Assembly: GCA_016839585.1 (NCBI GenBank)
Contig: JAEOTZ010000050.1
Coordinates: 41,900-105,899, forward strand
Direction of reading: 5' to 3'
DNA from: Promethearchaeota archaeon
GTDB taxonomy: Archaea > Asgardarchaeota > Lokiarchaeia > Sigyniarchaeales > SOKP01
Length of the DNA: 64,000 nt
The translations under genes and the position numbers were made by a program. A model generated the notes under the pieces. That model was not told the origin of the DNA and made no database searches. It saw only the letters and a list, made by a program, of their open reading frames with translations. Of the stretch, positions 1 through 64,000 are shown in pieces. Each line of letters begins with the position of its first letter. Position 1 is the stretch's first letter.

Positions 1-766
1 TAATCCTGCTATTTCCAATGTTGTTTTTTATCCTCGAAAAACACCAATTCCACAAAAGTTAGAAGCCAATATTGAAGTTTTACAATTTCAAATTAGTAAA
101 TACATAATAATTGGTGGATTTTTCTACTTAAACAATAAAGAATTGCCAACAATTCTACTCTTCCATGGAAATGGAGAGATTGCATTAGAATATCGCTACT
201 TTTTAGACTTTTTTTTTGAATGTGATGTTAACTTAGCGGTTGTTGATTTTCGCGGCTATGGATTTAGCTCCGGTGAACCAATTTATAGTAGTCTAATAAC
301 AGATGCAATACCAATTTATGATGAATTTTATAAATGGATGCATAATAATAATTTAAACGATTCTCTATTTATCCTAGGTCGTTCACTTGGAAGTATTTGT
401 GCTTCTGAAATTGGTGCTCATAATCCAGATGGTTTGCGTGGAATTATTTTTGAGAGTGGATTTGCAAGTGCTTATAATATGATGACCCGGTTATTTAGAG
501 TTAGTAGCCCTGAAATCACTCCAGAATCCTTAAAAGAGTATTCCAATGATACAAGAATAAAGAAATTTAACAAACCCGTTCTAGTAATTCACGGAACAGC
601 AGATTGGATTATTCCAACTGAAGAAGGAATACTAATATATAAAAATCTCCCTGAGATCGTTGAAAAGAATATAATCTTAATAGAGGGAGCTGGTCATAAT
701 AATATATTCTCTTTTAAAAATGAGTATATTACTCCCTTGAAGGAATTTATCTCTAAATATAAATAA
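1..766 (+). CDS. alpha/beta hydrolase (ABHD13/17-like), 5' end outside the window
   Basis: FHGNGE oxyanion region, GRSLG nucleophile elbow, HGTAD and GAGHN motifs. The frame is open from position 2 (NPAISNVVFYPRK...), so the start lies upstream of the window. Confidence 0.85.
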   Translation, partial: NPAISNVVFYPRKTPIPQKLEANIEVLQFQISKYIIIGGFFYLNNKELPTILLFHGNGEIALEYRYFLDFFFECDVNLAVVDFRGYGFSSGEPIYSSLITDAIPIYDEFYKWMHNNNLNDSLFILGRSLGSICASEIGAHNPDGLRGIIFESGFASAYNMMTRLFRVSSPEITPESLKEYSNDTRIKKFNKPVLVIHGTADWIIPTEEGILIYKNLPEIVEKNIILIEGAGHNNIFSFKNEYITPLKEFISKYK

Positions 767-891
767 CCAACTCTTTTTATCTTCGCTTCTAAGAAATCTT
801 TTTTTCTTCTAAAAATTGGACTAAAGATCATTTTATTACTTTTATTAATATTTGATATTAAGTTAAAAAGTGATCTAAAAAACAGATAATA

Positions 892-1221
892 GTGAAAAGT
901 ATCTTGTCTAAATATGGTTATAATTATTGTACCTATTGTGGTAATAAGCTACCTGATCATAATAAGAACAAAGCGAATTTTTGTTGTTATTGTGGAAAAC
1001 AATTAAGAATTGAAAAGATTATGATATCAAATCAAAGAATTCAATGTACAATCTGCCACAAATATATCAATTATAATGAAACTAAAACCATAACTTGCTC
1101 CTATTGTGGTAGTAAATATCATGATTATTGCATATCATCTTGGTTGATAAAATATAATGCGTGTCCTTTGTGCCAAAATGTATTTTTAAATCCCAATCTT
1201 ATTCAATTAAATAAGGAATAA
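892..1221 (+). CDS. zinc-ribbon + C4HC3 RING-finger protein (putative E3 ligase-like)
   Basis: N-terminal CxxC...CxxC ribbon; C-terminal CTIC-x13-CSYC-x4-H-x2-C-x3-W-x6-CPLC. Confidence 0.8.
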   Translation: MKSILSKYGYNYCTYCGNKLPDHNKNKANFCCYCGKQLRIEKIMISNQRIQCTICHKYINYNETKTITCSYCGSKYHDYCISSWLIKYNACPLCQNVFLNPNLIQLNKE

Positions 1222-1244
1222 TAAAAAAAAGATTAGATAAAAAA

Positions 1245-1889
1245 TTATTTTATTTTTAGTATAAAAAATCCATTTTCAACAAACCAAGTTAGGTTTGCGA
1301 AGAGAAATAACCACTCAGCAAGAGTTCGGGGCTCAACAGCAACATCCTCATTTATTCTATTAACTATTAATAAAATCAAATATAAGATAAAGAAAAATGC
1401 CACTATTATATTAAATATAACTTGCCATTTAGAGAAATCTGATATCTTACGTTCTAAAGCTGCATAACCAAAAAGATATAGGATTCCTGTAAAGAAAAAA
1501 AGTAATTCTGAAATGTAGTGCATTTTATACGCATCTTCTGCATTAAATATTGCTAAGCCTAGAATTCCTACTGCTGAAAGTACACCAAAAATACACATTA
1601 ACCAAGTTCCCAGTTTATAAGCTCCTTTTTCTAGCAGGTATTGAGTAAAACCAAATATAAAGAAGATCATTAATATTCCTGTGATAAACCATAGAGCATT
1701 AAAATATATCCATAAGTCATTCGATGATGGTTCTCCTAAGTTACTGATAAATGTAGACAAAAAGCTAAAATCAGGGTGTACTAAAATGGCAGGTATAAGC
1801 CCAATCATGAATATTATGACTCCTATAATAGCAAAATAACTTGCATGAATTTTTTCATAGATTTTATTTAGTTTTTCCATCGTTAACAA
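1245..1889 (-). CDS. multi-pass membrane protein, DUF998/Frag1-DRAM-like
   Basis: About 6 hydrophobic helices, FISNLG motif, conserved His (MHYIS) and terminal EW. Confidence 0.6.
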   Translation of the reverse strand: MLTMEKLNKIYEKIHASYFAIIGVIIFMIGLIPAILVHPDFSFLSTFISNLGEPSSNDLWIYFNALWFITGILMIFFIFGFTQYLLEKGAYKLGTWLMCIFGVLSAVGILGLAIFNAEDAYKMHYISELLFFFTGILYLFGYAALERKISDFSKWQVIFNIIVAFFFILYLILLIVNRINEDVAVEPRTLAEWLFLFANLTWFVENGFFILKIK

Positions 1890-2532
1890 CTTATTTTTAT
1901 TTTTAACATATAGTTTTTATTAAAACTATATAGAATTTAGGTCATATTTATAATTATTTCAATTAAATGTTTTTGAAAAACTTCCTGTAGGGAAGTTAAT
2001 GAGAAAATTTTACTTTCACCTTTAATTTATAACATTTAAAAATAATATAGAAAAAAAATAATAATTATTAGAATTCGAAAGAGGGAATAGCAAAATCATT
2101 CATTGCGCTAAGACTTTTTGAGACCAAATCACTATTGTCGGGATTGGTTTTGGAAAATCGTTGTAAGAAAAAGAAACTTAACACGGGGATAAAGGTTCCA
2201 AGATATATGGAAATAGTTAGTAATAAAGAGAATAAAATTGCATTTTTAAAATTAGTTGCCTTTAACATGTTTAGATATAGGAAATTTATATTTAAAAAGT
2301 TAAGTATCTTTAGTCTTTTATTAAATTTTTTGTTGTTCTGCTAACCAAGGAGAAGAAGAAAGTTTTGAGAGATTACGGGCATATATTAAAAAATTGTATA
2401 AAGAGCAACAATAAGAAAAAAGTTGAATAATAAATATTAATTTAAATTTTTTCTTTTAGTAACAATTCAAGAAGTTCATGCCTCAGAATCAAGTTTTTTG
2501 CAGATATGCATTAATTGGTGATGATTTAGAAC

Positions 2533-2793
2533 TTAAACAGAATGTTTAAATTCTTCTAACGCATTTTCAAACTCATAAATTAATATAAGTTTGAATTCTG
2601 GGTCTTTTTTTTCAAAAGGAATAATCTCATTTCCGGTATAAATATCTGAAGGAGTTAATTTTTCAAAAATGGTAGAAAAAGGAATTACTAAAGTTGATAT
2701 GTCAATAAACTCTTCAGGAGTATTAACTTGTTTTCTTTTCTCTATATTATTGATTCCTTTACTTATTAATTCTAAACTCAATTTCAATCTCAC
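2533..2793 (-). CDS. hypothetical protein
   Basis: ORF only; last of three co-oriented small ORFs. Confidence 0.4.
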   Translation of the reverse strand: MRLKLSLELISKGINNIEKRKQVNTPEEFIDISTLVIPFSTIFEKLTPSDIYTGNEIIPFEKKDPEFKLILIYEFENALEEFKHSV

Positions 2794-2882
2794 ATTAATT
2801 TATTTAACCATATTATAATATCAGTCGTATTTAAAAGAAAACTCTCGACAAATTTAGTAATAAAACTAAAATCGAATATTAA

Positions 2883-3167
2883 TTATCTCTTAAGATTTTT
2901 TATTATCTCCCTCAAATATAATTTCATGAAGAATCTTTCACTTTTACAATAGTCCAGCTTTTGTTTATTAGTTAGATTTGAATTAGTTAATAAAAGAGAA
3001 TGTAGAATTTTTATTATTGCTAAATTCTCATTAGTAATAATTATCGAATCTCTTGTAATAATACAATTAATCTTATCATTTTCATTCTCGATTACAGATG
3101 ACCTTTTAAAATCTGGTTTTTGATGGATTAGATATGATTGTTTTATCTTTCCAACATTTAAACCCAT
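2883..3167 (-). CDS. hypothetical protein
   Basis: ATG preceded by GAGGTGA SD-like sequence, 10 bp after the upstream ORF. Confidence 0.55.
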   Translation of the reverse strand: MGLNVGKIKQSYLIHQKPDFKRSSVIENENDKINCIITRDSIIITNENLAIIKILHSLLLTNSNLTNKQKLDYCKSERFFMKLYLREIIKNLKR

Positions 3168-3177
3168 CTTTCACCTC

Positions 3178-3498
3178 TTAAAATTTCTTTTTCATTAGGA
3201 ATTCTTGCTTCAATATATGTTTATGTTTAGTCGTCGACTTTACTTGTATATCTTTTTCTTTATTTGCAAAAATATCAACAGGAAAAGTATCTTTATACAA
3301 ATTAAGCATTAAAATTATAAGATTTGAGATATTATGATAACATTCTCTTGAATCCTTGTTGTTGAATAAATCAGCTACAAGTTTAGATAACAGTCGAAAT
3401 TTTGTTCTTTGAATTCTCCTTTTATTTTGTGATTCCTCTGGTTTTAGAATTGTTTCTAAAAGATTCTCAACCTTCCTTTCTAATAATTGTGAATTCAC
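3178..3498 (-). CDS. hypothetical protein
   Basis: 106-aa ORF with protein-like composition. Confidence 0.55.
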   Translation of the reverse strand: MNSQLLERKVENLLETILKPEESQNKRRIQRTKFRLLSKLVADLFNNKDSRECYHNISNLIILMLNLYKDTFPVDIFANKEKDIQVKSTTKHKHILKQEFLMKKKF

Positions 3499-3616
3499 TT
3501 TTCATCCAAGTCAGAATATTAGTTTAAAGGTAATTCTTTACCAAAATATAAAAAGAAAGAGGATTTTTGTTCAAGAAATACTGAATCTAATAGGCGATGT
3601 CATAACATAGAACTAT

Positions 3617-3814
3617 CTACTTTAAATCTTCTTTTATTTCTCCATTTGGAAGTAAATTATCGGGGTGGGGTATACCTTTTTCTTCCATTTCGTATCTTAC
3701 ACATTCAATATTACTAATTAAGCAATATTCTTCAATCCATTTTCTTTCAAGTTTACCACTTTCCACATAATATTTAATTGGACAGCAAAAATACCACTTA
3801 CATACTTTTGGCAT
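3617..3814 (-). CDS. small Cys-rich protein (CKWYxxCP...YC...C..Y...HPDNLLPNG family)
   Basis: Conserved-looking Cys pattern; likely start at ATG 3814 (MPKVCKW). Confidence 0.65.
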   Translation of the reverse strand: MPKVCKWYFCCPIKYYVESGKLERKWIEEYCLISNIECVRYEMEEKGIPHPDNLLPNGEIKEDLK

Positions 3815-3959
3815 GCCTAAATACCTTTTTATATGAAATAAGAAAAAAAATCCTATCAATTCTGATATTTAATAAAAAGAATAATAAGCTTTATGGTTAA
3901 TAATATCAATTTATTAAAAAGAAGATTAATTTTTCAAAACATATCATTAAAAGACTTAA

Positions 3960-4319
3960 TTGAAAATGAAAGCAATTGGATTGGTTTTTTTGTACAATCG
4001 GATAGAAGGTAATCCAGAAGAAGTTTCTAGAAAATTTAGCAAACACTTCCATCTGGTTAGTGAGAATTTAGTCACGGAAGGTTTAATTGATTTGCCTGAA
4101 CTAAAAAAGATAATAGATTTGAAACAAATTTATTGGGCAGGGATTAAAGAACGATTTTTAGAAATATTAGAAGATGAAAAAGCTATAGGAAAACTAGCAT
4201 GGAAAGTTTTTAAAGATTTTTCTGGTAAAGAACCTTTTGATGAAGTTAAATCTTTAGTATATGATAAAAATGAAGTTCCATGGAAATTTATCTTGATGGC
4301 TTGCGTTCTTTATGAATAA
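3960..4319 (+). CDS. conserved hypothetical protein
   Basis: 119-aa ORF. Confidence 0.6.
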   Translation: MKMKAIGLVFLYNRIEGNPEEVSRKFSKHFHLVSENLVTEGLIDLPELKKIIDLKQIYWAGIKERFLEILEDEKAIGKLAWKVFKDFSGKEPFDEVKSLVYDKNEVPWKFILMACVLYE

Positions 4320-4364
4320 TAAACTTAAATTGTGTAATTAAAAAGATAAGAAAAAAAAAAGGAA

Positions 4365-5087
4365 TTATTTTAATTTATTTCGTTTTCTTACAAGGAGTAT
4401 GGAAATACCAATCATTACACAGATCAGTATGAATAAATTATAACTAGGAATCTTGTCTCCTCTTGTAGTGGACAGATCAGGAGCGAAATCCGCGTACTCA
4501 CAATCGAAAGGATACTGCCAAAAATGAGTATATAACAGACATTTCATATTACTCGGAATTTCCTCAACAGCATCAGGAATATAGGCAATTATTGAATGTT
4601 GTGAGACATCACTAAGGATATTTGCTGGGGTTGCTGTACTTGAATTTTCCCAGGCAGTACCATTCCAGACTTCAAAAGCTACATCGGTTCCTCCCAAACT
4701 TTAACATTTCTCTAATGTAACGAAAAGAGAGCCAAAATTTTCAAATTCTAATCTGTAATAAGGGACTCTACATGCATAATTAATCTCACCCCATAGCATA
4801 AATCCTTCAGAAAAAGTAAGAGTAGTCCAATGACTACTATTCCAATCACCAAGATCACCCACTACAGTAAAGCTTACGTAGTTTCCAGTAATATTAAGTT
4901 TAACAATATCAATTTCATCATGAAAATCCCCAATAACTTTTTCATCAGTACTTTCGCAATATCGATAAACATCGTCTTCAGCATCAATGAATATATAATC
5001 ATAACCATTTACTACTGGTAAGAAAGATATTACTGATAAAAAGACAAGAATACCAAAAACAGCTAAAAGGATATTTTTTTTTGTCAT
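4365..5087 (-). pseudogene. secreted protein with Loki-CTERM-like anchor, interrupted by one in-frame TAA
   Basis: ORFs 4701..5087 (signal peptide) and 4365..4697 (IPSYN + TM + basic tail) are in the same frame, separated by TAA at 4703-4701 and one AGT codon. Confidence 0.75.
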
Positions 5088-5261
5088 TTTCTATCAATAT
5101 GTATTTTTTTATTATAATCCTTTATTGGATTAAATAGACATAAGTTAAATGGTTATTTAAAGAATTTGGACTTTTCTTACTAAATATAAATTAACGAGTT
5201 CAAAGTGAAATATTAGTTTTTTTATAGGAAACTTAATTTTCCTATTAAAATCAAAAAATCT

Positions 5262-5543
5262 TTATATCTTTTTATTAAGATTTCTACTGAATTCCTTGAT
5301 AGCACTAGAAAATTCATTTCTTAATATCATCCTAAATTCCGGATGTCTCTCTTTGAATGGTATCTTTTCATTTCCGAAATAAACCCAAGAACACTGCTTG
5401 CTTTTAGATAAAGAAGAAAATGAAACTACACAACTAGAAAGAGAAAAATAATGATCTACAGAATTATTATATCTGCTCTTTAATACATCATTGTAAAACT
5501 TTTCTATTCTTCCAGAACTCATTTTCAGCCAACTTTTTACCAT
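5262..5543 (-). CDS. hypothetical protein, coupled to upstream RHH gene
   Basis: ATG directly abuts the stop of the upstream gene. Confidence 0.45.
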   Translation of the reverse strand: MVKSWLKMSSGRIEKFYNDVLKSRYNNSVDHYFSLSSCVVSFSSLSKSKQCSWVYFGNEKIPFKERHPEFRMILRNEFSSAIKEFSRNLNKKI

Positions 5544-5993
5544 TTATTCTAATTTAACTACATAATTACCGTCAATTTCAAGATTTAGACCTTTTGCTTC
5601 TAATTCATCTCCATAATCCGTTATAATATCAATTAAAGTATCATAAGGTATCTCCATTTTATCTGCTAATTTTGATATTTCAAATCTTCTCATTCTCTTA
5701 AAAAGGTGAATTAATCTTTCAATCACTTTTTCCTTTTCTTCTTCTATTACTTCTATTTGTAGTTCTCTCCGTATATCTGAAAACTTAATTCCATAAGTAT
5801 TCTGAATTATATCAGTATTAGCCCCTATCCATTTTTTCAATATTGTTCGAATGACCTCTGATTTGTTCTGTCCTTCATACCCAACTAAATTACTGATAAG
5901 TAATTCATCAAATTCATCTAGACTAACAGTAATTCTAGGTAATTTAGGTTTTTTACGTTCCTTTTCAGTATTAACATCAGAGTTGGAACTCAT
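5544..5993 (-). CDS. ribbon-helix-helix (CopG/Arc-like) regulator with C-terminal winged-helix-like region
   Basis: PRITVSLD...NKSEVIRTILKKW pattern; probable start MSSNSD at 5993. Confidence 0.65.
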   Translation of the reverse strand: MSSNSDVNTEKERKKPKLPRITVSLDEFDELLISNLVGYEGQNKSEVIRTILKKWIGANTDIIQNTYGIKFSDIRRELQIEVIEEEKEKVIERLIHLFKRMRRFEISKLADKMEIPYDTLIDIITDYGDELEAKGLNLEIDGNYVVKLE

Positions 5994-6041
5994 CGTTCTA
6001 TGTCGACAAAAATTTGTTCTACTAATTTTCATATGGGAAGA

Positions 6042-6086
6042 TGCATTTATAAATCTTTGCATAATATGATCTGCATCTGCACTGCA
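6042..6086. promoter_or_regulatory. TATA box (TTTATAAA 6046-6053) flanked by five TGCA motifs; possible operator
   Basis: TGCA at 6042, 6058, 6072, 6078 and 6083 in a divergent intergenic region upstream of the RHH gene. Confidence 0.35.
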
Positions 6087-6186
6087 TCACAAGATTTAAA
6101 TATGAAAAGGATCATAGTTTTAATATCCAAATAATATTGCTATAACACATCAATATTACCATAAAAAATGAATAAGTATCGAATGT

Positions 6187-6837
6187 GTGTGTGAAATGTT
6201 AGAACTTTATACACCTAATTATGAAATTCTTAATACAAAAGAAAGGATAACGGTTGATTTATTAAAAGAAAGCCAAGAATTTTTGGAGCAACTCGACATT
6301 AATTTTGATTTGTTACTAGATACGATTACATTAATATATCGATATTTGAGGAAATGTGAAAAAATCCCTCATAACTTGTTTAAATTCCTAATTTCTGCAT
6401 ATTACATAGTCTCAAGACACCCTTTAGCATTTCCTCTTCATGAATCAAAACAAGATTTTTGTGAGAAGTTTGGACTTCAGCCTAGCTCATTAGAATACAG
6501 TGTAGATAAGATCTCAAACAAATTAAACTTGGTAAAAATCTTGGATGACATGAATTATCCATATTTTCTTGATCCAGATTCTGATTTAGGTTTAAAGTTT
6601 GTGAAAAATATTGTTAAAACTACTGTTGAAAAATCTATGATGAAGTTTTTACTATATAATAAACCAATCAATTCACAAATCTTAACTGAACAATTAGTTT
6701 CAAAAATAATTTTTGAGGAGAATATCTTTCCAGAAGAACTCTTTCGACAATTTTACGAGATAACTTTCGAATTTGTAGAAGAAAAATTTCAAGATTATTA
6801 TGATTATGTTGAATTACAGCAAAAATATCTTATTTAA
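6187..6837 (+). CDS. hypothetical protein with cyclin/TFIIB-core-like helical segment
   Basis: ISAYYIVSRH...SKQDFCEKFGLQPSSLEYSVDKI resembles the TFIIB cyclin-box ending; no Zn ribbon. Confidence 0.45.
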   Translation: MCEMLELYTPNYEILNTKERITVDLLKESQEFLEQLDINFDLLLDTITLIYRYLRKCEKIPHNLFKFLISAYYIVSRHPLAFPLHESKQDFCEKFGLQPSSLEYSVDKISNKLNLVKILDDMNYPYFLDPDSDLGLKFVKNIVKTTVEKSMMKFLLYNKPINSQILTEQLVSKIIFEENIFPEELFRQFYEITFEFVEEKFQDYYDYVELQQKYLI

Positions 6838-6871
6838 TTTTTTTAATTTAAATTTTTTTAATTTCCTTAAA

Positions 6872-7714
6872 TCAACTCTCATATAAGCTTATATTACTTA
6901 AAATTGAATCTACTTTGGAAAATAATCCTGTTATTAAACTCAATTCTTTTTTTGACATAAAAGCACGTTCAAAAACATTTTTAAACGCAAAAAATACATT
7001 TTCTTTTTTATGAGATCTTATTCTCAACTTTTCAATAAGGTGGTCTATAAATTTATAAAGAGTAAGACGGTTTTCTTTATTTGCATAAAGAATAGGGTGT
7101 TGTCCTCGTCCAATTGTTAATATGCTTATTTTTTTAAATATTTCATATAAAACTATTCCACAAGCGTGTGAAATATTTAAAGTAGGGTAATTAGGTCCTG
7201 TAGGGATTCTTAATAATATATCTACAAAGTTGATTTCTTCATTAGTTAAACCTCGAGACTCCTTACCAAAAAGTATAGCAATTTTTAATGGAGTTTCGGA
7301 TTTTGGAAATATTAAGTCTTCAGGGAAAATCGCTAATCTTCTAATATTTGAGTAGCTTTCGCCTTTGGCCGTTGTAGCAATAATTAAATCAAATTTTTTT
7401 AAATAATTTTTTAATGTAGGCAGATGATCTTCTTGATCTTGAATAGTTATTAATTCAGCATTAAAAAGAATATCTTTTCCATGCATAGCAAATCCTTGGG
7501 TTTCATAACTGAATATTTTCTCAATTTCTTCAATTGGATTAAAAATAACAAGCTTTTTAAAGTTGAAATTTTCCATTAGACGTGCTATAGATCCAATATT
7601 CCCTGCATGCTCAGGTTGAACCAATACTACAGAAAAAGATAAAGTTTCATATTCTTTTATTATATGTGTTTCTTGAAAAGTGTCAATTTCTCTTTTAATT
7701 TTCTTTTTATCCAA
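6872..7714 (-). CDS. trmJ: SPOUT-class tRNA/rRNA methyltransferase, TrmJ/LasT family
   Basis: VLVQPEHAGNIGSIARLMENF, LFGKESRGLTNEE, YPTLNISHA. Confidence 0.85.
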   Translation of the reverse strand: MDKKKIKREIDTFQETHIIKEYETLSFSVVLVQPEHAGNIGSIARLMENFNFKKLVIFNPIEEIEKIFSYETQGFAMHGKDILFNAELITIQDQEDHLPTLKNYLKKFDLIIATTAKGESYSNIRRLAIFPEDLIFPKSETPLKIAILFGKESRGLTNEEINFVDILLRIPTGPNYPTLNISHACGIVLYEIFKKISILTIGRGQHPILYANKENRLTLYKFIDHLIEKLRIRSHKKENVFFAFKNVFERAFMSKKELSLITGLFSKVDSILSNISLYES

Positions 7715-7932
7715 TTTTGCTCACTCATTATTGGAATTTTTAAACTTTTTATCAAGGAGAGTTATTAAAAATTAAAAATCTTCCTTTATAATTTATATTA
7801 TTTATTAAGAACCGATTCAAAAAAATTGATATCGTTCATGAAAGATATTTATATTGAAATTACCATTAATTAGTTATAATATTAATTTTGAATAATTATT
7901 ACTTCAAAAGTATTAATTTTTAAGTATTTAAT

Positions 7933-8535
7933 GTGAGTCAAATGCCAGTATATAAAAACATCGGAGAGTATCTTGAATTTATCAATATAAGTAATGAAAA
8001 GTTCACATTATTTGAGTGGAAACCAGCTAGATCATTTAAAAGATATGATTTAGATTTAAATATTGTCAAACAAAATCCAGTTAACGATATTTTCTTTCAT
8101 TTAACCAAGGGAAATATGAAAATTGTACATATCAGAAGAGATAATTTAATATATACTGTTGGTTCGAGAAATGAAGTACAATTTCAATTATTGGAAGCTT
8201 TATTGGATCATGTAAGTTTTAAATTTCATGATATATATGATGTGGAGGTAATTTTGTCCTATGGAAATTTTTCTATTAATATTTTTAATGCTTTTAAAAA
8301 TGAAATTGAAGATATTATAGTACAGTTTGCAGATTTGGGCTTATTAAAAAGAATAAATGTTGAATGTAGAGTATGTAATAAAGTTCTAACCTTATTTGTT
8401 AAAAAAAATTTTATTGAAAATGCTGAATCTTATCCTGTTCCAATAGTATATGTTCATGAGGGGCACGCTATTTTATGCTTTATTGATCAAAATTTTGATA
8501 TACGTGGAGTAGAATTAGTTAATATTACAGGGTAA
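7933..8535 (+). CDS. hypothetical protein: longin/roadblock-like N-terminus + C-terminal CxxC/His zinc-binding domain
   Basis: CRVC...YPVPIVYVHEGHAILCFIDQNFDIRG; N-terminal beta-strands followed by helices. Confidence 0.45.
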   Translation: MSQMPVYKNIGEYLEFINISNEKFTLFEWKPARSFKRYDLDLNIVKQNPVNDIFFHLTKGNMKIVHIRRDNLIYTVGSRNEVQFQLLEALLDHVSFKFHDIYDVEVILSYGNFSINIFNAFKNEIEDIIVQFADLGLLKRINVECRVCNKVLTLFVKKNFIENAESYPVPIVYVHEGHAILCFIDQNFDIRGVELVNITG

Positions 8536-8609
8536 TGATAAAGAAATTAATTAAATTAATAATAAAATATTAAGAAATAGTTATAAAATAACTAAACAAT
8601 TTAATAATT

Positions 8610-9632
8610 ATGGCAGAAGAGAATTCCAAAGATTCTCCTTTTTTTGAGGAAATAATTAAAAAAACTAAAACTGGAATCACATTTCCAAAAACTCTAAGAG
8701 ATCTATTGTTTGAAGATGAAGAAGATATATTTTTTAGATTAATTGTACCAGAAGAAAAAGATAAAATAATTTTAGAATTTTTATCTAAAGAACAAGCAGA
8801 AAAGTTAACAGAAGAGTTTAAGGCGAAACCAAAAAAATTTCCCACAAAACCTAAGCAAAAACAATCTGTAAAAACGGGAAAATCAATTGGGTATTCACCA
8901 AGCTGGGGTGAATATTTCGTTTATGATTTCGATGCTAAAGATAAGGTTCAACCGATTTTAGAATCAGCATTTTACAAATTTGCAGAAAAACCTTTAAATC
9001 TTGAAGATGCTATGGGTAGAGTTAAGTATGCTTTAGTTTCTTTCCTAACTTCTACAAAAACAGAAAATGCAAAGTTATATTTTACTATAGAGAAATTCTT
9101 ACTAGATATCGTTGAGAAATTTGATTTACCTAATTTATTAGATTGGATTTTTGAAAAAATTATACCTAGCATTGAAAGTAAATTTCTCTATGAGTTAGCT
9201 CTTTTAGAATTAATCGAATCGAGTTTAAAATTTAAAAGATGGGAAAAGGCGGAAATTTATATTTTCCATGTGTTGAAAAATATTGATAGCTACACTGATT
9301 CTGAATTGTATAATATAATGAACAGTTTTAATCAATTAATCAGAAAGGTAAAATATGTTGAGAGATCTGATAAGATAGATATTTTACTCAAAGAAAAATT
9401 ATTAGAATATGGAGAAGGAATAGAAGATATAGATTATAAAATTCAAATTATAGAGTTCCTCGAAGATCTTAATTATATTGAGCTAGCATATGATCTAGCA
9501 AAAAAAATTCAATTGAGTTTGGCCCCAGAAAGTATGAAAATAGAAGAAGTTCGAAAATTAGTGAGAAGATTACATAAAGCTCCTATTACTGAGAATAAAC
9601 CCCAATCTAGTATTGATTTTGATGAAGAATGA
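8610..9632 (+). CDS. hypothetical protein, AbrB-like N-terminus + helical repeats
   Basis: GITFPKTLRD motif followed by beta hairpin; C-terminal all-alpha region. Confidence 0.5.
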   Translation: MAEENSKDSPFFEEIIKKTKTGITFPKTLRDLLFEDEEDIFFRLIVPEEKDKIILEFLSKEQAEKLTEEFKAKPKKFPTKPKQKQSVKTGKSIGYSPSWGEYFVYDFDAKDKVQPILESAFYKFAEKPLNLEDAMGRVKYALVSFLTSTKTENAKLYFTIEKFLLDIVEKFDLPNLLDWIFEKIIPSIESKFLYELALLELIESSLKFKRWEKAEIYIFHVLKNIDSYTDSELYNIMNSFNQLIRKVKYVERSDKIDILLKEKLLEYGEGIEDIDYKIQIIEFLEDLNYIELAYDLAKKIQLSLAPESMKIEEVRKLVRRLHKAPITENKPQSSIDFDEE

Positions 9633-9635
9633 AAC

Positions 9636-10880
9636 TTATTCCTGTAATTCTTTATTTTTTTCTTCGTCAGGTTCTATTTTTTTAAGCTCTTCTTTAATCC
9701 TTTTGGTTTCTTCTTCTTTAAGTTTCTGTTCTTTTTGTTCAATTGCTTTTTGCTTTAGTTCTAACTCTACTTGAGATAGTTCCTTTTCTTTTTCAATTAA
9801 TTCTTCTTTTAATTTTAATACCTTTTCCTTCTCTAAGATTTCTTTTTCTTCTAATGCCTTCTCTTTTTCTTCTAATGCCAATTTTTTCTTTTTAATCTCT
9901 ATATCTTTCTTTTTTAGTTCCAATTCTTTATCAATAATTTCCGATTCTTCCTTCTTTAGCTTTTTTGGTATTTTTAATTTTGCAGGCTTTTCTTTACTTT
10001 CTATATCTTCTACCAATTCTTGTTCTTTCGTTATTATTTCCTCTTTTAATCTTAATGTCTCCTCTTTCGTTTGCATTGCCTTTTCTTCAATTTCTTTCTC
10101 TTTTTCTTCTAATGCCAATTTTTTCTTTTTAATCTCTAATTCTTTCTTTTTTAGTTCCAATTCTTTATCTAAAATTTCTGATTCTTCCTTTTCCAAATGT
10201 TTTTCCATCTTTTCTTCTTCTACAATTTCTCCTATTTTATCAATGGAAACTATGGATTTTAATATTGAATCTATGGATTTTTTTAAATCTTCATTCTCGG
10301 GAATATTTAGTATTTCTTTTGCATAATCAGTTAAAGTTCTAGTTATTACAGTTGGGTTATTCCTACCTATCGCTTTTAGAGTTTGAATAGCTTTTTCAAC
10401 TACAAAATCTTTATCATCTGATAATTTTAATATAATTGTTTTTATAAGAGCCTCATCATCAATATCAGTTTCTCCACCCGCCATGTATATTAATAATTGT
10501 AAAGCCGCTTCTCGGACATTAGGATCATTAGAATTTAATAAATCTTCACTATGAGGGAGGAATAAATCACATTCGTTTTCACACATAGTTTTCAGTAGTA
10601 GTAAAAATGTATATCTCAATAACGAGTCTTTTTTTGAAAGGTTGTTTAATAAAGTAGGTATATCAATAATTAAGTTTTCAATTAAAAATCTCAATACTGT
10701 TCTACCTCCATGAAGAGGTATTAATGTTTCTATAATATTTTCTAATCTTTCTATATAATTTTCTTCTGTTGGATTGCCCAAATAACGCGCGATTGTTTTT
10801 ACAGCATCATCAATTCTCCCATCTTTTATAAAATCTTTAACGATTTGAATTTCCTGATCTTTTTTATTAACCTCATTCAT
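9636..10880 (-). CDS. HEAT/ARM-repeat protein with long charged coiled-coil tail
   Basis: DPNVREAALQLL and DDKDFVVEKAIQTL HEAT repeats; E/K-rich tail with internal duplication. Confidence 0.75.
   Translation of the reverse strand: MNEVNKKDQEIQIVKDFIKDGRIDDAVKTIARYLGNPTEENYIERLENIIETLIPLHGGRTVLRFLIENLIIDIPTLLNNLSKKDSLLRYTFLLLLKTMCENECDLFLPHSEDLLNSNDPNVREAALQLLIYMAGGETDIDDEALIKTIILKLSDDKDFVVEKAIQTLKAIGRNNPTVITRTLTDYAKEILNIPENEDLKKSIDSILKSIVSIDKIGEIVEEEKMEKHLEKEESEILDKELELKKKELEIKKKKLALEEKEKEIEEKAMQTKEETLRLKEEIITKEQELVEDIESKEKPAKLKIPKKLKKEESEIIDKELELKKKDIEIKKKKLALEEKEKALEEKEILEKEKVLKLKEELIEKEKELSQVELELKQKAIEQKEQKLKEEETKRIKEELKKIEPDEEKNKELQE
9859..10190 (-). repeat. intragenic direct repeat, two copies of about 95 bp, 237 bp apart
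   Basis: Encodes EESEI(L/I)DKELELKKK(E/D)(L/I)EIKKKKLALEEKEK twice (about 9859-9953 and 10096-10190). Confidence 0.8.
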
Positions 10881-10905
10881 TATTATTAACCTCTTCTCTT
10901 TTCAT

Positions 10906-11862
10906 TTAATCTACCCAAATAATATAATAATCATTATAAATTCGTGTTATAAAATTAAAAATTAATCGCAAATCTCTAAATCTTAAAGGTAACCGCTTAT
11001 TATGTTCGATATAATTATTAGATTCTACACTAATATTCAACATTATTTCTAAATTTTCATTATCATCCATTTGTAAATGTATTTCTTCACAATACTGTGT
11101 AAGAGCATCTAGATCTTCTGCAAAAACATTCCAAAAATATTGATCTATTTTTGAAATATTTTCTTCTGGAAGTTTATCTTTAATTTTTAAAAGAACATCA
11201 TGAGGTACCATTGTTGAAACTGATACATATTTGGATGGAATTAACTTCATGCTTACCTCAGGAAAATAGATTTGAGCATATAATATGATTAAACCTAACA
11301 ATAATTCAAGACTAACAATATTTTCGCGATTAGCATTACAAAGGACATATTTTTCATTAATATTGATAACATGTATACGGTCATCATATTTGAAGATCAT
11401 ATAATTATTCATTAATATGTATTTAAAATTCTCATTTCGATTTTGAATCCTATCATCGAATATCTTCAAAGCATCTTTCCATTTTTCGAAAGAAATAAAC
11501 TGATTTAATTTACGATAATCTCCATGAAAAAAGATATCTAAAAAGTCTAATAGATATAAGTAAGTATCATAAGGTCTATATACAACAGTCTTATTTCTAA
11601 AATCCCTTTCGATGACCCCTTTATGAACGCTATAACAAAATTTTGGTAGATCCTCTAATTTTAAGCCATTTTTTATTCTTAATTTCAATAAAAAGCGTCT
11701 AGCGCATAATGGTGTTAATGTACATTGAATTCTATCAATCTGACATTCTTCAAAACATAATTTATCAATTCTATTCATCAATAAGTCAATCAAATCTGAT
11801 TTGTATTTAGTTTCTGATTCGTTTGCCAAATAATCTAATAGATGTTCTGGTTGTAAAGGCAT
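10906..11862 (-). CDS. hypothetical protein with N-terminal Cys cluster
   Basis: CFEEC-x5-C-x5-C...FCY; co-oriented with the HEAT gene. Confidence 0.6.
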   Translation of the reverse strand: MPLQPEHLLDYLANESETKYKSDLIDLLMNRIDKLCFEECQIDRIQCTLTPLCARRFLLKLRIKNGLKLEDLPKFCYSVHKGVIERDFRNKTVVYRPYDTYLYLLDFLDIFFHGDYRKLNQFISFEKWKDALKIFDDRIQNRNENFKYILMNNYMIFKYDDRIHVININEKYVLCNANRENIVSLELLLGLIILYAQIYFPEVSMKLIPSKYVSVSTMVPHDVLLKIKDKLPEENISKIDQYFWNVFAEDLDALTQYCEEIHLQMDDNENLEIMLNISVESNNYIEHNKRLPLRFRDLRLIFNFITRIYNDYYIIWVD

Positions 11863-12059
11863 CTTTTTAAATTAGAATATCAAAATTTTATTATAGATCT
11901 TATAAAGAAACTAATTTTCAAGTCTAATATTTTTTATTAATTTTTTATTATTCTATAAAAATACTTAAACTTTTATTAGAAAGGAATTATAAAGAATTAT
12001 TAAGAAGCATTACTTCTTTCTTTGTAGGATAGAATAGAATGTGTTAGGATAAGTAGAAT

Positions 12060-13625
12060 ATGTTAAGACAAATTCACATTTTTCTTAAAGCTGAACATTT
12101 ATTTTGTAAGGATTATGCAATGGCATTAAGTGGCGAGGAATTAAACAACGTTAAAGAAATTATCCAAGAATATATCGATATGCCAATGCCTAATAAAACA
12201 TTTAGTCGTCCGGTTTCAAATTTTCAGATATTTCATAGGGGAACCGGAGAATTGTATTTCTTATTTATAGCTGATTTAGTCGATTCACTTGATATATTAA
12301 ATGATATTATAAAAAGTACGATGGAAAAGTTTAAAGAGTTATTTCCTGATCCCTCTAAGATTAAAGAATCAAGTCCTTCTAAATATGAGTTTATGCGCTT
12401 CTTAGATTTGATCCAAAAAGATCTTCACTCGAAGATAGCAATTATAGGACCAACTGGTTCTGGAAAATCAACGCTCTATAACATGCTACGTAGTGGTGGA
12501 GAAAGATCAATAATGAATTTTGCAAAATCATCAATTTTTGAGATGGATGGTTTAAATTTTGATTTATGGGATTTTCAAATAAAAGATAATTTTTCTCCTT
12601 TATGGTCTAAGTTCATCAGTGGATCTGATTTAATTATTCTATTATTTGATTTATCAAATTATCATTTGAAGGTAGTTAATCATTTTATAAATTTGCATAA
12701 GCTTGAAAGTAATTTTTCCAGATTATTAATGATTGCTAACAAACGAGATTTAGTAGATGATGAAGATATAGGAAGAATTAAGAATGAATTAGATATAGAT
12801 GATTTTATTGAACTTTCTCTAAATGATCCTGAAACTAAGCAAAATATCGATGGATTATTAAAAAAAGCTGTAGGTTTAAAGGAAACATTACCATCAAATT
12901 TTAACGAACTAATAAAAAAAGCTGATGAATTAGTTGCTGTTGGAAATAATGTCCAAGCATTAGCGAAATATAATGAATTAATCAATGTATGTAATTTATA
13001 TCAAGATTTTATGTATTTACCAAGTCTTCAAACAAAAGCAGATAATCTTAGAAAATTAATTGACGAAAAAGTAAAGATTAGAAAAGAAATGGATAGAAAG
13101 AAAGAATTTGCAATCCCTGCTAAATTAAAATTTGCAAAAAAAATAATGGTAAAACCTCTTCCTGGTACAAAACCTATACCAGAAAATTCTGTTCAAATAA
13201 AAGCACCTGATACAGCTCCTGAGACAACTAAAAAAATGGCGTCATTTAAACAACTAGAAAAGAAACCAAAAGAATTGAAAATTTTCAAAACTGAGGAAGT
13301 ATCTCCCAAACCTAAAAAACTTACATTAACTCCAAAAGATTTAAAGATCGTAATACCCACCGAAAAAGAATTGAAAATTAAAGAAACTAAATTGCCTACT
13401 GATTTATTTCCAAAATTGGATGAATCAAAAGTAAAAATAGATGAAGCTAAATTAGGTGACTTCGCTAGCGAGTTACAAAAAATGATAACTGAGAAAGGAA
13501 GTTCCTTGAGTTTAAAATTATGCGAACAATTGATAACAGAATTACATAATTCCTTAGGAAGAACATTGACTAAGGAGGATATTAATCTAGCAGCAGATTT
13601 TTTTGTTAAACAAGAACAAATGTAA
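12060..13625 (+). CDS. longin-like domain + Ras-superfamily small GTPase + helical/Pro-Lys-rich C-terminus
   Basis: GPTGSGKST (G1), LWDFQ (degenerate G3), NKRD (G4); N-terminal 120 aa longin-like. Confidence 0.75.
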   Translation: MLRQIHIFLKAEHLFCKDYAMALSGEELNNVKEIIQEYIDMPMPNKTFSRPVSNFQIFHRGTGELYFLFIADLVDSLDILNDIIKSTMEKFKELFPDPSKIKESSPSKYEFMRFLDLIQKDLHSKIAIIGPTGSGKSTLYNMLRSGGERSIMNFAKSSIFEMDGLNFDLWDFQIKDNFSPLWSKFISGSDLIILLFDLSNYHLKVVNHFINLHKLESNFSRLLMIANKRDLVDDEDIGRIKNELDIDDFIELSLNDPETKQNIDGLLKKAVGLKETLPSNFNELIKKADELVAVGNNVQALAKYNELINVCNLYQDFMYLPSLQTKADNLRKLIDEKVKIRKEMDRKKEFAIPAKLKFAKKIMVKPLPGTKPIPENSVQIKAPDTAPETTKKMASFKQLEKKPKELKIFKTEEVSPKPKKLTLTPKDLKIVIPTEKELKIKETKLPTDLFPKLDESKVKIDEAKLGDFASELQKMITEKGSSLSLKLCEQLITELHNSLGRTLTKEDINLAADFFVKQEQM

Positions 13626-13812
13626 TGATTTTTTTAAAAATTTTTAAAATATACTTCTAATCTGTAATTTGTTTTTATTGTGCTTTATCCTCTTTAGATT
13701 GATAATTAATTCAAAAAATATTACATTTAGGAAAAATAAAACTAAAATTTATTTGTATATCCTTAATTATCTTTTTTAAAAATTTTTATCATTACAATAT
13801 AAAGTTTTTAAA

Positions 13813-15309
13813 ATGAATGCTATAGAAGAACTTAAGGAATATTTTGCTGAAATAATGAGACTACACTATATACAAGTGACATTGGGATGGGATCAAGAGG
13901 TAAATATGCAAAATTATAAATCATTAGAAGGTAGATCTAAGCAAGTATCTTTGATTGAAAAATTAATTCATAAAAGAGTAACTTCAGAAAAAGTCGGTAA
14001 ATTAATAAAGGAAGCAGAAGAACTTGCTGATCTTAATGAAATTGAAAGTGCTATGCTACGTGAAATTACTAGAGAATATAATCTTGCAACAAAATTACCT
14101 GAAAAATTAGTAACAGAAATTGCTGAAACTAGTATATTAGCAGCCAAAGATTGGAGAGAGGCTAGAGCTAAAAGTGATTTTTCAATTTTCCAAAATATCC
14201 TTGAGAAGAGTGTTGAATTACAAAAAGAAAAAGCAAGAAGGCTTAAGACTCATCCAGATATGTATTCAACTTTAATTGATTTATATGAACCTGGTGCCAC
14301 ATATAATTGGATTGCTAATGTCTTTAATCCAATAAAACCGAAACTAATAGATTTTGTTAAAAAGTTAAATTATTCTTCAAATAAACCTGATGATTCAATA
14401 CTAAGGAAGTATTATGATCCAGATAAACAGTTTGAACTTAGTTTTGAGATAATTAAAAAACTTAATTATGATCTTGGGTATGGTCGGCAGGATAGATCTA
14501 CTCACCCATTTACATCATCACTTGCTTCTATGGATACGCGAATCACTACAAGGACATCAGAAAATTACCCTAATGAATGTATCTTTGGAACAATACACGA
14601 ATGTGGTCATGCACTTTATGAAATGGGCATTAAGAAAGAGCTTCATGATACAATTTTATGTAACGGCACTTCAATGGGAATTCATGAATCTCAATCAAGA
14701 ATGTGGGAGAATTTTGTAGGTCGTAGTAAGGAATTTTGGATGTATTGGTATCCAACTTTTCAAAAGTATTTCCCTGAAAATTTAAAAAACTATCCTATGC
14801 AAGAATTTTATAGAGCTGTTAATACTGTTCAGCCATCATTTATAAGAGTAAATGCTGATGAGGTAACATATGGTTTACATATTATTTTGAGATTTGAATT
14901 AGAAAAAGAACTTATAGATGGTAAAATTCAAGTAAAAGAATTACCACAATTATGGAATTCTAAATTTGAAGATTTATTAGGAATTATTCCCCCTAATGAC
15001 ACTCAAGGAGTATTACAAGATATACACTGGAGTATGGGAAGTATAGGATATTTCCCTACATATTTTCTTGGAAATCTTTATGGAGCGCAGATATATCAGA
15101 ATGTTCTCAAAAAAATTCCGCAATTACCAGAAGATTATAGAAAAGGTGAATTTTCTAATTTATTGAATTATCTAAGAGAAAATGTGCATCAACATGGAAG
15201 TGTCTATAGAGCGAGTGATTTAATAAAAAGAATCACAGGGGAAGAATTAAACCCAAATTACTTTATGGATTATCTTGAAAAGAAATATTATCCAATTTAT
15301 AATCTCTAA
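13813..15309 (+). CDS. M32 metallocarboxypeptidase (Taq-type)
   Basis: HPF, HECGH (HExxH), HESQS, IRVNADE, GVLQDIHW, GYFPTY. Confidence 0.95.
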   Translation: MNAIEELKEYFAEIMRLHYIQVTLGWDQEVNMQNYKSLEGRSKQVSLIEKLIHKRVTSEKVGKLIKEAEELADLNEIESAMLREITREYNLATKLPEKLVTEIAETSILAAKDWREARAKSDFSIFQNILEKSVELQKEKARRLKTHPDMYSTLIDLYEPGATYNWIANVFNPIKPKLIDFVKKLNYSSNKPDDSILRKYYDPDKQFELSFEIIKKLNYDLGYGRQDRSTHPFTSSLASMDTRITTRTSENYPNECIFGTIHECGHALYEMGIKKELHDTILCNGTSMGIHESQSRMWENFVGRSKEFWMYWYPTFQKYFPENLKNYPMQEFYRAVNTVQPSFIRVNADEVTYGLHIILRFELEKELIDGKIQVKELPQLWNSKFEDLLGIIPPNDTQGVLQDIHWSMGSIGYFPTYFLGNLYGAQIYQNVLKKIPQLPEDYRKGEFSNLLNYLRENVHQHGSVYRASDLIKRITGEELNPNYFMDYLEKKYYPIYNL

Positions 15310-15414
15310 TTTTATTTTTTTTTAAATTTTATAATAATAAAACTGATAAAATATTCTGAAATATTTTAACTATTCATGAATGAGAAATCACACGATTAGG
15401 CTATTTGAGATAAC

Positions 15415-16005
15415 ATGTTATTGCAAGTGAAAAAATTTTCAGAAAAACTATTGCTTCCCTTAGGAAGAAAATTAACAAAAATACCTGCAAATTATTTTAC
15501 TTTACTTGGTATGATCTCTGCCATCATAACATTTATTGGTTTTTATTTTCAAAATCTCCCTTTAATTATTACTTTCTTATTTGTTACTGAGTTTTTTGAT
15601 CAATTAGACGGTGTAGTTGCCCGTCTTCAAGGACCAACAAAGATAGGTGCATTTCTAGATTCTACCTTAGATCGAATCGGAGATTTTTTTCTATTTTTTG
15701 GAGTAATCCTTGGTGGATATACTTCGATTGAAATAGGTCTAATAGTAATTATTGGTGCATTTTTAACTTCTTATACAAGAGCTAAAATTGAAGCACTTGG
15801 AATAAAAAGTATGTATGGAGTTGGATTAATTGAAAGAACAGATCGTGTTCCAATTTTGTTTATAGGGGCTATTTTTCAAATTTGGTTTCCAACCGCTATA
15901 TGGTGGACGATGATAATTTTAGCGATAGGAACAAATATTACTGCTATACATAGAATTCTTTACGCCTATAGTAAATTTTCTAAAAAGGAACAAGATTTGG
16001 AGTAG
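15415..16005 (+). CDS. CDP-alcohol phosphatidyltransferase (archaetidylinositol phosphate synthase-like)
   Basis: DQLDGVVAR...GAFLDSTLDRIGD signature; SYTRAKIE, ERTDR. Confidence 0.9.
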   Translation: MLLQVKKFSEKLLLPLGRKLTKIPANYFTLLGMISAIITFIGFYFQNLPLIITFLFVTEFFDQLDGVVARLQGPTKIGAFLDSTLDRIGDFFLFFGVILGGYTSIEIGLIVIIGAFLTSYTRAKIEALGIKSMYGVGLIERTDRVPILFIGAIFQIWFPTAIWWTMIILAIGTNITAIHRILYAYSKFSKKEQDLE

Positions 16006-16037
16006 AATTTTTAGAAAAATAAAAAATATTAAGTAAG

Positions 16038-16703
16038 TTAGAATTGCTTTCTATTAAAGATAAATATATTTAACAGCATAATTATAGTAGTAACAGAATA
16101 TCCTATTATTGGAGTAACCACAACTGGTTTACCAAAATCTATAAAAAGAGGTAATAGAAAAATTATCGAAGAAAGTTGATTTCCCAAATAAACTGATAAA
16201 ATTGCTGCAGCTGCTACTGATGGGACTAATACTCCGAAAAATATTCCCATTGAACATGAAACTGCCATAAAAGCCATAAGAATTAACATAGATTCTAGGA
16301 CTTCTATAAAGTCATCTACAGTTACTCCAACATCAAACGCTTCTAATATTAACATAGCTAAATATGAAATAAAAACCGCTATTACTAGACATAAATAAAC
16401 AGCAAAAAATTTAGCTAAAAGGAAATACCACCTTTTAACGGGTCTTACTAAGAATAATTCATACACATTATGATTTTTTTCACTTACTATTGATGTACTT
16501 AACATAACAGAAGAAAGAGTACTACCTATACTTGATATTATCAATCCTATGGAAATGGTTATTAAAGGATCCTCTACATCTGCTTGTTGATATAAAAAGC
16601 GAATTAAGATAGCTAATGCTGGCATCCCAAACCATAGGATAATCATAACCTTTGATTTAATATATCCTCTCAACTCATCAAAAAAAAGTAATAAGAAAGT
16701 CAC
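16038..16703 (-). CDS. ABC-2 type transporter permease
   Basis: 6 TM helices; EKNHNVYELFLVRPVKRW..LLAKF; overlaps the ATPase stop. Confidence 0.85.
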   Translation of the reverse strand: MTFLLLFFDELRGYIKSKVMIILWFGMPALAILIRFLYQQADVEDPLITISIGLIISSIGSTLSSVMLSTSIVSEKNHNVYELFLVRPVKRWYFLLAKFFAVYLCLVIAVFISYLAMLILEAFDVGVTVDDFIEVLESMLILMAFMAVSCSMGIFFGVLVPSVAAAAILSVYLGNQLSSIIFLLPLFIDFGKPVVVTPIIGYSVTTIIMLLNIFIFNRKQF

Positions 16704-17647
16704 TTTAATTCACCCCCTACATACGATAGGTATACTTCTTCTAAACTCGGTTTAACGATACTAAAATTTCTTATCTTACAATCATTTTCTAGTAATAATT
16801 TTAGAATTTGATTAACAGTAGAATTTAAATTAATATCAGAACTTAAGTGTACAAGTTGAATATTTGAAGCTAAATTTTCTACTTTTTCAACCTCAGCAAT
16901 ATTTTCTAAATCTTGGTATAACAACGTATTTTTAGCAACTTCAATTCTTATCATATTCCCTATGCGAAAATCACTTTGTAATTCATCAGGACTTCCTATT
17001 TTAAGAATTTTCCCTTTATGCAAAATTCCAATAACATTTGCTATATCTTGAACATCACTTAAGATATGTGAAGAAAATAGAATAGTCTTCCCACTTTTAG
17101 CAAGCGATTTGATTAATCCTTTTATTTGGTACCTAATGGAAGGATCCAAACCAGATAACGGTTCATCTAAAACAAGAATTTCTGGTTCGTGTAAGAGAGC
17201 TTGACATAACCTAAGTTTTTGGATCATACCCCCTGATAAATGTTTAATTTTTTTATATCTTACATCTTCAAGTTCGGTAAATTTTAAAACATCATAAATA
17301 CGATTTTCAAGATTGCCTTTACTCACTCCAGATAAACGACCAAAAGTTGTAAGAGCCTGGTTAACTGTTCTCCATTCTTGAAATCCTACTTCTTGAGGAT
17401 GATATCCTACAATTTTGTGAAGATCTTTAAAATTAGATACAGATATTCCATTAACATATACTTCCCCTTTATAATTTGGAATTAATCCGACTAAAATTTT
17501 AATAGTTGTAGTTTTCCCCGCACCATTTGGTCCGATATATCCAAATATATCTCCTTTTTCTATTATAAAAGAGATATTGTTTAAAGCAAGAAGATCTTTA
17601 TAACTTTTAGAAACATTATGTAATTCAATACAGCTATTTTGGCTCAT
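16700..17647 (-). CDS. ABC transporter ATP-binding protein
   Basis: GPNGAGKTT, LSGGM, LDEP, SSHIL. Confidence 0.95.
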   Translation of the reverse strand: MSQNSCIELHNVSKSYKDLLALNNISFIIEKGDIFGYIGPNGAGKTTTIKILVGLIPNYKGEVYVNGISVSNFKDLHKIVGYHPQEVGFQEWRTVNQALTTFGRLSGVSKGNLENRIYDVLKFTELEDVRYKKIKHLSGGMIQKLRLCQALLHEPEILVLDEPLSGLDPSIRYQIKGLIKSLAKSGKTILFSSHILSDVQDIANVIGILHKGKILKIGSPDELQSDFRIGNMIRIEVAKNTLLYQDLENIAEVEKVENLASNIQLVHLSSDINLNSTVNQILKLLLENDCKIRNFSIVKPSLEEVYLSYVGGELK

Positions 17648-17854
17648 TTCTTTAACATCTATACTATTTAAATATTAATTGATTTTAACTTCTCTGAATT
17701 TTTAAAATTATTATTCTATAACTATTTTTACATATATAATTTAAAGCTTTATTATCTAAAAAAAAATTAACAGATTTGTACTCAGAACAAATTTATATAT
17801 AAAATCTGTCATAATTTATTCAATTAGATTTCTTATACAAACTGGGATACGATA

Positions 17855-18835
17855 ATGTTCATTAATGAAATTAATATAAAATTAGTTGTTTTTGGAGATG
17901 GTGGTGTTGGTAAGACTTCTATTATAAACTCTTATTTAAATAAAGGTTTCCCAGAAAGATATATTCCTACAATAGGAAGTAATATTTCTAGAAAAGAATA
18001 TAAATTGAAGGATTATTTTATTCGTATGAATATATTTGATATTGGTGGCCAACGTGCTTTTAATCCGCTAAACCCAGTATATTTTAACAATGTTGATGTA
18101 GCCCTATTAGTTTTTGATTTATCTAAGACAAAAGAAACACTTATAGAACTGCAAAAAACATATTTAAAGAAATTAACAGAGTCTTCTGAAGATTGCTTAA
18201 CTTATTTAATTGGAAATAAATTAGATTTAATATCAACAGAAGATGATTTAAAGGAAATTTCTGATCGATTTAGTATTAAAGAAATCCCATTAATTCTTAT
18301 TTCTGCTAAAACGCAACATAAAGTCCAAGATCTTTTTGAATTATCAGTTTTTAATTTTTTGCAAGATTGGGATAATAAAATTGAAGATACTGATAGTAGA
18401 CTTTCAGAAGAATTTTTGGGATTTATCAGAAAAAGTGAGAATGATCTAAATGATTTATTTACAAATTTAACAAATATTGATTTACATGCTCTTAAAAAGA
18501 AATCAACTACAAAGATCACAAAAAAAGTCTCAATTTCATCAGAAAGTGAAATTGAATTACCTGAATCTCTTGAGAAAATTAAAGATACTCAAAATCAAAT
18601 TCCCAAATTCGATGAAATTAAAGAGAATATTATAAATGCTTATAGCAATAATTTAACAGCAATTAAAGATATAATTATAAATTTAAAGAACACTCCAATA
18701 GCTTTACTCAACGAGATAATTGATAAAACATCCAAAGATTTAAATTATTTCAAAGAGGATTTTGAGTTAAAGCTGCAATCAATATTAAAACTAGAAAAAG
18801 AGAAAAAAACAAAACACAATCAAAAGATTAATTAA
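17855..18835 (+). CDS. Rab-like small GTPase with C-terminal helical extension
   Basis: GDGGVGKTS, PTIG, FDIGGQ, GNKLD and SAK (G1-G5 intact). Confidence 0.9.
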   Translation: MFINEINIKLVVFGDGGVGKTSIINSYLNKGFPERYIPTIGSNISRKEYKLKDYFIRMNIFDIGGQRAFNPLNPVYFNNVDVALLVFDLSKTKETLIELQKTYLKKLTESSEDCLTYLIGNKLDLISTEDDLKEISDRFSIKEIPLILISAKTQHKVQDLFELSVFNFLQDWDNKIEDTDSRLSEEFLGFIRKSENDLNDLFTNLTNIDLHALKKKSTTKITKKVSISSESEIELPESLEKIKDTQNQIPKFDEIKENIINAYSNNLTAIKDIIINLKNTPIALLNEIIDKTSKDLNYFKEDFELKLQSILKLEKEKKTKHNQKIN

Positions 18836-18858
18836 AAAAAGAGAAATGGTGAATAAGA

Positions 18859-19419
18859 TTGCCTAAAAAAGAGGTTATCAAGGAAATAACTCCAAAGTTA
18901 ATTCAGAAATTAGTAGACCAAGTAAATAAACTTGAAGAGAATATTGAATTAATCAATAACGAACTTAAAGAAAATGTTGAATTAATTAATGAAAATATTA
19001 GAAAAATAAAAGAGGAGATTACAATATATAAAGAACAAACTGAAGAAACGATTAGAACTCAAGAAGATATCATAATCAGTATGGTACATAAATTTAATGA
19101 CCAATTTTTATTAGAAAAAAACAAAATCATATCTGACTTAGAAGCAGTTAAAACTCAATTTGATGTAATGAAAATCTCTTTCACTGTTAACGAAAATCAA
19201 CTTTTAGAGAAACTAAGAACTATGATAAGGGGAGAGTTAAAAAATGTAATTACTGGTAAAGAAGATGAAATATTAATGAAATTATGGATTGATGAATTAA
19301 AACAAATAATTTTGAATTTTGAAAATTTGAAAAAGGTTCATCCTAAAGAATTTAATTTACAAATTGAAGAGATTTCTAACACTATTGAAGTTTTCAAGCA
19401 AAAACTTCAAGGTTCTTAA
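18859..19419 (+). CDS. coiled-coil protein
   Basis: Heptad-rich sequence; 23 bp downstream of the GTPase. Confidence 0.65.
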   Translation: MPKKEVIKEITPKLIQKLVDQVNKLEENIELINNELKENVELINENIRKIKEEITIYKEQTEETIRTQEDIIISMVHKFNDQFLLEKNKIISDLEAVKTQFDVMKISFTVNENQLLEKLRTMIRGELKNVITGKEDEILMKLWIDELKQIILNFENLKKVHPKEFNLQIEEISNTIEVFKQKLQGS

Positions 19420-19454
19420 GTGAATCAAATAATGAAGAAAGATAAAATAATATG

Positions 19455-20597
19455 TTAATTTCGCAATTTAGGAGGAGGGACGTAGACTTTACGCATTCCT
19501 TCCAATAAAGATATGGCATTTTCAGGGCAGAAGTGAGCACAAACTCCACATCCTATACACCATTCTGCATTTCTCTCAGCTTTGTTATCATCATTTAATT
19601 CGATTGCATTAACAGGACATTTATTTATACAAATGCTACATCCAGTGCATAATTTTTCATCTATATATGATAAATAATTAGTCGAATTTATCATAGAGAT
19701 GGCTCCTTTTCTCCACATCTCAAAAGTTGCACAACAACATTCACAACAATTACATATACTTGTTTCATCCCTTTCAATGTCTTCATGAGGATGAAAAGCT
19801 TTATGAACTAAACCAGCTTTTTCAGACTCTTTTATAATTTTTAGTGCTTCATCTTTAGATATCATTCTAGCAAATCCATGGTCACTTGTATAGCGCGCAG
19901 ATTTGCCAAAAGTAAAACAATTTTCTCTTATATTTGTTGTTTTACAAGGATTTCCTAATATATCTTTGTGATGCCGACAAAAACAATGACCCACTGCAAT
20001 ATCTTCAAATTTATTTATAAGTTCTTCAACTTTTTGTGTAGGTAATACTTTTTCTTCTGGTATACTTATCTCTTTATTAATTAAAATCTTAAGTTCTTCA
20101 CCTGTTGTTGTTTTATCTAATATAGGTACAGTTCTATCAATTGGAGGGAAATTTTGATATATTGGAACTATATTATCATAATTTTTTTGAACAAAATTCC
20201 TTAACTCATCGAATAATTTAGCAAATAGCATAGCTAATTTTTCATTTTCTTCAGAAATTTCGAGTTTTTTCATAAAAGTATATTCAAATACTCCAACCAT
20301 AAATAACGGCATTAATCTATATACCATTACTTCTTTTGAACTGGGTTGATTGAATATAAACCCTTTTTTAGTTAATTTTTTCACATGCATTTCTATCTCG
20401 TTTTCTGACATTTTACTACTTAATTTTAATTGCTCCATAGTTTGAGAAGACTTTTTTCTAAATGCCATTACAAAAGGTAAATGTTCTTCATCAATTAATA
20501 GCTTCAATAATTCAATCATAGTATCATTTATGGGAAATGGAATCAAACCAGCTTTAACAATGGTTCGTGCAGCTTTTCTATATTTTTCATCAGACAT
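19455..20597 (-). CDS. iron-sulfur protein with C-terminal 2x[4Fe-4S] ferredoxin domain
   Basis: CTGCSICINKCP, CIGCGVCAHFCP, CFCR, ICNCCECCC. Confidence 0.85.
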   Translation of the reverse strand: MSDEKYRKAARTIVKAGLIPFPINDTMIELLKLLIDEEHLPFVMAFRKKSSQTMEQLKLSSKMSENEIEMHVKKLTKKGFIFNQPSSKEVMVYRLMPLFMVGVFEYTFMKKLEISEENEKLAMLFAKLFDELRNFVQKNYDNIVPIYQNFPPIDRTVPILDKTTTGEELKILINKEISIPEEKVLPTQKVEELINKFEDIAVGHCFCRHHKDILGNPCKTTNIRENCFTFGKSARYTSDHGFARMISKDEALKIIKESEKAGLVHKAFHPHEDIERDETSICNCCECCCATFEMWRKGAISMINSTNYLSYIDEKLCTGCSICINKCPVNAIELNDDNKAERNAEWCIGCGVCAHFCPENAISLLEGMRKVYVPPPKLRN

Positions 20598-20833
20598 TTT
20601 TATCCCCTAAAAATAATTAATCAATATTATATTAATTGAAAAATAGAGTGAATTATGATCTTAATAGTCTTTCGATTAAGTTTTCGGATTTTTTCACCAA
20701 TTAATAATTACTTATAAAAATTGATAATAATCATTGGTTAATAATTAAAATTAAAATTATTTGGTAATCTAAATAAATCAAACTGATAAATAAATTAATG
20801 TATAATTAGATTTCTTAAATGTGTTGAATATTT

Positions 20834-22153
20834 ATGGTTAATTGCTTAATTATTGGCCATGGTGCTAGAGAGCATGTAATTGGGGAATCTTTAGTACGTG
20901 GAGGTGCGACTTTATATTCTTTTATGAGTTTTAAAAATGCAGGTTTAGAAGATTTAAGTAAAGATATAAAAATTCATTCTGAAACAGATTTCAAAGAAAT
21001 TGTTGAGTTCTGCAAAAATAAAAACATTGATTTTGTTGTTATAGGACCAGAAGCTCCTTTATGTGTTGGGATTGTCGATGCTATAGAAAAGAACAATATT
21101 CCATGTGTTGGTCCACGAATTGAAGCTGCGCAATTAGAAGGATCAAAAGTATTTACACGATTTTTACTTGAAAAATATAAAATTCCCTCTAATGTAAAAA
21201 GTAAGATGTTTGACTCGTTGAATGGTATAGAAAATTACGTTAAAGATATAGGAGAAGAACATATTGTTATAAAACCAGAAGGTTTAACTGGGGGAAAAGG
21301 AGTAAAGGTTTACGGAGATCACCTCTTTTCGAAAAAAGAAATTTTGGAGTATTGTCAAGAATTAATAAATAAGAGAAGTAGATTTCTTATAGAAGAGAAA
21401 TGCGATGGAGAAGAGTTTACATTACAAACTTTTGTAGATGGTAAAAATGTAGTAGGTTCACCTTTAGTTCAAGACCATAAGAGGGCATATAATGGTGATA
21501 AGGGCCCAAATACAGGAGGTATGGGCTCATATAGTATGGAAGATCATCTATTGCCATTTATTACTCAAGAAGATGTTAAAATGGCATTAGATGATATGAA
21601 AAAAACCGTAGCAGCTGTGAAAGCTGAAACAGGTGTGGAATATAAAGGATTTCTCTATGGACAATTTATGAAAACAGCAAAGGGGCTGAAAATGATTGAA
21701 TATAATGCAAGATGGGGAGACCCTGAGGCAATGAATGTCCTACCGTTGCTTGAAGCTAATTTTGTGGATATATGTTGGAAGATTATTGATGGAAATTTAT
21801 CAGGAAATATTCGTTATGAAAAAAATGCAACTGTGTGTAAATATCTAGCACCTGAAGGATATCCAGTATCTCCAAAAAAAGATCAAATTGTAAAAATTAA
21901 CAAGGAAAAACTAAATGATGTTGGCGCGAAATATTATTATGCTTCTGTATATCGGGAAGGAAATTATATTTATACGACGACATCAAGAGCAATGGGAGTC
22001 CTAGGGATTGCTAACACACTTGAAGAAGCAGAAAAAATTGCCGAACGCGGTGTTAGTTGTATTGAAGGCAAACTATTTCATAGAAAAGACGTGGGAACAT
22101 TAGACTTGCTCCAGAAAAGAATTGATCATATGAATTCACTCTTGAATAAATAA
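20834..22153 (+). CDS. purD: phosphoribosylamine--glycine ligase
   Basis: GHGAREH, IGPEAPL, LEGSK, GKGV, QDHKRA..GDKGPNTGGMGSY, EYNARWGDPE. Confidence 0.97.
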   Translation: MVNCLIIGHGAREHVIGESLVRGGATLYSFMSFKNAGLEDLSKDIKIHSETDFKEIVEFCKNKNIDFVVIGPEAPLCVGIVDAIEKNNIPCVGPRIEAAQLEGSKVFTRFLLEKYKIPSNVKSKMFDSLNGIENYVKDIGEEHIVIKPEGLTGGKGVKVYGDHLFSKKEILEYCQELINKRSRFLIEEKCDGEEFTLQTFVDGKNVVGSPLVQDHKRAYNGDKGPNTGGMGSYSMEDHLLPFITQEDVKMALDDMKKTVAAVKAETGVEYKGFLYGQFMKTAKGLKMIEYNARWGDPEAMNVLPLLEANFVDICWKIIDGNLSGNIRYEKNATVCKYLAPEGYPVSPKKDQIVKINKEKLNDVGAKYYYASVYREGNYIYTTTSRAMGVLGIANTLEEAEKIAERGVSCIEGKLFHRKDVGTLDLLQKRIDHMNSLLNK

Positions 22154-22225
22154 ACCAATAAGAAAATTTTAATATTTTATAATCAACATATTATAATAAT
22201 ATCCAAGCTTATTTTAACTTGAAAT

Positions 22226-22711
22226 ATGTCTACTTATTCTAAAAATGCTAATTTCAATGAACTAATTAGTGTATTATTTAATAGTGATGACTGGCAAAAA
22301 AGAGCCGAAGCTGCCAGAAAGTTAGGGCTTTTAAAAGATCCTCGCGCATCAAATTTACTGTGGAGGGCTATTAAATCAGAAAAAGAATATATTGTAGTTA
22401 ATAGGATAATCGAAGCAATGGGGAGAATAGGAGATGCAAAAGTTACTTTAAGTATAATTAATATTTTAAGAGAAGAATTAAAAAGACAAGAAATAGATAA
22501 ATTTAGGATTATTTGTATCTTAGAAAGTCTAACAAGGCTTAAAGATAAAAGGGCTTTACCTTATATTGGATCATTTCTAAATTCTCTAGATGTAGAATTA
22601 AGGGAGCTTGCTGAGGGTAGTTTTGATGCAATAGAACCCAATTGGCGGGAAATAATTAAGAAAGCAAAGAGGGAGAAATCTATTGAGGAAATATTTAAAG
22701 TAAAACTTTGA
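22226..22711 (+). CDS. HEAT/PBS-lyase repeat protein
   Basis: RAEAARKLGLLKDPRA, IIEAMGRIGD, SLTRLKDKRALP. Confidence 0.8.
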   Translation: MSTYSKNANFNELISVLFNSDDWQKRAEAARKLGLLKDPRASNLLWRAIKSEKEYIVVNRIIEAMGRIGDAKVTLSIINILREELKRQEIDKFRIICILESLTRLKDKRALPYIGSFLNSLDVELRELAEGSFDAIEPNWREIIKKAKREKSIEEIFKVKL

Positions 22712-22842
22712 TCATGAAGATTTGTTTCGCTATTAATAGACTTTACTCAGTATTTATAACAAGCTCGCAATAAGAGATTTTTTAAGAAATTTAAATTCTT
22801 TTTATTTAAAGCAAAGTAAATGATATTAGAAAACGATAAAAA

Positions 22843-23946
22843 ATGTATAATGTTTGCTGCTGGGATTTGGAGGGACCAATTAGTGTTTTGGATTTTGCTT
22901 TAGAAATGGGGCCGTTATTAAGTAAAAAAAAAGATCTAAATCTTCATAAATATGATATGGGAGAATTCTTCTTCATGATTTCTACTTATGATGATTATAT
23001 AATAGATGTCCCAGGAGTTAAGAAAAAGTTAAAAATACCTGAGTATCAACCAGGCGATACTTTACGTTTAATGGCACCCATCTACGTTGCTTGTTTTTCT
23101 GAAAAAGATTTAATTAATTTAGCAAAACAGAATCTTGGATTGTTACCTGGATGTCAAGAATTAATGCAAATTCTTCAAAAAAAATGGGAGATATTTGTTA
23201 TTTCTACAAGCTATGCTCAATTTGCACATAATATTTCATCAGCATTAAAAATACCGAGAGATCATGTCTATTGTACTGAACTAAACATCCATGACTTAAA
23301 GGAAGGGTTATCAAACATAAATCATGAACTAGATGTTTTAGTAAGAGAAATTTTTCAAAATTATATAGATAATAATAAGGATCTTAATAGTGTCATAGAA
23401 GATTTAAATGATTTCTTTTGGAAAAATAACAATTCTGATTATATTAAGGTCATGAATCAAGTAAAAGTTAGAGGGGGAAAACGGAAGGAATTAGCTGTGG
23501 AAGAAATTTCTAAAAGAACTGGTATACCTATATATGAAATGATTGCATTAGGGGACTCGATAACAGATATTAATATGCTCCAGAGAGTAAATGATGAAGG
23601 TGGTGTAGCAATTTCATTTAATGGAAATAGATTTTCTGTCAAATATGCAAACATAGCAATTAATACTCCAAATAGTATGGGTGTTTTACCTATTTTTCAA
23701 TTAAGGAAAAATCTGCATATGTTTTTAGATGAATGGGAGTCTAATTTTAATTATTTTAAAAAGGATCCTAAAAATATCTCTAATGGATTAATCTCAGAAG
23801 AATGTAAAAAATATTTTATTAAAAACAATTTTGTACCTGAAATTGTTAATTTAACTAATAAATCAAAAGATCAATTTAGTGAAATAATTTCAAGGCAAGA
23901 GCAAATGCGAAAAAATGTGAGAGGGAGGGCAGGGTCTTTAGGATAA
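22843..23946 (+). CDS. HAD-superfamily hydrolase (EhaR-like)
   Basis: WDLEGPIS, ISTSY, GDSITDINML, SFNGN. Confidence 0.75.
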   Translation: MYNVCCWDLEGPISVLDFALEMGPLLSKKKDLNLHKYDMGEFFFMISTYDDYIIDVPGVKKKLKIPEYQPGDTLRLMAPIYVACFSEKDLINLAKQNLGLLPGCQELMQILQKKWEIFVISTSYAQFAHNISSALKIPRDHVYCTELNIHDLKEGLSNINHELDVLVREIFQNYIDNNKDLNSVIEDLNDFFWKNNNSDYIKVMNQVKVRGGKRKELAVEEISKRTGIPIYEMIALGDSITDINMLQRVNDEGGVAISFNGNRFSVKYANIAINTPNSMGVLPIFQLRKNLHMFLDEWESNFNYFKKDPKNISNGLISEECKKYFIKNNFVPEIVNLTNKSKDQFSEIISRQEQMRKNVRGRAGSLG

Positions 23947-23949
23947 TTT

Positions 23950-24576
23950 TTATCTTTTGCCCCCATTATTAGATTTTTTATTTATAAAATATTTTTTATA
24001 AAATTTTCTTCCTGAGATTATCTGTTTCAATTTCCTTAGATCTCTAAATACAATAATTGCCCATAATATAATCCCTATTAGCAAAAAAGTAAAAGACGAG
24101 CTTAGAGGCGAGCCAAAAATTAACCCAAATGTTAAAAAATAAATAAGGAAAAAGACTGTAGAAAATAGACTAATTAAAATAAGATAAATTTTCCATTTAG
24201 ATCTTGAAACGAACTCATTTCTTTTTAAACTTTCATAGCAATTACAACAGATTAATGGGATATCAATATTATAACTTTCCTTAAAATATATTTTATGAAT
24301 AATAGTAAACATTCTATCAATGCGATTTCCACACAATTTGCATACATAATCTGATTTTTTTAATCTCTTCTGCTCAATATTATTAATTCTAGATTTTGAA
24401 AAATAGCAATCATTATTTTGATAATGAGAACAGGTTTTACATGTTAATAAAAGTTCTAATTTTCTCTCTTCAAAATGAGTTTTATTTGGCATTATGAAAA
24501 ATGGATAATTTGGGTGTTGTTGGCAAATAACCCTTCCTTTATCATCTATTTCAAAATTAGGTTCAATAAAAGGCAT
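23950..24576 (-). CDS. Cys-rich zinc-binding membrane protein
   Basis: CxxH, CxxC, CxxC, CCxC followed by two TM helices. Confidence 0.65.
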   Translation of the reverse strand: MPFIEPNFEIDDKGRVICQQHPNYPFFIMPNKTHFEERKLELLLTCKTCSHYQNNDCYFSKSRINNIEQKRLKKSDYVCKLCGNRIDRMFTIIHKIYFKESYNIDIPLICCNCYESLKRNEFVSRSKWKIYLILISLFSTVFFLIYFLTFGLIFGSPLSSSFTFLLIGIILWAIIVFRDLRKLKQIISGRKFYKKYFINKKSNNGGKR

Positions 24577-24694
24577 TTATATTTAACATGAAGATAAGTT
24601 ATTTTATTTAATTTTATTTAAGAAATAAATTCTTGTTTGCTTTAATTATTATTATAGTATAATGCTATAAAATTATCTTTAATTATACTAAATT

Positions 24695-27600
24695 TTGAAA
24701 TTAAATGATAAGGAGTTATCAAAAATGTCAAGTTCATCCAAAACCACTTATAATATTAGTAAAATAATATCCGATAATATAGAGGATTTAATTTTTATAT
24801 ACAATATAAACTTCAAATGTGAGTATACGAATATAAATATCGAATTAGAAGTATTACATGTTTCAAATGAGAATAAAAAATTGGAACAGATTATCCATCC
24901 AAATGACCTCATTCCTATGATTGAGTTATTGGAACGAACATTTAAACTTGGACATGCAATTGCCGAAATTAGAATTAAATATAAAGATAAAATTTTCAAA
25001 TGGTATGAGATAAAAACTAAACGATTTATTGATACATCTCGAGAAAATAAAGTTATCTTGTTTTCTAGAGAAATCACAAAGTTTAAAAAAATGGAACAAG
25101 AAATAACAGCTCGTCAAGAAAATTTCAATGAATTGACAGCAACTTTACCTGAAATAAGGTATTGGAAATTTCTTCAATCCAAGAAGGGTATCGCCGCTTA
25201 TCAAAAAACAAGAGAAATGTTAGAGTTAGTGATTGACAATATCCCACAATTAATCTATTGGAAGGATACAAATTTGAATTATTTAGGATGTAATCAAAAT
25301 TTTGCTGCTTTAACAGGACTCAAAGACCCTATAAGTATAATTGGCAAAAATCATGATGATCTGCTGTGGATTAAGGAAGATCTAACAAAGATTCAAGAGA
25401 TTGAAAAAAGAGTAATGGCAAATAATCAAGCTAAATATCATACTATAGAATTTTTAGTTTTACAAAATGGTAACCAAATTTGGTATGAGGTGAATAGAAT
25501 TCCACTCCATAATTTAGATGGAAAGGTTGTAGGAATTCTTTCCACTTATAGAGATATCACAATTCGAAGAGTAGCAGAACAAAAATTAAGAGAGTCTGAA
25601 GAAAAATACCGAAGTATTCTCGAAAATATAGAAGAAAGTTACTTTGAAGTTGATTTAAAAGGAAATTTTACTTTTTTTAATGATGCTTTATGTGATCTTC
25701 AAGGAATCCCAAGGAATGAATTATTAGGCTTAAATTTTAAGAATTTAGTAGATGAAGAAAATAGGAATAAAATTTTCCAAGTATATAAAAATGTTTATGA
25801 AACTGAAATCCCTAAAAGTAATTTTCAATTTCAATTTTTGAAAAAAAATGGAGAACGAGTGATATGTGAATCTTCAATCTATTTAAGATATGATTCAAAT
25901 CGAAATAAAATAGGATTTAGCGGCTTAGCACGAGATATTACAGATAAATTTCGCTTAGAGCAAAAAATAAAAGAATCTGAAAAGAAGTATAGAAACATCA
26001 TTGAAAATACTAAAGATGTGATTGTCATTACTGGACTTGATGGAAAATTTCGTTTTGTTTCTCCTCAATTTTCTGAGCTACTAGGTAAAGAAGTTAATCT
26101 AGAAACCAAATTATTTCAAGGTATTCACCCCGATGATATTCAACGTTTAAAAAAATCATTCTCAAAGGCTGTTAATGAAAAAAGTGTATTAATGACCAAA
26201 GAAGTTGAATATCGTACAATTCATCAAGATGGGCATTATATTTGGTTGTCAAGTTCTTCAAAAAATTACTATGATGATGATGGGAATTTAATTGGTTTTA
26301 TTACTCTATTAAGGGATGTTACTGACAAAAAAATAGCAGAAAAAAAGTTAAAAGAATCAGAAGAGAAATACAGACATTTATTTGAGAGCTCTCCATATGC
26401 TATTTGGTTACTGGAATTAGATGGAACAATTCTAGATTGTAATTCTACAATGAATAATTTACTTTCTGCTTATGAAAGAAAAGATCTAATAGGAAAAAAG
26501 TTTTCTGAAGTATTATCGATAATTAAAAGACCTGAATTTCTTATAGACATATTAAAGGAGCGATGGGCAAAATTTGTCAAAGGAGATAAATTAGAGCCCT
26601 TAGAATTTCAGATTACTAGAGTCGATGGGAAGAAGTTATGGTTAGACATCCAGAGCTATCTAGTAAATGTTGGTGATAAGACTCTAATTCAGGCAATTAT
26701 TCAAGATACAACTGAAAAAAAAAAGGCTGAACAAAACCTAAAAAAATCTCAAGAAGAATTAAGAATATTGAATAGATTATTAGAGCAAAAAGTATTAGAA
26801 AGGACTCTTGAATTGAGAAAGTCGGAGCAACAGTACCATACTACAGTTGATTCATTAGGTGATTCGCTGCATGTTGTTGATAGAGATTTGAGAATTATTT
26901 TAATAAATCAAGCACTTAAGAAATGGCTTGAAGAATTCAATATTGATACAAGTATAGTTGGTAGCAAGATTTCTGAAGCTTTCCCATTTTTGGCAAGCAT
27001 TATTTATGAAGAATACCAACAAGTATTTGACACTGGCATACCTCTTATCACCACAGAAACTACTATATTGCCAGAGATTGATGTAATTACTGAAACTCGA
27101 AAGTTCCCAACTTTTGCAAAAGGTAAAGTCGCTCAAGTAATCACTATTATACGTGATATAACAGAAAGAAAGAAAATAGAACAAAAATTAATTGAATCTG
27201 AAAGAAAATTAAGAGACCAAAACATTGAGTTAAAAAAATTAGACCAGATTAAAAATGATTTTATTACTATGGCAGCTCATGAGCTAAAAACACCTTTAAT
27301 TTCTATTTCTGGTTATACAGATTATATTCTTCTCAAGCATAAAAACGCCTTAATTCCGGAAATATTTGAAGATTTGAAAACAGTTCAGAGAAATGTCAAA
27401 CGCCTAGAAATTTTAATGGATCAACTATTAGAAGTTATGAAAATTGATGAAGGTAGATTACAATTACAAATTGAAAAAACAAATGTAAGTAAAATAATTA
27501 ACAATTGCTTGGACGAATTAAGCTATCTAATTAATGAAAAAAATCTTGAGATAATCCTTAATATTGATTATGAGATAATATTAAATGTAGATCCCACACG

Positions 27601-27925
27601 AATCTTTCTTGTTTTCACTAATTTAATTTCAAATGCTATTAAATTTACACCTGACTATGGTTGGATTGAAATTTCGGCTAAAAAAGAAAATGAGAAGTAT
27701 TTTTTTGTAATTAAAGACAACGGAATTGGTTTAACTAAAGATGAAATAGGTAGATTATTCATAAAGTTTGAAAGGATAAACCATCCAATTGGGAGCAAAG
27801 ATACAGGAACGGGACTTGGTCTATATATTTCAAAGGGAATAGTTGAAGCCCATGGGGGGGAAATCTGGACTAAATCCGAGGGATTAAATGAAGGTACAAC
27901 ATTTTCATTTTCTCTTCCTTTGTAA
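24695..27925 (+). CDS. multi-PAS sensor histidine kinase (soluble)
   Basis: About 6 PAS/PAC repeats (IHPDD, RDIT), H-box AAHELKTPL, NLISNAIKF, DNGIG, GTGLGL. Confidence 0.95.
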   Translation: MKLNDKELSKMSSSSKTTYNISKIISDNIEDLIFIYNINFKCEYTNINIELEVLHVSNENKKLEQIIHPNDLIPMIELLERTFKLGHAIAEIRIKYKDKIFKWYEIKTKRFIDTSRENKVILFSREITKFKKMEQEITARQENFNELTATLPEIRYWKFLQSKKGIAAYQKTREMLELVIDNIPQLIYWKDTNLNYLGCNQNFAALTGLKDPISIIGKNHDDLLWIKEDLTKIQEIEKRVMANNQAKYHTIEFLVLQNGNQIWYEVNRIPLHNLDGKVVGILSTYRDITIRRVAEQKLRESEEKYRSILENIEESYFEVDLKGNFTFFNDALCDLQGIPRNELLGLNFKNLVDEENRNKIFQVYKNVYETEIPKSNFQFQFLKKNGERVICESSIYLRYDSNRNKIGFSGLARDITDKFRLEQKIKESEKKYRNIIENTKDVIVITGLDGKFRFVSPQFSELLGKEVNLETKLFQGIHPDDIQRLKKSFSKAVNEKSVLMTKEVEYRTIHQDGHYIWLSSSSKNYYDDDGNLIGFITLLRDVTDKKIAEKKLKESEEKYRHLFESSPYAIWLLELDGTILDCNSTMNNLLSAYERKDLIGKKFSEVLSIIKRPEFLIDILKERWAKFVKGDKLEPLEFQITRVDGKKLWLDIQSYLVNVGDKTLIQAIIQDTTEKKKAEQNLKKSQEELRILNRLLEQKVLERTLELRKSEQQYHTTVDSLGDSLHVVDRDLRIILINQALKKWLEEFNIDTSIVGSKISEAFPFLASIIYEEYQQVFDTGIPLITTETTILPEIDVITETRKFPTFAKGKVAQVITIIRDITERKKIEQKLIESERKLRDQNIELKKLDQIKNDFITMAAHELKTPLISISGYTDYILLKHKNALIPEIFEDLKTVQRNVKRLEILMDQLLEVMKIDEGRLQLQIEKTNVSKIINNCLDELSYLINEKNLEIILNIDYEIILNVDPTRIFLVFTNLISNAIKFTPDYGWIEISAKKENEKYFFVIKDNGIGLTKDEIGRLFIKFERINHPIGSKDTGTGLGLYISKGIVEAHGGEIWTKSEGLNEGTTFSFSLPL

Positions 27926-28052
27926 TTTGGTATTCAAAGATAATTTTTCTTTTTAAATAGTTATTAGTAATCCATTATTCAGTTATCTTTTTTTTATTGA
28001 ATATTTGATAAATAAATTAGAAAGGAATATTTTTTTAAATAACGTAACTGAG

Positions 28053-30224
28053 ATGGCAATTCTAATAATAGCTGAGAAAAAAAAAGCCGCAGAAGCTATA
28101 GCAGAAGCTCTTGGACCAGTTAAATTTATAAAAAAAACAAAAAGTTTAAACATTTATTATATACCATCAAGAAATATTTATGTTTTACCACTAAGAGGGC
28201 ATCTCCTTGAATATAGAAACACAGATGCGTTCAAAGGTTGGACTAATATTAATCCTCGCGATATTATCACTAATCCAAAATCAATCAAGAAGGTACCAAT
28301 CAAATATACAGGGGCTTATATTAAAGCATTAAAAGAATATGCAAAAATTTGTAATTATTGTATAATTGGAACAGATGCAGATATTGAAGGATGCAATATT
28401 GGGCTTATAGATGCATTACCTTTTGTTGTTCAAGAAAATCCAAACATCAGATTGTCACAAATGTGGCTTAGTTCACTACAAAAGCATGAAATAATAAAGA
28501 AATTTAATCAAACAATTCAACCAAAGTATAATTGGGCAAAAACAGGTGAGGCAAGGGCAATTATCGATGCTGTAATAGGTTTCTCTGCAACAAAAGAAGC
28601 CACTAATACTTTTAGACTACTTTTGAATAAACTTAATGCCAGATTTATATCAATTGGTAGAGTTCAGACCTCATTATTATACTTAATCTATTTATTAGAA
28701 GAACGAATTAAAAATTTTGTACCAGAACCTTATCTCACGATTGAAGCTAATTTAAATCATAAAGATGGAAAATTTAAAGCATACCATCAAAAAAATCCAT
28801 TTCAAAAAGCAGATAAAGCTTTAGCGAAGATTATATTCAATAAAATTAAGGACGAAAAATTTGCTAACGTAATAAACAATACAACAAATTTAGTTAAAAA
28901 TCCTCCACCCACACCCCTTAACACTTCAAAAGCTCTTATTTTGCTTACAAGAGTTTTGAAGATTAATGCAAATCTTGCTTTAAAGACAATGAATTCTTTA
29001 TATCTTAATAAAATAATATCATATCCAAGAACTGACAGTGATATATACAAACCAAATTTTGATCACATTCAGTATCTAAAGAAATTCATCACTCATTCTC
29101 AATATTGGAATTACACCCAAAGTCTGCTGAAAAATAATAGAGTCAAACCAACAAAAGGAAAAAAAGACGCTGGAGATCATCCTCCAATAACACCTTTAGA
29201 AAGCTTGGAATCAAATGATTCTCGGTTTAAAACCAATATTCATAAAAGAGTTTATGATGTATTAGCCAGACATTATTTAGCACTTTTTGGACCTGATGCT
29301 ATTGAATCAAAAACTGTTTTAAAACTATCTATAAAAGATGAACCATTTATATCAAGGATTCTTGCTCTAATATCTGAGGGATATTTAGCAATAGCTCCCT
29401 TCCTTAAAAAAAATTATGATATACTTATAAAAATCGTCGAAAATAAAATTCCAGTGGATGAGATCTTTTTGAATGAAAAAGAAACTAAATCACCAGCAAG
29501 ATATACAGATACCTCGCTTTTAAAGTTAATGGAAAAGAATCATTTAGGAACAAAATCGACGCGCCCTACTATTATTCAATTATTACAAAAGCGTGATTTG
29601 ATTTATCGTAATAAAGGTAGATATATACTTACAGAACTAGGTAATTTTTTAATTGAATGCTTAAAAGAAATTTGGTTACCCTTTTTAGAACCGAATTTTA
29701 CTAAAGAGGTGGAAGTTCAACTAAATGAAATTAAAGAAAATAGAAAAAAAATGGAGGATGTAGTTAATATTGTCAAAAAGAAATTTTTAGAGTTATTTGA
29801 TCTATTTATTTCAAATAAAAATGAAATTATTAAACGTATCAATAGTTATAAAGTTAAGGATGTTACCTCTTTGCGTAAAAGTAAATCATTTCCACTTACA
29901 TCATCCATGTGTCCTTTTTGTAATGTGAATCCAATGAAATTAATAACTACGACTAAAAAAAAGAGATTCCTTGCTTGTTCTGATGATAATTGCAAAAGTT
30001 ATTTTTCTTTACCACAGAGGGGTAAGATAACCATTTTAAACTCAAAATGTCTCAAATGTGGATTTAATGTTTTTAGAGTTTATTATCGAAGAAATAATAA
30101 AGAATTGAGTTATTATTTTTGTCCTAATTGCTGGAATAAAAGCCTTAAAGAGGACTCAGGGAATATGTTCTGCTCCAAATGTGAGGAGTATAAGATTTTG
30201 AATAATCAATGCGTTAAAAAATAG
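28053..30224 (+). CDS. topA: type IA DNA topoisomerase with C-terminal zinc ribbons
   Basis: IAEK TOPRIM, DADIEG, SIGRVQT, ISYPRTDS (catalytic Tyr), HPPITP, GTKSTR; C-terminal CxxC ribbons. Confidence 0.93.
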   Translation: MAILIIAEKKKAAEAIAEALGPVKFIKKTKSLNIYYIPSRNIYVLPLRGHLLEYRNTDAFKGWTNINPRDIITNPKSIKKVPIKYTGAYIKALKEYAKICNYCIIGTDADIEGCNIGLIDALPFVVQENPNIRLSQMWLSSLQKHEIIKKFNQTIQPKYNWAKTGEARAIIDAVIGFSATKEATNTFRLLLNKLNARFISIGRVQTSLLYLIYLLEERIKNFVPEPYLTIEANLNHKDGKFKAYHQKNPFQKADKALAKIIFNKIKDEKFANVINNTTNLVKNPPPTPLNTSKALILLTRVLKINANLALKTMNSLYLNKIISYPRTDSDIYKPNFDHIQYLKKFITHSQYWNYTQSLLKNNRVKPTKGKKDAGDHPPITPLESLESNDSRFKTNIHKRVYDVLARHYLALFGPDAIESKTVLKLSIKDEPFISRILALISEGYLAIAPFLKKNYDILIKIVENKIPVDEIFLNEKETKSPARYTDTSLLKLMEKNHLGTKSTRPTIIQLLQKRDLIYRNKGRYILTELGNFLIECLKEIWLPFLEPNFTKEVEVQLNEIKENRKKMEDVVNIVKKKFLELFDLFISNKNEIIKRINSYKVKDVTSLRKSKSFPLTSSMCPFCNVNPMKLITTTKKKRFLACSDDNCKSYFSLPQRGKITILNSKCLKCGFNVFRVYYRRNNKELSYYFCPNCWNKSLKEDSGNMFCSKCEEYKILNNQCVKK

Positions 30225-30595
30225 AATATTTTAACCACCAATATTTTAACCACCAACAAGGTACCTCTATTAGGCTCCAATCCAGCAATCTTTTCATAAT
30301 TCTCTAATGCACTGTCATGATCTTTTAACTCACTGAAAATATCAGCGATACTCTTCAAATATTCGGTGTTATCTGGTTCTAGCTCTAATGCTCTTTGATA
30401 ACCCTCTATTGCTTCTCTAGGTTTTAAAAGCATATTGTAGGCAAATCCTTTTTTCTCCCACTCGTAGCTATTTTGTGGTTGGAGTTTTATAACTTTTTGA
30501 AGAATAGTATTTGCCTTATTATATTCCTTATTATCAGCATATGCCTGAGCTTGTTTAAACAGGCTTGATATACTTTCCTTAGTTTCTTCTACCAT
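30206..30595 (-). CDS. TPR-repeat protein, probably 3'-truncated
   Basis: Three TPR units; aberrant tail (LVVKILVVKIF) generated by a tandem duplication. Confidence 0.6.
   Translation of the reverse strand: MVEETKESISSLFKQAQAYADNKEYNKANTILQKVIKLQPQNSYEWEKKGFAYNMLLKPREAIEGYQRALELEPDNTEYLKSIADIFSELKDHDSALENYEKIAGLEPNRGTLLVVKILVVKIFYFLTH
30225..30254. repeat. 15-bp tandem duplication AATATTTTAACCACC x2
   Basis: Exact copies at 30225-30239 and 30240-30254, right after the topoisomerase stop. Confidence 0.9.
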
Positions 30596-30796
30596 TCTAC
30601 CCTCTCCTTGATTTGTAGGTTTTAATCCTTGAATTCTGTAAATCGGTTCTTATTTTGTTGACTACTTTATTTTTTCTTATCTTCTCTTTTACCTGTTCTT
30701 CATGCCATTTCCATGGAATTTCGTAGTCAAGACTCTTACTTTCAGTCATAAAATATTAAAAATAAATCTGTAATTAGAATCAATAGTATATTCTGT

Positions 30797-30925
30797 TCAA
30801 TCTATTTAAAGAAAAAGAGAAAAAAAGGAGAGTACATTTTCTTTTTCTTTTTAAAGAACCATTAGTATTTATGTTTATGAAAATAATAAATTTGAGGTAA
30901 AGTTTATGGGAAAAGTTAGATATGT
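30797..30925 (+). repeat. direct repeat copy 1 (upstream region + first codons MGKVRYV)
   Basis: 42 bp identical to 32208-32249 at 30884-30925; imperfect similarity extends back to 30797. Confidence 0.85.
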
Positions 30926-31024
30926 CGCAGATAATTAAAAAGAAGGGAAAAGAAATTGTGGTGTTCAATGTTGAAACGATGCTTGATCCTCAAGAACAAT
31001 GCTAATTTCTTCAATCAATTATTA

Positions 31025-31930
31025 TTAATCAATTGAAATTTTAAATTGATATCTTTTTTTTATTAATCTAAAACCAATGGTTAATAAAAGGGTCATTAGA
31101 GGGACTGATATAAGAAATAATTCTACAGTAAAAATAGTAGGAATTGCAATATGTACATATGTTCCAATAAGTCCTATTATCATAAACGCTACACAAAAAG
31201 ATATCGTATCTAATAATAACTTATCTTTACCAGATTGACTTTTAATTACATTTGTCCTAATATCTTCATAATAGGCATTTGGATCAGAAATTTTATTGAC
31301 GTAATAAATATTATTTAGTAGATATTCATTTAAATCAATTCTTGTTTGAATATTTGAAAGAATTTTTAAAAATTCTGAGACATCATCTTTATCTTTATCT
31401 TTAAATAATGGTAAATCAGATTTCTCGATATCTATATTTTGCAAAAATGAAGTACCTTCTTCCTTATTACGTTGCTTAATTAATTCAAAAGAAATTTTTT
31501 GATTTTCTATCTCAGATTTGCTAAATACTTTTCTTTTTTTCATTATATTGGGAAGATCTATAACGATTTTTCTTTTTCGAGCTTTAAAACTTCTAATAGT
31601 CTCAAAATTAGGTTCTCTGATGGGTTTAAATACATGTTTTGTCTTATAAAATTTTAGAGTTTTTAATTTATTACTTTTTATTTCGCCTATACAACGCCAA
31701 TCAATATATTTTACTTTGGGTTTGCCCTTTTTTTGATATTCTGGGAAGTATATTCCTTTATTTGTAAATAATACATGCGAATTCCAGACATCGGGAAAGA
31801 CTCCCTCTGATAGAGGGTCTTCTTTATCAGAGATAACTTTATAAAATGTACTGTAGAGTATACTCTCCTTTTTAGAAACAAAATCTTGGAGATTTGAATA
31901 ATTTAAAGGAATATGGAAATCTGACATCAT
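31025..31930 (-). CDS. hypothetical membrane protein (possible PH-like N-terminus, 2 C-terminal TM)
   Basis: SHVLFTNKGIYF beta-strand pattern; hydrophobic C-terminus. Confidence 0.6.
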   Translation of the reverse strand: MMSDFHIPLNYSNLQDFVSKKESILYSTFYKVISDKEDPLSEGVFPDVWNSHVLFTNKGIYFPEYQKKGKPKVKYIDWRCIGEIKSNKLKTLKFYKTKHVFKPIREPNFETIRSFKARKRKIVIDLPNIMKKRKVFSKSEIENQKISFELIKQRNKEEGTSFLQNIDIEKSDLPLFKDKDKDDVSEFLKILSNIQTRIDLNEYLLNNIYYVNKISDPNAYYEDIRTNVIKSQSGKDKLLLDTISFCVAFMIIGLIGTYVHIAIPTIFTVELFLISVPLMTLLLTIGFRLIKKRYQFKISID

Positions 31931-32140
31931 TTATCCTATATGAAAAATATAAGTTATTGGTTAGAGAAAAATTCTCTTATATTATAGTTTTTCTAATCCT
32001 AGATATAATTCTCATGCTATATATTATAATTTTCCTTTAAATAATTTCATTATAATATCTTGATACCTATATCGGATATTATTGATAAAATTTCGCAAGT
32101 GATGAAAGAGAATGGCAAAGAGATTACTATTATTTTGAGC

Positions 32141-32249
32141 TCAATCTATTAAAAAAAAAAAGAGCACATTTTCTTTTTCTTTTTAAGGAACTATTACTAT
32201 TTATTTTTAATAAATTTGAGGTAAAGTTTATGGGAAAAGTTAGATATGT
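32141..32249 (+). repeat. direct repeat copy 2
   Basis: See 30797-30925; this copy leads into the intact ORF 32230..32538. Confidence 0.85.
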
Positions 32250-32538
32250 TTCCTCTTGGCAGAACAAGTGGATTACTTCAAACGCTGGTTCTATTGACGA
32301 CTTTATTAAAACTTTTGAAGAGTTAGCGGAGATGTTTAGAGAATGGAAAGAAATGGGAATTAAACTTAATCCTAATAGTGGTATTGGGGACGATTATGCC
32401 GAATTTTATACCGATGATATGGAGGTGGCAATTAAGGCACAGTTTACCTTTTACAGCGGTGATGATAGGACTAAAGAATATCTTGAAACCAATACAGGAG
32501 AAATAGTGGAAGTACCTAAAGAAAAATTAGAAGATTGA
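32230..32538 (+). CDS. small acidic hypothetical protein
   Basis: GAGGT SD-like sequence upstream; WQNKWIT...GDDYA. Confidence 0.7.
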   Translation: MGKVRYVSSWQNKWITSNAGSIDDFIKTFEELAEMFREWKEMGIKLNPNSGIGDDYAEFYTDDMEVAIKAQFTFYSGDDRTKEYLETNTGEIVEVPKEKLED

Positions 32539-32591
32539 GAATAATTTTTTATTTGGCAATATCCTATTTAATTATGTTAAAGGCGAATAAC

Positions 32592-33293
32592 ATGAATGAA
32601 GATTTAAATGAATTGATTAGAAAAGCACAATATTTTTTAAATTCGGGGCAGATCGAACAAGCAATAGGATCTCTTCAAAAAGCTGTAAAAAGCGATCCTA
32701 AGTTTATTAATGCATGGCTTCTGCTTGGGAATATTTATTTTGCTATGAAACAGCATGTTTTAGTACAGAACAGAACCGATAAATTCTACAATAGGGAAGT
32801 TTTTTTTAGGTATGAGAATGTGAGTATAACTGAAAAGAACGCATATGATACAACCTTAGAACTGGGATGGGATACCTATAAAGATGGTAATCCTTCTGAG
32901 CCTGTTGTTCGTGATGCTTTTTGGCTTCACAGCAACTTTTTTCTTAATTGGTCGTTTGATTATGAAGAAAGACTAGCAGAAGTGAATCAGACCAAAATCT
33001 ATTATTATGATCGAATTGAAGAGAACTTAAATAAGGCAATCGAAGGATGTATAGCTGCTATGAACTCTATTGAGATTTATGAAGAGAGTGAGACGATGGG
33101 TGATGATAAGGCAATAGGGATAGATTTGGGTCTATTTCTAATATTTAATATCATTATAGGGAGTTTAATGTTTATATTTCTAAATATCAAAATAAGAGGA
33201 AAAATCTGTAAAAGATGTGATGGTAATTACCTCTTGTTGCTTTTTTATCGGCTCTTGTTCTATATATATTGCAAAGGCAATCAATTCTTTTAA
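32592..33293 (+). pseudogene. chimeric ORF: TPR N-terminus fused to the C-terminus of a membrane-anchored protein
   Basis: About 1.5 TPR units, then an abrupt switch to an extracellular-like segment and a TM helix. Confidence 0.45.
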
Positions 33294-33407
33294 AACCTTT
33301 TCTTTCCAATGTTGATTTTGAAGTATAAGTGAGCTTTTAAACTCATAATTTAAAGTTTCACCTTCTTTCAGTTGAATTAATTTATCAATTTCTTTACAAT
33401 CTGTCAT
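33180..33407 (-). pseudogene. truncated AlbA_2/Schlafen-like domain
   Basis: EGETLNYEFKSS...VLKELIAFA stops matching exactly where the family continues with NxxGG. Confidence 0.65.
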
Positions 33408-33620
33408 GACTAACTAAATTTAGAATTCCGCTTTACAACACTAAATAAATAAAAAAGATATATTTTTTTAGTTTTTCTATTTCAAAGAAATAAAAGAATT
33501 GAAGATTTGAATAAAAGTCATTTCTAATCTTTATTATAGTTTAATAGTAATTTATATATGACAGAATTTCTATAGATCTTAAGAAGTTAAAAAATTGAAA
33601 TTTTTGAGTTAAAGTGGGAA

Positions 33621-36600
33621 ATGAATATTGAACATCTTAGTTCATATCAAAAGGAAGTATATGGAATTCTGCTAAAGGAAAGCCCTTTAGCTGCTAGAGC
33701 ATATCTTGGTGCTATAATTACATATAACCAAGAAGATAATCCAGATAAATTTCATCAAATAGCAAACTCTCTGAGACATATTAGTAGTATTTTTGCTAGA
33801 GATATTATCATTGAACGTGATCAAGAAGAATATGGGAGTTTATTGGACTTTTTTAAAAACTATTTAAAAGAAAATAATCTGGATCAGAAATACGAAGTTA
33901 GAATAATTGCAGAAGAGGATATAACTCATTTAAAAAAACTGGAATTAAAAGTGGCCAAAGATCCTGATATTTTACCAGTAACTTCAAGAACACATTTAGA
34001 TAATCTTATTAAAGAATGGTTAAAAATACATGATTTTTTTCTTGGTATTGCCCATTATGGTTATGAACAAATTGATGAGGAAAAGTTTGATATTAATTTT
34101 AAAAAGCTAGAAAGGATTTTAATGGAGCTTTTCAAATCATCAAAAGAGACAATAAGACAATTAACTGAATTATTAGAGATTAATAATCCAGAAGAGAAGC
34201 ACTTAGAAATATTAAAGAAATATATACTTAAACCAGCAGATTCCCAATTCTTTTTTATGAATCTACATAATCCTAACTGGTTTGATATACTTCAAAAACA
34301 TAATTACTTCTGTTTACCTAAAAAAGATGAATCTGGTTTATTAAATATTCATTTTTTCCCCCAGATACATTATTTGAAAAATATTTCAGAGATTATTCCA
34401 GATAAAGTAATCATAATTCTACAAGAATTGTCAAATTCCGGAAATATTATTCTTTTTAGGGGTATAGCATTATGTATTTTAAAGATGCCAATTGTTAAAG
34501 TAAAGAATGCTATGAGTATTATTGAGACAATGGTTAAAACGCAAGATGTCTCATTATATTCTATCTTAAAGAAGTTACTCTATAAATTAATAGAGGTAAA
34601 TGATTATGAATCTGTACTAAGAATTATTAAAGAATTGTTTAACTCTAAGAACTCTCAACCTCCTAAATTATATGGTATAAAGGGTTTTGATATTTATAGA
34701 TATTTACTTTCTGAATATAGAGATATCTTTGAAGTAATATTATTACATGGAGATGAAGAATCTATTATCGGTCTTTTAGAAATACTTTGTATTTGTCTTG
34801 GAGAACAAATAAAAAAGAAAATAATTAAGAATATTAAATTTGGAGATGATATTAATAACAGGACAACTGAGATTACAGATGAGATTTTAAAAGCTTCCGA
34901 TAACTCTGAACTATGGAGAGAGTCAATCGAGACTTTTCCTGACACTTATAAATCAGATGGTATAGAAAACAGATTAATAGATGAAATTAGGGATTATCTC
35001 CTCTCACTTTCTGAAAAAGATAAAAGCATTTTCTATAGAAGTTTTCAATTACTTTCAAATTTTAAATGGAATATATTCAAGAGATTACAACTGTTCTTAG
35101 GATATAAGAAATTCGATATTTTGAAGGATCAAATTAGTTTAATTTTTGAAAATGACTTGTTTAAAGAGAAATTTCTATGGCCAGAGTTATATTTTCTATT
35201 GAAAAACTATTTTAATATATTTTCAGAAGAACAACAACAGGCATACTGTAATTGGATTAATGAGAAATTGTTAGATTTTAAAAATGAGAATATAAGTAAA
35301 AGAGATTTGCTCCGAATTATTGAACCAGTTTATGAATATTTACCCCTGAATTTTAAACTAACTAACACAGAGTTAGTTGACGAGTCAAAATCGTTCGAAT
35401 TAATATATAAACACCCTCCAAATATTTTTCGGTATCATGGACCCATTCGGTTTTTCGATCCTATAACCGAATTTAAAGAAGATTTAGTTGGTAAGGATAT
35501 AGATGAGCTTATAAACTTTATGAATGATTGGGAACCCACTGGAATGAGAACTTTTGAATCTCCAAATGATTTAGGATATGCTATATCTAAACTCATAATA
35601 GAAAATCCTTTAAAATACCTTAAATTTTTAGAAAGATTTAAGGATATCAAAGTCTTTTACCTTCCTCATATCATTGAGGGTTTCGGAAGAACTATCCATG
35701 AAAAGATAATATTTGATATTGAATTTTTATTATTTCAATTATTAGAAATTGTAAATTTTATTATATCTCAAAACGAACTTGACGAGAGTCTAAAAATAAA
35801 GATCTTTAGTGAAATTGAAGAAACTCTTAATTACTGTGTAAAATATGAGGATTTGAATGTTAATGAAAAAATATTAGAGATTATAATCCAAATTACAAAA
35901 CTTCTAATTAAAATAGAGAACCCTTATTATATTAAATATGAAGAAGCTGAAAATTTTCATCAAGAATCAGTAATCTATTATTATACACAATTCAAAGGAA
36001 AATCCATAGAAACACTAATTATTCTCAATCGTAAGTGTGTTGAAGAGGGTCATGAACCATATTTACTTCAAGAGATTAAGAAGATTTTTGAAAGTATATT
36101 AATAAATTCGATAATTGAAAAAGAACTTTTTTGTTCGATGTTCGGTGAATGCTTATATAATCTCTTTTATTTTGATAAAGATTGGACAATCACTCAAATT
36201 GAGAAAATTTTTCCAACTGGAAGCGATAATCGGAGTAAATGGAACGCCGCTTGGGAAGGTTATATTATTTCACATAAGCAACAAGTTAATGAAGCCGCAT
36301 TTAAGATATTAAAAGAACAATATATTCAAGCAATAAACAAAGTTCAGAGCCCGAATATATCTCTTAGAGCAAAAGAAGCGCTATCAACTCATCTCTTCTT
36401 ATTGTATCTTTATGGTTATATTAGTCTAGAACAAGATAGTTTACTCTATTTTTATTTTAAACAATCAGATATAGACACAAGATCGAGAGCAATGTGGGAT
36501 TATTACAAAAATATTTATCCTCATGCGAAAACCTTAAATGATTCAATATTACAGAAATATTTTGAACTATGGGATTTTCGGATTGAGTTAATTACTGAGA

Positions 36601-37004
36601 TGGTAAATTCAAGAAAAATCACCATTAAAGATGCGTTTAACGAGTTAAAATGGTATACAATATTATTTTCAGAAATAGAAAATCCCTCTGAAGAACACTT
36701 GTTAAGAATGCAGAAAATAACTAAATTAACTTATGTTATCGGGGAGTTATTTTTGGATAACATACTATATAAACTCGTTGATTATGTAACTATAAATTAT
36801 AAATTGGTGTTGGAAATAATATTTGCCTACATTAAAAATAGAGAAAATCCTGCTTGGCTTTTTTTAACTAAACCTGACATTGTACGACAAATTCTTGAGG
36901 ATGTGTATAAACTTTTAGAAAATGATGAGGATCAGGCTATATATGAAAAAATTATGGATGAATTGCATGCAAAAGGATATGACATTAGTGGATTCTCTAC
37001 TTAA
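33621..37004 (+). CDS. large alpha-helical protein, putative defence-associated (HEPN-like N-terminus suspected)
   Basis: 1127 aa; NPDKFHQIANSLRH...IAHY N-terminal motif; long helical solenoid with Trp-rich motifs (NPNWFDIL, AAWEGY, LWDFR). Confidence 0.5.
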   Translation: MNIEHLSSYQKEVYGILLKESPLAARAYLGAIITYNQEDNPDKFHQIANSLRHISSIFARDIIIERDQEEYGSLLDFFKNYLKENNLDQKYEVRIIAEEDITHLKKLELKVAKDPDILPVTSRTHLDNLIKEWLKIHDFFLGIAHYGYEQIDEEKFDINFKKLERILMELFKSSKETIRQLTELLEINNPEEKHLEILKKYILKPADSQFFFMNLHNPNWFDILQKHNYFCLPKKDESGLLNIHFFPQIHYLKNISEIIPDKVIIILQELSNSGNIILFRGIALCILKMPIVKVKNAMSIIETMVKTQDVSLYSILKKLLYKLIEVNDYESVLRIIKELFNSKNSQPPKLYGIKGFDIYRYLLSEYRDIFEVILLHGDEESIIGLLEILCICLGEQIKKKIIKNIKFGDDINNRTTEITDEILKASDNSELWRESIETFPDTYKSDGIENRLIDEIRDYLLSLSEKDKSIFYRSFQLLSNFKWNIFKRLQLFLGYKKFDILKDQISLIFENDLFKEKFLWPELYFLLKNYFNIFSEEQQQAYCNWINEKLLDFKNENISKRDLLRIIEPVYEYLPLNFKLTNTELVDESKSFELIYKHPPNIFRYHGPIRFFDPITEFKEDLVGKDIDELINFMNDWEPTGMRTFESPNDLGYAISKLIIENPLKYLKFLERFKDIKVFYLPHIIEGFGRTIHEKIIFDIEFLLFQLLEIVNFIISQNELDESLKIKIFSEIEETLNYCVKYEDLNVNEKILEIIIQITKLLIKIENPYYIKYEEAENFHQESVIYYYTQFKGKSIETLIILNRKCVEEGHEPYLLQEIKKIFESILINSIIEKELFCSMFGECLYNLFYFDKDWTITQIEKIFPTGSDNRSKWNAAWEGYIISHKQQVNEAAFKILKEQYIQAINKVQSPNISLRAKEALSTHLFLLYLYGYISLEQDSLLYFYFKQSDIDTRSRAMWDYYKNIYPHAKTLNDSILQKYFELWDFRIELITEMVNSRKITIKDAFNELKWYTILFSEIENPSEEHLLRMQKITKLTYVIGELFLDNILYKLVDYVTINYKLVLEIIFAYIKNRENPAWLFLTKPDIVRQILEDVYKLLENDEDQAIYEKIMDELHAKGYDISGFST

Positions 37005-37081
37005 TATTATAACCATTTTTGACACTCTTAATCAGTTCTATCCCTTGAAAAAATCCCCTAAATTCTTATCATCTCTTCTGA

Positions 37082-37285
37082 TACATTCATTTTTATCATC
37101 TAAAAAATAAAATAAAAAGTGATATTTTTTTCAAGTTAAAAAAATATGAGCAAGCGTTAGAGACATTAAATATCATAACTGGAATAGAGCTGGATTATGA
37201 AAGTATTAATCGATTAAAAGCTAAAATTTATCTATTAAGAGGAAATCTATTTAAAGAAAAAGAGAAGATCAATTTTTCTATCTGA
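37082..37285 (+). pseudogene. TPR gene remnant (no start codon)
   Basis: Manual translation: ...SDIFFKLKKYEQALETLNIITGIELDYESINRLKAKIYLLRG...*. Confidence 0.5.
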
Positions 37286-37375
37286 TTTAACGATTTATAC
37301 AATAAATTAAAAAATAATTGAGACAAAATACAATTATAAAATATTCTAACAAATTAATAAATCAGAAATCTAAGG

Positions 37376-37714
37376 ATGATTGTATCAAAGACTGACAATA
37401 TTCCTACTAAAAGGATCGTATCTATCTTAGGTAATATTTCAATAAGAAGAGCCGAGGCTTTTAGTGAGAATGAGGAGAAAGCCATGCAGAAATTGATTAG
37501 AAAAGCCGAAAGGATGGGAGCAAACGCAATTATAAATTTTTCTTATAGGGGTTCAGGCACTTGGGGTACCTATGGTTCCTGTAGTGGGCTTGCAGTAATA
37601 ATCGAAGATATTAACCCTGGTCATCAAGATCAAAATATGGTGTATTGTCGTAATTGTGGTAAAGTAATAGAGATTTTTGCTCGTTTTTGTAAGCATTGTG
37701 GTTCAAAACAGTAG
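37376..37714 (+). CDS. YbjQ/UPF0145-like domain + C-terminal zinc ribbon
   Basis: MIVSKTDNIP...AMQKLIRKAERMGANAII...GLAV; CRNCG...FCKHCG. Confidence 0.8.
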   Translation: MIVSKTDNIPTKRIVSILGNISIRRAEAFSENEEKAMQKLIRKAERMGANAIINFSYRGSGTWGTYGSCSGLAVIIEDINPGHQDQNMVYCRNCGKVIEIFARFCKHCGSKQ

Positions 37715-37755
37715 ATCTATAAAGTGAATTATGTAGAATTTGATTTCTTCTAATT

Positions 37756-37950
37756 TTAGGGATTGGTGAAATGTTCTACTTTTGCTCCTTTTCGCATGGC
37801 AAAAGTATCCAATTTCCCATAGATTTTATGATATTCCTCATCCTTTAGAAATTCTTCTAATTGCTCAGGAGAAGAAAAGTTCAAAATTATCGTCACACTA
37901 TTATCAGGTATATGTTTTCTTAGATATTTTTTAGCTGTTTTTTTAGCCAT
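37756..37950 (-). CDS. small hypothetical protein
   Basis: 64-aa ORF with ATG. Confidence 0.5.
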   Translation of the reverse strand: MAKKTAKKYLRKHIPDNSVTIILNFSSPEQLEEFLKDEEYHKIYGKLDTFAMRKGAKVEHFTNP

Positions 37951-38170
37951 TTTTTCAACCTTACATTAAAGTCTAGACCTTACAATATAATTACCTTAAG
38001 ATCTTTATAAATATTGCGAATCATTACTATATAGGTACAAATCGGTATATTTATATATATTCATTGATATTTATACAATAATGGGTATAATAATATTTGA
38101 AAAGGTTATGGAATGGGTATAGAATCAGATAATAGTAAGAGTTTAGATATAAATTTGTGCCCTGAATGTA

Positions 38171-39130
38171 GTGGCACTACATTCAGGAGGTCATTTAACC
38201 CATTCTTTCGATACTTATCAGGGTTCTTTTTCAGCACAGATGATTCGAGCTTTAATAAATTATTGCAATCTTAAAAAAGGCGCCATCATTTTAGATCCCT
38301 TTAGTGGTTCCGGTACGACATTGATAGAAGCCATTTTGTTAGGGTTTATAGTTATAGGAATTGATATTAACCCTATTGCCTGTTTAAGTAGTTATGTAAA
38401 ATCGCAGTTATTGGGTTATGACTTAGATGATCTTATCCAGGGCAGCAAGAAATATTTTAATTTTGAATATTACAATAAGTTTACTAACGCTCTCCAATGC
38501 AGCACATTCTTAAAATTAGAGATGAAAGAATTATTTTATCTTTTTTTGTACATCCGTGCTTTTTTAGCTCAGCAAAAATATGATATTGATTCTTATTTTG
38601 CTTTTAAGAGCTTATATCGAGATATTGTCAAGACGTTACAAGCGTTTGATCGGTTAAAGAATAGATTAGATATTAATTTAGGGAGAGTATCAGTTATCTG
38701 CGATAATAAACTTAATGTTTTAAAGCGGTTTAAAGCCGAGTCTATTGACGGCATTATTACTTCACCCCCTTATATTTCCATGGTTGATTATATTAAGAAT
38801 GATTTACCTGTACTTCAGAAATTTTTTCAGAAAGAAGATGTAAATATCGCAAAGAGCAATCAAATAGGTCGTAGGTTCAAGAATCCAGAGAAGACCCTTA
38901 ATATGTTTTGGAGCAAGATGAACAATTTTACCGGTGAGACTTATAGAATTCTTAAGGATCGCTCAAAATTAATTTTGGTTGTAGGGAAGAGTAATTTAAT
39001 GGAAAAAAAGTGTATTCAGATCGCTCAGGATAATGGATTTATGCTTGATAAATCTATCCTAAAAAGATATCGTGATTTTAAAAAGAATTACTTGAAATAT
39101 GAATATATTGTTATTTTAGAAAAGACTTAG
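38171..39130 (+). CDS. amino-type DNA methyltransferase (motif I before SPPY; m4C/m6A), possibly 5'-truncated
   Basis: LTHSFDTYQGSF, ILDPFSGSGTTLIEA, GIDINP, IITSPPY. Confidence 0.85.
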   Translation: MALHSGGHLTHSFDTYQGSFSAQMIRALINYCNLKKGAIILDPFSGSGTTLIEAILLGFIVIGIDINPIACLSSYVKSQLLGYDLDDLIQGSKKYFNFEYYNKFTNALQCSTFLKLEMKELFYLFLYIRAFLAQQKYDIDSYFAFKSLYRDIVKTLQAFDRLKNRLDINLGRVSVICDNKLNVLKRFKAESIDGIITSPPYISMVDYIKNDLPVLQKFFQKEDVNIAKSNQIGRRFKNPEKTLNMFWSKMNNFTGETYRILKDRSKLILVVGKSNLMEKKCIQIAQDNGFMLDKSILKRYRDFKKNYLKYEYIVILEKT

Positions 39131-39225
39131 GATGGAAATAAGGCTAAAATAATAATTTTATCATAAATGTTAAATATTAATTCATCCAATATTTACCCAA
39201 TCCAATAATTTATGGGTGAAATAAA

Positions 39226-41955
39226 ACGAGAGAAAAAAGTAAATTAAAAACGATTATAATAGCTTTAGCGATAGTTTTCACATTTTATAATGTCTTCAAT
39301 GATCAGGATAGAACTATGGAAATTGGGGAAGAACCTAATTTAAGAAATCCAATAATATCAAGCTACTGGACGACAAATTTTATACATATTGATGGCAATT
39401 GGTCAGCTACAGCATTTACCTATGATTGGTGTAATGGCGATGGATCATGGGAAAATCCCTACATAATTGAAAACGTTACTATTGATGCAAGTAGTTCACC
39501 AACAGGAAGCGGGATCTATATAAAGAATTCTAAAAATGATTATTTTATCATCAAAAATTGTACAGCTTATAATTCAGGGACAGATTATTATGACGGAGGA
39601 ATTAAATTGGAAAATACTAACAATGGGACGTTAATAAATAATAATTGTTCTAATAATGCAGGATGTGGGATTGTAATGATTTTAGGCTGTGAAAACAATA
39701 CTCTAAGAGGAAACACCGCAAATGAAAATAGTTATAATGGGATACGGTTAAATGATTTTTGTAGCAATAATTTCATTCTGGACAATACCATATACAATAA
39801 CCAATATCAAGGGGTATATATAACTGAGTATTGCGATTATAACGATATTTCGGGGAACATTATTAATGATAACCATGATGATGGGATACATTTAGATAGT
39901 AGCAGTTATAATACTTTCTTTGGAAATACTATAACTAATAATAATGGTGCTGGAATATTTATACATAGATGCAATCATAACACCATCTCTGGGAACACTG
40001 TAAATTACAATACTGGACCTGGGATTTATTTATCTAATGGGAATCCCCTCAATAATGATCACCATAATGTCTCGGAAAATACCATTAACTATAATAACGT
40101 CGGAATAACTCTCTATGTCAGCAATTTAAATATGATCTACCAAAACACTGCTAATGACAATCCAAATTTTGGTATGACTTTATATGATTCTGATAACAAC
40201 ACTATTTTGGAAAACAACTTTAACCATAGCGATTATGGGATATATTTATCGGAATGCGAGTATAACAACATTTCCGGAAATATGGTAAATAACCATAGAA
40301 CCTATGGAATATTATTTGATAGTTGCTATAATAATACTCTCATGGAAAATACCTTATACAATAATTTTAATGGAATATTTTTAGAATATTCTGATGATAA
40401 TTCCCTAGTGGGAAATACTGCGAATAGTAATGGATGGAACGGAATACATATATATGAAAGTTATAATAATAGTCTCTTAGGAAACACTGCAAATAATAAT
40501 CATAATAGAGGAATATACTTATTTCACTTCTGCGATGGTAACAATATTGTGGGAAATATTTTAAATGATAATTGGTTATTTGGTATAGATTTATCTGATG
40601 ATTGCGACAATAACATCCTCTTAGGAAATACTGCATATAATAACACAGATCATGGGATACATTTGGAAGCTCATTGTGATAATAATACAATCTCGGGAAA
40701 TTATCTATTGAATAATACGGGATTAGGTTGTTTCATAAATAACCTATGTAATGATAATCTAGTTTACCTAAATAATTTCATTGGAAATAAGTACAATGCT
40801 AGGGATGATGGAACCAACAATCGATGGGATAATGGGACAATTGGTAATTTCTGGGATGATTTCACGGGAATTGACGCGAATGATGATGGAATTGGGGATA
40901 CTCCTTATGACCTCCTTCCAATAGGAGGAAGTATGGATAATTTCCCAATATGGGATGATGGACCCCATGTTATTACCATAATCTCACCTAAATTTGGGGA
41001 TGCGTATGGAACAATTGCTCCAAGTTTCAATGTCTCGATAAACTTTCCAGTTTTAGATACTTCATGGTATACCGTAAATAATGATATTACAAAATACATC
41101 TTCAATGGATCTTCTGGAACAATAAATCAAACTGCCTGGGATGGTTGTGAAGATGGAATTGTATTAATTAGATTCTTTGTAAATAATACTGTTGGAAACT
41201 CTAGTTCTACTGAAGTCTTTGTCTTTAAAGATACAAAGATACCAATTATTAATATTATTTTTCCAATTAATAATTCTATATTCAGAGAATCTCCTCCAGT
41301 TTATTATTTATCAATAGAAGAAGTAAATTTGAATGTAACTTGGTATACGATGGATGGAGGTATTACTAATATAACTTTTACAGAATTAACGGGGATAATA
41401 AATCAGACCTTATGGGAAGCGATTCCAAATGGTCAAGTGACCATCAGATTCTATGCTAGAGATGTTGCCGGTCGTATAAACTATGGTGATGTATTTGTCA
41501 TAAAAAATGTCCCTTATCATCTATTATACGTGGAAATTATTGATCAATCTTTCTCTAAAGATGAGTTTAATATAACATTTTATATTTTTGATGAAAATGC
41601 TCAAGGGATTACACCAAATATAATTCAAATGTGGTGGAATGGAACTGATGTAAGTGATGATGTTCAAAATCTTGGGAATGGTTATTTTTTCGTATCATTA
41701 AATCCTATAACCGTAGGTCCTGGAGATGATCCTATATTGCTTTCCATGATCATTTCTGCTGACGGATATGAAGAAAAATCCTTCGAGACATATATTACGG
41801 TAGATCCAGCCACTTTGGAGAAGGAAGCTGGTGGTAGAGAAGAATTTCCCCTAGTTATCATTATTACAATCAGTTCAACGATAGGGGCTATAGGAGCAAC
41901 TGTAATTTCAATAGGAATATGGCGTAAAAGAAGATCGCCAAAAAAAATGAAGTAA
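39226..41955 (+). CDS. cell-surface parallel beta-helix (NosD/pectin-lyase-like) protein with Ig-like domains and C-terminal TM anchor
   Basis: Many NNTxxGNxxxxNxxxGI repeats, GNFWDD..G.DANDDGIGDTPY; signal peptide in frame upstream of ATG 39316, beginning at ACG 39226. Confidence 0.85.
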   Translation, partial: TREKSKLKTIIIALAIVFTFYNVFNDQDRTMEIGEEPNLRNPIISSYWTTNFIHIDGNWSATAFTYDWCNGDGSWENPYIIENVTIDASSSPTGSGIYIKNSKNDYFIIKNCTAYNSGTDYYDGGIKLENTNNGTLINNNCSNNAGCGIVMILGCENNTLRGNTANENSYNGIRLNDFCSNNFILDNTIYNNQYQGVYITEYCDYNDISGNIINDNHDDGIHLDSSSYNTFFGNTITNNNGAGIFIHRCNHNTISGNTVNYNTGPGIYLSNGNPLNNDHHNVSENTINYNNVGITLYVSNLNMIYQNTANDNPNFGMTLYDSDNNTILENNFNHSDYGIYLSECEYNNISGNMVNNHRTYGILFDSCYNNTLMENTLYNNFNGIFLEYSDDNSLVGNTANSNGWNGIHIYESYNNSLLGNTANNNHNRGIYLFHFCDGNNIVGNILNDNWLFGIDLSDDCDNNILLGNTAYNNTDHGIHLEAHCDNNTISGNYLLNNTGLGCFINNLCNDNLVYLNNFIGNKYNARDDGTNNRWDNGTIGNFWDDFTGIDANDDGIGDTPYDLLPIGGSMDNFPIWDDGPHVITIISPKFGDAYGTIAPSFNVSINFPVLDTSWYTVNNDITKYIFNGSSGTINQTAWDGCEDGIVLIRFFVNNTVGNSSSTEVFVFKDTKIPIINIIFPINNSIFRESPPVYYLSIEEVNLNVTWYTMDGGITNITFTELTGIINQTLWEAIPNGQVTIRFYARDVAGRINYGDVFVIKNVPYHLLYVEIIDQSFSKDEFNITFYIFDENAQGITPNIIQMWWNGTDVSDDVQNLGNGYFFVSLNPITVGPGDDPILLSMIISADGYEEKSFETYITVDPATLEKEAGGREEFPLVIIITISSTIGAIGATVISIGIWRKRRSPKKMK

Positions 41956-42066
41956 GTTATATTACCAATTTAACCAATTTTTTTTTAATTTTTAACTTAT
42001 TTTTTTTTATGTATAATTTTTCTGTATATTTAAATACTTATATCATATAGATATAGTATAGCGTAT

Positions 42067-42170
42067 CAAAGAGTGGTGAGATTACTTTTTGGGATATTAG
42101 CTTTTTTTAACGAGCAACTTTGTTGGCCCAAACAAAGTTCTTAAACAATATCCCCTCTCACCATAGTTTG
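42067..42170. ncRNA. candidate structured RNA / nested inverted repeat
   Basis: TGGTGAGA/TCTCACCA, GGGATATT/AATATCCC, TTAA/TTAA and AACTTTGTT/AACAAAGTT nest around a GGCCCA loop. Confidence 0.45.
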
Positions 42171-42453
42171 TCCTAATATCATACTTGGAGAATTTGACTA
42201 AATAATAAAAAATTCATTAGTAACCTTTTCTCTTATAATAAATCGCAAATATTAAAACCTATCTCAATTGGACTTTATTCTAATATTTATTTTCGCCTGC
42301 CCATTTACAGGCCAAACATAGTTCTGGTATTATCATTTTTTCCCTAGTGGTAATAATTCATTTTGTCTTATCTAAATTTATAATCCTCTTATATTTAAAT
42401 ATTTTTACTACAGTTTGATAAATATCAAACTGTTTCTCATGGTTTCGGATAAT

Positions 42454-42801
42454 TTATGGGATGCTGTATTCTTTAATTGTATTTTTTTCAATAATTTTTA
42501 TTAATTTAGGAGTTATGTCAAAATTTTCTCCCCCTAATAACACTCCAGTTTTAGAAAAGAAGTAGATTCTAAGGTCTTTATCATATTCTACTTGTACTAA
42601 ATAATGAGGATGGGAAGTTTTAGCAATAATTATTCTTTTAAATGGTTCTCCTTTAATAAAGACGGTCTCATCTTTAATTCTTAAGATTTTTATATTTGAC
42701 GGTTTTTTCTCCCTGTATTCTTTTTTCCCAAACTTAACAATTTCTTTTAAGACCTTTCTACCAGATATCATAAATATCTCTAAGATCGAACTTGAATTCA
42801 A
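42454..42801 (-). CDS. hypothetical protein coupled to CoiA-like nuclease
   Basis: 4-bp overlap with the upstream gene. Confidence 0.55.
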   Translation of the reverse strand: MNSSSILEIFMISGRKVLKEIVKFGKKEYREKKPSNIKILRIKDETVFIKGEPFKRIIIAKTSHPHYLVQVEYDKDLRIYFFSKTGVLLGGENFDITPKLIKIIEKNTIKEYSIP

Positions 42802-43658
42802 TTATTTATAAAATCATCGATTTTAATTTCTATTTGCTCTCGAAAGTGATTCTTATCGTCTAGCATATGTCCATGTTTTAGTATCTTTATACCTTTTTTC
42901 CATTTTAAGGCATTGTAAGGGATATAATATCCATATTTTTCTTTAAAGTGTGAGATAATCTCTCTTGTTGGAATCCTAAGATTTATAAGTTCTTCTCTTT
43001 TCTTTCTCTCTTTTAACTTTTTTTTACAGACATTAGTAATATATTGATTTATTTCTTTAATGCACGACCATTCAACATTCACATCTCGAAACCGTGCCAG
43101 TTTATATTTTTTGCCAGTAAATACCAATTCTAAGGAAGGGATTGAACCACAGATGACACTTCTCTGTTTTTTATACCGTACATAACGCATCATCCCATTG
43201 CCATCCATCTTATATTGAAAATACTTGGTAAAATGTAAGGGATAGACAGGAGTTAATAGGCCATCCTTAGTCATGTTCATGCAATAGACTCGCCCCTTAT
43301 ACATTTTTTGCAATTGTTCCTCCTCTATGGATACCAGAATTCCATCTTGATTTATTGGCAATTTATTATAGGTAATACCGTTATGAATCCATAAAACATA
43401 GATCCCTTTTCGACTATAATCTAAGGTACGTTCTTTAAGCTCTTCTGGGCTTATTTTGGTATGTTGGAATTCAATCACGAATTTCTTACCATCAGATAAC
43501 TCACCGTAAAGGTCAGCTCTGCGATTGCCAATCATCCGTTCCAATTCGATTTTTGTTATATTATTGTCGTTCGGAAGATTATCCTGAAAATATAACTTCA
43601 TTCTCATATGTTCAATAGATTCAGATTTCTTTTCTTCGGACTGATTTGATATTTCCAT
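42798..43658 (-). CDS. CoiA-like PD-(D/E)xK nuclease
   Basis: ESIEH..MK, RRADL, VIEFQHTKIS..EL.ERT.DY...GIYVLWI. Confidence 0.8.
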   Translation of the reverse strand: MEISNQSEEKKSESIEHMRMKLYFQDNLPNDNNITKIELERMIGNRRADLYGELSDGKKFVIEFQHTKISPEELKERTLDYSRKGIYVLWIHNGITYNKLPINQDGILVSIEEEQLQKMYKGRVYCMNMTKDGLLTPVYPLHFTKYFQYKMDGNGMMRYVRYKKQRSVICGSIPSLELVFTGKKYKLARFRDVNVEWSCIKEINQYITNVCKKKLKERKKREELINLRIPTREIISHFKEKYGYYIPYNALKWKKGIKILKHGHMLDDKNHFREQIEIKIDDFINN

Positions 43659-43833
43659 TTTCCTATTTTCTTTGCTTTTTATCTTTTTACAAGTAAATAA
43701 AGTATAGAGTATTTAAACTTCCCAGAAGTGCCAAATTATTAATTTTTTTTTCCCTTTTTTTTTAAATAAAGGAAGATCTTTCTAATTAGTACCCCCCATT
43801 AATTTTTAATAAATGATTTTTCAAAGGATAAAA

Positions 43834-45738
43834 ATGGCTGAGAAAGAAAAAGTTCAGGATAAGAAAGAAAAGATAGAATATCTTGTTAAGGAGATTTCTC
43901 GCCATAGGTATCTTTATTATAATGCTCAGCCAGAAATTTCTGATGCAAAGTATGACGCTTTAGAAGATGAGTTACGAGGACTTGATCCAGATAATCCAAT
44001 ATTATTTAAGATTGGTGTGGATTCTTCCGAGCTTTTCACAAAACGTGAGCATATTATACCTATGTCTTCTCAGGATAAGGTTACAAACCCCCCTGAATTT
44101 ACTAAATGGGCAAGAAAATGCAATTATACAACTTTTCTCATCCAATTTAAGTTAGATGGCATAAGTATAGAATTACAGTATGAGAATGGAGTTTTAAAGT
44201 ATGCTATTACTCGTGGTGATGGAAAAATTGGAGATGATGTATCCGCTAATGTAATTAAAATGAAAGGATTTGTTCCTAAGTTGAAGGTTTCTTTTTCTGG
44301 TGCGGTTCGAGCTGAGATCTTAATGTTTCATGATATTTATGAAGAGAAATATAACCAAATGCAAAATTGCAGAAATGCGGCAGGAGGCATAGTACGAAGA
44401 AAAGATGGAGTTGGGAGTGGAGATCTCAATTTAGTCTATTACGATGCAATTGCCTTAGATGATAAGGTTCAATTTGAAAGCGAGATTAAGAAAGTAAAGT
44501 GGTTACAAGAACAGGGATTTCCCACTATTAAGACTAAGATTGTACATTCTGTGAAGGAAGTAATTGATACCCGTGAATATGTGATGGATTCGCTTCGAGA
44601 TACTTTAGAGTATGATATTGATGGGCTTGTTATTAAGGGAAATACTATCGATTTAGAAGATATGAAGAGAGTAAGACCAATGACTCAGATTGCATTTAAA
44701 TTTCAAGCAGAGGAGATTGAGACTGTTTTATTAGATGTAGAATGGAGTTTGAGTGGACATAATTATACTCCTGTTGCGATTGTTGAGACTGTAAAATTAA
44801 TGGGAACGAATGTGAGCAGGGCAAGTTTAGCAAATCCTAATTTAATTGACGAGTTAAAGTTGAAGATTGGCTCAGAAGTAATGATTAGCAAAAGAGGAGA
44901 TATTATTCCAAAAATAGAGCGGGTATTAGGAACACCCTCTGATGCTAAAGATATTGTCGTTCCAGATACCTGTGAGGTATGTAAAACTCAATTAGTTAAT
45001 GAAGGGACTCGATTGTATTGTCCTAATGAATTGTGTCCCAAACGGTTATACCATCGTCTTATAAAATGGATAAGTAAGCTCAATGTGAAGCATTTTAGCG
45101 AAAAGTTAATGCTCTCTAAATTATTTGATACAGGTAAGTTACAAAAAATTGTCGATTTTTATGATTTAAAAGTGTCAGATCTGACTATTTTTGAGGGTGT
45201 GAAGGAAACCTCTGCCAAAAAGGCATTGGATAATTTATTTCGGGTAAAAGAAGTTCTGTTAGCCACCTTTGTTGCTGGATTTGATATTGAAAATATGGGA
45301 GAACAATTAGTACAGAGGGTAGTAGATGCTGGTTTTGATACTTTAGAAGATATTAAAGACGTTTCCGTTTATGAGTTATCAAGGATTGACGGATTTGCTG
45401 AAACTACTGCTCACTATTTAATTAATGGGGTGAACACTCTCTATCAAGATATGTTAGATGTATTAAATACCAATAAAATTAAAATAAAGGGAAAAAAGAT
45501 GGGAGGAAAGTTAGAAAGTTTGAGTTTTTGTTTTACTGGAAAGCTTAATACTATGAATCGAGCAGAGGCAGAACACCTTGTAGCTGAACATGGAGGAATT
45601 GCTAAGAGTGGGGTTGTAAAAGGGCTGTCATACTTAGTGACCAACTCCACAGAGAAGACTGCTAAATATGTAAAGGCTCAAGGACAGGGAACAAAAATAA
45701 TATCAGAGCAAGAATTCCTTGATATGATAAATAAATAA
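43834..45738 (+). CDS. ligA: NAD-dependent DNA ligase
   Basis: YY...PEISDAKYD, KLDG adenylation motif, TRGDG, RNAAGG, DGLVIK, AFKF, C4 zinc finger, HhH, C-terminal BRCT (FCFTGKL). Confidence 0.95.
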   Translation: MAEKEKVQDKKEKIEYLVKEISRHRYLYYNAQPEISDAKYDALEDELRGLDPDNPILFKIGVDSSELFTKREHIIPMSSQDKVTNPPEFTKWARKCNYTTFLIQFKLDGISIELQYENGVLKYAITRGDGKIGDDVSANVIKMKGFVPKLKVSFSGAVRAEILMFHDIYEEKYNQMQNCRNAAGGIVRRKDGVGSGDLNLVYYDAIALDDKVQFESEIKKVKWLQEQGFPTIKTKIVHSVKEVIDTREYVMDSLRDTLEYDIDGLVIKGNTIDLEDMKRVRPMTQIAFKFQAEEIETVLLDVEWSLSGHNYTPVAIVETVKLMGTNVSRASLANPNLIDELKLKIGSEVMISKRGDIIPKIERVLGTPSDAKDIVVPDTCEVCKTQLVNEGTRLYCPNELCPKRLYHRLIKWISKLNVKHFSEKLMLSKLFDTGKLQKIVDFYDLKVSDLTIFEGVKETSAKKALDNLFRVKEVLLATFVAGFDIENMGEQLVQRVVDAGFDTLEDIKDVSVYELSRIDGFAETTAHYLINGVNTLYQDMLDVLNTNKIKIKGKKMGGKLESLSFCFTGKLNTMNRAEAEHLVAEHGGIAKSGVVKGLSYLVTNSTEKTAKYVKAQGQGTKIISEQEFLDMINK

Positions 45739-45834
45739 TTTTTCTTATTTTTTTTTTAATTTGCATAATAATTTATATTTATGTATCTTATACCATTTTA
45801 ATACTAAGCTCAGCAAAAGAAAAGATGATTACTT

Positions 45835-46797
45835 TTGGGTAAGAATAAAGAGAATATCGGTGATATTTTAATTAAAGCGATGGATTATCTTAACAATGGT
45901 AAATTTAAAGATTCCATTGTTTACTGGGAAAAAGCATTAGCGTTAAATGCCAAAAATCCAACAGCGTGGGTAATGATGGGACAAGCATATGAAGGTCTTG
46001 CAAATTGGAGTAAAGCAATTGAATGTTATGACAAAGTTTTAGCAATTAATCCTCAACATCAATCTGCACAGTGGTTTAAGGAGATAGCTTTAGAGAAATT
46101 AAATCCCCCTAAGAAAGTTGAGAGAGATGAGCGTCTACCAAGTAAAGGGGTACTCTCACCTTTAGCAGATAAAGTTCTGGACGCTTATCTAGTTGAAAAA
46201 ACAAAAGAATATCTGGATGATTTTGTAAAGACAGAAGAGGGAAAAAACTTTATGCAAAAGGCAAAGTCATATTGGGATCAAATCCCTTATGAAATGAAAG
46301 AGACTATTCGTCTTATTCACGAAGTCCCTGATCCTTCTGAAAGAGCTGATTTATTAAAATTATACAGAGAGTCAGTAGCAGCTCAGCGAACTGCTGATAC
46401 ATTGTTTGTCTATGAGCGATTAGCTCTTCATTTGACTAATAATGAATTTGTATGGAATATGTTTGTTAATGCTACCATTAAATATAAAATGGATCCTACT
46501 AAATGTCTCGAAATGCTCAATGGAGCACTAAAAGGCAATCCTAAAGATCATCTCAAATGGGGACTTCTTGGTCTTTTGGATTTAGCACTTGGTAAATTAA
46601 AAGATGCTCTTGATTGTTTCAATAAACAGTTAGAACTTGAACCCGATAACTTAGATCCTTATAGCCGCATTAGTATGGTTTATGAACTTGAGAATAATAT
46701 ACCAAAATCAATTGAATATTTAGAAAAATATGTTAAAGCATTTCCAAATGATTCCCTTGCTCAAAAAGATTTGGAAAAGCTAAGGAGAAGAAAATAA
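45835..46797 (+). CDS. TPR-repeat protein
   Basis: N- and C-terminal TPR clusters. Confidence 0.85.
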   Translation: MGKNKENIGDILIKAMDYLNNGKFKDSIVYWEKALALNAKNPTAWVMMGQAYEGLANWSKAIECYDKVLAINPQHQSAQWFKEIALEKLNPPKKVERDERLPSKGVLSPLADKVLDAYLVEKTKEYLDDFVKTEEGKNFMQKAKSYWDQIPYEMKETIRLIHEVPDPSERADLLKLYRESVAAQRTADTLFVYERLALHLTNNEFVWNMFVNATIKYKMDPTKCLEMLNGALKGNPKDHLKWGLLGLLDLALGKLKDALDCFNKQLELEPDNLDPYSRISMVYELENNIPKSIEYLEKYVKAFPNDSLAQKDLEKLRRRK

Positions 46798-47163
46798 TCT
46801 CTTACACCACTATCTCTTCAATCTCAAGACACTTTTCTTCTTATCAAAAATTTTGCCCAATAACTCTATTGCCATTATTTTAAAGTTTGATACCGATGAG
46901 CAAAAGTCTAAGCTACTTAAAAGCCCAAAGTTTCAGTAGGAGGAAATTACGAATACTTTACTGATTCATAAAAGGTTTAAGATCTAATTAATCAATTATC
47001 ATAATACGAATGATAAAACAGCATATGGGGATCAGAAATTTACAGGTAAGTGGAGAGAAATTTAATATATTTCAAGATTGGAGATGATTTAAGATTATAT
47101 GGCTGTTAAATTTAAATAGGAGAATTAATAAGTCATTGTTAGATAACAAAGATTTTATTAGTA

Positions 47164-48516
47164 ATGAAGAAATTTAAAATAAATAACTATATTACCCTAA
47201 AATTAGAGGATGGCACTACTAATCTTTATGTAAATGGTGAGCTTTTCCGACAATGTAAATTGCTATTATTAAATATCTCGATTAATGAGGATTTCAGCCA
47301 GGTACAATCTATTGATGAGATAGCAGAAAAAATGGGTTGGACTCCTTTAGGACAGATGTCTCCACATATTAGACTTGAAATCCGAAAGAAAATCTCCCCC
47401 GTGACTGAATTTTGGGCACATTGCTCAAACATACAAGCATGGGTTGAAGATAATTATAATCCTAATATACTTCATCACAGTCTTGCCTTTCCTTTGTTAA
47501 GAAAGTTAGCTGAAACAGGAGATTTGCAAGCTAAAGCTCGATTTAAAGAGGATGTGGCAAAAAGATTAGAAAGTTCAACTCCTCAAGTTATGCTATATCT
47601 AATTCAAGAGAGATATTTAGAAATCTTTACTAAGGAAGAATTAGAATCTTTGATCCTCAATATTGATTTTAATAATCCTTCAGAAGACGAGTATCTCAAG
47701 TATGTTCCAAGTATTTTTACCTATCTTTATGATTATAATTTATCAAATAAAGTTAAAGTGATCTTGTTTGAGCATTTGGCTAAACAATTTTATGGGAACT
47801 TATTTGAAGAATTAAAACAAATTCTATTAAAAAAATACCAAAAGGAGACTCAAATACTATTGGATAAATTATCTCAGGGGATCAAAAACACTAATTTACG
47901 ACGGATTAAGGAATATTTCTATTTTTTTAATATGGAAGAAAAGATCAAATTGTTTCGTGAAGCTTTATCAAGTAAGTTTTTTCATGTCTTATTTGAGTTA
48001 TTAACCGAAAATCCTAGTTTAATAGATCACCTTGAAAAAAAAGACATACCAATTCTCGTAAAAGAAGCATTTATGACAGGAAATCCCTCTGTTATATCAC
48101 TCCTAGAAGATGAAGGACATTTAATTCATCTTAGCCATGAACAAATAGAAGAAATAATGGAGAATATTTCTAGTTTTGGATTGTCAAAAAATATTATAGC
48201 AGAAATAGAAGATTGGTATTCTTGGTTAGAGAAAGGATATGTACGATTTAGGAGTTGTTATATTTATAGATATGACGTACAAATACTTCAAGAAATTGAA
48301 AGAGTTTTAAATATTAAATTAATTTACACTCCACATGATATTGCGCTCTCGAACTATATGTTTGAAATTGATGATGAGGGAAGAGTATCTAAATTATTCA
48401 TAACGGACACCATAAAAAGAAAGCTTGATATTCCAGACTCTCTTGTCGAGAGAATTTATACTCTAGAAAATCTTAAAGAATTACATATGAAACATCAAAC
48501 AATTATGATTAATTAA
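47164..48516 (+). CDS. Lokiarchaeia-type protein with the conserved N-terminal domain typical of their LRR proteins
   Basis: FKINNYITLKLE...YVNGELFRQCK...EFWAHCSNIQAW...LAFPLLRKL; C-terminus ends in one LRR-like unit (LENLKELHM). Confidence 0.6.
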   Translation: MKKFKINNYITLKLEDGTTNLYVNGELFRQCKLLLLNISINEDFSQVQSIDEIAEKMGWTPLGQMSPHIRLEIRKKISPVTEFWAHCSNIQAWVEDNYNPNILHHSLAFPLLRKLAETGDLQAKARFKEDVAKRLESSTPQVMLYLIQERYLEIFTKEELESLILNIDFNNPSEDEYLKYVPSIFTYLYDYNLSNKVKVILFEHLAKQFYGNLFEELKQILLKKYQKETQILLDKLSQGIKNTNLRRIKEYFYFFNMEEKIKLFREALSSKFFHVLFELLTENPSLIDHLEKKDIPILVKEAFMTGNPSVISLLEDEGHLIHLSHEQIEEIMENISSFGLSKNIIAEIEDWYSWLEKGYVRFRSCYIYRYDVQILQEIERVLNIKLIYTPHDIALSNYMFEIDDEGRVSKLFITDTIKRKLDIPDSLVERIYTLENLKELHMKHQTIMIN

Positions 48517-48698
48517 AAGGCATTATATTTCTTATTAATATTAATAAGAGCTAAGAAAACTTAGGATAGAGGAAAAAATATGAGATAACTTTTTATCTCA
48601 TTTCACTTCATTATTTTGGTATGTGCTTGATTATAAAATCTATTATTATGGCTTAAGCACTTAATCGCTGTTCGCAGAGGAGCAAGAGCCTTAAAACC

Positions 48699-49034
48699 TC
48701 ATAAAACGGATGGAGAATAGCGTTTTGCTGCTCTTGTTAACCCAACATAATTATCTGAAATTTTATAGTACATTTTATCATTTATTACTTTTCTCTCTAA
48801 ATAATTATTTTTTATATAGTGGTTTAAAGAATTCACCATAGTACCGAGCACAACTGCTCCCATATAATTTTGTTTCTTCTTAGTAATCCTTATTAAATCA
48901 AGTTCAGAATGCCACTGACCATCAAGTAAAGCCATCAATATTTCATTTTTCACAGGAATCTTTATATCCTTAATTTTATTGAATAAATTTGAATAATTTG
49001 GTTTATAAAACTCATCTTCTTTAAGATCTTCCAT
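48699..49034 (-). CDS. winged-helix-like protein
   Basis: ILMALLDGQWHSELDL...YLERKVINDKMYYKIS. Confidence 0.6.
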   Translation of the reverse strand: MEDLKEDEFYKPNYSNLFNKIKDIKIPVKNEILMALLDGQWHSELDLIRITKKKQNYMGAVVLGTMVNSLNHYIKNNYLERKVINDKMYYKISDNYVGLTRAAKRYSPSVL

Positions 49035-49137
49035 TTTTAGATACCTATAAAACGAGTTGTAATCTTAAGAATGAATAAAATATTCAGTTATTTAACAAAA
49101 TATATTATCACCATAACACATTTAATAGAAAAAGGAC

Positions 49138-50259
49138 CTATAAAAGATTTGGTGGGATCCCCTCATTAAAATATTTAGCACGCGTTATCCAATTTTCTGA
49201 AAATTCAGGGATCATAGCAAGTATTGAACCACCTATCCAAACAGAATAAGTTCTTTCAGTTGGTGCAATAATTCTAATAACTTGATTTTTTTTCTTTCTC
49301 CTCGCCAATTCAAGTTCTAATTCTTGGTAGATACGTGACTTAAGGTTTGGAAACATACTTGAACCCCCCGATAAAAAAATATTATTTAATAGATCAGGGC
49401 GAATATCCAAATCACAGGTTTCTACCACCTCCATGATTGCATGAGGTAATGAATCTTCTTCTAATTCTGAAGATGGATTGAATAAAAGTTCTGGAATCAT
49501 AAATCGTTCCTGATTCAGTGTTATAGTAGAACCATCTGGTAAAGAATAATCTTTTGTATATTGTTCACTCCTATTTAAATCTTCCTTATAGTCTAATGAG
49601 ACAAAACAAGCTTTTTCCTTCAACACTCTGACTAATTCTCTTCTGATAGAAGAATCTACAGACCATCCAATAGATTCTAAAATTGTTTCCATATAACGAG
49701 TTAATACTCTCCCCCCAATATCTAAAATCTTTACGGCATGTTCTATTTTATAACCCTGATAAATGGGTACTATTCTGGTATTGCTATCACCAATTTCAAT
49801 AATTAAACCGGTTTGAAAACCTCCAGAATATAATGTTAGCATAGAATCTAATACTGGATAGAACGCCATACACTGATAACGTTCTAAAAAGAGCTCAAAA
49901 ATTCTTTCTAAATCATTATATGGAAATAATGGATGTATAGCGAATAATACATTAACAAGACTAGGATCTACTCGTAAGTTATAAAAGATATAGTCAATAA
50001 TATTTTCAAAATGTTTCCAATCAACAATTATCCCCTTTTCAATAGGTTGAAATACTTTATATAAGCCAATTGATTGAATCTCATCACCTACATATAATTC
50101 TTTTTCCTCTAAATCCTTCAAACCATATTGAGTATCTAAAGATTGATATTTTGGCGTTCCAACTATAGTCAAAAACACTTGAGATGGTGTATCCTCTCCT
50201 GCAAATCCAATTTTTGAAGAAAATTGACCGATATCTAAAATAACAGTAAAATTTCCCAT
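49138..50259 (-). CDS. actin-family protein (divergent actin-related protein)
   Basis: DIGQFSSKIGFAGE, IGDSNTRIVPIYQGY, KEKACFV, YSLPDG, ERFMIPELLFNPS, LSGGSSMFP, SVWIGGSILA. Confidence 0.95.
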   Translation of the reverse strand: MGNFTVILDIGQFSSKIGFAGEDTPSQVFLTIVGTPKYQSLDTQYGLKDLEEKELYVGDEIQSIGLYKVFQPIEKGIIVDWKHFENIIDYIFYNLRVDPSLVNVLFAIHPLFPYNDLERIFELFLERYQCMAFYPVLDSMLTLYSGGFQTGLIIEIGDSNTRIVPIYQGYKIEHAVKILDIGGRVLTRYMETILESIGWSVDSSIRRELVRVLKEKACFVSLDYKEDLNRSEQYTKDYSLPDGSTITLNQERFMIPELLFNPSSELEEDSLPHAIMEVVETCDLDIRPDLLNNIFLSGGSSMFPNLKSRIYQELELELARRKKKNQVIRIIAPTERTYSVWIGGSILAMIPEFSENWITRAKYFNEGIPPNLL

Positions 50260-50369
50260 ACCTTATTATAGTTTAAATTTATTTTTAAGATAAATACCCT
50301 AAATAACTATATCTAATATAATATTATATTAAGTCTAAGATATTAATTACTTTTACACTAATAAAATTT

Positions 50370-50591
50370 TTAGTGGTGTGTAATTAATTCTTTTTGCTCT
50401 TCTCTTGCATAGCCTCCTAACCCTGTTGTAGCTATAGTAACACTAATATTTGAACCTAAATCATGATATTTGAGAATAGTAACTCCACAAGAAATTAATT
50501 CATCATCTGGATGACCAGCAAAAATAATTATCCTTTTAGGAACAACTATTGGAATTTCATTTTTACTTATCAAAAAAGGTTTATCTGACAT
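50370..50591 (-). pseudogene. truncated PIG-L/LmbE family deacetylase
   Basis: FAGHPDDELISCG...TTG motif, but only about 73 aa; no second half found. Confidence 0.7.
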
Positions 50592-50733
50592 GTAATTTAC
50601 AAGTCTCAATTCTTAATTAAAAATTTTATGACACATGATGAAATAATCTATAAATTTAGAATTGTGTAATAAAATATTAAAAATGAGACAAATATAAATT
50701 GTAGAAAAAGAAATATTAGTTTCTTTGAGTTTC

Positions 50734-51435
50734 TTATTCTCCTCTCATTATCTTTTTTAATCGGTTTAATTCGTCTAACATTTCATCACGGAGAGAACTT
50801 AATCCACCACCAGCTTTAGGAGCCATTGCAGTCATTGCTCCACCAGACGGTGTTGGAGGGCGAGCACCAGTTGGTGCCGCAGGAGGGCTGGGTCTTTTAG
50901 CAAATGAAGGTGGTTTTGCAGGTGGACCACCAGTAGTTGGTGCTTTTGGAGGAGTAGCTCCAGGAGTTGGTGCTGGAGGTAATTTTGGAGCAGGTGGTAA
51001 ATTGCCACGTATAGGAGGACCACCACTAGGCGCTTTAGGAGGAGCCCCAACAGTTGGTACTGATGGAATATCTCTCTTACCTGGACGTTTTGGAGGACTA
51101 CCGGCTATAGGGGGAGCACTAGGAGTCGCTGCTGCTGTTGCAGGTACAGGTGCACCCTCTTGACCACTTCCACTTAATAAACTAAATAATGTACTTGCAG
51201 CTTTCGTTTTTGCAGTAGTACTAGCTGGAGCAAGAACTTTTTTAGAGGAGGTACTCACAGTCGTAACTTCTTCTACAATATAAATCTCCTTTAAATCTTT
51301 TTGAGCTTTTGCTAAAGATTTAATAAAATCATTTATTCCTTTTACAGTTTCTCCTAGATCATCAGCGAGAGATGTTAAGCCTTTTTTCATAAAGTTTATA
51401 ACGCGTTCGATTTTTTTCTGTTCTTTTGAAACCAC
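50734..51435 (-). CDS. coiled-coil + proline-rich protein with C-terminal WH2-like motif
   Basis: Helical N-terminus, about 110-aa Pro/Ala/Gly-rich linker (LPPAP, GGPP), C-terminal GGGLSSLRDEMLDELNRLKKI. Confidence 0.7.
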   Translation of the reverse strand: MVSKEQKKIERVINFMKKGLTSLADDLGETVKGINDFIKSLAKAQKDLKEIYIVEEVTTVSTSSKKVLAPASTTAKTKAASTLFSLLSGSGQEGAPVPATAAATPSAPPIAGSPPKRPGKRDIPSVPTVGAPPKAPSGGPPIRGNLPPAPKLPPAPTPGATPPKAPTTGGPPAKPPSFAKRPSPPAAPTGARPPTPSGGAMTAMAPKAGGGLSSLRDEMLDELNRLKKIMRGE

Positions 51436-51726
51436 GTTTTATTCAATTCCTCTCTTGTTTTTGAAAAATAGATGATAATTTATATTACTATTATAATTGA
51501 TTATATCTTTATTATATTAATATGTATTTATATTTTTATTCCATCCGTAAATAAAATTTTAATCCTTAGTATTACCAAATTCAAAAAAAAAAACATTAAT
51601 TATTATAAATCCTAAATCTAAAAATATTATATACTATATTTCATTGTATTTATTAAAAATTATAAATTAATTAAATTTTTTAAAATAAGATATTCTTTAA
51701 CTTTTTTAATATTAGGTGGGTTAAAG

Positions 51727-51993
51727 TTGCCAAAAAAGGAACTTTTCATTAAAAGGGTGTATGAGATTGTTAATGAACTAAAAATTCCATTAATTGATGA
51801 GCGTGTATACGACAAAGTGGGTTTTAGTACGTCATCAGCAATCGCAAATGTTATCTTCAGATTTGAAGAAGATGAATCTGTAATCAGAGGGTTTCTGGGA
51901 CTTGCTGAATACTTTCATACTGTTGTGATTAAAAAACGCGATGAATTTTACATCCCACATGCCTCTATCTTGTTCCATTTGATTAGTTCATAA
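51727..51993 (+). CDS. conserved hypothetical protein
   Basis: 88-aa ORF with GGTGG SD-like sequence. Confidence 0.6.
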   Translation: MPKKELFIKRVYEIVNELKIPLIDERVYDKVGFSTSSAIANVIFRFEEDESVIRGFLGLAEYFHTVVIKKRDEFYIPHASILFHLISS

Positions 51994-52103
51994 AGATTCT
52001 TTATTTTTTTTACTTTTCTTTTATTATCATATGAATTAAGTACTTCAGAATTAAATTTTTGTTAGATAGCATGGAAATTTTTTAATATTGAATTAATCAA
52101 GAG

Positions 52104-52814
52104 CTAAATATTTGAGATGTAATACTGGGAATTATTTAATATTTCCATTACTTCCTTCTCAGGAACATCATACCAATTTTTGTATGCATCAGCAACAGCA
52201 AACCACATGACATCTCGAATATTAGGGCAAAAGATCTCATCCACCTCTAGAATAATTCTTTTAACTGTTCTCGAAGGAGCAGTTGGTACAGCTATAAAAA
52301 TTTTAGTAGGGTTATACTTTTTTATCATTTTAATTGCCGCTAACATCGTAAAACCTGAAGCTAATCCATCATCAAATATGAAAATATATTTATTTTGAAT
52401 ATTTTTCTTATAATGTTCTTCTAAATTTACATCTTTATTATAAAATTTCAGTCTTTCTTGAATCTCCTGTTTTGTTAAATCAATTGAATCTTCTACTGCT
52501 TTTTCAGAAAGCCCCAATCGATTTAGTAGAGGTTCATTAATTAATATAGTGCCATCTGTAGTAACAGATCCAAAGCCTGCTTCTGTATTAAAAGGTATTT
52601 TTATTTTTCGTACGATTAAAATGTCATATTTGATGTTAAATTTGGAGCAAAAACCCTCACTTACAGAAATTCCTCCATTAGGAATGGCAAAACAAAAAAA
52701 ATAATTGGAATCTTGATTAATAAGGCTATTTAATACTTTAGCTTCCTCTTTAATAAATTCTGCTAAAAATTCTCCTGCTTTAAATCGAGATTCATATTGA
52801 TGTAATTTCATCAA
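52104..52814 (-). CDS. type I phosphoribosyltransferase family protein
   Basis: IPNGG, VRKI..PFNTEAGFG, IFDDGLASGFTM PRPP loop. Confidence 0.88.
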   Translation of the reverse strand: MMKLHQYESRFKAGEFLAEFIKEEAKVLNSLINQDSNYFFCFAIPNGGISVSEGFCSKFNIKYDILIVRKIKIPFNTEAGFGSVTTDGTILINEPLLNRLGLSEKAVEDSIDLTKQEIQERLKFYNKDVNLEEHYKKNIQNKYIFIFDDGLASGFTMLAAIKMIKKYNPTKIFIAVPTAPSRTVKRIILEVDEIFCPNIRDVMWFAVADAYKNWYDVPEKEVMEILNNSQYYISNI

Positions 52815-53018
52815 TACTAAAAAATAATATAATAATAAATAAAGTTAATCTAACATAGTTAGATTATTTAGTTTCTCGAAATTATAATAGAAATAAAAGA
52901 TTTAACTCTACCTTTTACATTTTTTTATAAAGTACCAATAAATATAAAAACCAAAACAACCTCTTATTTTCTTAATCAAACTTTAAAATTTAAAATATAA
53001 GAATATATTTGATGTTTT

Positions 53019-55445
53019 ATGAGAAATTTCAAAAAGAGTAAACTATACGTGTTAATTCTGTTAATTACTATTCCTACACTATTAGCATTAAGCTCACTAA
53101 TGACAAATGTTCAAGGAGGTCCTGACGATATACCTGTCGCACATCCTAACAATGGATGGCACTGGGATGTTGAAACAGGAGATCGGATCTATTTTGAAGG
53201 AGAATTCATCTTAACAAATGCTAGTACAGATGAAATCTATATGATGTTTAAGGATATCTGGATTTATAACATAACTTCTATTAAAAATGTAACAATTGAT
53301 GCTGGTTTTGGAGTAAGGGATTACTCTCAAGTGAACGCCACAAGTTGTTATTATGATCTTTCTGAGATAGAAGCATATGATGATCCCCAAGAACTTGCCC
53401 TCTTCGGATATAATGCTTCTGATCCAATTAAGCATAAATATATGGCAGGTCACAATGGAATGCCTTTTTTACTTCCTTTGAACGACTCAGTTATAGAAGT
53501 AGATATTTTAGCAGATATATTAAATGAATCATTTTATGGTTCCCCAATGTATCAAATGGCATTCAATCGTTTTGATTATTATGAATCAGGATCAAATAGG
53601 ATATACTTTTATAATACATCTGAATTTTATTTCACTGAGGGGTATTATTTTGATAATGGAACAATGGAAAAAGGGTCAGCATTCTTAACTGCTAACATGG
53701 GTGCAGGTCCGATATACATAAATGCTACAATGAAACAGGTCTTCGATTATAATGTCACGGATGAGGTTGAGTGGGGTGTAAATGTTGGAGATACCTTTTA
53801 CTATGATGCAATTGAAAATGAAGATACAGTTAATGACGCTATGGATTGGAAACTAAATATTTCAGGCTTTTCTGATATTTTATTAAATAAAACTAAAAAT
53901 GGATTCTCAGAGGAAGAACCAGTTTACATGGTATATCAAGCTGTTTATGCTGAAAGGTCCATGTGGAATGGAACTGATTATGAATATTTCGACAATGTAA
54001 TGGTAGGTACAGCTAATAATTTTTATCCTCAATACTATGATGATGCAGCAGAGGATGGAGTAATGCCTTTCATCTGGCCCATTAATGTTCCAAAGGAACA
54101 CATTGAATTTATGTGGAATAATGATACAGTTCGCATCTGGGAGAGCCTGCAATTTGATGAGGTATACATTTATGAAAATGGATTTTATGATTTTTATTTA
54201 AGGAATTCCACAGGTATAGATTACGTACGAATTAATGTAAGTAAAACTACGGGTGTTGCACACTATTTTCTAATGTTTAGTAGTGATAATTTTATGTTAT
54301 TTGAATTAAAAACTCAGACTTTAGTCGATTGGTCAGTAAATATCGGCGATATCATTTATTTCAAACAAAATGATGATTATGAGGATGGTTTTACTGATAT
54401 TAGAGTAACAATAACTGAAACACATACATATTTCGTGAATATGACATTTCTAGTAGAATATTATAATTATTATGGAATTCCAATGATCCTACCTTCAGGT
54501 CAACCAGAGTATCAGTTTTTCTCTTATATAGTAGCTTCTTATGAAGAATGGAATCCATCAACACAATCATGGGATTATCATGGTACAAATGACTTAGCTA
54601 TAGCAAACATCTATTGGCCAATATCACCATTAATATTTGTGGATATTAGTGGAGCGCCAATGCTATTGCCTGAAGATACATCTAGTTCTGAACTTACAGG
54701 TATTTTTGATATGTTTAGCCCTATTTATGATGATATAACTTATAGTACTGGATTAGTAATCCTCAGAAATTCGACTTTGGATAGAACATTATATTTCTAT
54801 TTCGATGAGGCTTCAGGTAAAGTGACTATGATGCATGGATGGGGCAATATGCCAATTCCAGGCGCTGAATGGAATTATATGACATATTATCCTAAATTTT
54901 ATAGACAATTATCTAATGGGACTAATTTTTTTACGATGAATAGTGATTTCATAACCGATATGACGCTCACGGTTGAGCTTAATGTTGCAGCTGTAGGAGG
55001 ACCTCTACCAGAATATATCTATAATTTCCTTTCAATGAATCCTGTTAATGTGTCTGTGCCTGAAGGTACCCCATTAGCTTATATTGATCAACTTTTTACT
55101 TATTATCCATTAATTAATGGCAATATAACGATGACAATGACACTTCCATCATCTATAGATCTTAATGACATTGAACTTCGATTTTATGCTTTTAATATGA
55201 GCGGAACATTAGAATGGGACGAAGCGCCTCCTGATTTTTATACTACTATCATTTATGATTACGGTACAAATTCATTTACTATTGAAACTCCCGCTTGGCC
55301 TTGGGGAACGATATCTGCAATATCTTATATCTCAGAGCCGACAGAAGAGCCTATCATCCCAGGATATAACGTATTGATCTTCGTAATAGGTATAATTGTA
55401 ATTTCAGCACTACTAATCAAATGGAAACGTAAGAAAAGTATTTAA
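53019..55445 (+). CDS. secreted surface glycoprotein with three repeats and Loki-CTERM-like anchor
   Basis: Signal peptide; repeats WDVETGDRIYF / WGVNVGDTFYY / WSVNIGDIIYF; many NxS/T sequons; IPGYN + TM + KRKK tail. Confidence 0.8.
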   Translation: MRNFKKSKLYVLILLITIPTLLALSSLMTNVQGGPDDIPVAHPNNGWHWDVETGDRIYFEGEFILTNASTDEIYMMFKDIWIYNITSIKNVTIDAGFGVRDYSQVNATSCYYDLSEIEAYDDPQELALFGYNASDPIKHKYMAGHNGMPFLLPLNDSVIEVDILADILNESFYGSPMYQMAFNRFDYYESGSNRIYFYNTSEFYFTEGYYFDNGTMEKGSAFLTANMGAGPIYINATMKQVFDYNVTDEVEWGVNVGDTFYYDAIENEDTVNDAMDWKLNISGFSDILLNKTKNGFSEEEPVYMVYQAVYAERSMWNGTDYEYFDNVMVGTANNFYPQYYDDAAEDGVMPFIWPINVPKEHIEFMWNNDTVRIWESLQFDEVYIYENGFYDFYLRNSTGIDYVRINVSKTTGVAHYFLMFSSDNFMLFELKTQTLVDWSVNIGDIIYFKQNDDYEDGFTDIRVTITETHTYFVNMTFLVEYYNYYGIPMILPSGQPEYQFFSYIVASYEEWNPSTQSWDYHGTNDLAIANIYWPISPLIFVDISGAPMLLPEDTSSSELTGIFDMFSPIYDDITYSTGLVILRNSTLDRTLYFYFDEASGKVTMMHGWGNMPIPGAEWNYMTYYPKFYRQLSNGTNFFTMNSDFITDMTLTVELNVAAVGGPLPEYIYNFLSMNPVNVSVPEGTPLAYIDQLFTYYPLINGNITMTMTLPSSIDLNDIELRFYAFNMSGTLEWDEAPPDFYTTIIYDYGTNSFTIETPAWPWGTISAISYISEPTEEPIIPGYNVLIFVIGIIVISALLIKWKRKKSI

Positions 55446-55712
55446 ATTTAATTAAACTTTTTTTTTATTTTATTTTTATTAGCTACAACTAAATTGTTTT
55501 AAAAATATTTCAAAAATGATATTACTCAATACAGATAGGTAAAAATTTTTATCATAATAGCGATAAATAAATATTTTAACTAAAATAAAAAGCAGATAAT
55601 TAACATTTCAACATTTTATAGGAAATTTTTAATAATTTATTTCATTAAAATTTTATAACAAAATGTTTGAAGATAATAATTCCTATTCATTGGATTCTGA
55701 TGAGGATGACAT

Positions 55713-56267
55713 ATGGAGTCTCAAGACACTAAAGGAAAGATCGTTAAAGAATCATTACCATCAGAAATTATTTCTATCGTGGGAGATATCCTTGCGGGGA
55801 TTGTTCTTTCACTTTTAATAGTGCCATTTGAGAGTTTTCTAATCTTAATATTAATAGTTCCTGCATTATTATCATTAAGAGGAAACATAAGTGGACCATA
55901 TATTGCAAGAACTTCAAAAGATCTAATTATTGGAGAGTTTAATAGAAAATCCTTGATTGAAAATATACTCGCTACTTATGTTTTGTCAATAGTAACAGCT
56001 TTCATTATTGGTGTTTTTAGTATAGTTTTAAACATATTTTTGATAAAAATCCCTATTGTTTCAAATATAATGCTTATCGAAATTCCAATAATAACTATAT
56101 TAATAACATTATCTATATCCATCCCTTGCTCAACTGGCTTAAATTATTTGGCATTTAAATATGGATTAAATCCTAATAATGTTGTAAATCCTATAATGAC
56201 TGCGATTGACGATTTTTTTACAGTTATTAGTTTTTACTTATCTTTAATAATGTTGGGGGTTCCCTAA
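55713..56267 (+). CDS. MgtE/SLC41 membrane domain protein 1
   Basis: PALLSLRGNI, GLNPNNVVNPIMTAIDD. Confidence 0.85.
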   Translation: MESQDTKGKIVKESLPSEIISIVGDILAGIVLSLLIVPFESFLILILIVPALLSLRGNISGPYIARTSKDLIIGEFNRKSLIENILATYVLSIVTAFIIGVFSIVLNIFLIKIPIVSNIMLIEIPIITILITLSISIPCSTGLNYLAFKYGLNPNNVVNPIMTAIDDFFTVISFYLSLIMLGVP

Positions 56268-56819
56268 ATGGAATATTTCAAGAAAATCTTTAAAGAATCA
56301 ATCATAATTGTGATAATATCTTCATTTATGGGCTTAATCTCTGGAACAGTATTATCTAGTAATGAGAGAATTTTATACAGTTTTCCAATTATACTTTTAA
56401 TTTTACCATCTCTAAATTCTTTAATTGGAGATATTTCTACAGTTCTAAGTTCTCGCTTAACTTCGCATCTATATATAGGAATTATACCGCCAAAAATTCA
56501 GAAATCTGATAGATTAAAAGAAGATTTTTATGGTCTCTTAATAACAATTTTATTAAGTCTAATTGCATTAATTGTTCTAGGATATAGTATGGGAATAGCT
56601 ACTGGAATAGAAATTGTTAATCCCGTTTTAATCATTATCATTTTATTATTTACAATTCTATTACTTTTTGTATCAATGTTTATTTTTCTATTTATTAGTG
56701 CAATTTTCATTTTTAAACAAGGAAAAGATCCAAACAATTTCTTAATCCCTTTTGTAACTTCACTCGCAGATTTTTTAACACCATTATTTCTTATTATATT
56801 TATCCAAATATTTATTTAA
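56268..56819 (+). CDS. MgtE/SLC41 membrane domain protein 2
   Basis: PSLNSLIGD, GKDPNNFLIPFVTSLAD. Confidence 0.85.
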   Translation: MEYFKKIFKESIIIVIISSFMGLISGTVLSSNERILYSFPIILLILPSLNSLIGDISTVLSSRLTSHLYIGIIPPKIQKSDRLKEDFYGLLITILLSLIALIVLGYSMGIATGIEIVNPVLIIIILLFTILLLFVSMFIFLFISAIFIFKQGKDPNNFLIPFVTSLADFLTPLFLIIFIQIFI

Positions 56820-56849
56820 AATAAAGAAAGGAGTAAAAAAAGTAAACCA

Positions 56850-58094
56850 ATGCCAGAGAAAAAAAGAAAGTTTAAGTATAAGCCCCTATCATTGAAGGAT
56901 ATTCTTAAAGAAATGAAACAGAGCATTGACTTAATGATAGACTTGGCTTATAGCGCAATAAAGTTTAGTAGCAAAGAAATAGCTGATGAGGCTTCCAAGA
57001 TAGAAAATCGTATCCATGAATTAATATTCCTTCTAAACTTGCAAATAATTCAAACCCAAGCTGGAGGAGTAAAAGAAGCTAAAAAATTAGAGCCAATTGT
57101 GGTGATGGGATATTCTATCGATAAAATTTCAGATGCTCTTGCTGACATTGCTAGAGTTGTATATATTAACAGCGATATAAGTGAATTTACACAATTATTT
57201 TGGGATGAGGTTCCAGAACCCATAGTAAAAATTACAGTAAGACAGGGCTGTGAATTTATTGATAAATATCGCAGAGAAATTCATTTTAGGTCTAAGCATG
57301 GAGTTGATCTAATAGCAATTAGGAGAAAAAACAATTGGTTATTTAATAAAGATGAAAAAGTCTTAAGAGATGATAATTTAATCATAAAAGGAGAACTTGA
57401 ACCGATAAGAGAACTTAAAAAAATAGCTAAAGATGAGGGAGAATTCTCTTTCAATTTAGATAATCGAGAAAAAGAACCTGAATTCGATCTTCAAAATCCA
57501 GAAATTTTTGATTCCCTTCAAGATTTAAAAAGAGATTATATCTATATAACTGATATTTCTGAAACTATGATTGAATTGGCTTTAGCAGCTCTTTTTATTA
57601 AGAGTTATGAGGTTGCAGAAGATGTTTTAGAAATGGAAGAAATAATGGATGGGCTTAATATTACATTTGAAAAGGATTTACTAGATTTTGCGCACACACT
57701 TGATTCTCCAAGATCTCTAACGGGTATAATGCGTATTGTGTTTTCATGTGAACAAATTGCTGATGCTGCAGCTCATATAGCAGAAAATATATTAAAGGGA
57801 TTTGAACCTCATTTTATATTCCAAAAGGCTATTAAAGAAACACCTGAAATCGTTGTTCGAGAAACATTATCAGAAGACTCCTACTTTAAAGGAAAAACTT
57901 ATAAAGAGCTTCAAGATAAACGCTATAAAAGAGGATTCCACATTATAGCGTTAAAAAGAGAAAATAAATGGATTTACAGTTTTAAACCGGATTTTATTTT
58001 TCATAAAGGTGATTTACTTATTGGTTTAGGTCCTAAAGAGACAGTAGAAGAATGGAGAAGATGCGTTCATCCAGAAATATTTCAAGAGGAATAA
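56850..58094 (+). CDS. tandem PhoU + TrkA_C (RCK_C) regulatory protein
   Basis: Two repeats of (M.DLAYSA...D.ISDA..DIA) + (IAIRR..W). Confidence 0.85.
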   Translation: MPEKKRKFKYKPLSLKDILKEMKQSIDLMIDLAYSAIKFSSKEIADEASKIENRIHELIFLLNLQIIQTQAGGVKEAKKLEPIVVMGYSIDKISDALADIARVVYINSDISEFTQLFWDEVPEPIVKITVRQGCEFIDKYRREIHFRSKHGVDLIAIRRKNNWLFNKDEKVLRDDNLIIKGELEPIRELKKIAKDEGEFSFNLDNREKEPEFDLQNPEIFDSLQDLKRDYIYITDISETMIELALAALFIKSYEVAEDVLEMEEIMDGLNITFEKDLLDFAHTLDSPRSLTGIMRIVFSCEQIADAAAHIAENILKGFEPHFIFQKAIKETPEIVVRETLSEDSYFKGKTYKELQDKRYKRGFHIIALKRENKWIYSFKPDFIFHKGDLLIGLGPKETVEEWRRCVHPEIFQEE

Positions 58095-58101
58095 AATCTA
58101 G

Positions 58102-58701
58102 ATGAGATGGAACATGGAAAAGAATAAGATCTATGATAGATTAAAAAAGACATTAATTGAAATTGCTAATCAAATCAATATAAATTCCGATACGATTGAT
58201 TTTGATAAGATTTTAGAATTAGTTAATCTAATTTTTACAATAAAATCTGAAAATAATAAAGTATTTGTATATGGGGCAGGGAGATCTGGTTTTATAGGGC
58301 GTTGTTTTGCTCAAAGATTAATGCATTTAGATATTAATTCTTGCTTTATTTCTGATGCCGTTACACCTCGCTATACTAAAAAAGATCTTCTTATTTTAAT
58401 TAGTGGCAGCGGAGAGACAGCATCCCCCGTCGCAATAGCAAAAAATGCTAATGAAATTGGCGGAAAAATTATATTATTTACAACAAAACCCGATAGTTCA
58501 ATTGGAAAATTAAGTGATATAGTTATAGAAGTTATAGGAAAGAGTAAAGATGTAGCAATAACTAAGGAATCTCTTGCTCCCTATACAAGTCTATTTGACA
58601 TTTCTACATTATCGGTTTTAGATGCAATTGGAAGTGTTTTAATGAATGTTTTAAACGTTTCTGAAACTGACATTGATAAACGTCATGCTTCAATTGAATA
58701 A
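58102..58701 (+). CDS. hxlB: 6-phospho-3-hexuloisomerase (SIS domain)
   Basis: VYGAGRSG...FAQRLMHL, ISGSGET, AP..SLFD, RHASIE. Confidence 0.85.
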   Translation: MRWNMEKNKIYDRLKKTLIEIANQININSDTIDFDKILELVNLIFTIKSENNKVFVYGAGRSGFIGRCFAQRLMHLDINSCFISDAVTPRYTKKDLLILISGSGETASPVAIAKNANEIGGKIILFTTKPDSSIGKLSDIVIEVIGKSKDVAITKESLAPYTSLFDISTLSVLDAIGSVLMNVLNVSETDIDKRHASIE

Positions 58702-58736
58702 AAATCTAAGTAAAAATATTTCAAATAAGCAAATCA

Positions 58737-59177
58737 TTAAATTGATTTAGTCTTTTCTTCATTTCTTAATATCTTCATTAATTTATCAATAGTTTTTAAG
58801 CTAGGTTTCCATGTTAGTGTCTTTTTTGCTTCTTTTTCTGTAGACCATATATATTTTTCATGTTCATCACTTAAAACTATTTTAATTTCATTACTAACTT
58901 CGGCAGCAAAACAAATATCTCGCATTTTCATGAGAATTCCATTTTTTGGTTCTTTATAGGTAAAAGTATAATCTAAATCATATATCTTCTCTAATTTTTC
59001 AATTCCAGTTTCTTCCATAATTTCTCTTTTAACTGTTTCTATTGGTCGTTCTCCTTTCTCTAAACCTCCGCAAACAGGTTGCCAATATCCACTTCGTTCA
59101 GGAGTTCTTTTAAGAATTAAAAATTTTAATTCTGGAGTTCTGGTAAAAATAATTACTTGGATATTTGTTCTAAGCAA
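58737..59177 (-). CDS. NUDIX hydrolase (NudB-like)
   Basis: WQPVCGG.EKGE..IETVKREIMEETG, LSDEH..Y.W. Confidence 0.9.
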   Translation of the reverse strand: MLRTNIQVIIFTRTPELKFLILKRTPERSGYWQPVCGGLEKGERPIETVKREIMEETGIEKLEKIYDLDYTFTYKEPKNGILMKMRDICFAAEVSNEIKIVLSDEHEKYIWSTEKEAKKTLTWKPSLKTIDKLMKILRNEEKTKSI

Positions 59178-59254
59178 AATATATCATACTACTTTTTTAA
59201 ATCAAAAATTTATGAAATTTCCACATATGAAATAATAAAAATTTAAATATATTA

Positions 59255-59683
59255 TTGTGCATTTTAAATAAATTGGTGAAATTTATGAATAATTTAATAG
59301 AAGTTAAATATATATCTTCTAAAAAAGGGAAAGGTATATTTGCTAAACAAAATATAAAGAAAGGGACTATTATTGATATTGCAAATGTTGTGCTTATTCC
59401 TAATAAAGATTATAAACTAATTAAAAAAACAGTCTTATACAATTACTGCTATATCTGGGAAGACCCAAAACTTAAACCAGAATATAAAAATGCTATATCA
59501 TTAAGTATTAGCCAATTTATGAATCACTCTTATGAACCTAATATAAAATACGTTTACGATTATAAGAATAATAAAATAGAATATATTGCATTACATAATA
59601 TTTCTAATGGAGAAGAATTAACAGTAAATTATAATGGACTTGTCAAGGATAAAAGTCCTGTTTGGTTTAAAGTTGAGGAATAA
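59255..59683 (+). CDS. stand-alone SET-domain protein
   Basis: KGKGIFA...IKKG, FMNHSYEPN, GEELTVNY. Confidence 0.9.
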   Translation: MCILNKLVKFMNNLIEVKYISSKKGKGIFAKQNIKKGTIIDIANVVLIPNKDYKLIKKTVLYNYCYIWEDPKLKPEYKNAISLSISQFMNHSYEPNIKYVYDYKNNKIEYIALHNISNGEELTVNYNGLVKDKSPVWFKVEE

Positions 59684-59686
59684 ATT

Positions 59687-60553
59687 TTATTTTCTTAAAG
59701 ATTTAAGAATGGTAATGTTCATAATATCTTCTCTAATATCTTTACCTTTTGGAGTTTCTAAAATTCCAGGATGATTTTCAAATCTATCATCATTGATAAA
59801 AAATCCAAAAGGTTCTTTTCCAATTTTACCTTGTCCTATATGCGTATGCCGATCAACTCTAGATCCTAATTCTTTATCAGTATCATTTAGATGAAAAGCA
59901 AAAAGGTATTTCAACCCAATGGTCTCATCAAATTCATCCCACATTTCATTATATTTTTGTTTAGAAGAGAAATCATAGCCAGCTGCAAATGAATGTGCTG
60001 TATCAAAGCAAATACCTATTCTATCTTTATTCTTTATATTATTAAAGATTGTTTTAAAGTGATGAAATTTATTACCTAATCCCTTCCCTTGTCCAGCAGT
60101 CGTTTCCAATAAAATTGTTACTTTTGAATCTTTTGTCTCATCTATTAATTTATTTAATTGATAAGCTATTTGAATAAGTGCTTCTTTTTTAGAAATTTCT
60201 TTTTTATCACTTATAGGAATAACTCCAGGATGCATATTTTCATATTCAATCCCTAATTGGTCCACTTTAATAAGCTCATCTAACATAGCATTATAAGATT
60301 TTTCTAGTTTCTCATCATCAATGCTTGCTAAATTTATCAAATAACTATTATGAGAAATGACTGGCCAAATCTCATTTTTTAATTCATCTTTTTTTTTGAC
60401 AAAATCATCAATATCTTCTTGTTCTAAAGGTTTTGTTGACCAAGAACGTACATTTCTAACAAAAACTTGAATCGCTTCACATCCGAGTTCTTGACCCTTT
60501 ACAAATGCCATATATTTACCACCTGTAACACTCATATGAGCTCCTATTCTCAA
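59687..60553 (-). CDS. nfo: endonuclease IV
   Basis: IGAHMS, HNSYLINL, HPG, LETTAGQG, CFDTAH, HLND, DRH.HIG.G, ILETP. Confidence 0.95.
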   Translation of the reverse strand: MRIGAHMSVTGGKYMAFVKGQELGCEAIQVFVRNVRSWSTKPLEQEDIDDFVKKKDELKNEIWPVISHNSYLINLASIDDEKLEKSYNAMLDELIKVDQLGIEYENMHPGVIPISDKKEISKKEALIQIAYQLNKLIDETKDSKVTILLETTAGQGKGLGNKFHHFKTIFNNIKNKDRIGICFDTAHSFAAGYDFSSKQKYNEMWDEFDETIGLKYLFAFHLNDTDKELGSRVDRHTHIGQGKIGKEPFGFFINDDRFENHPGILETPKGKDIREDIMNITILKSLRK

Positions 60554-60637
60554 CTTAAATACAACCTTTAAATTTTATCATTGAATTAAAAATTGATTTT
60601 ATTATAGGTAAGATAAAGAAAAAAAATATTTTAATTA

Positions 60638-61816
60638 CTATGATTTCTCAGTAATCTCAAAATCTAAACCATCTAATATCTCTATTAAATCTATTACTTC
60701 AAGATTTATATTGAATTTATCATTTGAATCTTGCAGATTGGTTCTACAAAAAGGACAAACTGATGATATTACCGTCGCTCCTGTTTCTTTCGCTTCTTCA
60801 AGCCTTTCTTTTGAGATTTCAAGAGCCCAATCTGGATATCCAATCTTAACTCCACCACCCGCCCCACAACACCATGCATTTTCTTTATTTCTTTTCATCT
60901 CAACAAAGTTAATTCCTGGAATTTGTTTATAAACATCCCTAGGGACCTCATATAATCCCATATGTCTGCCTATATGACAAGGATCGTGATAAGTGAGTAT
61001 TTTATTATATTCTGATTTAAATTTTAATTTCTCTTCATCTAATAACTCTTTGACTAATTCAACCGTGTGATATATTTCAAAACCATAATCCGCTCCAAAT
61101 TTTATCCAGTCTTTTTTTAATGTTCGATAACAACCAGCACATGAAGTAATTACTTTTTTAGCTCCAGTATTGTTAATCTGAGTAATATTGTAATTTATAA
61201 AATCTTTTACGGGACTTATTTGCCCTGTTCGGATTATGGGACTACAACAACAATGTTCATCGATCAATGTGAAGTTAATATTTGCTTTTTTAAGGAATCT
61301 TAGAGTTGCATCCCTTAGATTTTTTTGACGATAATTAGAGGTACATCCTATAAAATAAACCCATTCTGCTTCATCAGGTAAATTATACTTTTTTTTTAGA
61401 TGTTCATTATCAGAATTAGGCTCATCATATGGATTATACTTTTCTGGATTTATAGTTCTTTCTAATAAAGCTTTTTGTCTCTCAGGACAAAATCCACTAT
61501 TAACTGCTTCAACTCGAGCGGCCTCAATCATATCAACTAGAAAATCATTAAATTTTTCGAATCTACAATTCTCAATACAATTGCCACATGTGCTACAAGC
61601 ATAAATCACATTAGCGAGTCCTTGACTCCAAGGAATCTCACCACTTATAATGCCATAAATAAGCCACAATCTTCCTCCTGTACTATAAGTTTCAAACCTG
61701 TACTTTTTATAACTTGGACAATTAAAATCAGAATAATCGTGAGTAAATTTACAATAACCACAGCGGAAGCATCTATGAATAATGTCTTTCCAATCTTGTT
61801 TTTCTGTTATTGTAAT
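60638..61816 (-). CDS. Fe-S/CCG-domain oxidoreductase subunit (GlcF/HdrD-like), probable ATT start
   Basis: CFRCGYC...CP upstream of the called TTG start, CSTCGNC...C, CCC, SCAGC, YHDPCH, CCGAGGG, CPFC. Confidence 0.88.
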   Translation of the reverse strand: MTITEKQDWKDIIHRCFRCGYCKFTHDYSDFNCPSYKKYRFETYSTGGRLWLIYGIISGEIPWSQGLANVIYACSTCGNCIENCRFEKFNDFLVDMIEAARVEAVNSGFCPERQKALLERTINPEKYNPYDEPNSDNEHLKKKYNLPDEAEWVYFIGCTSNYRQKNLRDATLRFLKKANINFTLIDEHCCCSPIIRTGQISPVKDFINYNITQINNTGAKKVITSCAGCYRTLKKDWIKFGADYGFEIYHTVELVKELLDEEKLKFKSEYNKILTYHDPCHIGRHMGLYEVPRDVYKQIPGINFVEMKRNKENAWCCGAGGGVKIGYPDWALEISKERLEEAKETGATVISSVCPFCRTNLQDSNDKFNINLEVIDLIEILDGLDFEITEKS

Positions 61817-63201
61817 TATTTATTCACCTCCCAATTTCCTGGATTCATTATTCTATTTGGATCGAGAGTGCTTCGTATTGTGTTATACAATTTTTTATAG
61901 TTAGGATCCATTTTTTCAAGAATTAATTGTTGTCCTACTAATTCTGCTTTCCAAGGAATCCCTCCTAACTCCAAAGCTAATTTATTAGTTTCATGTAAAG
62001 CATTTCTAGCATTTTCCATATCTTTAGGATCCGCACGGTTAAATGAATAAGAAAAAAACATTACAATATTGTGAGTTCCTCCAATCAGCCTTGATCCTAA
62101 TGTTGGTATGATTCCATATTTTTTTGAGATTTCAGCACCTCTCTTATAGGCTTCAGGAATATTTTCTAGAGGCATATTTGCTCCAACGTATTCAAAACCA
62201 CCGCCTTTTCTAAAATCTGCTGCTGTTGCTGCAAATATCGGCTTTTCTAAATAAGCTGTTCTAATTCTATCAGGAGTCTTCATATATCTTGCTTTAGCTT
62301 TACGATATACACGTTTAAAGCTTTTGATATGAGAATCTATCTCCTCTTGAGATTCACCTGTTACATAAGCTATAACAAAAACATAACCTTTCATCCAATC
62401 AGGTTTGTCTTGCTTCCCAAGCAAAACATCTTCGGCTAAGCCAGTTTCAGTAATTTTTAAGAGAATATTAGGGATATCTTTTGGATCATTCAATAAACCA
62501 AAAACAACTTCTCTAAATTTTGGTTTATCAAACAATTGAATTGAGAGTTTAGTAATAATTCCCATAGTACCAAATGAACTAATAAATAAACCAATAAGAT
62601 CTGGGATAGGTCCTCTTGCAAACCAAAACTTAGAAACTGCGCAGGAACCAAGTTTACAGACTTTGCCATCTGGTAACACAACTTCTAATCCATTTATCAT
62701 GGCTCCATGATCGCCATACTTTTGAGATAAATATCCTGAACCATGAATGAGTACATTTCCAGCAATAGTGGCTGAAGGAGGAGCATCTGGTACTGGAGGT
62801 TGTAAATTTGGAAAGTTTTCATTTAAATGTGAAAGTAACTGTCCTGAAGTAACTCCCGATTCGATGAGTGCATATTTACTTAATTCATTTATTTCTATGA
62901 TTTTATTCATCCTTTTCATGTCAACTACAATTCCACCTTTTACTGGGATCACTAAACCGCTAAGAGTTAATCCTCCTCCTAAAGGGACCAAAGGAATTTT
63001 ATGTTCGTTAGCTGATCGAACTAAATTTTGGATTTCACCTACTGTACTTGGCATTACAACAAAATCAACTGGTCTTGGTAATGAAGCTCCAGGATCTTGA
63101 GAATATATATAAAGATCTTCAGCTTTATTTGATACAAAATCCTTGCCAACAATATTTTCTAAATCCTTCAAAATTTTTTCTTTATCCATATAGACCAACA
63201 T
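61816..63201 (-). CDS. FAD-linked oxidase/dehydrogenase (GlcD/D-lactate dehydrogenase family)
   Basis: PDAPPSATIAGN, GLEVVLPDG, FGTMGIITK, LDPNRIMNPG. Confidence 0.9.
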   Translation of the reverse strand: MLVYMDKEKILKDLENIVGKDFVSNKAEDLYIYSQDPGASLPRPVDFVVMPSTVGEIQNLVRSANEHKIPLVPLGGGLTLSGLVIPVKGGIVVDMKRMNKIIEINELSKYALIESGVTSGQLLSHLNENFPNLQPPVPDAPPSATIAGNVLIHGSGYLSQKYGDHGAMINGLEVVLPDGKVCKLGSCAVSKFWFARGPIPDLIGLFISSFGTMGIITKLSIQLFDKPKFREVVFGLLNDPKDIPNILLKITETGLAEDVLLGKQDKPDWMKGYVFVIAYVTGESQEEIDSHIKSFKRVYRKAKARYMKTPDRIRTAYLEKPIFAATAADFRKGGGFEYVGANMPLENIPEAYKRGAEISKKYGIIPTLGSRLIGGTHNIVMFFSYSFNRADPKDMENARNALHETNKLALELGGIPWKAELVGQQLILEKMDPNYKKLYNTIRSTLDPNRIMNPGNWEVNK

Positions 63202-63379
63202 TTATTTTTTTAAATTTATTCATCCCTTATTGCCTTTTAAGAATAAAACATAAAAGAATCATTTATAATAATAATTCAAAATAGTTTTTAAAATTAATAA
63301 AGCTATCAATTAATTTACATTGAATCAAATTTTATATACATTACAATTAAAATTTTAAAAAATAGAATTATTTAAAAAA

Positions 63380-63925
63380 ATGGGTATTCAAGCAAAAAGA
63401 GAGAACCTATTTCGGATAATTGGTATGATGCTAATTTTAATTGGTTTTACAATTTCCATTTTTTTAGATATTCATGTTGTAGGTGACCCTTTACTAATCA
63501 TTCTTTTGCTTTTAATTGAAATATCATGGTTTTTCCTTTCGCTTTTTTTAAAATTAGAAAAAAACTTTTTTGTAGACCATTTTTTTCAGATATTTCTAGT
63601 CTTATCATGCTTTTCTATATTTTTAATTATAATAGCATCCCTTCTTAGCTCTACCAATTCTGTTTTTTTTACATTTATTTCTAAAGTAATTTCAAATCTT
63701 CTCATTATTGTATGCTGGCATTTCTGTCTTAGTCTTTATAAAAAAGAAAAAATAATTTTCTTTTTTAGTGGAGTTGGTTATGTTTTAATATCTCTAATTT
63801 ATGGAATTAAATTATTAATTATTTATTATACTCTAATCCCATTAATTTTTATAACTACAGGAATAGTATTTATTATTATTTCAGAATTAAATATGAAAAA
63901 AAAGGGTTTATTAACCTATATTTAA
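63380..63925 (+). CDS. multi-pass membrane protein
   Basis: About 6 hydrophobic segments. Confidence 0.65.
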   Translation: MGIQAKRENLFRIIGMMLILIGFTISIFLDIHVVGDPLLIILLLLIEISWFFLSLFLKLEKNFFVDHFFQIFLVLSCFSIFLIIIASLLSSTNSVFFTFISKVISNLLIIVCWHFCLSLYKKEKIIFFFSGVGYVLISLIYGIKLLIIYYTLIPLIFITTGIVFIIISELNMKKKGLLTYI

Positions 63926-64000
63926 TTATTCATCTAATTTTTTCCAGAAATTTTTAAATTCCTCTTTTGGAAACGATACTTTTAATCGCAATGGCTCAGA

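Follow-up and report, generated by a model that had tools for sequence, protein, structure and literature searches.

Actin regulation in Asgard archaea is currently explained by profilins and gelsolins only (PMC13716822), and the function of the Asgard ARPs has been stated as unknown (PMC7444086). 'Ca. Lokiarchaeum ossiferum' has four actin homologues, three of which are non-Lokiactin (PMC9834061). Regulators that dock on an actin-family protein have been described in other systems. [quoted passage not shown] In the VCA region of WASP-family class I nucleation-promoting factors, the WH2 motif is followed by central (C) and acidic (A) regions that include an aromatic residue (PMC3298513). Here we compare these systems with a locus of a Promethearchaeota archaeon, which a sequence-only reading had interpreted as a linked pair of an ARP and a nucleation-promoting factor accompanied by a winged-helix gene.

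The window, that is, the whole stretch of DNA analyzed, is 64,000 nucleotides long. Four genes lie in succession on its minus strand: wHTH111 (positions 48699..49034), a winged-helix candidate ORF of 111 amino acids; ARP373 (49138..50259), an actin-family ORF of 373 amino acids; a PIG-L fragment of 79 amino acids (50370..50609); and PRO233 (50734..51435), a Pro-rich protein ORF of 233 amino acids. An 88-amino-acid orphan protein, p88, is encoded on the plus strand (51727..51993) and is divergently transcribed from PRO. The ORF list agrees with the placement and strand of the four genes as originally described, as well as with the truncated PIG-L gene said to stand between PRO and ARP and with intergenic gaps of more than 100 bp, which we measured as 103, 110 and 124 bp. 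A repeat search of the three intergenic regions returned AT-rich noise only. In two sediment metatranscriptome runs we found short near-identical pieces on wHTH, PRO and p88, and ARP pieces that were ∼86% identical; these pieces are short, none spans two genes, DNA carry-over is possible and they say nothing about co-transcription. That four genes share one orientation is not remarkable by itself, and it is the gene order kept in other genomes that exceeds chance. We consider it probable that the locus represents the inherited gene order of one Lokiarchaeial family and not a dedicated module of an ARP and its nucleation-promoting factor. PRO233, the PIG-L remnant, ARP373 and wHTH111 would then be four units, each evolving separately.

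Within family f1 the order PRT-p88-PRO-(PIG-L)-ARP-wHTH was kept in every locus examined, in at least 12 genera, and the neighbourhood of PRO and ARP persists through the whole family, even after loss of PIG-L. By a tally of coordinates, 45 of the 48 genomes of genus g1 have PRO and ARP on a shared contig, no more than 5 kb apart. In two genomes (G129 and G146), insertions of 4-6 kb separate PRO from PIG-L-ARP. The linkage of PRO and ARP in f1 belongs to a larger conserved stretch of ∼12 unrelated housekeeping genes, which runs on into MgtE-like, PhoU/TrkA-C, SIS, SET and TIM-barrel genes. The proposed linkage of the two genes thus stands for the genus and for family f1 but not for family f2, where they lie 44, 70 and 100 kb apart in the three genomes that have both on one large contig and on different contigs in nine others. 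In f2, the gene preceding ARP is PIG-L in G030 and a Ras-family GTPase in G032 and G038. About 15 f1 genomes appeared to be devoid of both PRO and ARP; we discounted this joint absence as an assembly effect because many PRO matches end at contig edges and the Pro-rich DNA is repetitive.

Co-occurrence of the two genes, which a working pair would be expected to show, did not withstand the wider survey. PRO was found in all seven families of the class that were sampled (133 of 151 genomes) and in eight families beyond the class (44 of 101 phylum genomes), whereas clear orthologs of ARP373 were detected in no family but f1 and f2, which belong to a single order. The ARP373 orthologs are 83-87% identical within the genus and 48-56% identical in f2, and this ARP clade, delimited at E below 1e-140, was returned from f1 and f2 only. 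The best matches from f3 to f7 in the same search were at Lokiactin level (1e-100 to 1e-105), with the exception of the single f3 genome, which has a truncated ARP frame of 186 amino acids and 50% identity.

These distributions bear directly on the interpretation that PRO is a WASP/VASP-like nucleation-promoting or elongation factor working on or with ARP, and hence that the locus preserves a prokaryotic forerunner of Arp2/3-WASP control. As that interpretation would have it, the two genes share one orientation and are neighbours, or nearly so, throughout f1. Furthermore, p88-PRO-PIG-L in f3 and PIG-L-ARP in one f2 genus (g5) have the appearance of fragment-like remains, so that one ancestral p88-PRO-PIG-L-ARP cluster is possible and the link between PRO and ARP may date back to the origin of the ARP clade; a functional tie between the two may exist. 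Against this, PRO and ARP are unlinked in f2, and PRO also occurs in lineages that did not yield this ARP clade. Together with the results for the PRO tail and the ARP described below, these findings lead us to regard a WASP/VASP-like role of PRO on ARP as highly improbable.

The PIG-L fragment that separates the two genes covers only positions 2-45 of the 129 positions of the Pfam PIG-L profile (PF02585), and the catalytic domain is incomplete. By TBLASTN it corresponds to residues 1-71 of a 248-amino-acid ortholog at 61% identity, with homology extending over positions 50379-50591 and the rest deleted; full-length orthologs score 5.5e-23. Most f1 genera have a full-length PIG-L gene between PRO and ARP, and in one f2 genome (G030) such a gene lies immediately upstream of ARP. 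A gene for a PIG-L/LmbE-type deacetylase formerly stood between PRO and ARP and has decayed in the genome studied here.

PRO233 begins with a GTG start codon and has a GAGG Shine-Dalgarno sequence, both of which are conserved. It matched no Pfam or NCBIfam family, its fragments gave no Pfam match at E up to 10, and the ESM Atlas returned its own family cluster and nothing else. The 211 homologs we collected are all annotated as 'hypothetical protein' and come from Promethearchaeota or Lokiarchaeota. The PRO233 family is an undescribed, single-copy family that is widespread across Asgard archaea. Three parts can be distinguished in the protein, for which the AF2 model was built from 11 sequences only and has a pTM of 0.21. 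Residues 4-61 (51253..51426, minus strand) are modelled as a long amphipathic helix with pLDDT of about 80-90; the helix is conserved between families and is probably an oligomerising coiled coil. Residues ∼100-205 (50821..51138, minus strand) form a disordered Pro-rich arm of about 110 residues, modelled without secondary structure at pLDDT of about 46-64. Alignments of the arm show GPPKAP-type repeats and conserved LPPAPKLPP and FAKRP motifs, and its length and repeat number differ between species. Residues 212-230 (50746..50802, minus strand) form the C-terminal amphipathic helix, with the core LRDEML.EL.RLK.IM.G, which AF2 renders, for the free protein only, as one continuous helix through LKKIM with pLDDT of 81-92. 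This end helix of 19 residues is almost invariant, and its core fully so, in all seven families of the class, whereas the remainder of PRO is ∼33% identical; no second copy of it was found in this genome.

It is this C-terminal helix that had been described as a 'WH2-like' tail. No match to the WH2 profile (PF02205) was obtained with the whole of PRO233 (E up to 0.1), with residues 200-233 taken by themselves (E up to 10) or in the genome translated in six frames (E up to 1). The profile has only 28 positions, so a missing match is weak evidence, and we therefore also considered the spacing of the signature elements. If the WH2 helix is placed at M219-L-D-E-L-N, the linker to L226-K-K-I is a single residue, where 4-10 are needed. 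Placing it instead at (G211)-L-S-S-L-R gives a linker of 9 residues, with the first hydrophobic residue missing, and the corresponding sequence in f2 is GLGGLR. The last residue of LKKI is I, and LKK is replaced by LKS or LKT in f3, f5, f6 and f7. A short helix followed by an extended linker and an LKKV segment was thus not found, the AF2 helix of PRO being continuous. PRO does resemble WH2 and WASP VCA proteins in having a Pro-rich region followed by an amphipathic helix; MLDEL agrees with positions 1-5 of the WH2 helix pattern and, with LKKI in this lineage, recalls both WH2 signature elements. However, PRO differs from them in the lack of a profile match, in its linker of one residue and in having no C or A region and no Trp anywhere in its 233 residues. 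There is no room for a C or A region because PRO ends with MRGE, 4 residues after LKKI. The original description thus holds for a conserved Pro-rich protein that ends in an amphipathic helix, but not for a recognisable WH2 motif.

The other components of an Arp2/3-WASP system fared no better. In this genome, which is 99% complete, PF05856 gave no match and PF04045 gave only a 14-bit match with stops. The scaffold subunits ARPC2 and ARPC4 were not found, and ARP373 is not assigned to an Arp2/3 complex. With the WH2 and nucleation-promoting-factor tests failing, these subunits not found and the two genes unlinked in f2, the proposed precursor of Arp2/3-WASP control is not borne out. Ena/VASP offers another comparison. 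PRO shares with it a Pro-rich tract, short helical motifs and an oligomerising helix, which is putative in PRO, and the combination of such a helix with the Pro-rich tract and a terminal amphipathic helix bearing LKKI speaks in favour of a WASP/VASP-like role. The PRO tail may also resemble the F-actin-binding motif of VASP. Nevertheless, PRO233 has no EVH1 (WH1) domain, nor a Pfam domain of any kind, and its putative coiled coil is N-terminal where that of VASP is C-terminal. In addition, Loki profilins have been reported not to bind VASP polyproline (PMC8410842).

ARP373, which the sequence-only reading had called a divergent ARP, is indeed an actin paralog and one of four actin-fold genes in the genome, the same number as in L. 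ossiferum; these comprise a highly conserved Lokiactin and three divergent actin paralogs, including ARP373. The Pfam Actin profile (PF00022) matches it at E 4.8e-88, with residues 5-367 aligned to profile positions 6-401 of 410, a full-length match to the actin fold. It matches actins in the PDB at E of about 1e-85, and its 60 best solved relatives are all actins, not Arp2 or Arp3, a further point against a WASP/VASP-like partnership. Its identity to the Lokiactin of the same genome is about 42%. In an alignment with ten Lokiactins the P1 loop reads DIGQF instead of DNGTG, the position equivalent to actin Q137 is occupied by D, or by G in f2, and at the position equivalent to H161 an invariant R replaces H. 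In actin the P1 loop is DNGSG, and Q137 and H161 follow actin numbering. The canonical nucleotide-hydrolysis residues are thus lacking, and because they are replaced we suggest that ARP373 is probably a slow- or non-hydrolysing ARP. These substitutions, and the restriction of its clear orthologs to two families of one order, may set it apart from Asgard ARPs such as those of L. ossiferum.

If not on ARP, PRO may act on another partner. We propose that PRO233 would serve as a tether or adaptor, offering its docking helix to a partner that is itself highly conserved. The invariance of the helix calls for such a partner, and Lokiactin, which is 88-98% identical throughout the order, fits this requirement. 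In architecture PRO is best read as closest to arcadin-2 or ParR, with a predicted coiled coil, a Pro-rich arm and a docking helix, and PRO may bind actin. Like arcadin-2, it has a core, a linker and a conserved end helix, a likeness of architecture and not of homology. The genes of arcadin-2 and ParR also lie near an actin-family gene, as PRO lies near ARP. There are clear differences: no sequence similarity between PRO and arcadin-2 could be detected, the helix of arcadin-2 depends on a tryptophan while PRO233 has none, and PRO adjoins an actin paralog in one family only, the paralog not being the main filament-forming Lokiactin. Two other roles for the tail were tried and set aside. Resemblance to an ESCRT-III MIM tail is off by one in spacing, judged against the MIM1 consensus, and the N-terminal part of PRO is much too short to be an ESCRT-III core. 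A membrane-targeting C-terminal helix is unlikely because the end helix is D/E-rich.

The comparison with arcadin-2 (PMC5173319) leads to an alternative in which PRO is an actin regulator independent of ARP. Its end helix would occupy the hydrophobic (barbed-end) groove of Lokiactin, as do arcadin-2, ParR and WH2 on their respective partners, and the oligomeric head and Pro-rich arm would make a multivalent tether that delivers or sequesters monomers. The matching architecture, the invariance of the helix over the class with a Lokiactin conserved enough to be its partner, the fit of MLDEL to the hydrophobic pattern of the WH2 helix and the proximity of PRO to an actin paralog in one family are all consistent with such a regulator. 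On the other hand, the neighbours of PRO beyond f1, identified from their N-terminal sequences, are not cytoskeletal and include, for example, RNA polymerase, L30e, NusA-like and tRNA-endonuclease-like genes. The PRO helix has no Trp or aromatic anchor, unlike that of arcadin-2, and a PDB sequence search with the tail gave no similarity to any solved chain. In the published co-immunoprecipitation with Lokiactin of L. ossiferum, the only proteins named are profilin, gelsolins, an ARF GTPase and BAR proteins, in a table whose private locus tags (GNAMCCOK_...) leave the PRO ortholog unmapped (PMC13716822). On balance an ARP-independent regulator seems rather unlikely to us, although it is a better prospect than a WASP/VASP-like factor.

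The inherited gene order that we favour for the locus is also consistent with the identity of the gene that accompanies PRO most faithfully. The deepest conserved neighbour of PRO is p88, not ARP. It adjoins PRO in f1, f3, f5, f6 and f7, lies 3 kb off in one f2 genus and was found in 134 of the 151 class genomes. A profile search of 1.84 billion representatives returned only 27 small clusters, and no known domain was identified in p88 by searches of the Atlas, Pfam and NCBIfam or by profile search. As a constant genomic companion, p88 would most likely be the functional partner of PRO, a pairing that we draw from gene order, p88 itself having no recognisable fold or function.

At the other end of the locus, the winged-helix gene reported directly downstream of ARP finds weak support in predicted structure. 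The AF2 model of wHTH111 (mean pLDDT 62) has the topology H-H-H-beta hairpin-H, a three-helix bundle with a wing, and all 50 Foldseek matches listed are winged-helix proteins, the top ones being TubR, ArsR/SmtB and PadR (E 2e-3 to 1e-2, TM about 0.5). No Pfam or NCBIfam family was matched. A stand-alone wHTH was found only in f1, where it lies ∼100-250 bp downstream of ARP in 17 of the 23 loci examined; in a few f1 genomes the gap is 0.7-5 kb or the genes are on separate contigs. In f2 the same domain ends proteins of 350-840 amino acids, their distance from ARP being 5-7 kb in G032 and G038, and in f4 the domain occurs beside p88 without this ARP clade. The most invariant part of wHTH111 is its C-terminal helix, SDNYVGLTRAA. 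Upstream of the gene (49087..49117, minus strand) we noted, on visual inspection of the upstream sequences aligned for 14 f1 genomes (6 genera), a promoter-like element made up of two rTAWTAY-type repeats ∼11 bp apart followed by the TATA-like box TTAAATAA. A repeat finder run on the single window sequence gave nothing, so the case for this element is made by cross-species conservation only, from which we infer a promoter function. wHTH111 would thus be an f1-specific small winged-helix protein placed after ARP, with its own promoter-like element.

These features raise the question of whether ARP373 and wHTH111 are a real functional pair, in which the wHTH would regulate transcription near ARP or act as a DNA-binding adaptor of ARP filaments like ParR or TubR. 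The confinement of the stand-alone gene to f1 and its position close downstream of ARP, the wHTH-ending proteins near ARP in two f2 genomes, the conserved repeats and TATA-like box, the invariant C-terminal helix and the top structural match to the TubR centromere adaptor can all be cited in support. The TubR match, however, is no better than those to ArsR and PadR and comes from a model with a pLDDT of 62, the f2 ARP orthologs have no adjacent small wHTH, the f4 domain stands beside p88 in the absence of this ARP, and a small wHTH beside any gene is very common. We therefore hold such a pairing to be unlikely.

A linked pair of an ARP and a nucleation-promoting factor, if real, would have provided Arp2/3-WASP control with a direct forerunner, and the evidence presented here argues against it. 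There is a small chance that the PRO233 family, with p88 as cofactor, is a new class of Asgard actin regulator, an oligomeric tether whose end helix would sit in the groove of Lokiactin and/or ARP. If true, this would add a third kind of Asgard actin-binding protein to the profilins and gelsolins, one that parallels arcadin-2, WH2 and Ena/VASP and is of independent origin. Of use in any case are a widespread, single-copy, undescribed PRO family with an invariant predicted docking helix, its constant companion of 88 amino acids, and an ARP clade at the level of an order whose ATPase site is degenerate. The PRO family, p88 and the ARP clade are concrete targets for binding assays in cultured Lokiarchaeia.

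The interval 48699-51435 of the window (G+C ~29%) holds four minus-strand ORFs, as the sequence-only reading had described. In public records, near-identical proteins are assigned to Promethearchaeota or Lokiarchaeota. ORF reading gives a 111-aa putative winged-helix protein (wHTH111, 48699-49034), a 373-aa actin-family protein (ARP373, 49138-50259; PF00022, E 4.8e-88), a 79-aa ORF (50370-50609) whose match to PIG-L is limited to the first third of that domain, and a 233-aa Pro-rich protein (PRO, 50734-51435), for which a Pfam search returned no family. The intergenic gaps are 103, 110 and 124 bp, and the stop codons of PRO and ARP are each trailed by T-runs. The PIG-L stub keeps residues 1-71 of a 248-aa full-length ortholog. 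Proteins of 450 aa (47164-48516, +) and 808 aa (53019-55445, +), both without a Pfam family, flank the conserved block; the gene for the former is the end point of synteny with congeners, just beyond the winged-helix gene, and the latter has ~40% identical relatives in another genus, g14. We also noted a bacterial-type NAD-dependent DNA ligase, LigA (43813-45738, +; adenylation, OB, HhH and BRCT domains), in the stretch of highest G+C in the window (0.34 vs ~0.29). It may be an acquired gene, since the 20-kb stretches fetched around the corresponding locus of congeners showed no copy of it.

The claim that ARP and PRO are linked held for the family of the window genome (f1) and failed in its sister family (f2). 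By a tally of search coordinates, the two genes lie on one contig, at most 5 kb apart, in 45 of 48 genomes of the window's genus, and at least 12 f1 genera share the order PRT-p88 (divergent)-PRO-PIG-L (248 aa)-ARP-wHTH, where p88 is an 88-aa orphan. This block runs on into MgtE-like, PhoU/TrkA-C, SIS, SET and TIM-barrel genes, and therefore general synteny is preserved at f1 depth. The f1 ancestor had a full PIG-L gene between PRO and ARP, only 49-95 bp from ARP; it is a stub in the window genome and has been lost by deletion from genera g16 and g17 and from many species of the window's own genus, while genomes G129 and G146 have 4-6 kb inserted between PRO and PIG-L-ARP. On three large contigs, distances of 44, 70 and 100 kb separate the f2 orthologs (ARP 48-56% identical, PRO 42-48%); nine further genomes have them on separate contigs. 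No small wHTH follows ARP in f2, and the gene ahead of ARP is PIG-L in G030 and a Ras-family GTPase in G032 and G038. The PRO-ARP linkage is family-level synteny. The Ras-family small GTPase of two f2 genera (PF00071, E 2e-44 and 3e-40; L073:11280-11864, -; L072:8791-9381, +) is directly upstream of the ARP ortholog on the same strand, with a zinc-ribbon protein gene divergent from the pair, and this neighbourhood differs from that of the window and is possibly more telling.

The more constant neighbour of PRO is p88 (51727-51993, +), which adjoins it, in varying orientation, in five of the seven Lokiarchaeial families sampled (f1, f3, f5, f6 and f7) and in one f2 genus is separated from it by 3 kb. 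The search detected p88 in 134 of the 151 class genomes; the protein shows 53-63% identity across the class, and its GFLGLAEY motif is invariant. No known domain was recognised in it, and 1.84 billion representatives yielded just 27 clusters. An old p88-PRO-PIG-L-ARP cluster, broken several times, is suggested because f3 has p88-PRO-PIG-L without ARP and G030 has PIG-L-ARP; such repeated breakup speaks against any strong selection to keep PRO and ARP linked. Co-occurrence of the two genes was likewise not borne out. A profile built from Loki sequences detects the PRO family in 133 of the 151 class genomes, with each of the seven families represented, and in 44 of the 101 genomes sampled across the phylum, where eight of the families with a match lie outside the class. 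Clear ARP orthologs (E below 1e-140) were identified only in f1 and f2, the best f3-f7 matches in the same search being at Lokiactin level; the only f3 genome carries a truncated ARP-like frame of 186 aa (50% identity), not on the PRO contig. Because PRO is present where clear ARP orthologs were not found, its function cannot depend on the ARP clade of the window.

Four actin-fold genes were identified in the window genome (99% complete): Lokiactin (443 bits), ARP373 (291 bits), a 511-aa paralog (G000:C60:49613-51145, locus L003, +) with a double zinc-ribbon insertion after the actin core (PF13248, PF12773, DUF7575), and a 405-aa form. The published count for 'Ca. L. ossiferum' is also four (PMC9834061). 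Forms of the zinc-ribbon paralog of 489-566 aa occur across the whole order. ARP shares 42% identity with Lokiactin of the same genome, and its 60 best solved relatives are all actins, none of them Arp2 or Arp3. Being intact, with 83-87% identity between congeners, it is functional. Alignment with ten Lokiactins revealed a P1 loop of DIGQF where Lokiactins have DNGTG, a basic insertion of four residues and a differing C-terminus. At the positions equivalent to actin Q137 and H161 there is D in ARP373 (G in f2 orthologs) and an invariant R, respectively. Judged from these residues, ARP is probably slow or non-hydrolysing. The functions of Asgard ARPs have been called unknown (PMC7444086).

The AF2 model of wHTH111 (pLDDT 62) has winged-helix topology, and the Foldseek matches listed are all winged-helix proteins or domains (TubR, ArsR/SmtB, PadR), with weak scores. 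Only f1 yielded the domain as a stand-alone protein, whose gene is nearly always ~100-250 bp downstream of ARP. The same domain forms the C-terminal end of otherwise domain-less 350-840-aa proteins in f2 (L073:17403-19286, -; L072:2606-4981, +), 5-7 kb from ARP in G032 and G038, and a 164-168-aa protein beside p88 in f4 (G027:C108:3999-4298; G029:C131:2789-3085). We noticed that p88, the wHTH domain, ARP and PRO recur near one another in changing arrangements. At 49087-49117 (-), two rTAWTAY-like repeats ~11 bp apart are directly upstream of a TATA-like TTAAATAA box; repeats and box are conserved ahead of the wHTH gene in six genera of f1, which suggests that this gene has its own promoter, and the repeats look like a candidate operator overlapping it. 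Two sediment RNA libraries contain short contigs that match wHTH, PRO and p88 with 0-8 differences; none spans two genes, and they demonstrate neither transcription nor co-transcription.

PRO had been proposed as a WH2-like nucleation-promoting factor, a possible precursor of Arp2/3-WASP or VASP-type control. The WH2 profile matched neither whole PRO, nor its tail alone (E up to 10), nor anything else in the genome. In one register the tail reads MLDEL-N, then a 1-residue linker; in the other it reads (G)LSSLR-x9-LKKI without the first hydrophobic residue (GLGGLR in f2). The LKK signature is the most conserved element of WH2, whereas in PRO it is not kept across families, being LKS or LKT in f3, f5, f6 and f7. 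Central and acidic regions are missing because the protein stops four residues after LKKI; Trp is missing from PRO233 too, and a profile search of the 99% complete genome found neither ARPC4 nor ARPC2. Membership of the WH2, VCA and Arp2/3 systems therefore fails, and the WH2 resemblance is partial and confined to the lineage of the window genome. Together with family-level synteny and the lack of co-occurrence, these results leave an ARP-NPF module mostly unsupported.

Alignments of PRO orthologs show a conserved N-terminal segment of 55-60 residues, the short motif (A/R)xxL(F/I)xLL(S/T)G, a Pro-rich arm of variable length with LPPAPKLPP and FAKRP motifs, and a helix at the extreme C-terminus. 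The AF2 model, built on 11 sequences (pTM 0.21), lacks a globular fold: helices at residues 4-61 (pLDDT 80-90) and 212-230 (pLDDT 81-92) are joined by a disordered arm. The C-terminal helix core, LRDEML.EL.RLK.IM.G, is invariant in all seven class families sampled, the remaining protein being ~33% identical. In layout, the closest analogue is arcadin-2, in which an unstructured linker separates the core from a conserved C-terminal helix that binds the hydrophobic groove of crenactin, as ParR binds ParM (PMC5173319). Loki profilins were reported not to bind VASP polyproline (PMC8410842), and Lokiactin co-IP yielded profilin, gelsolins, an ARF GTPase and BAR proteins (PMC13716822). Our literature search found no report of an Asgard actin regulator of Pro-rich or WH2-like type, or of a linked ARP partner. 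Actin may or may not be the target of the candidate docking helix of PRO; PRO itself is a genuine member of an adaptor family that is undescribed and widespread in Asgard archaea.
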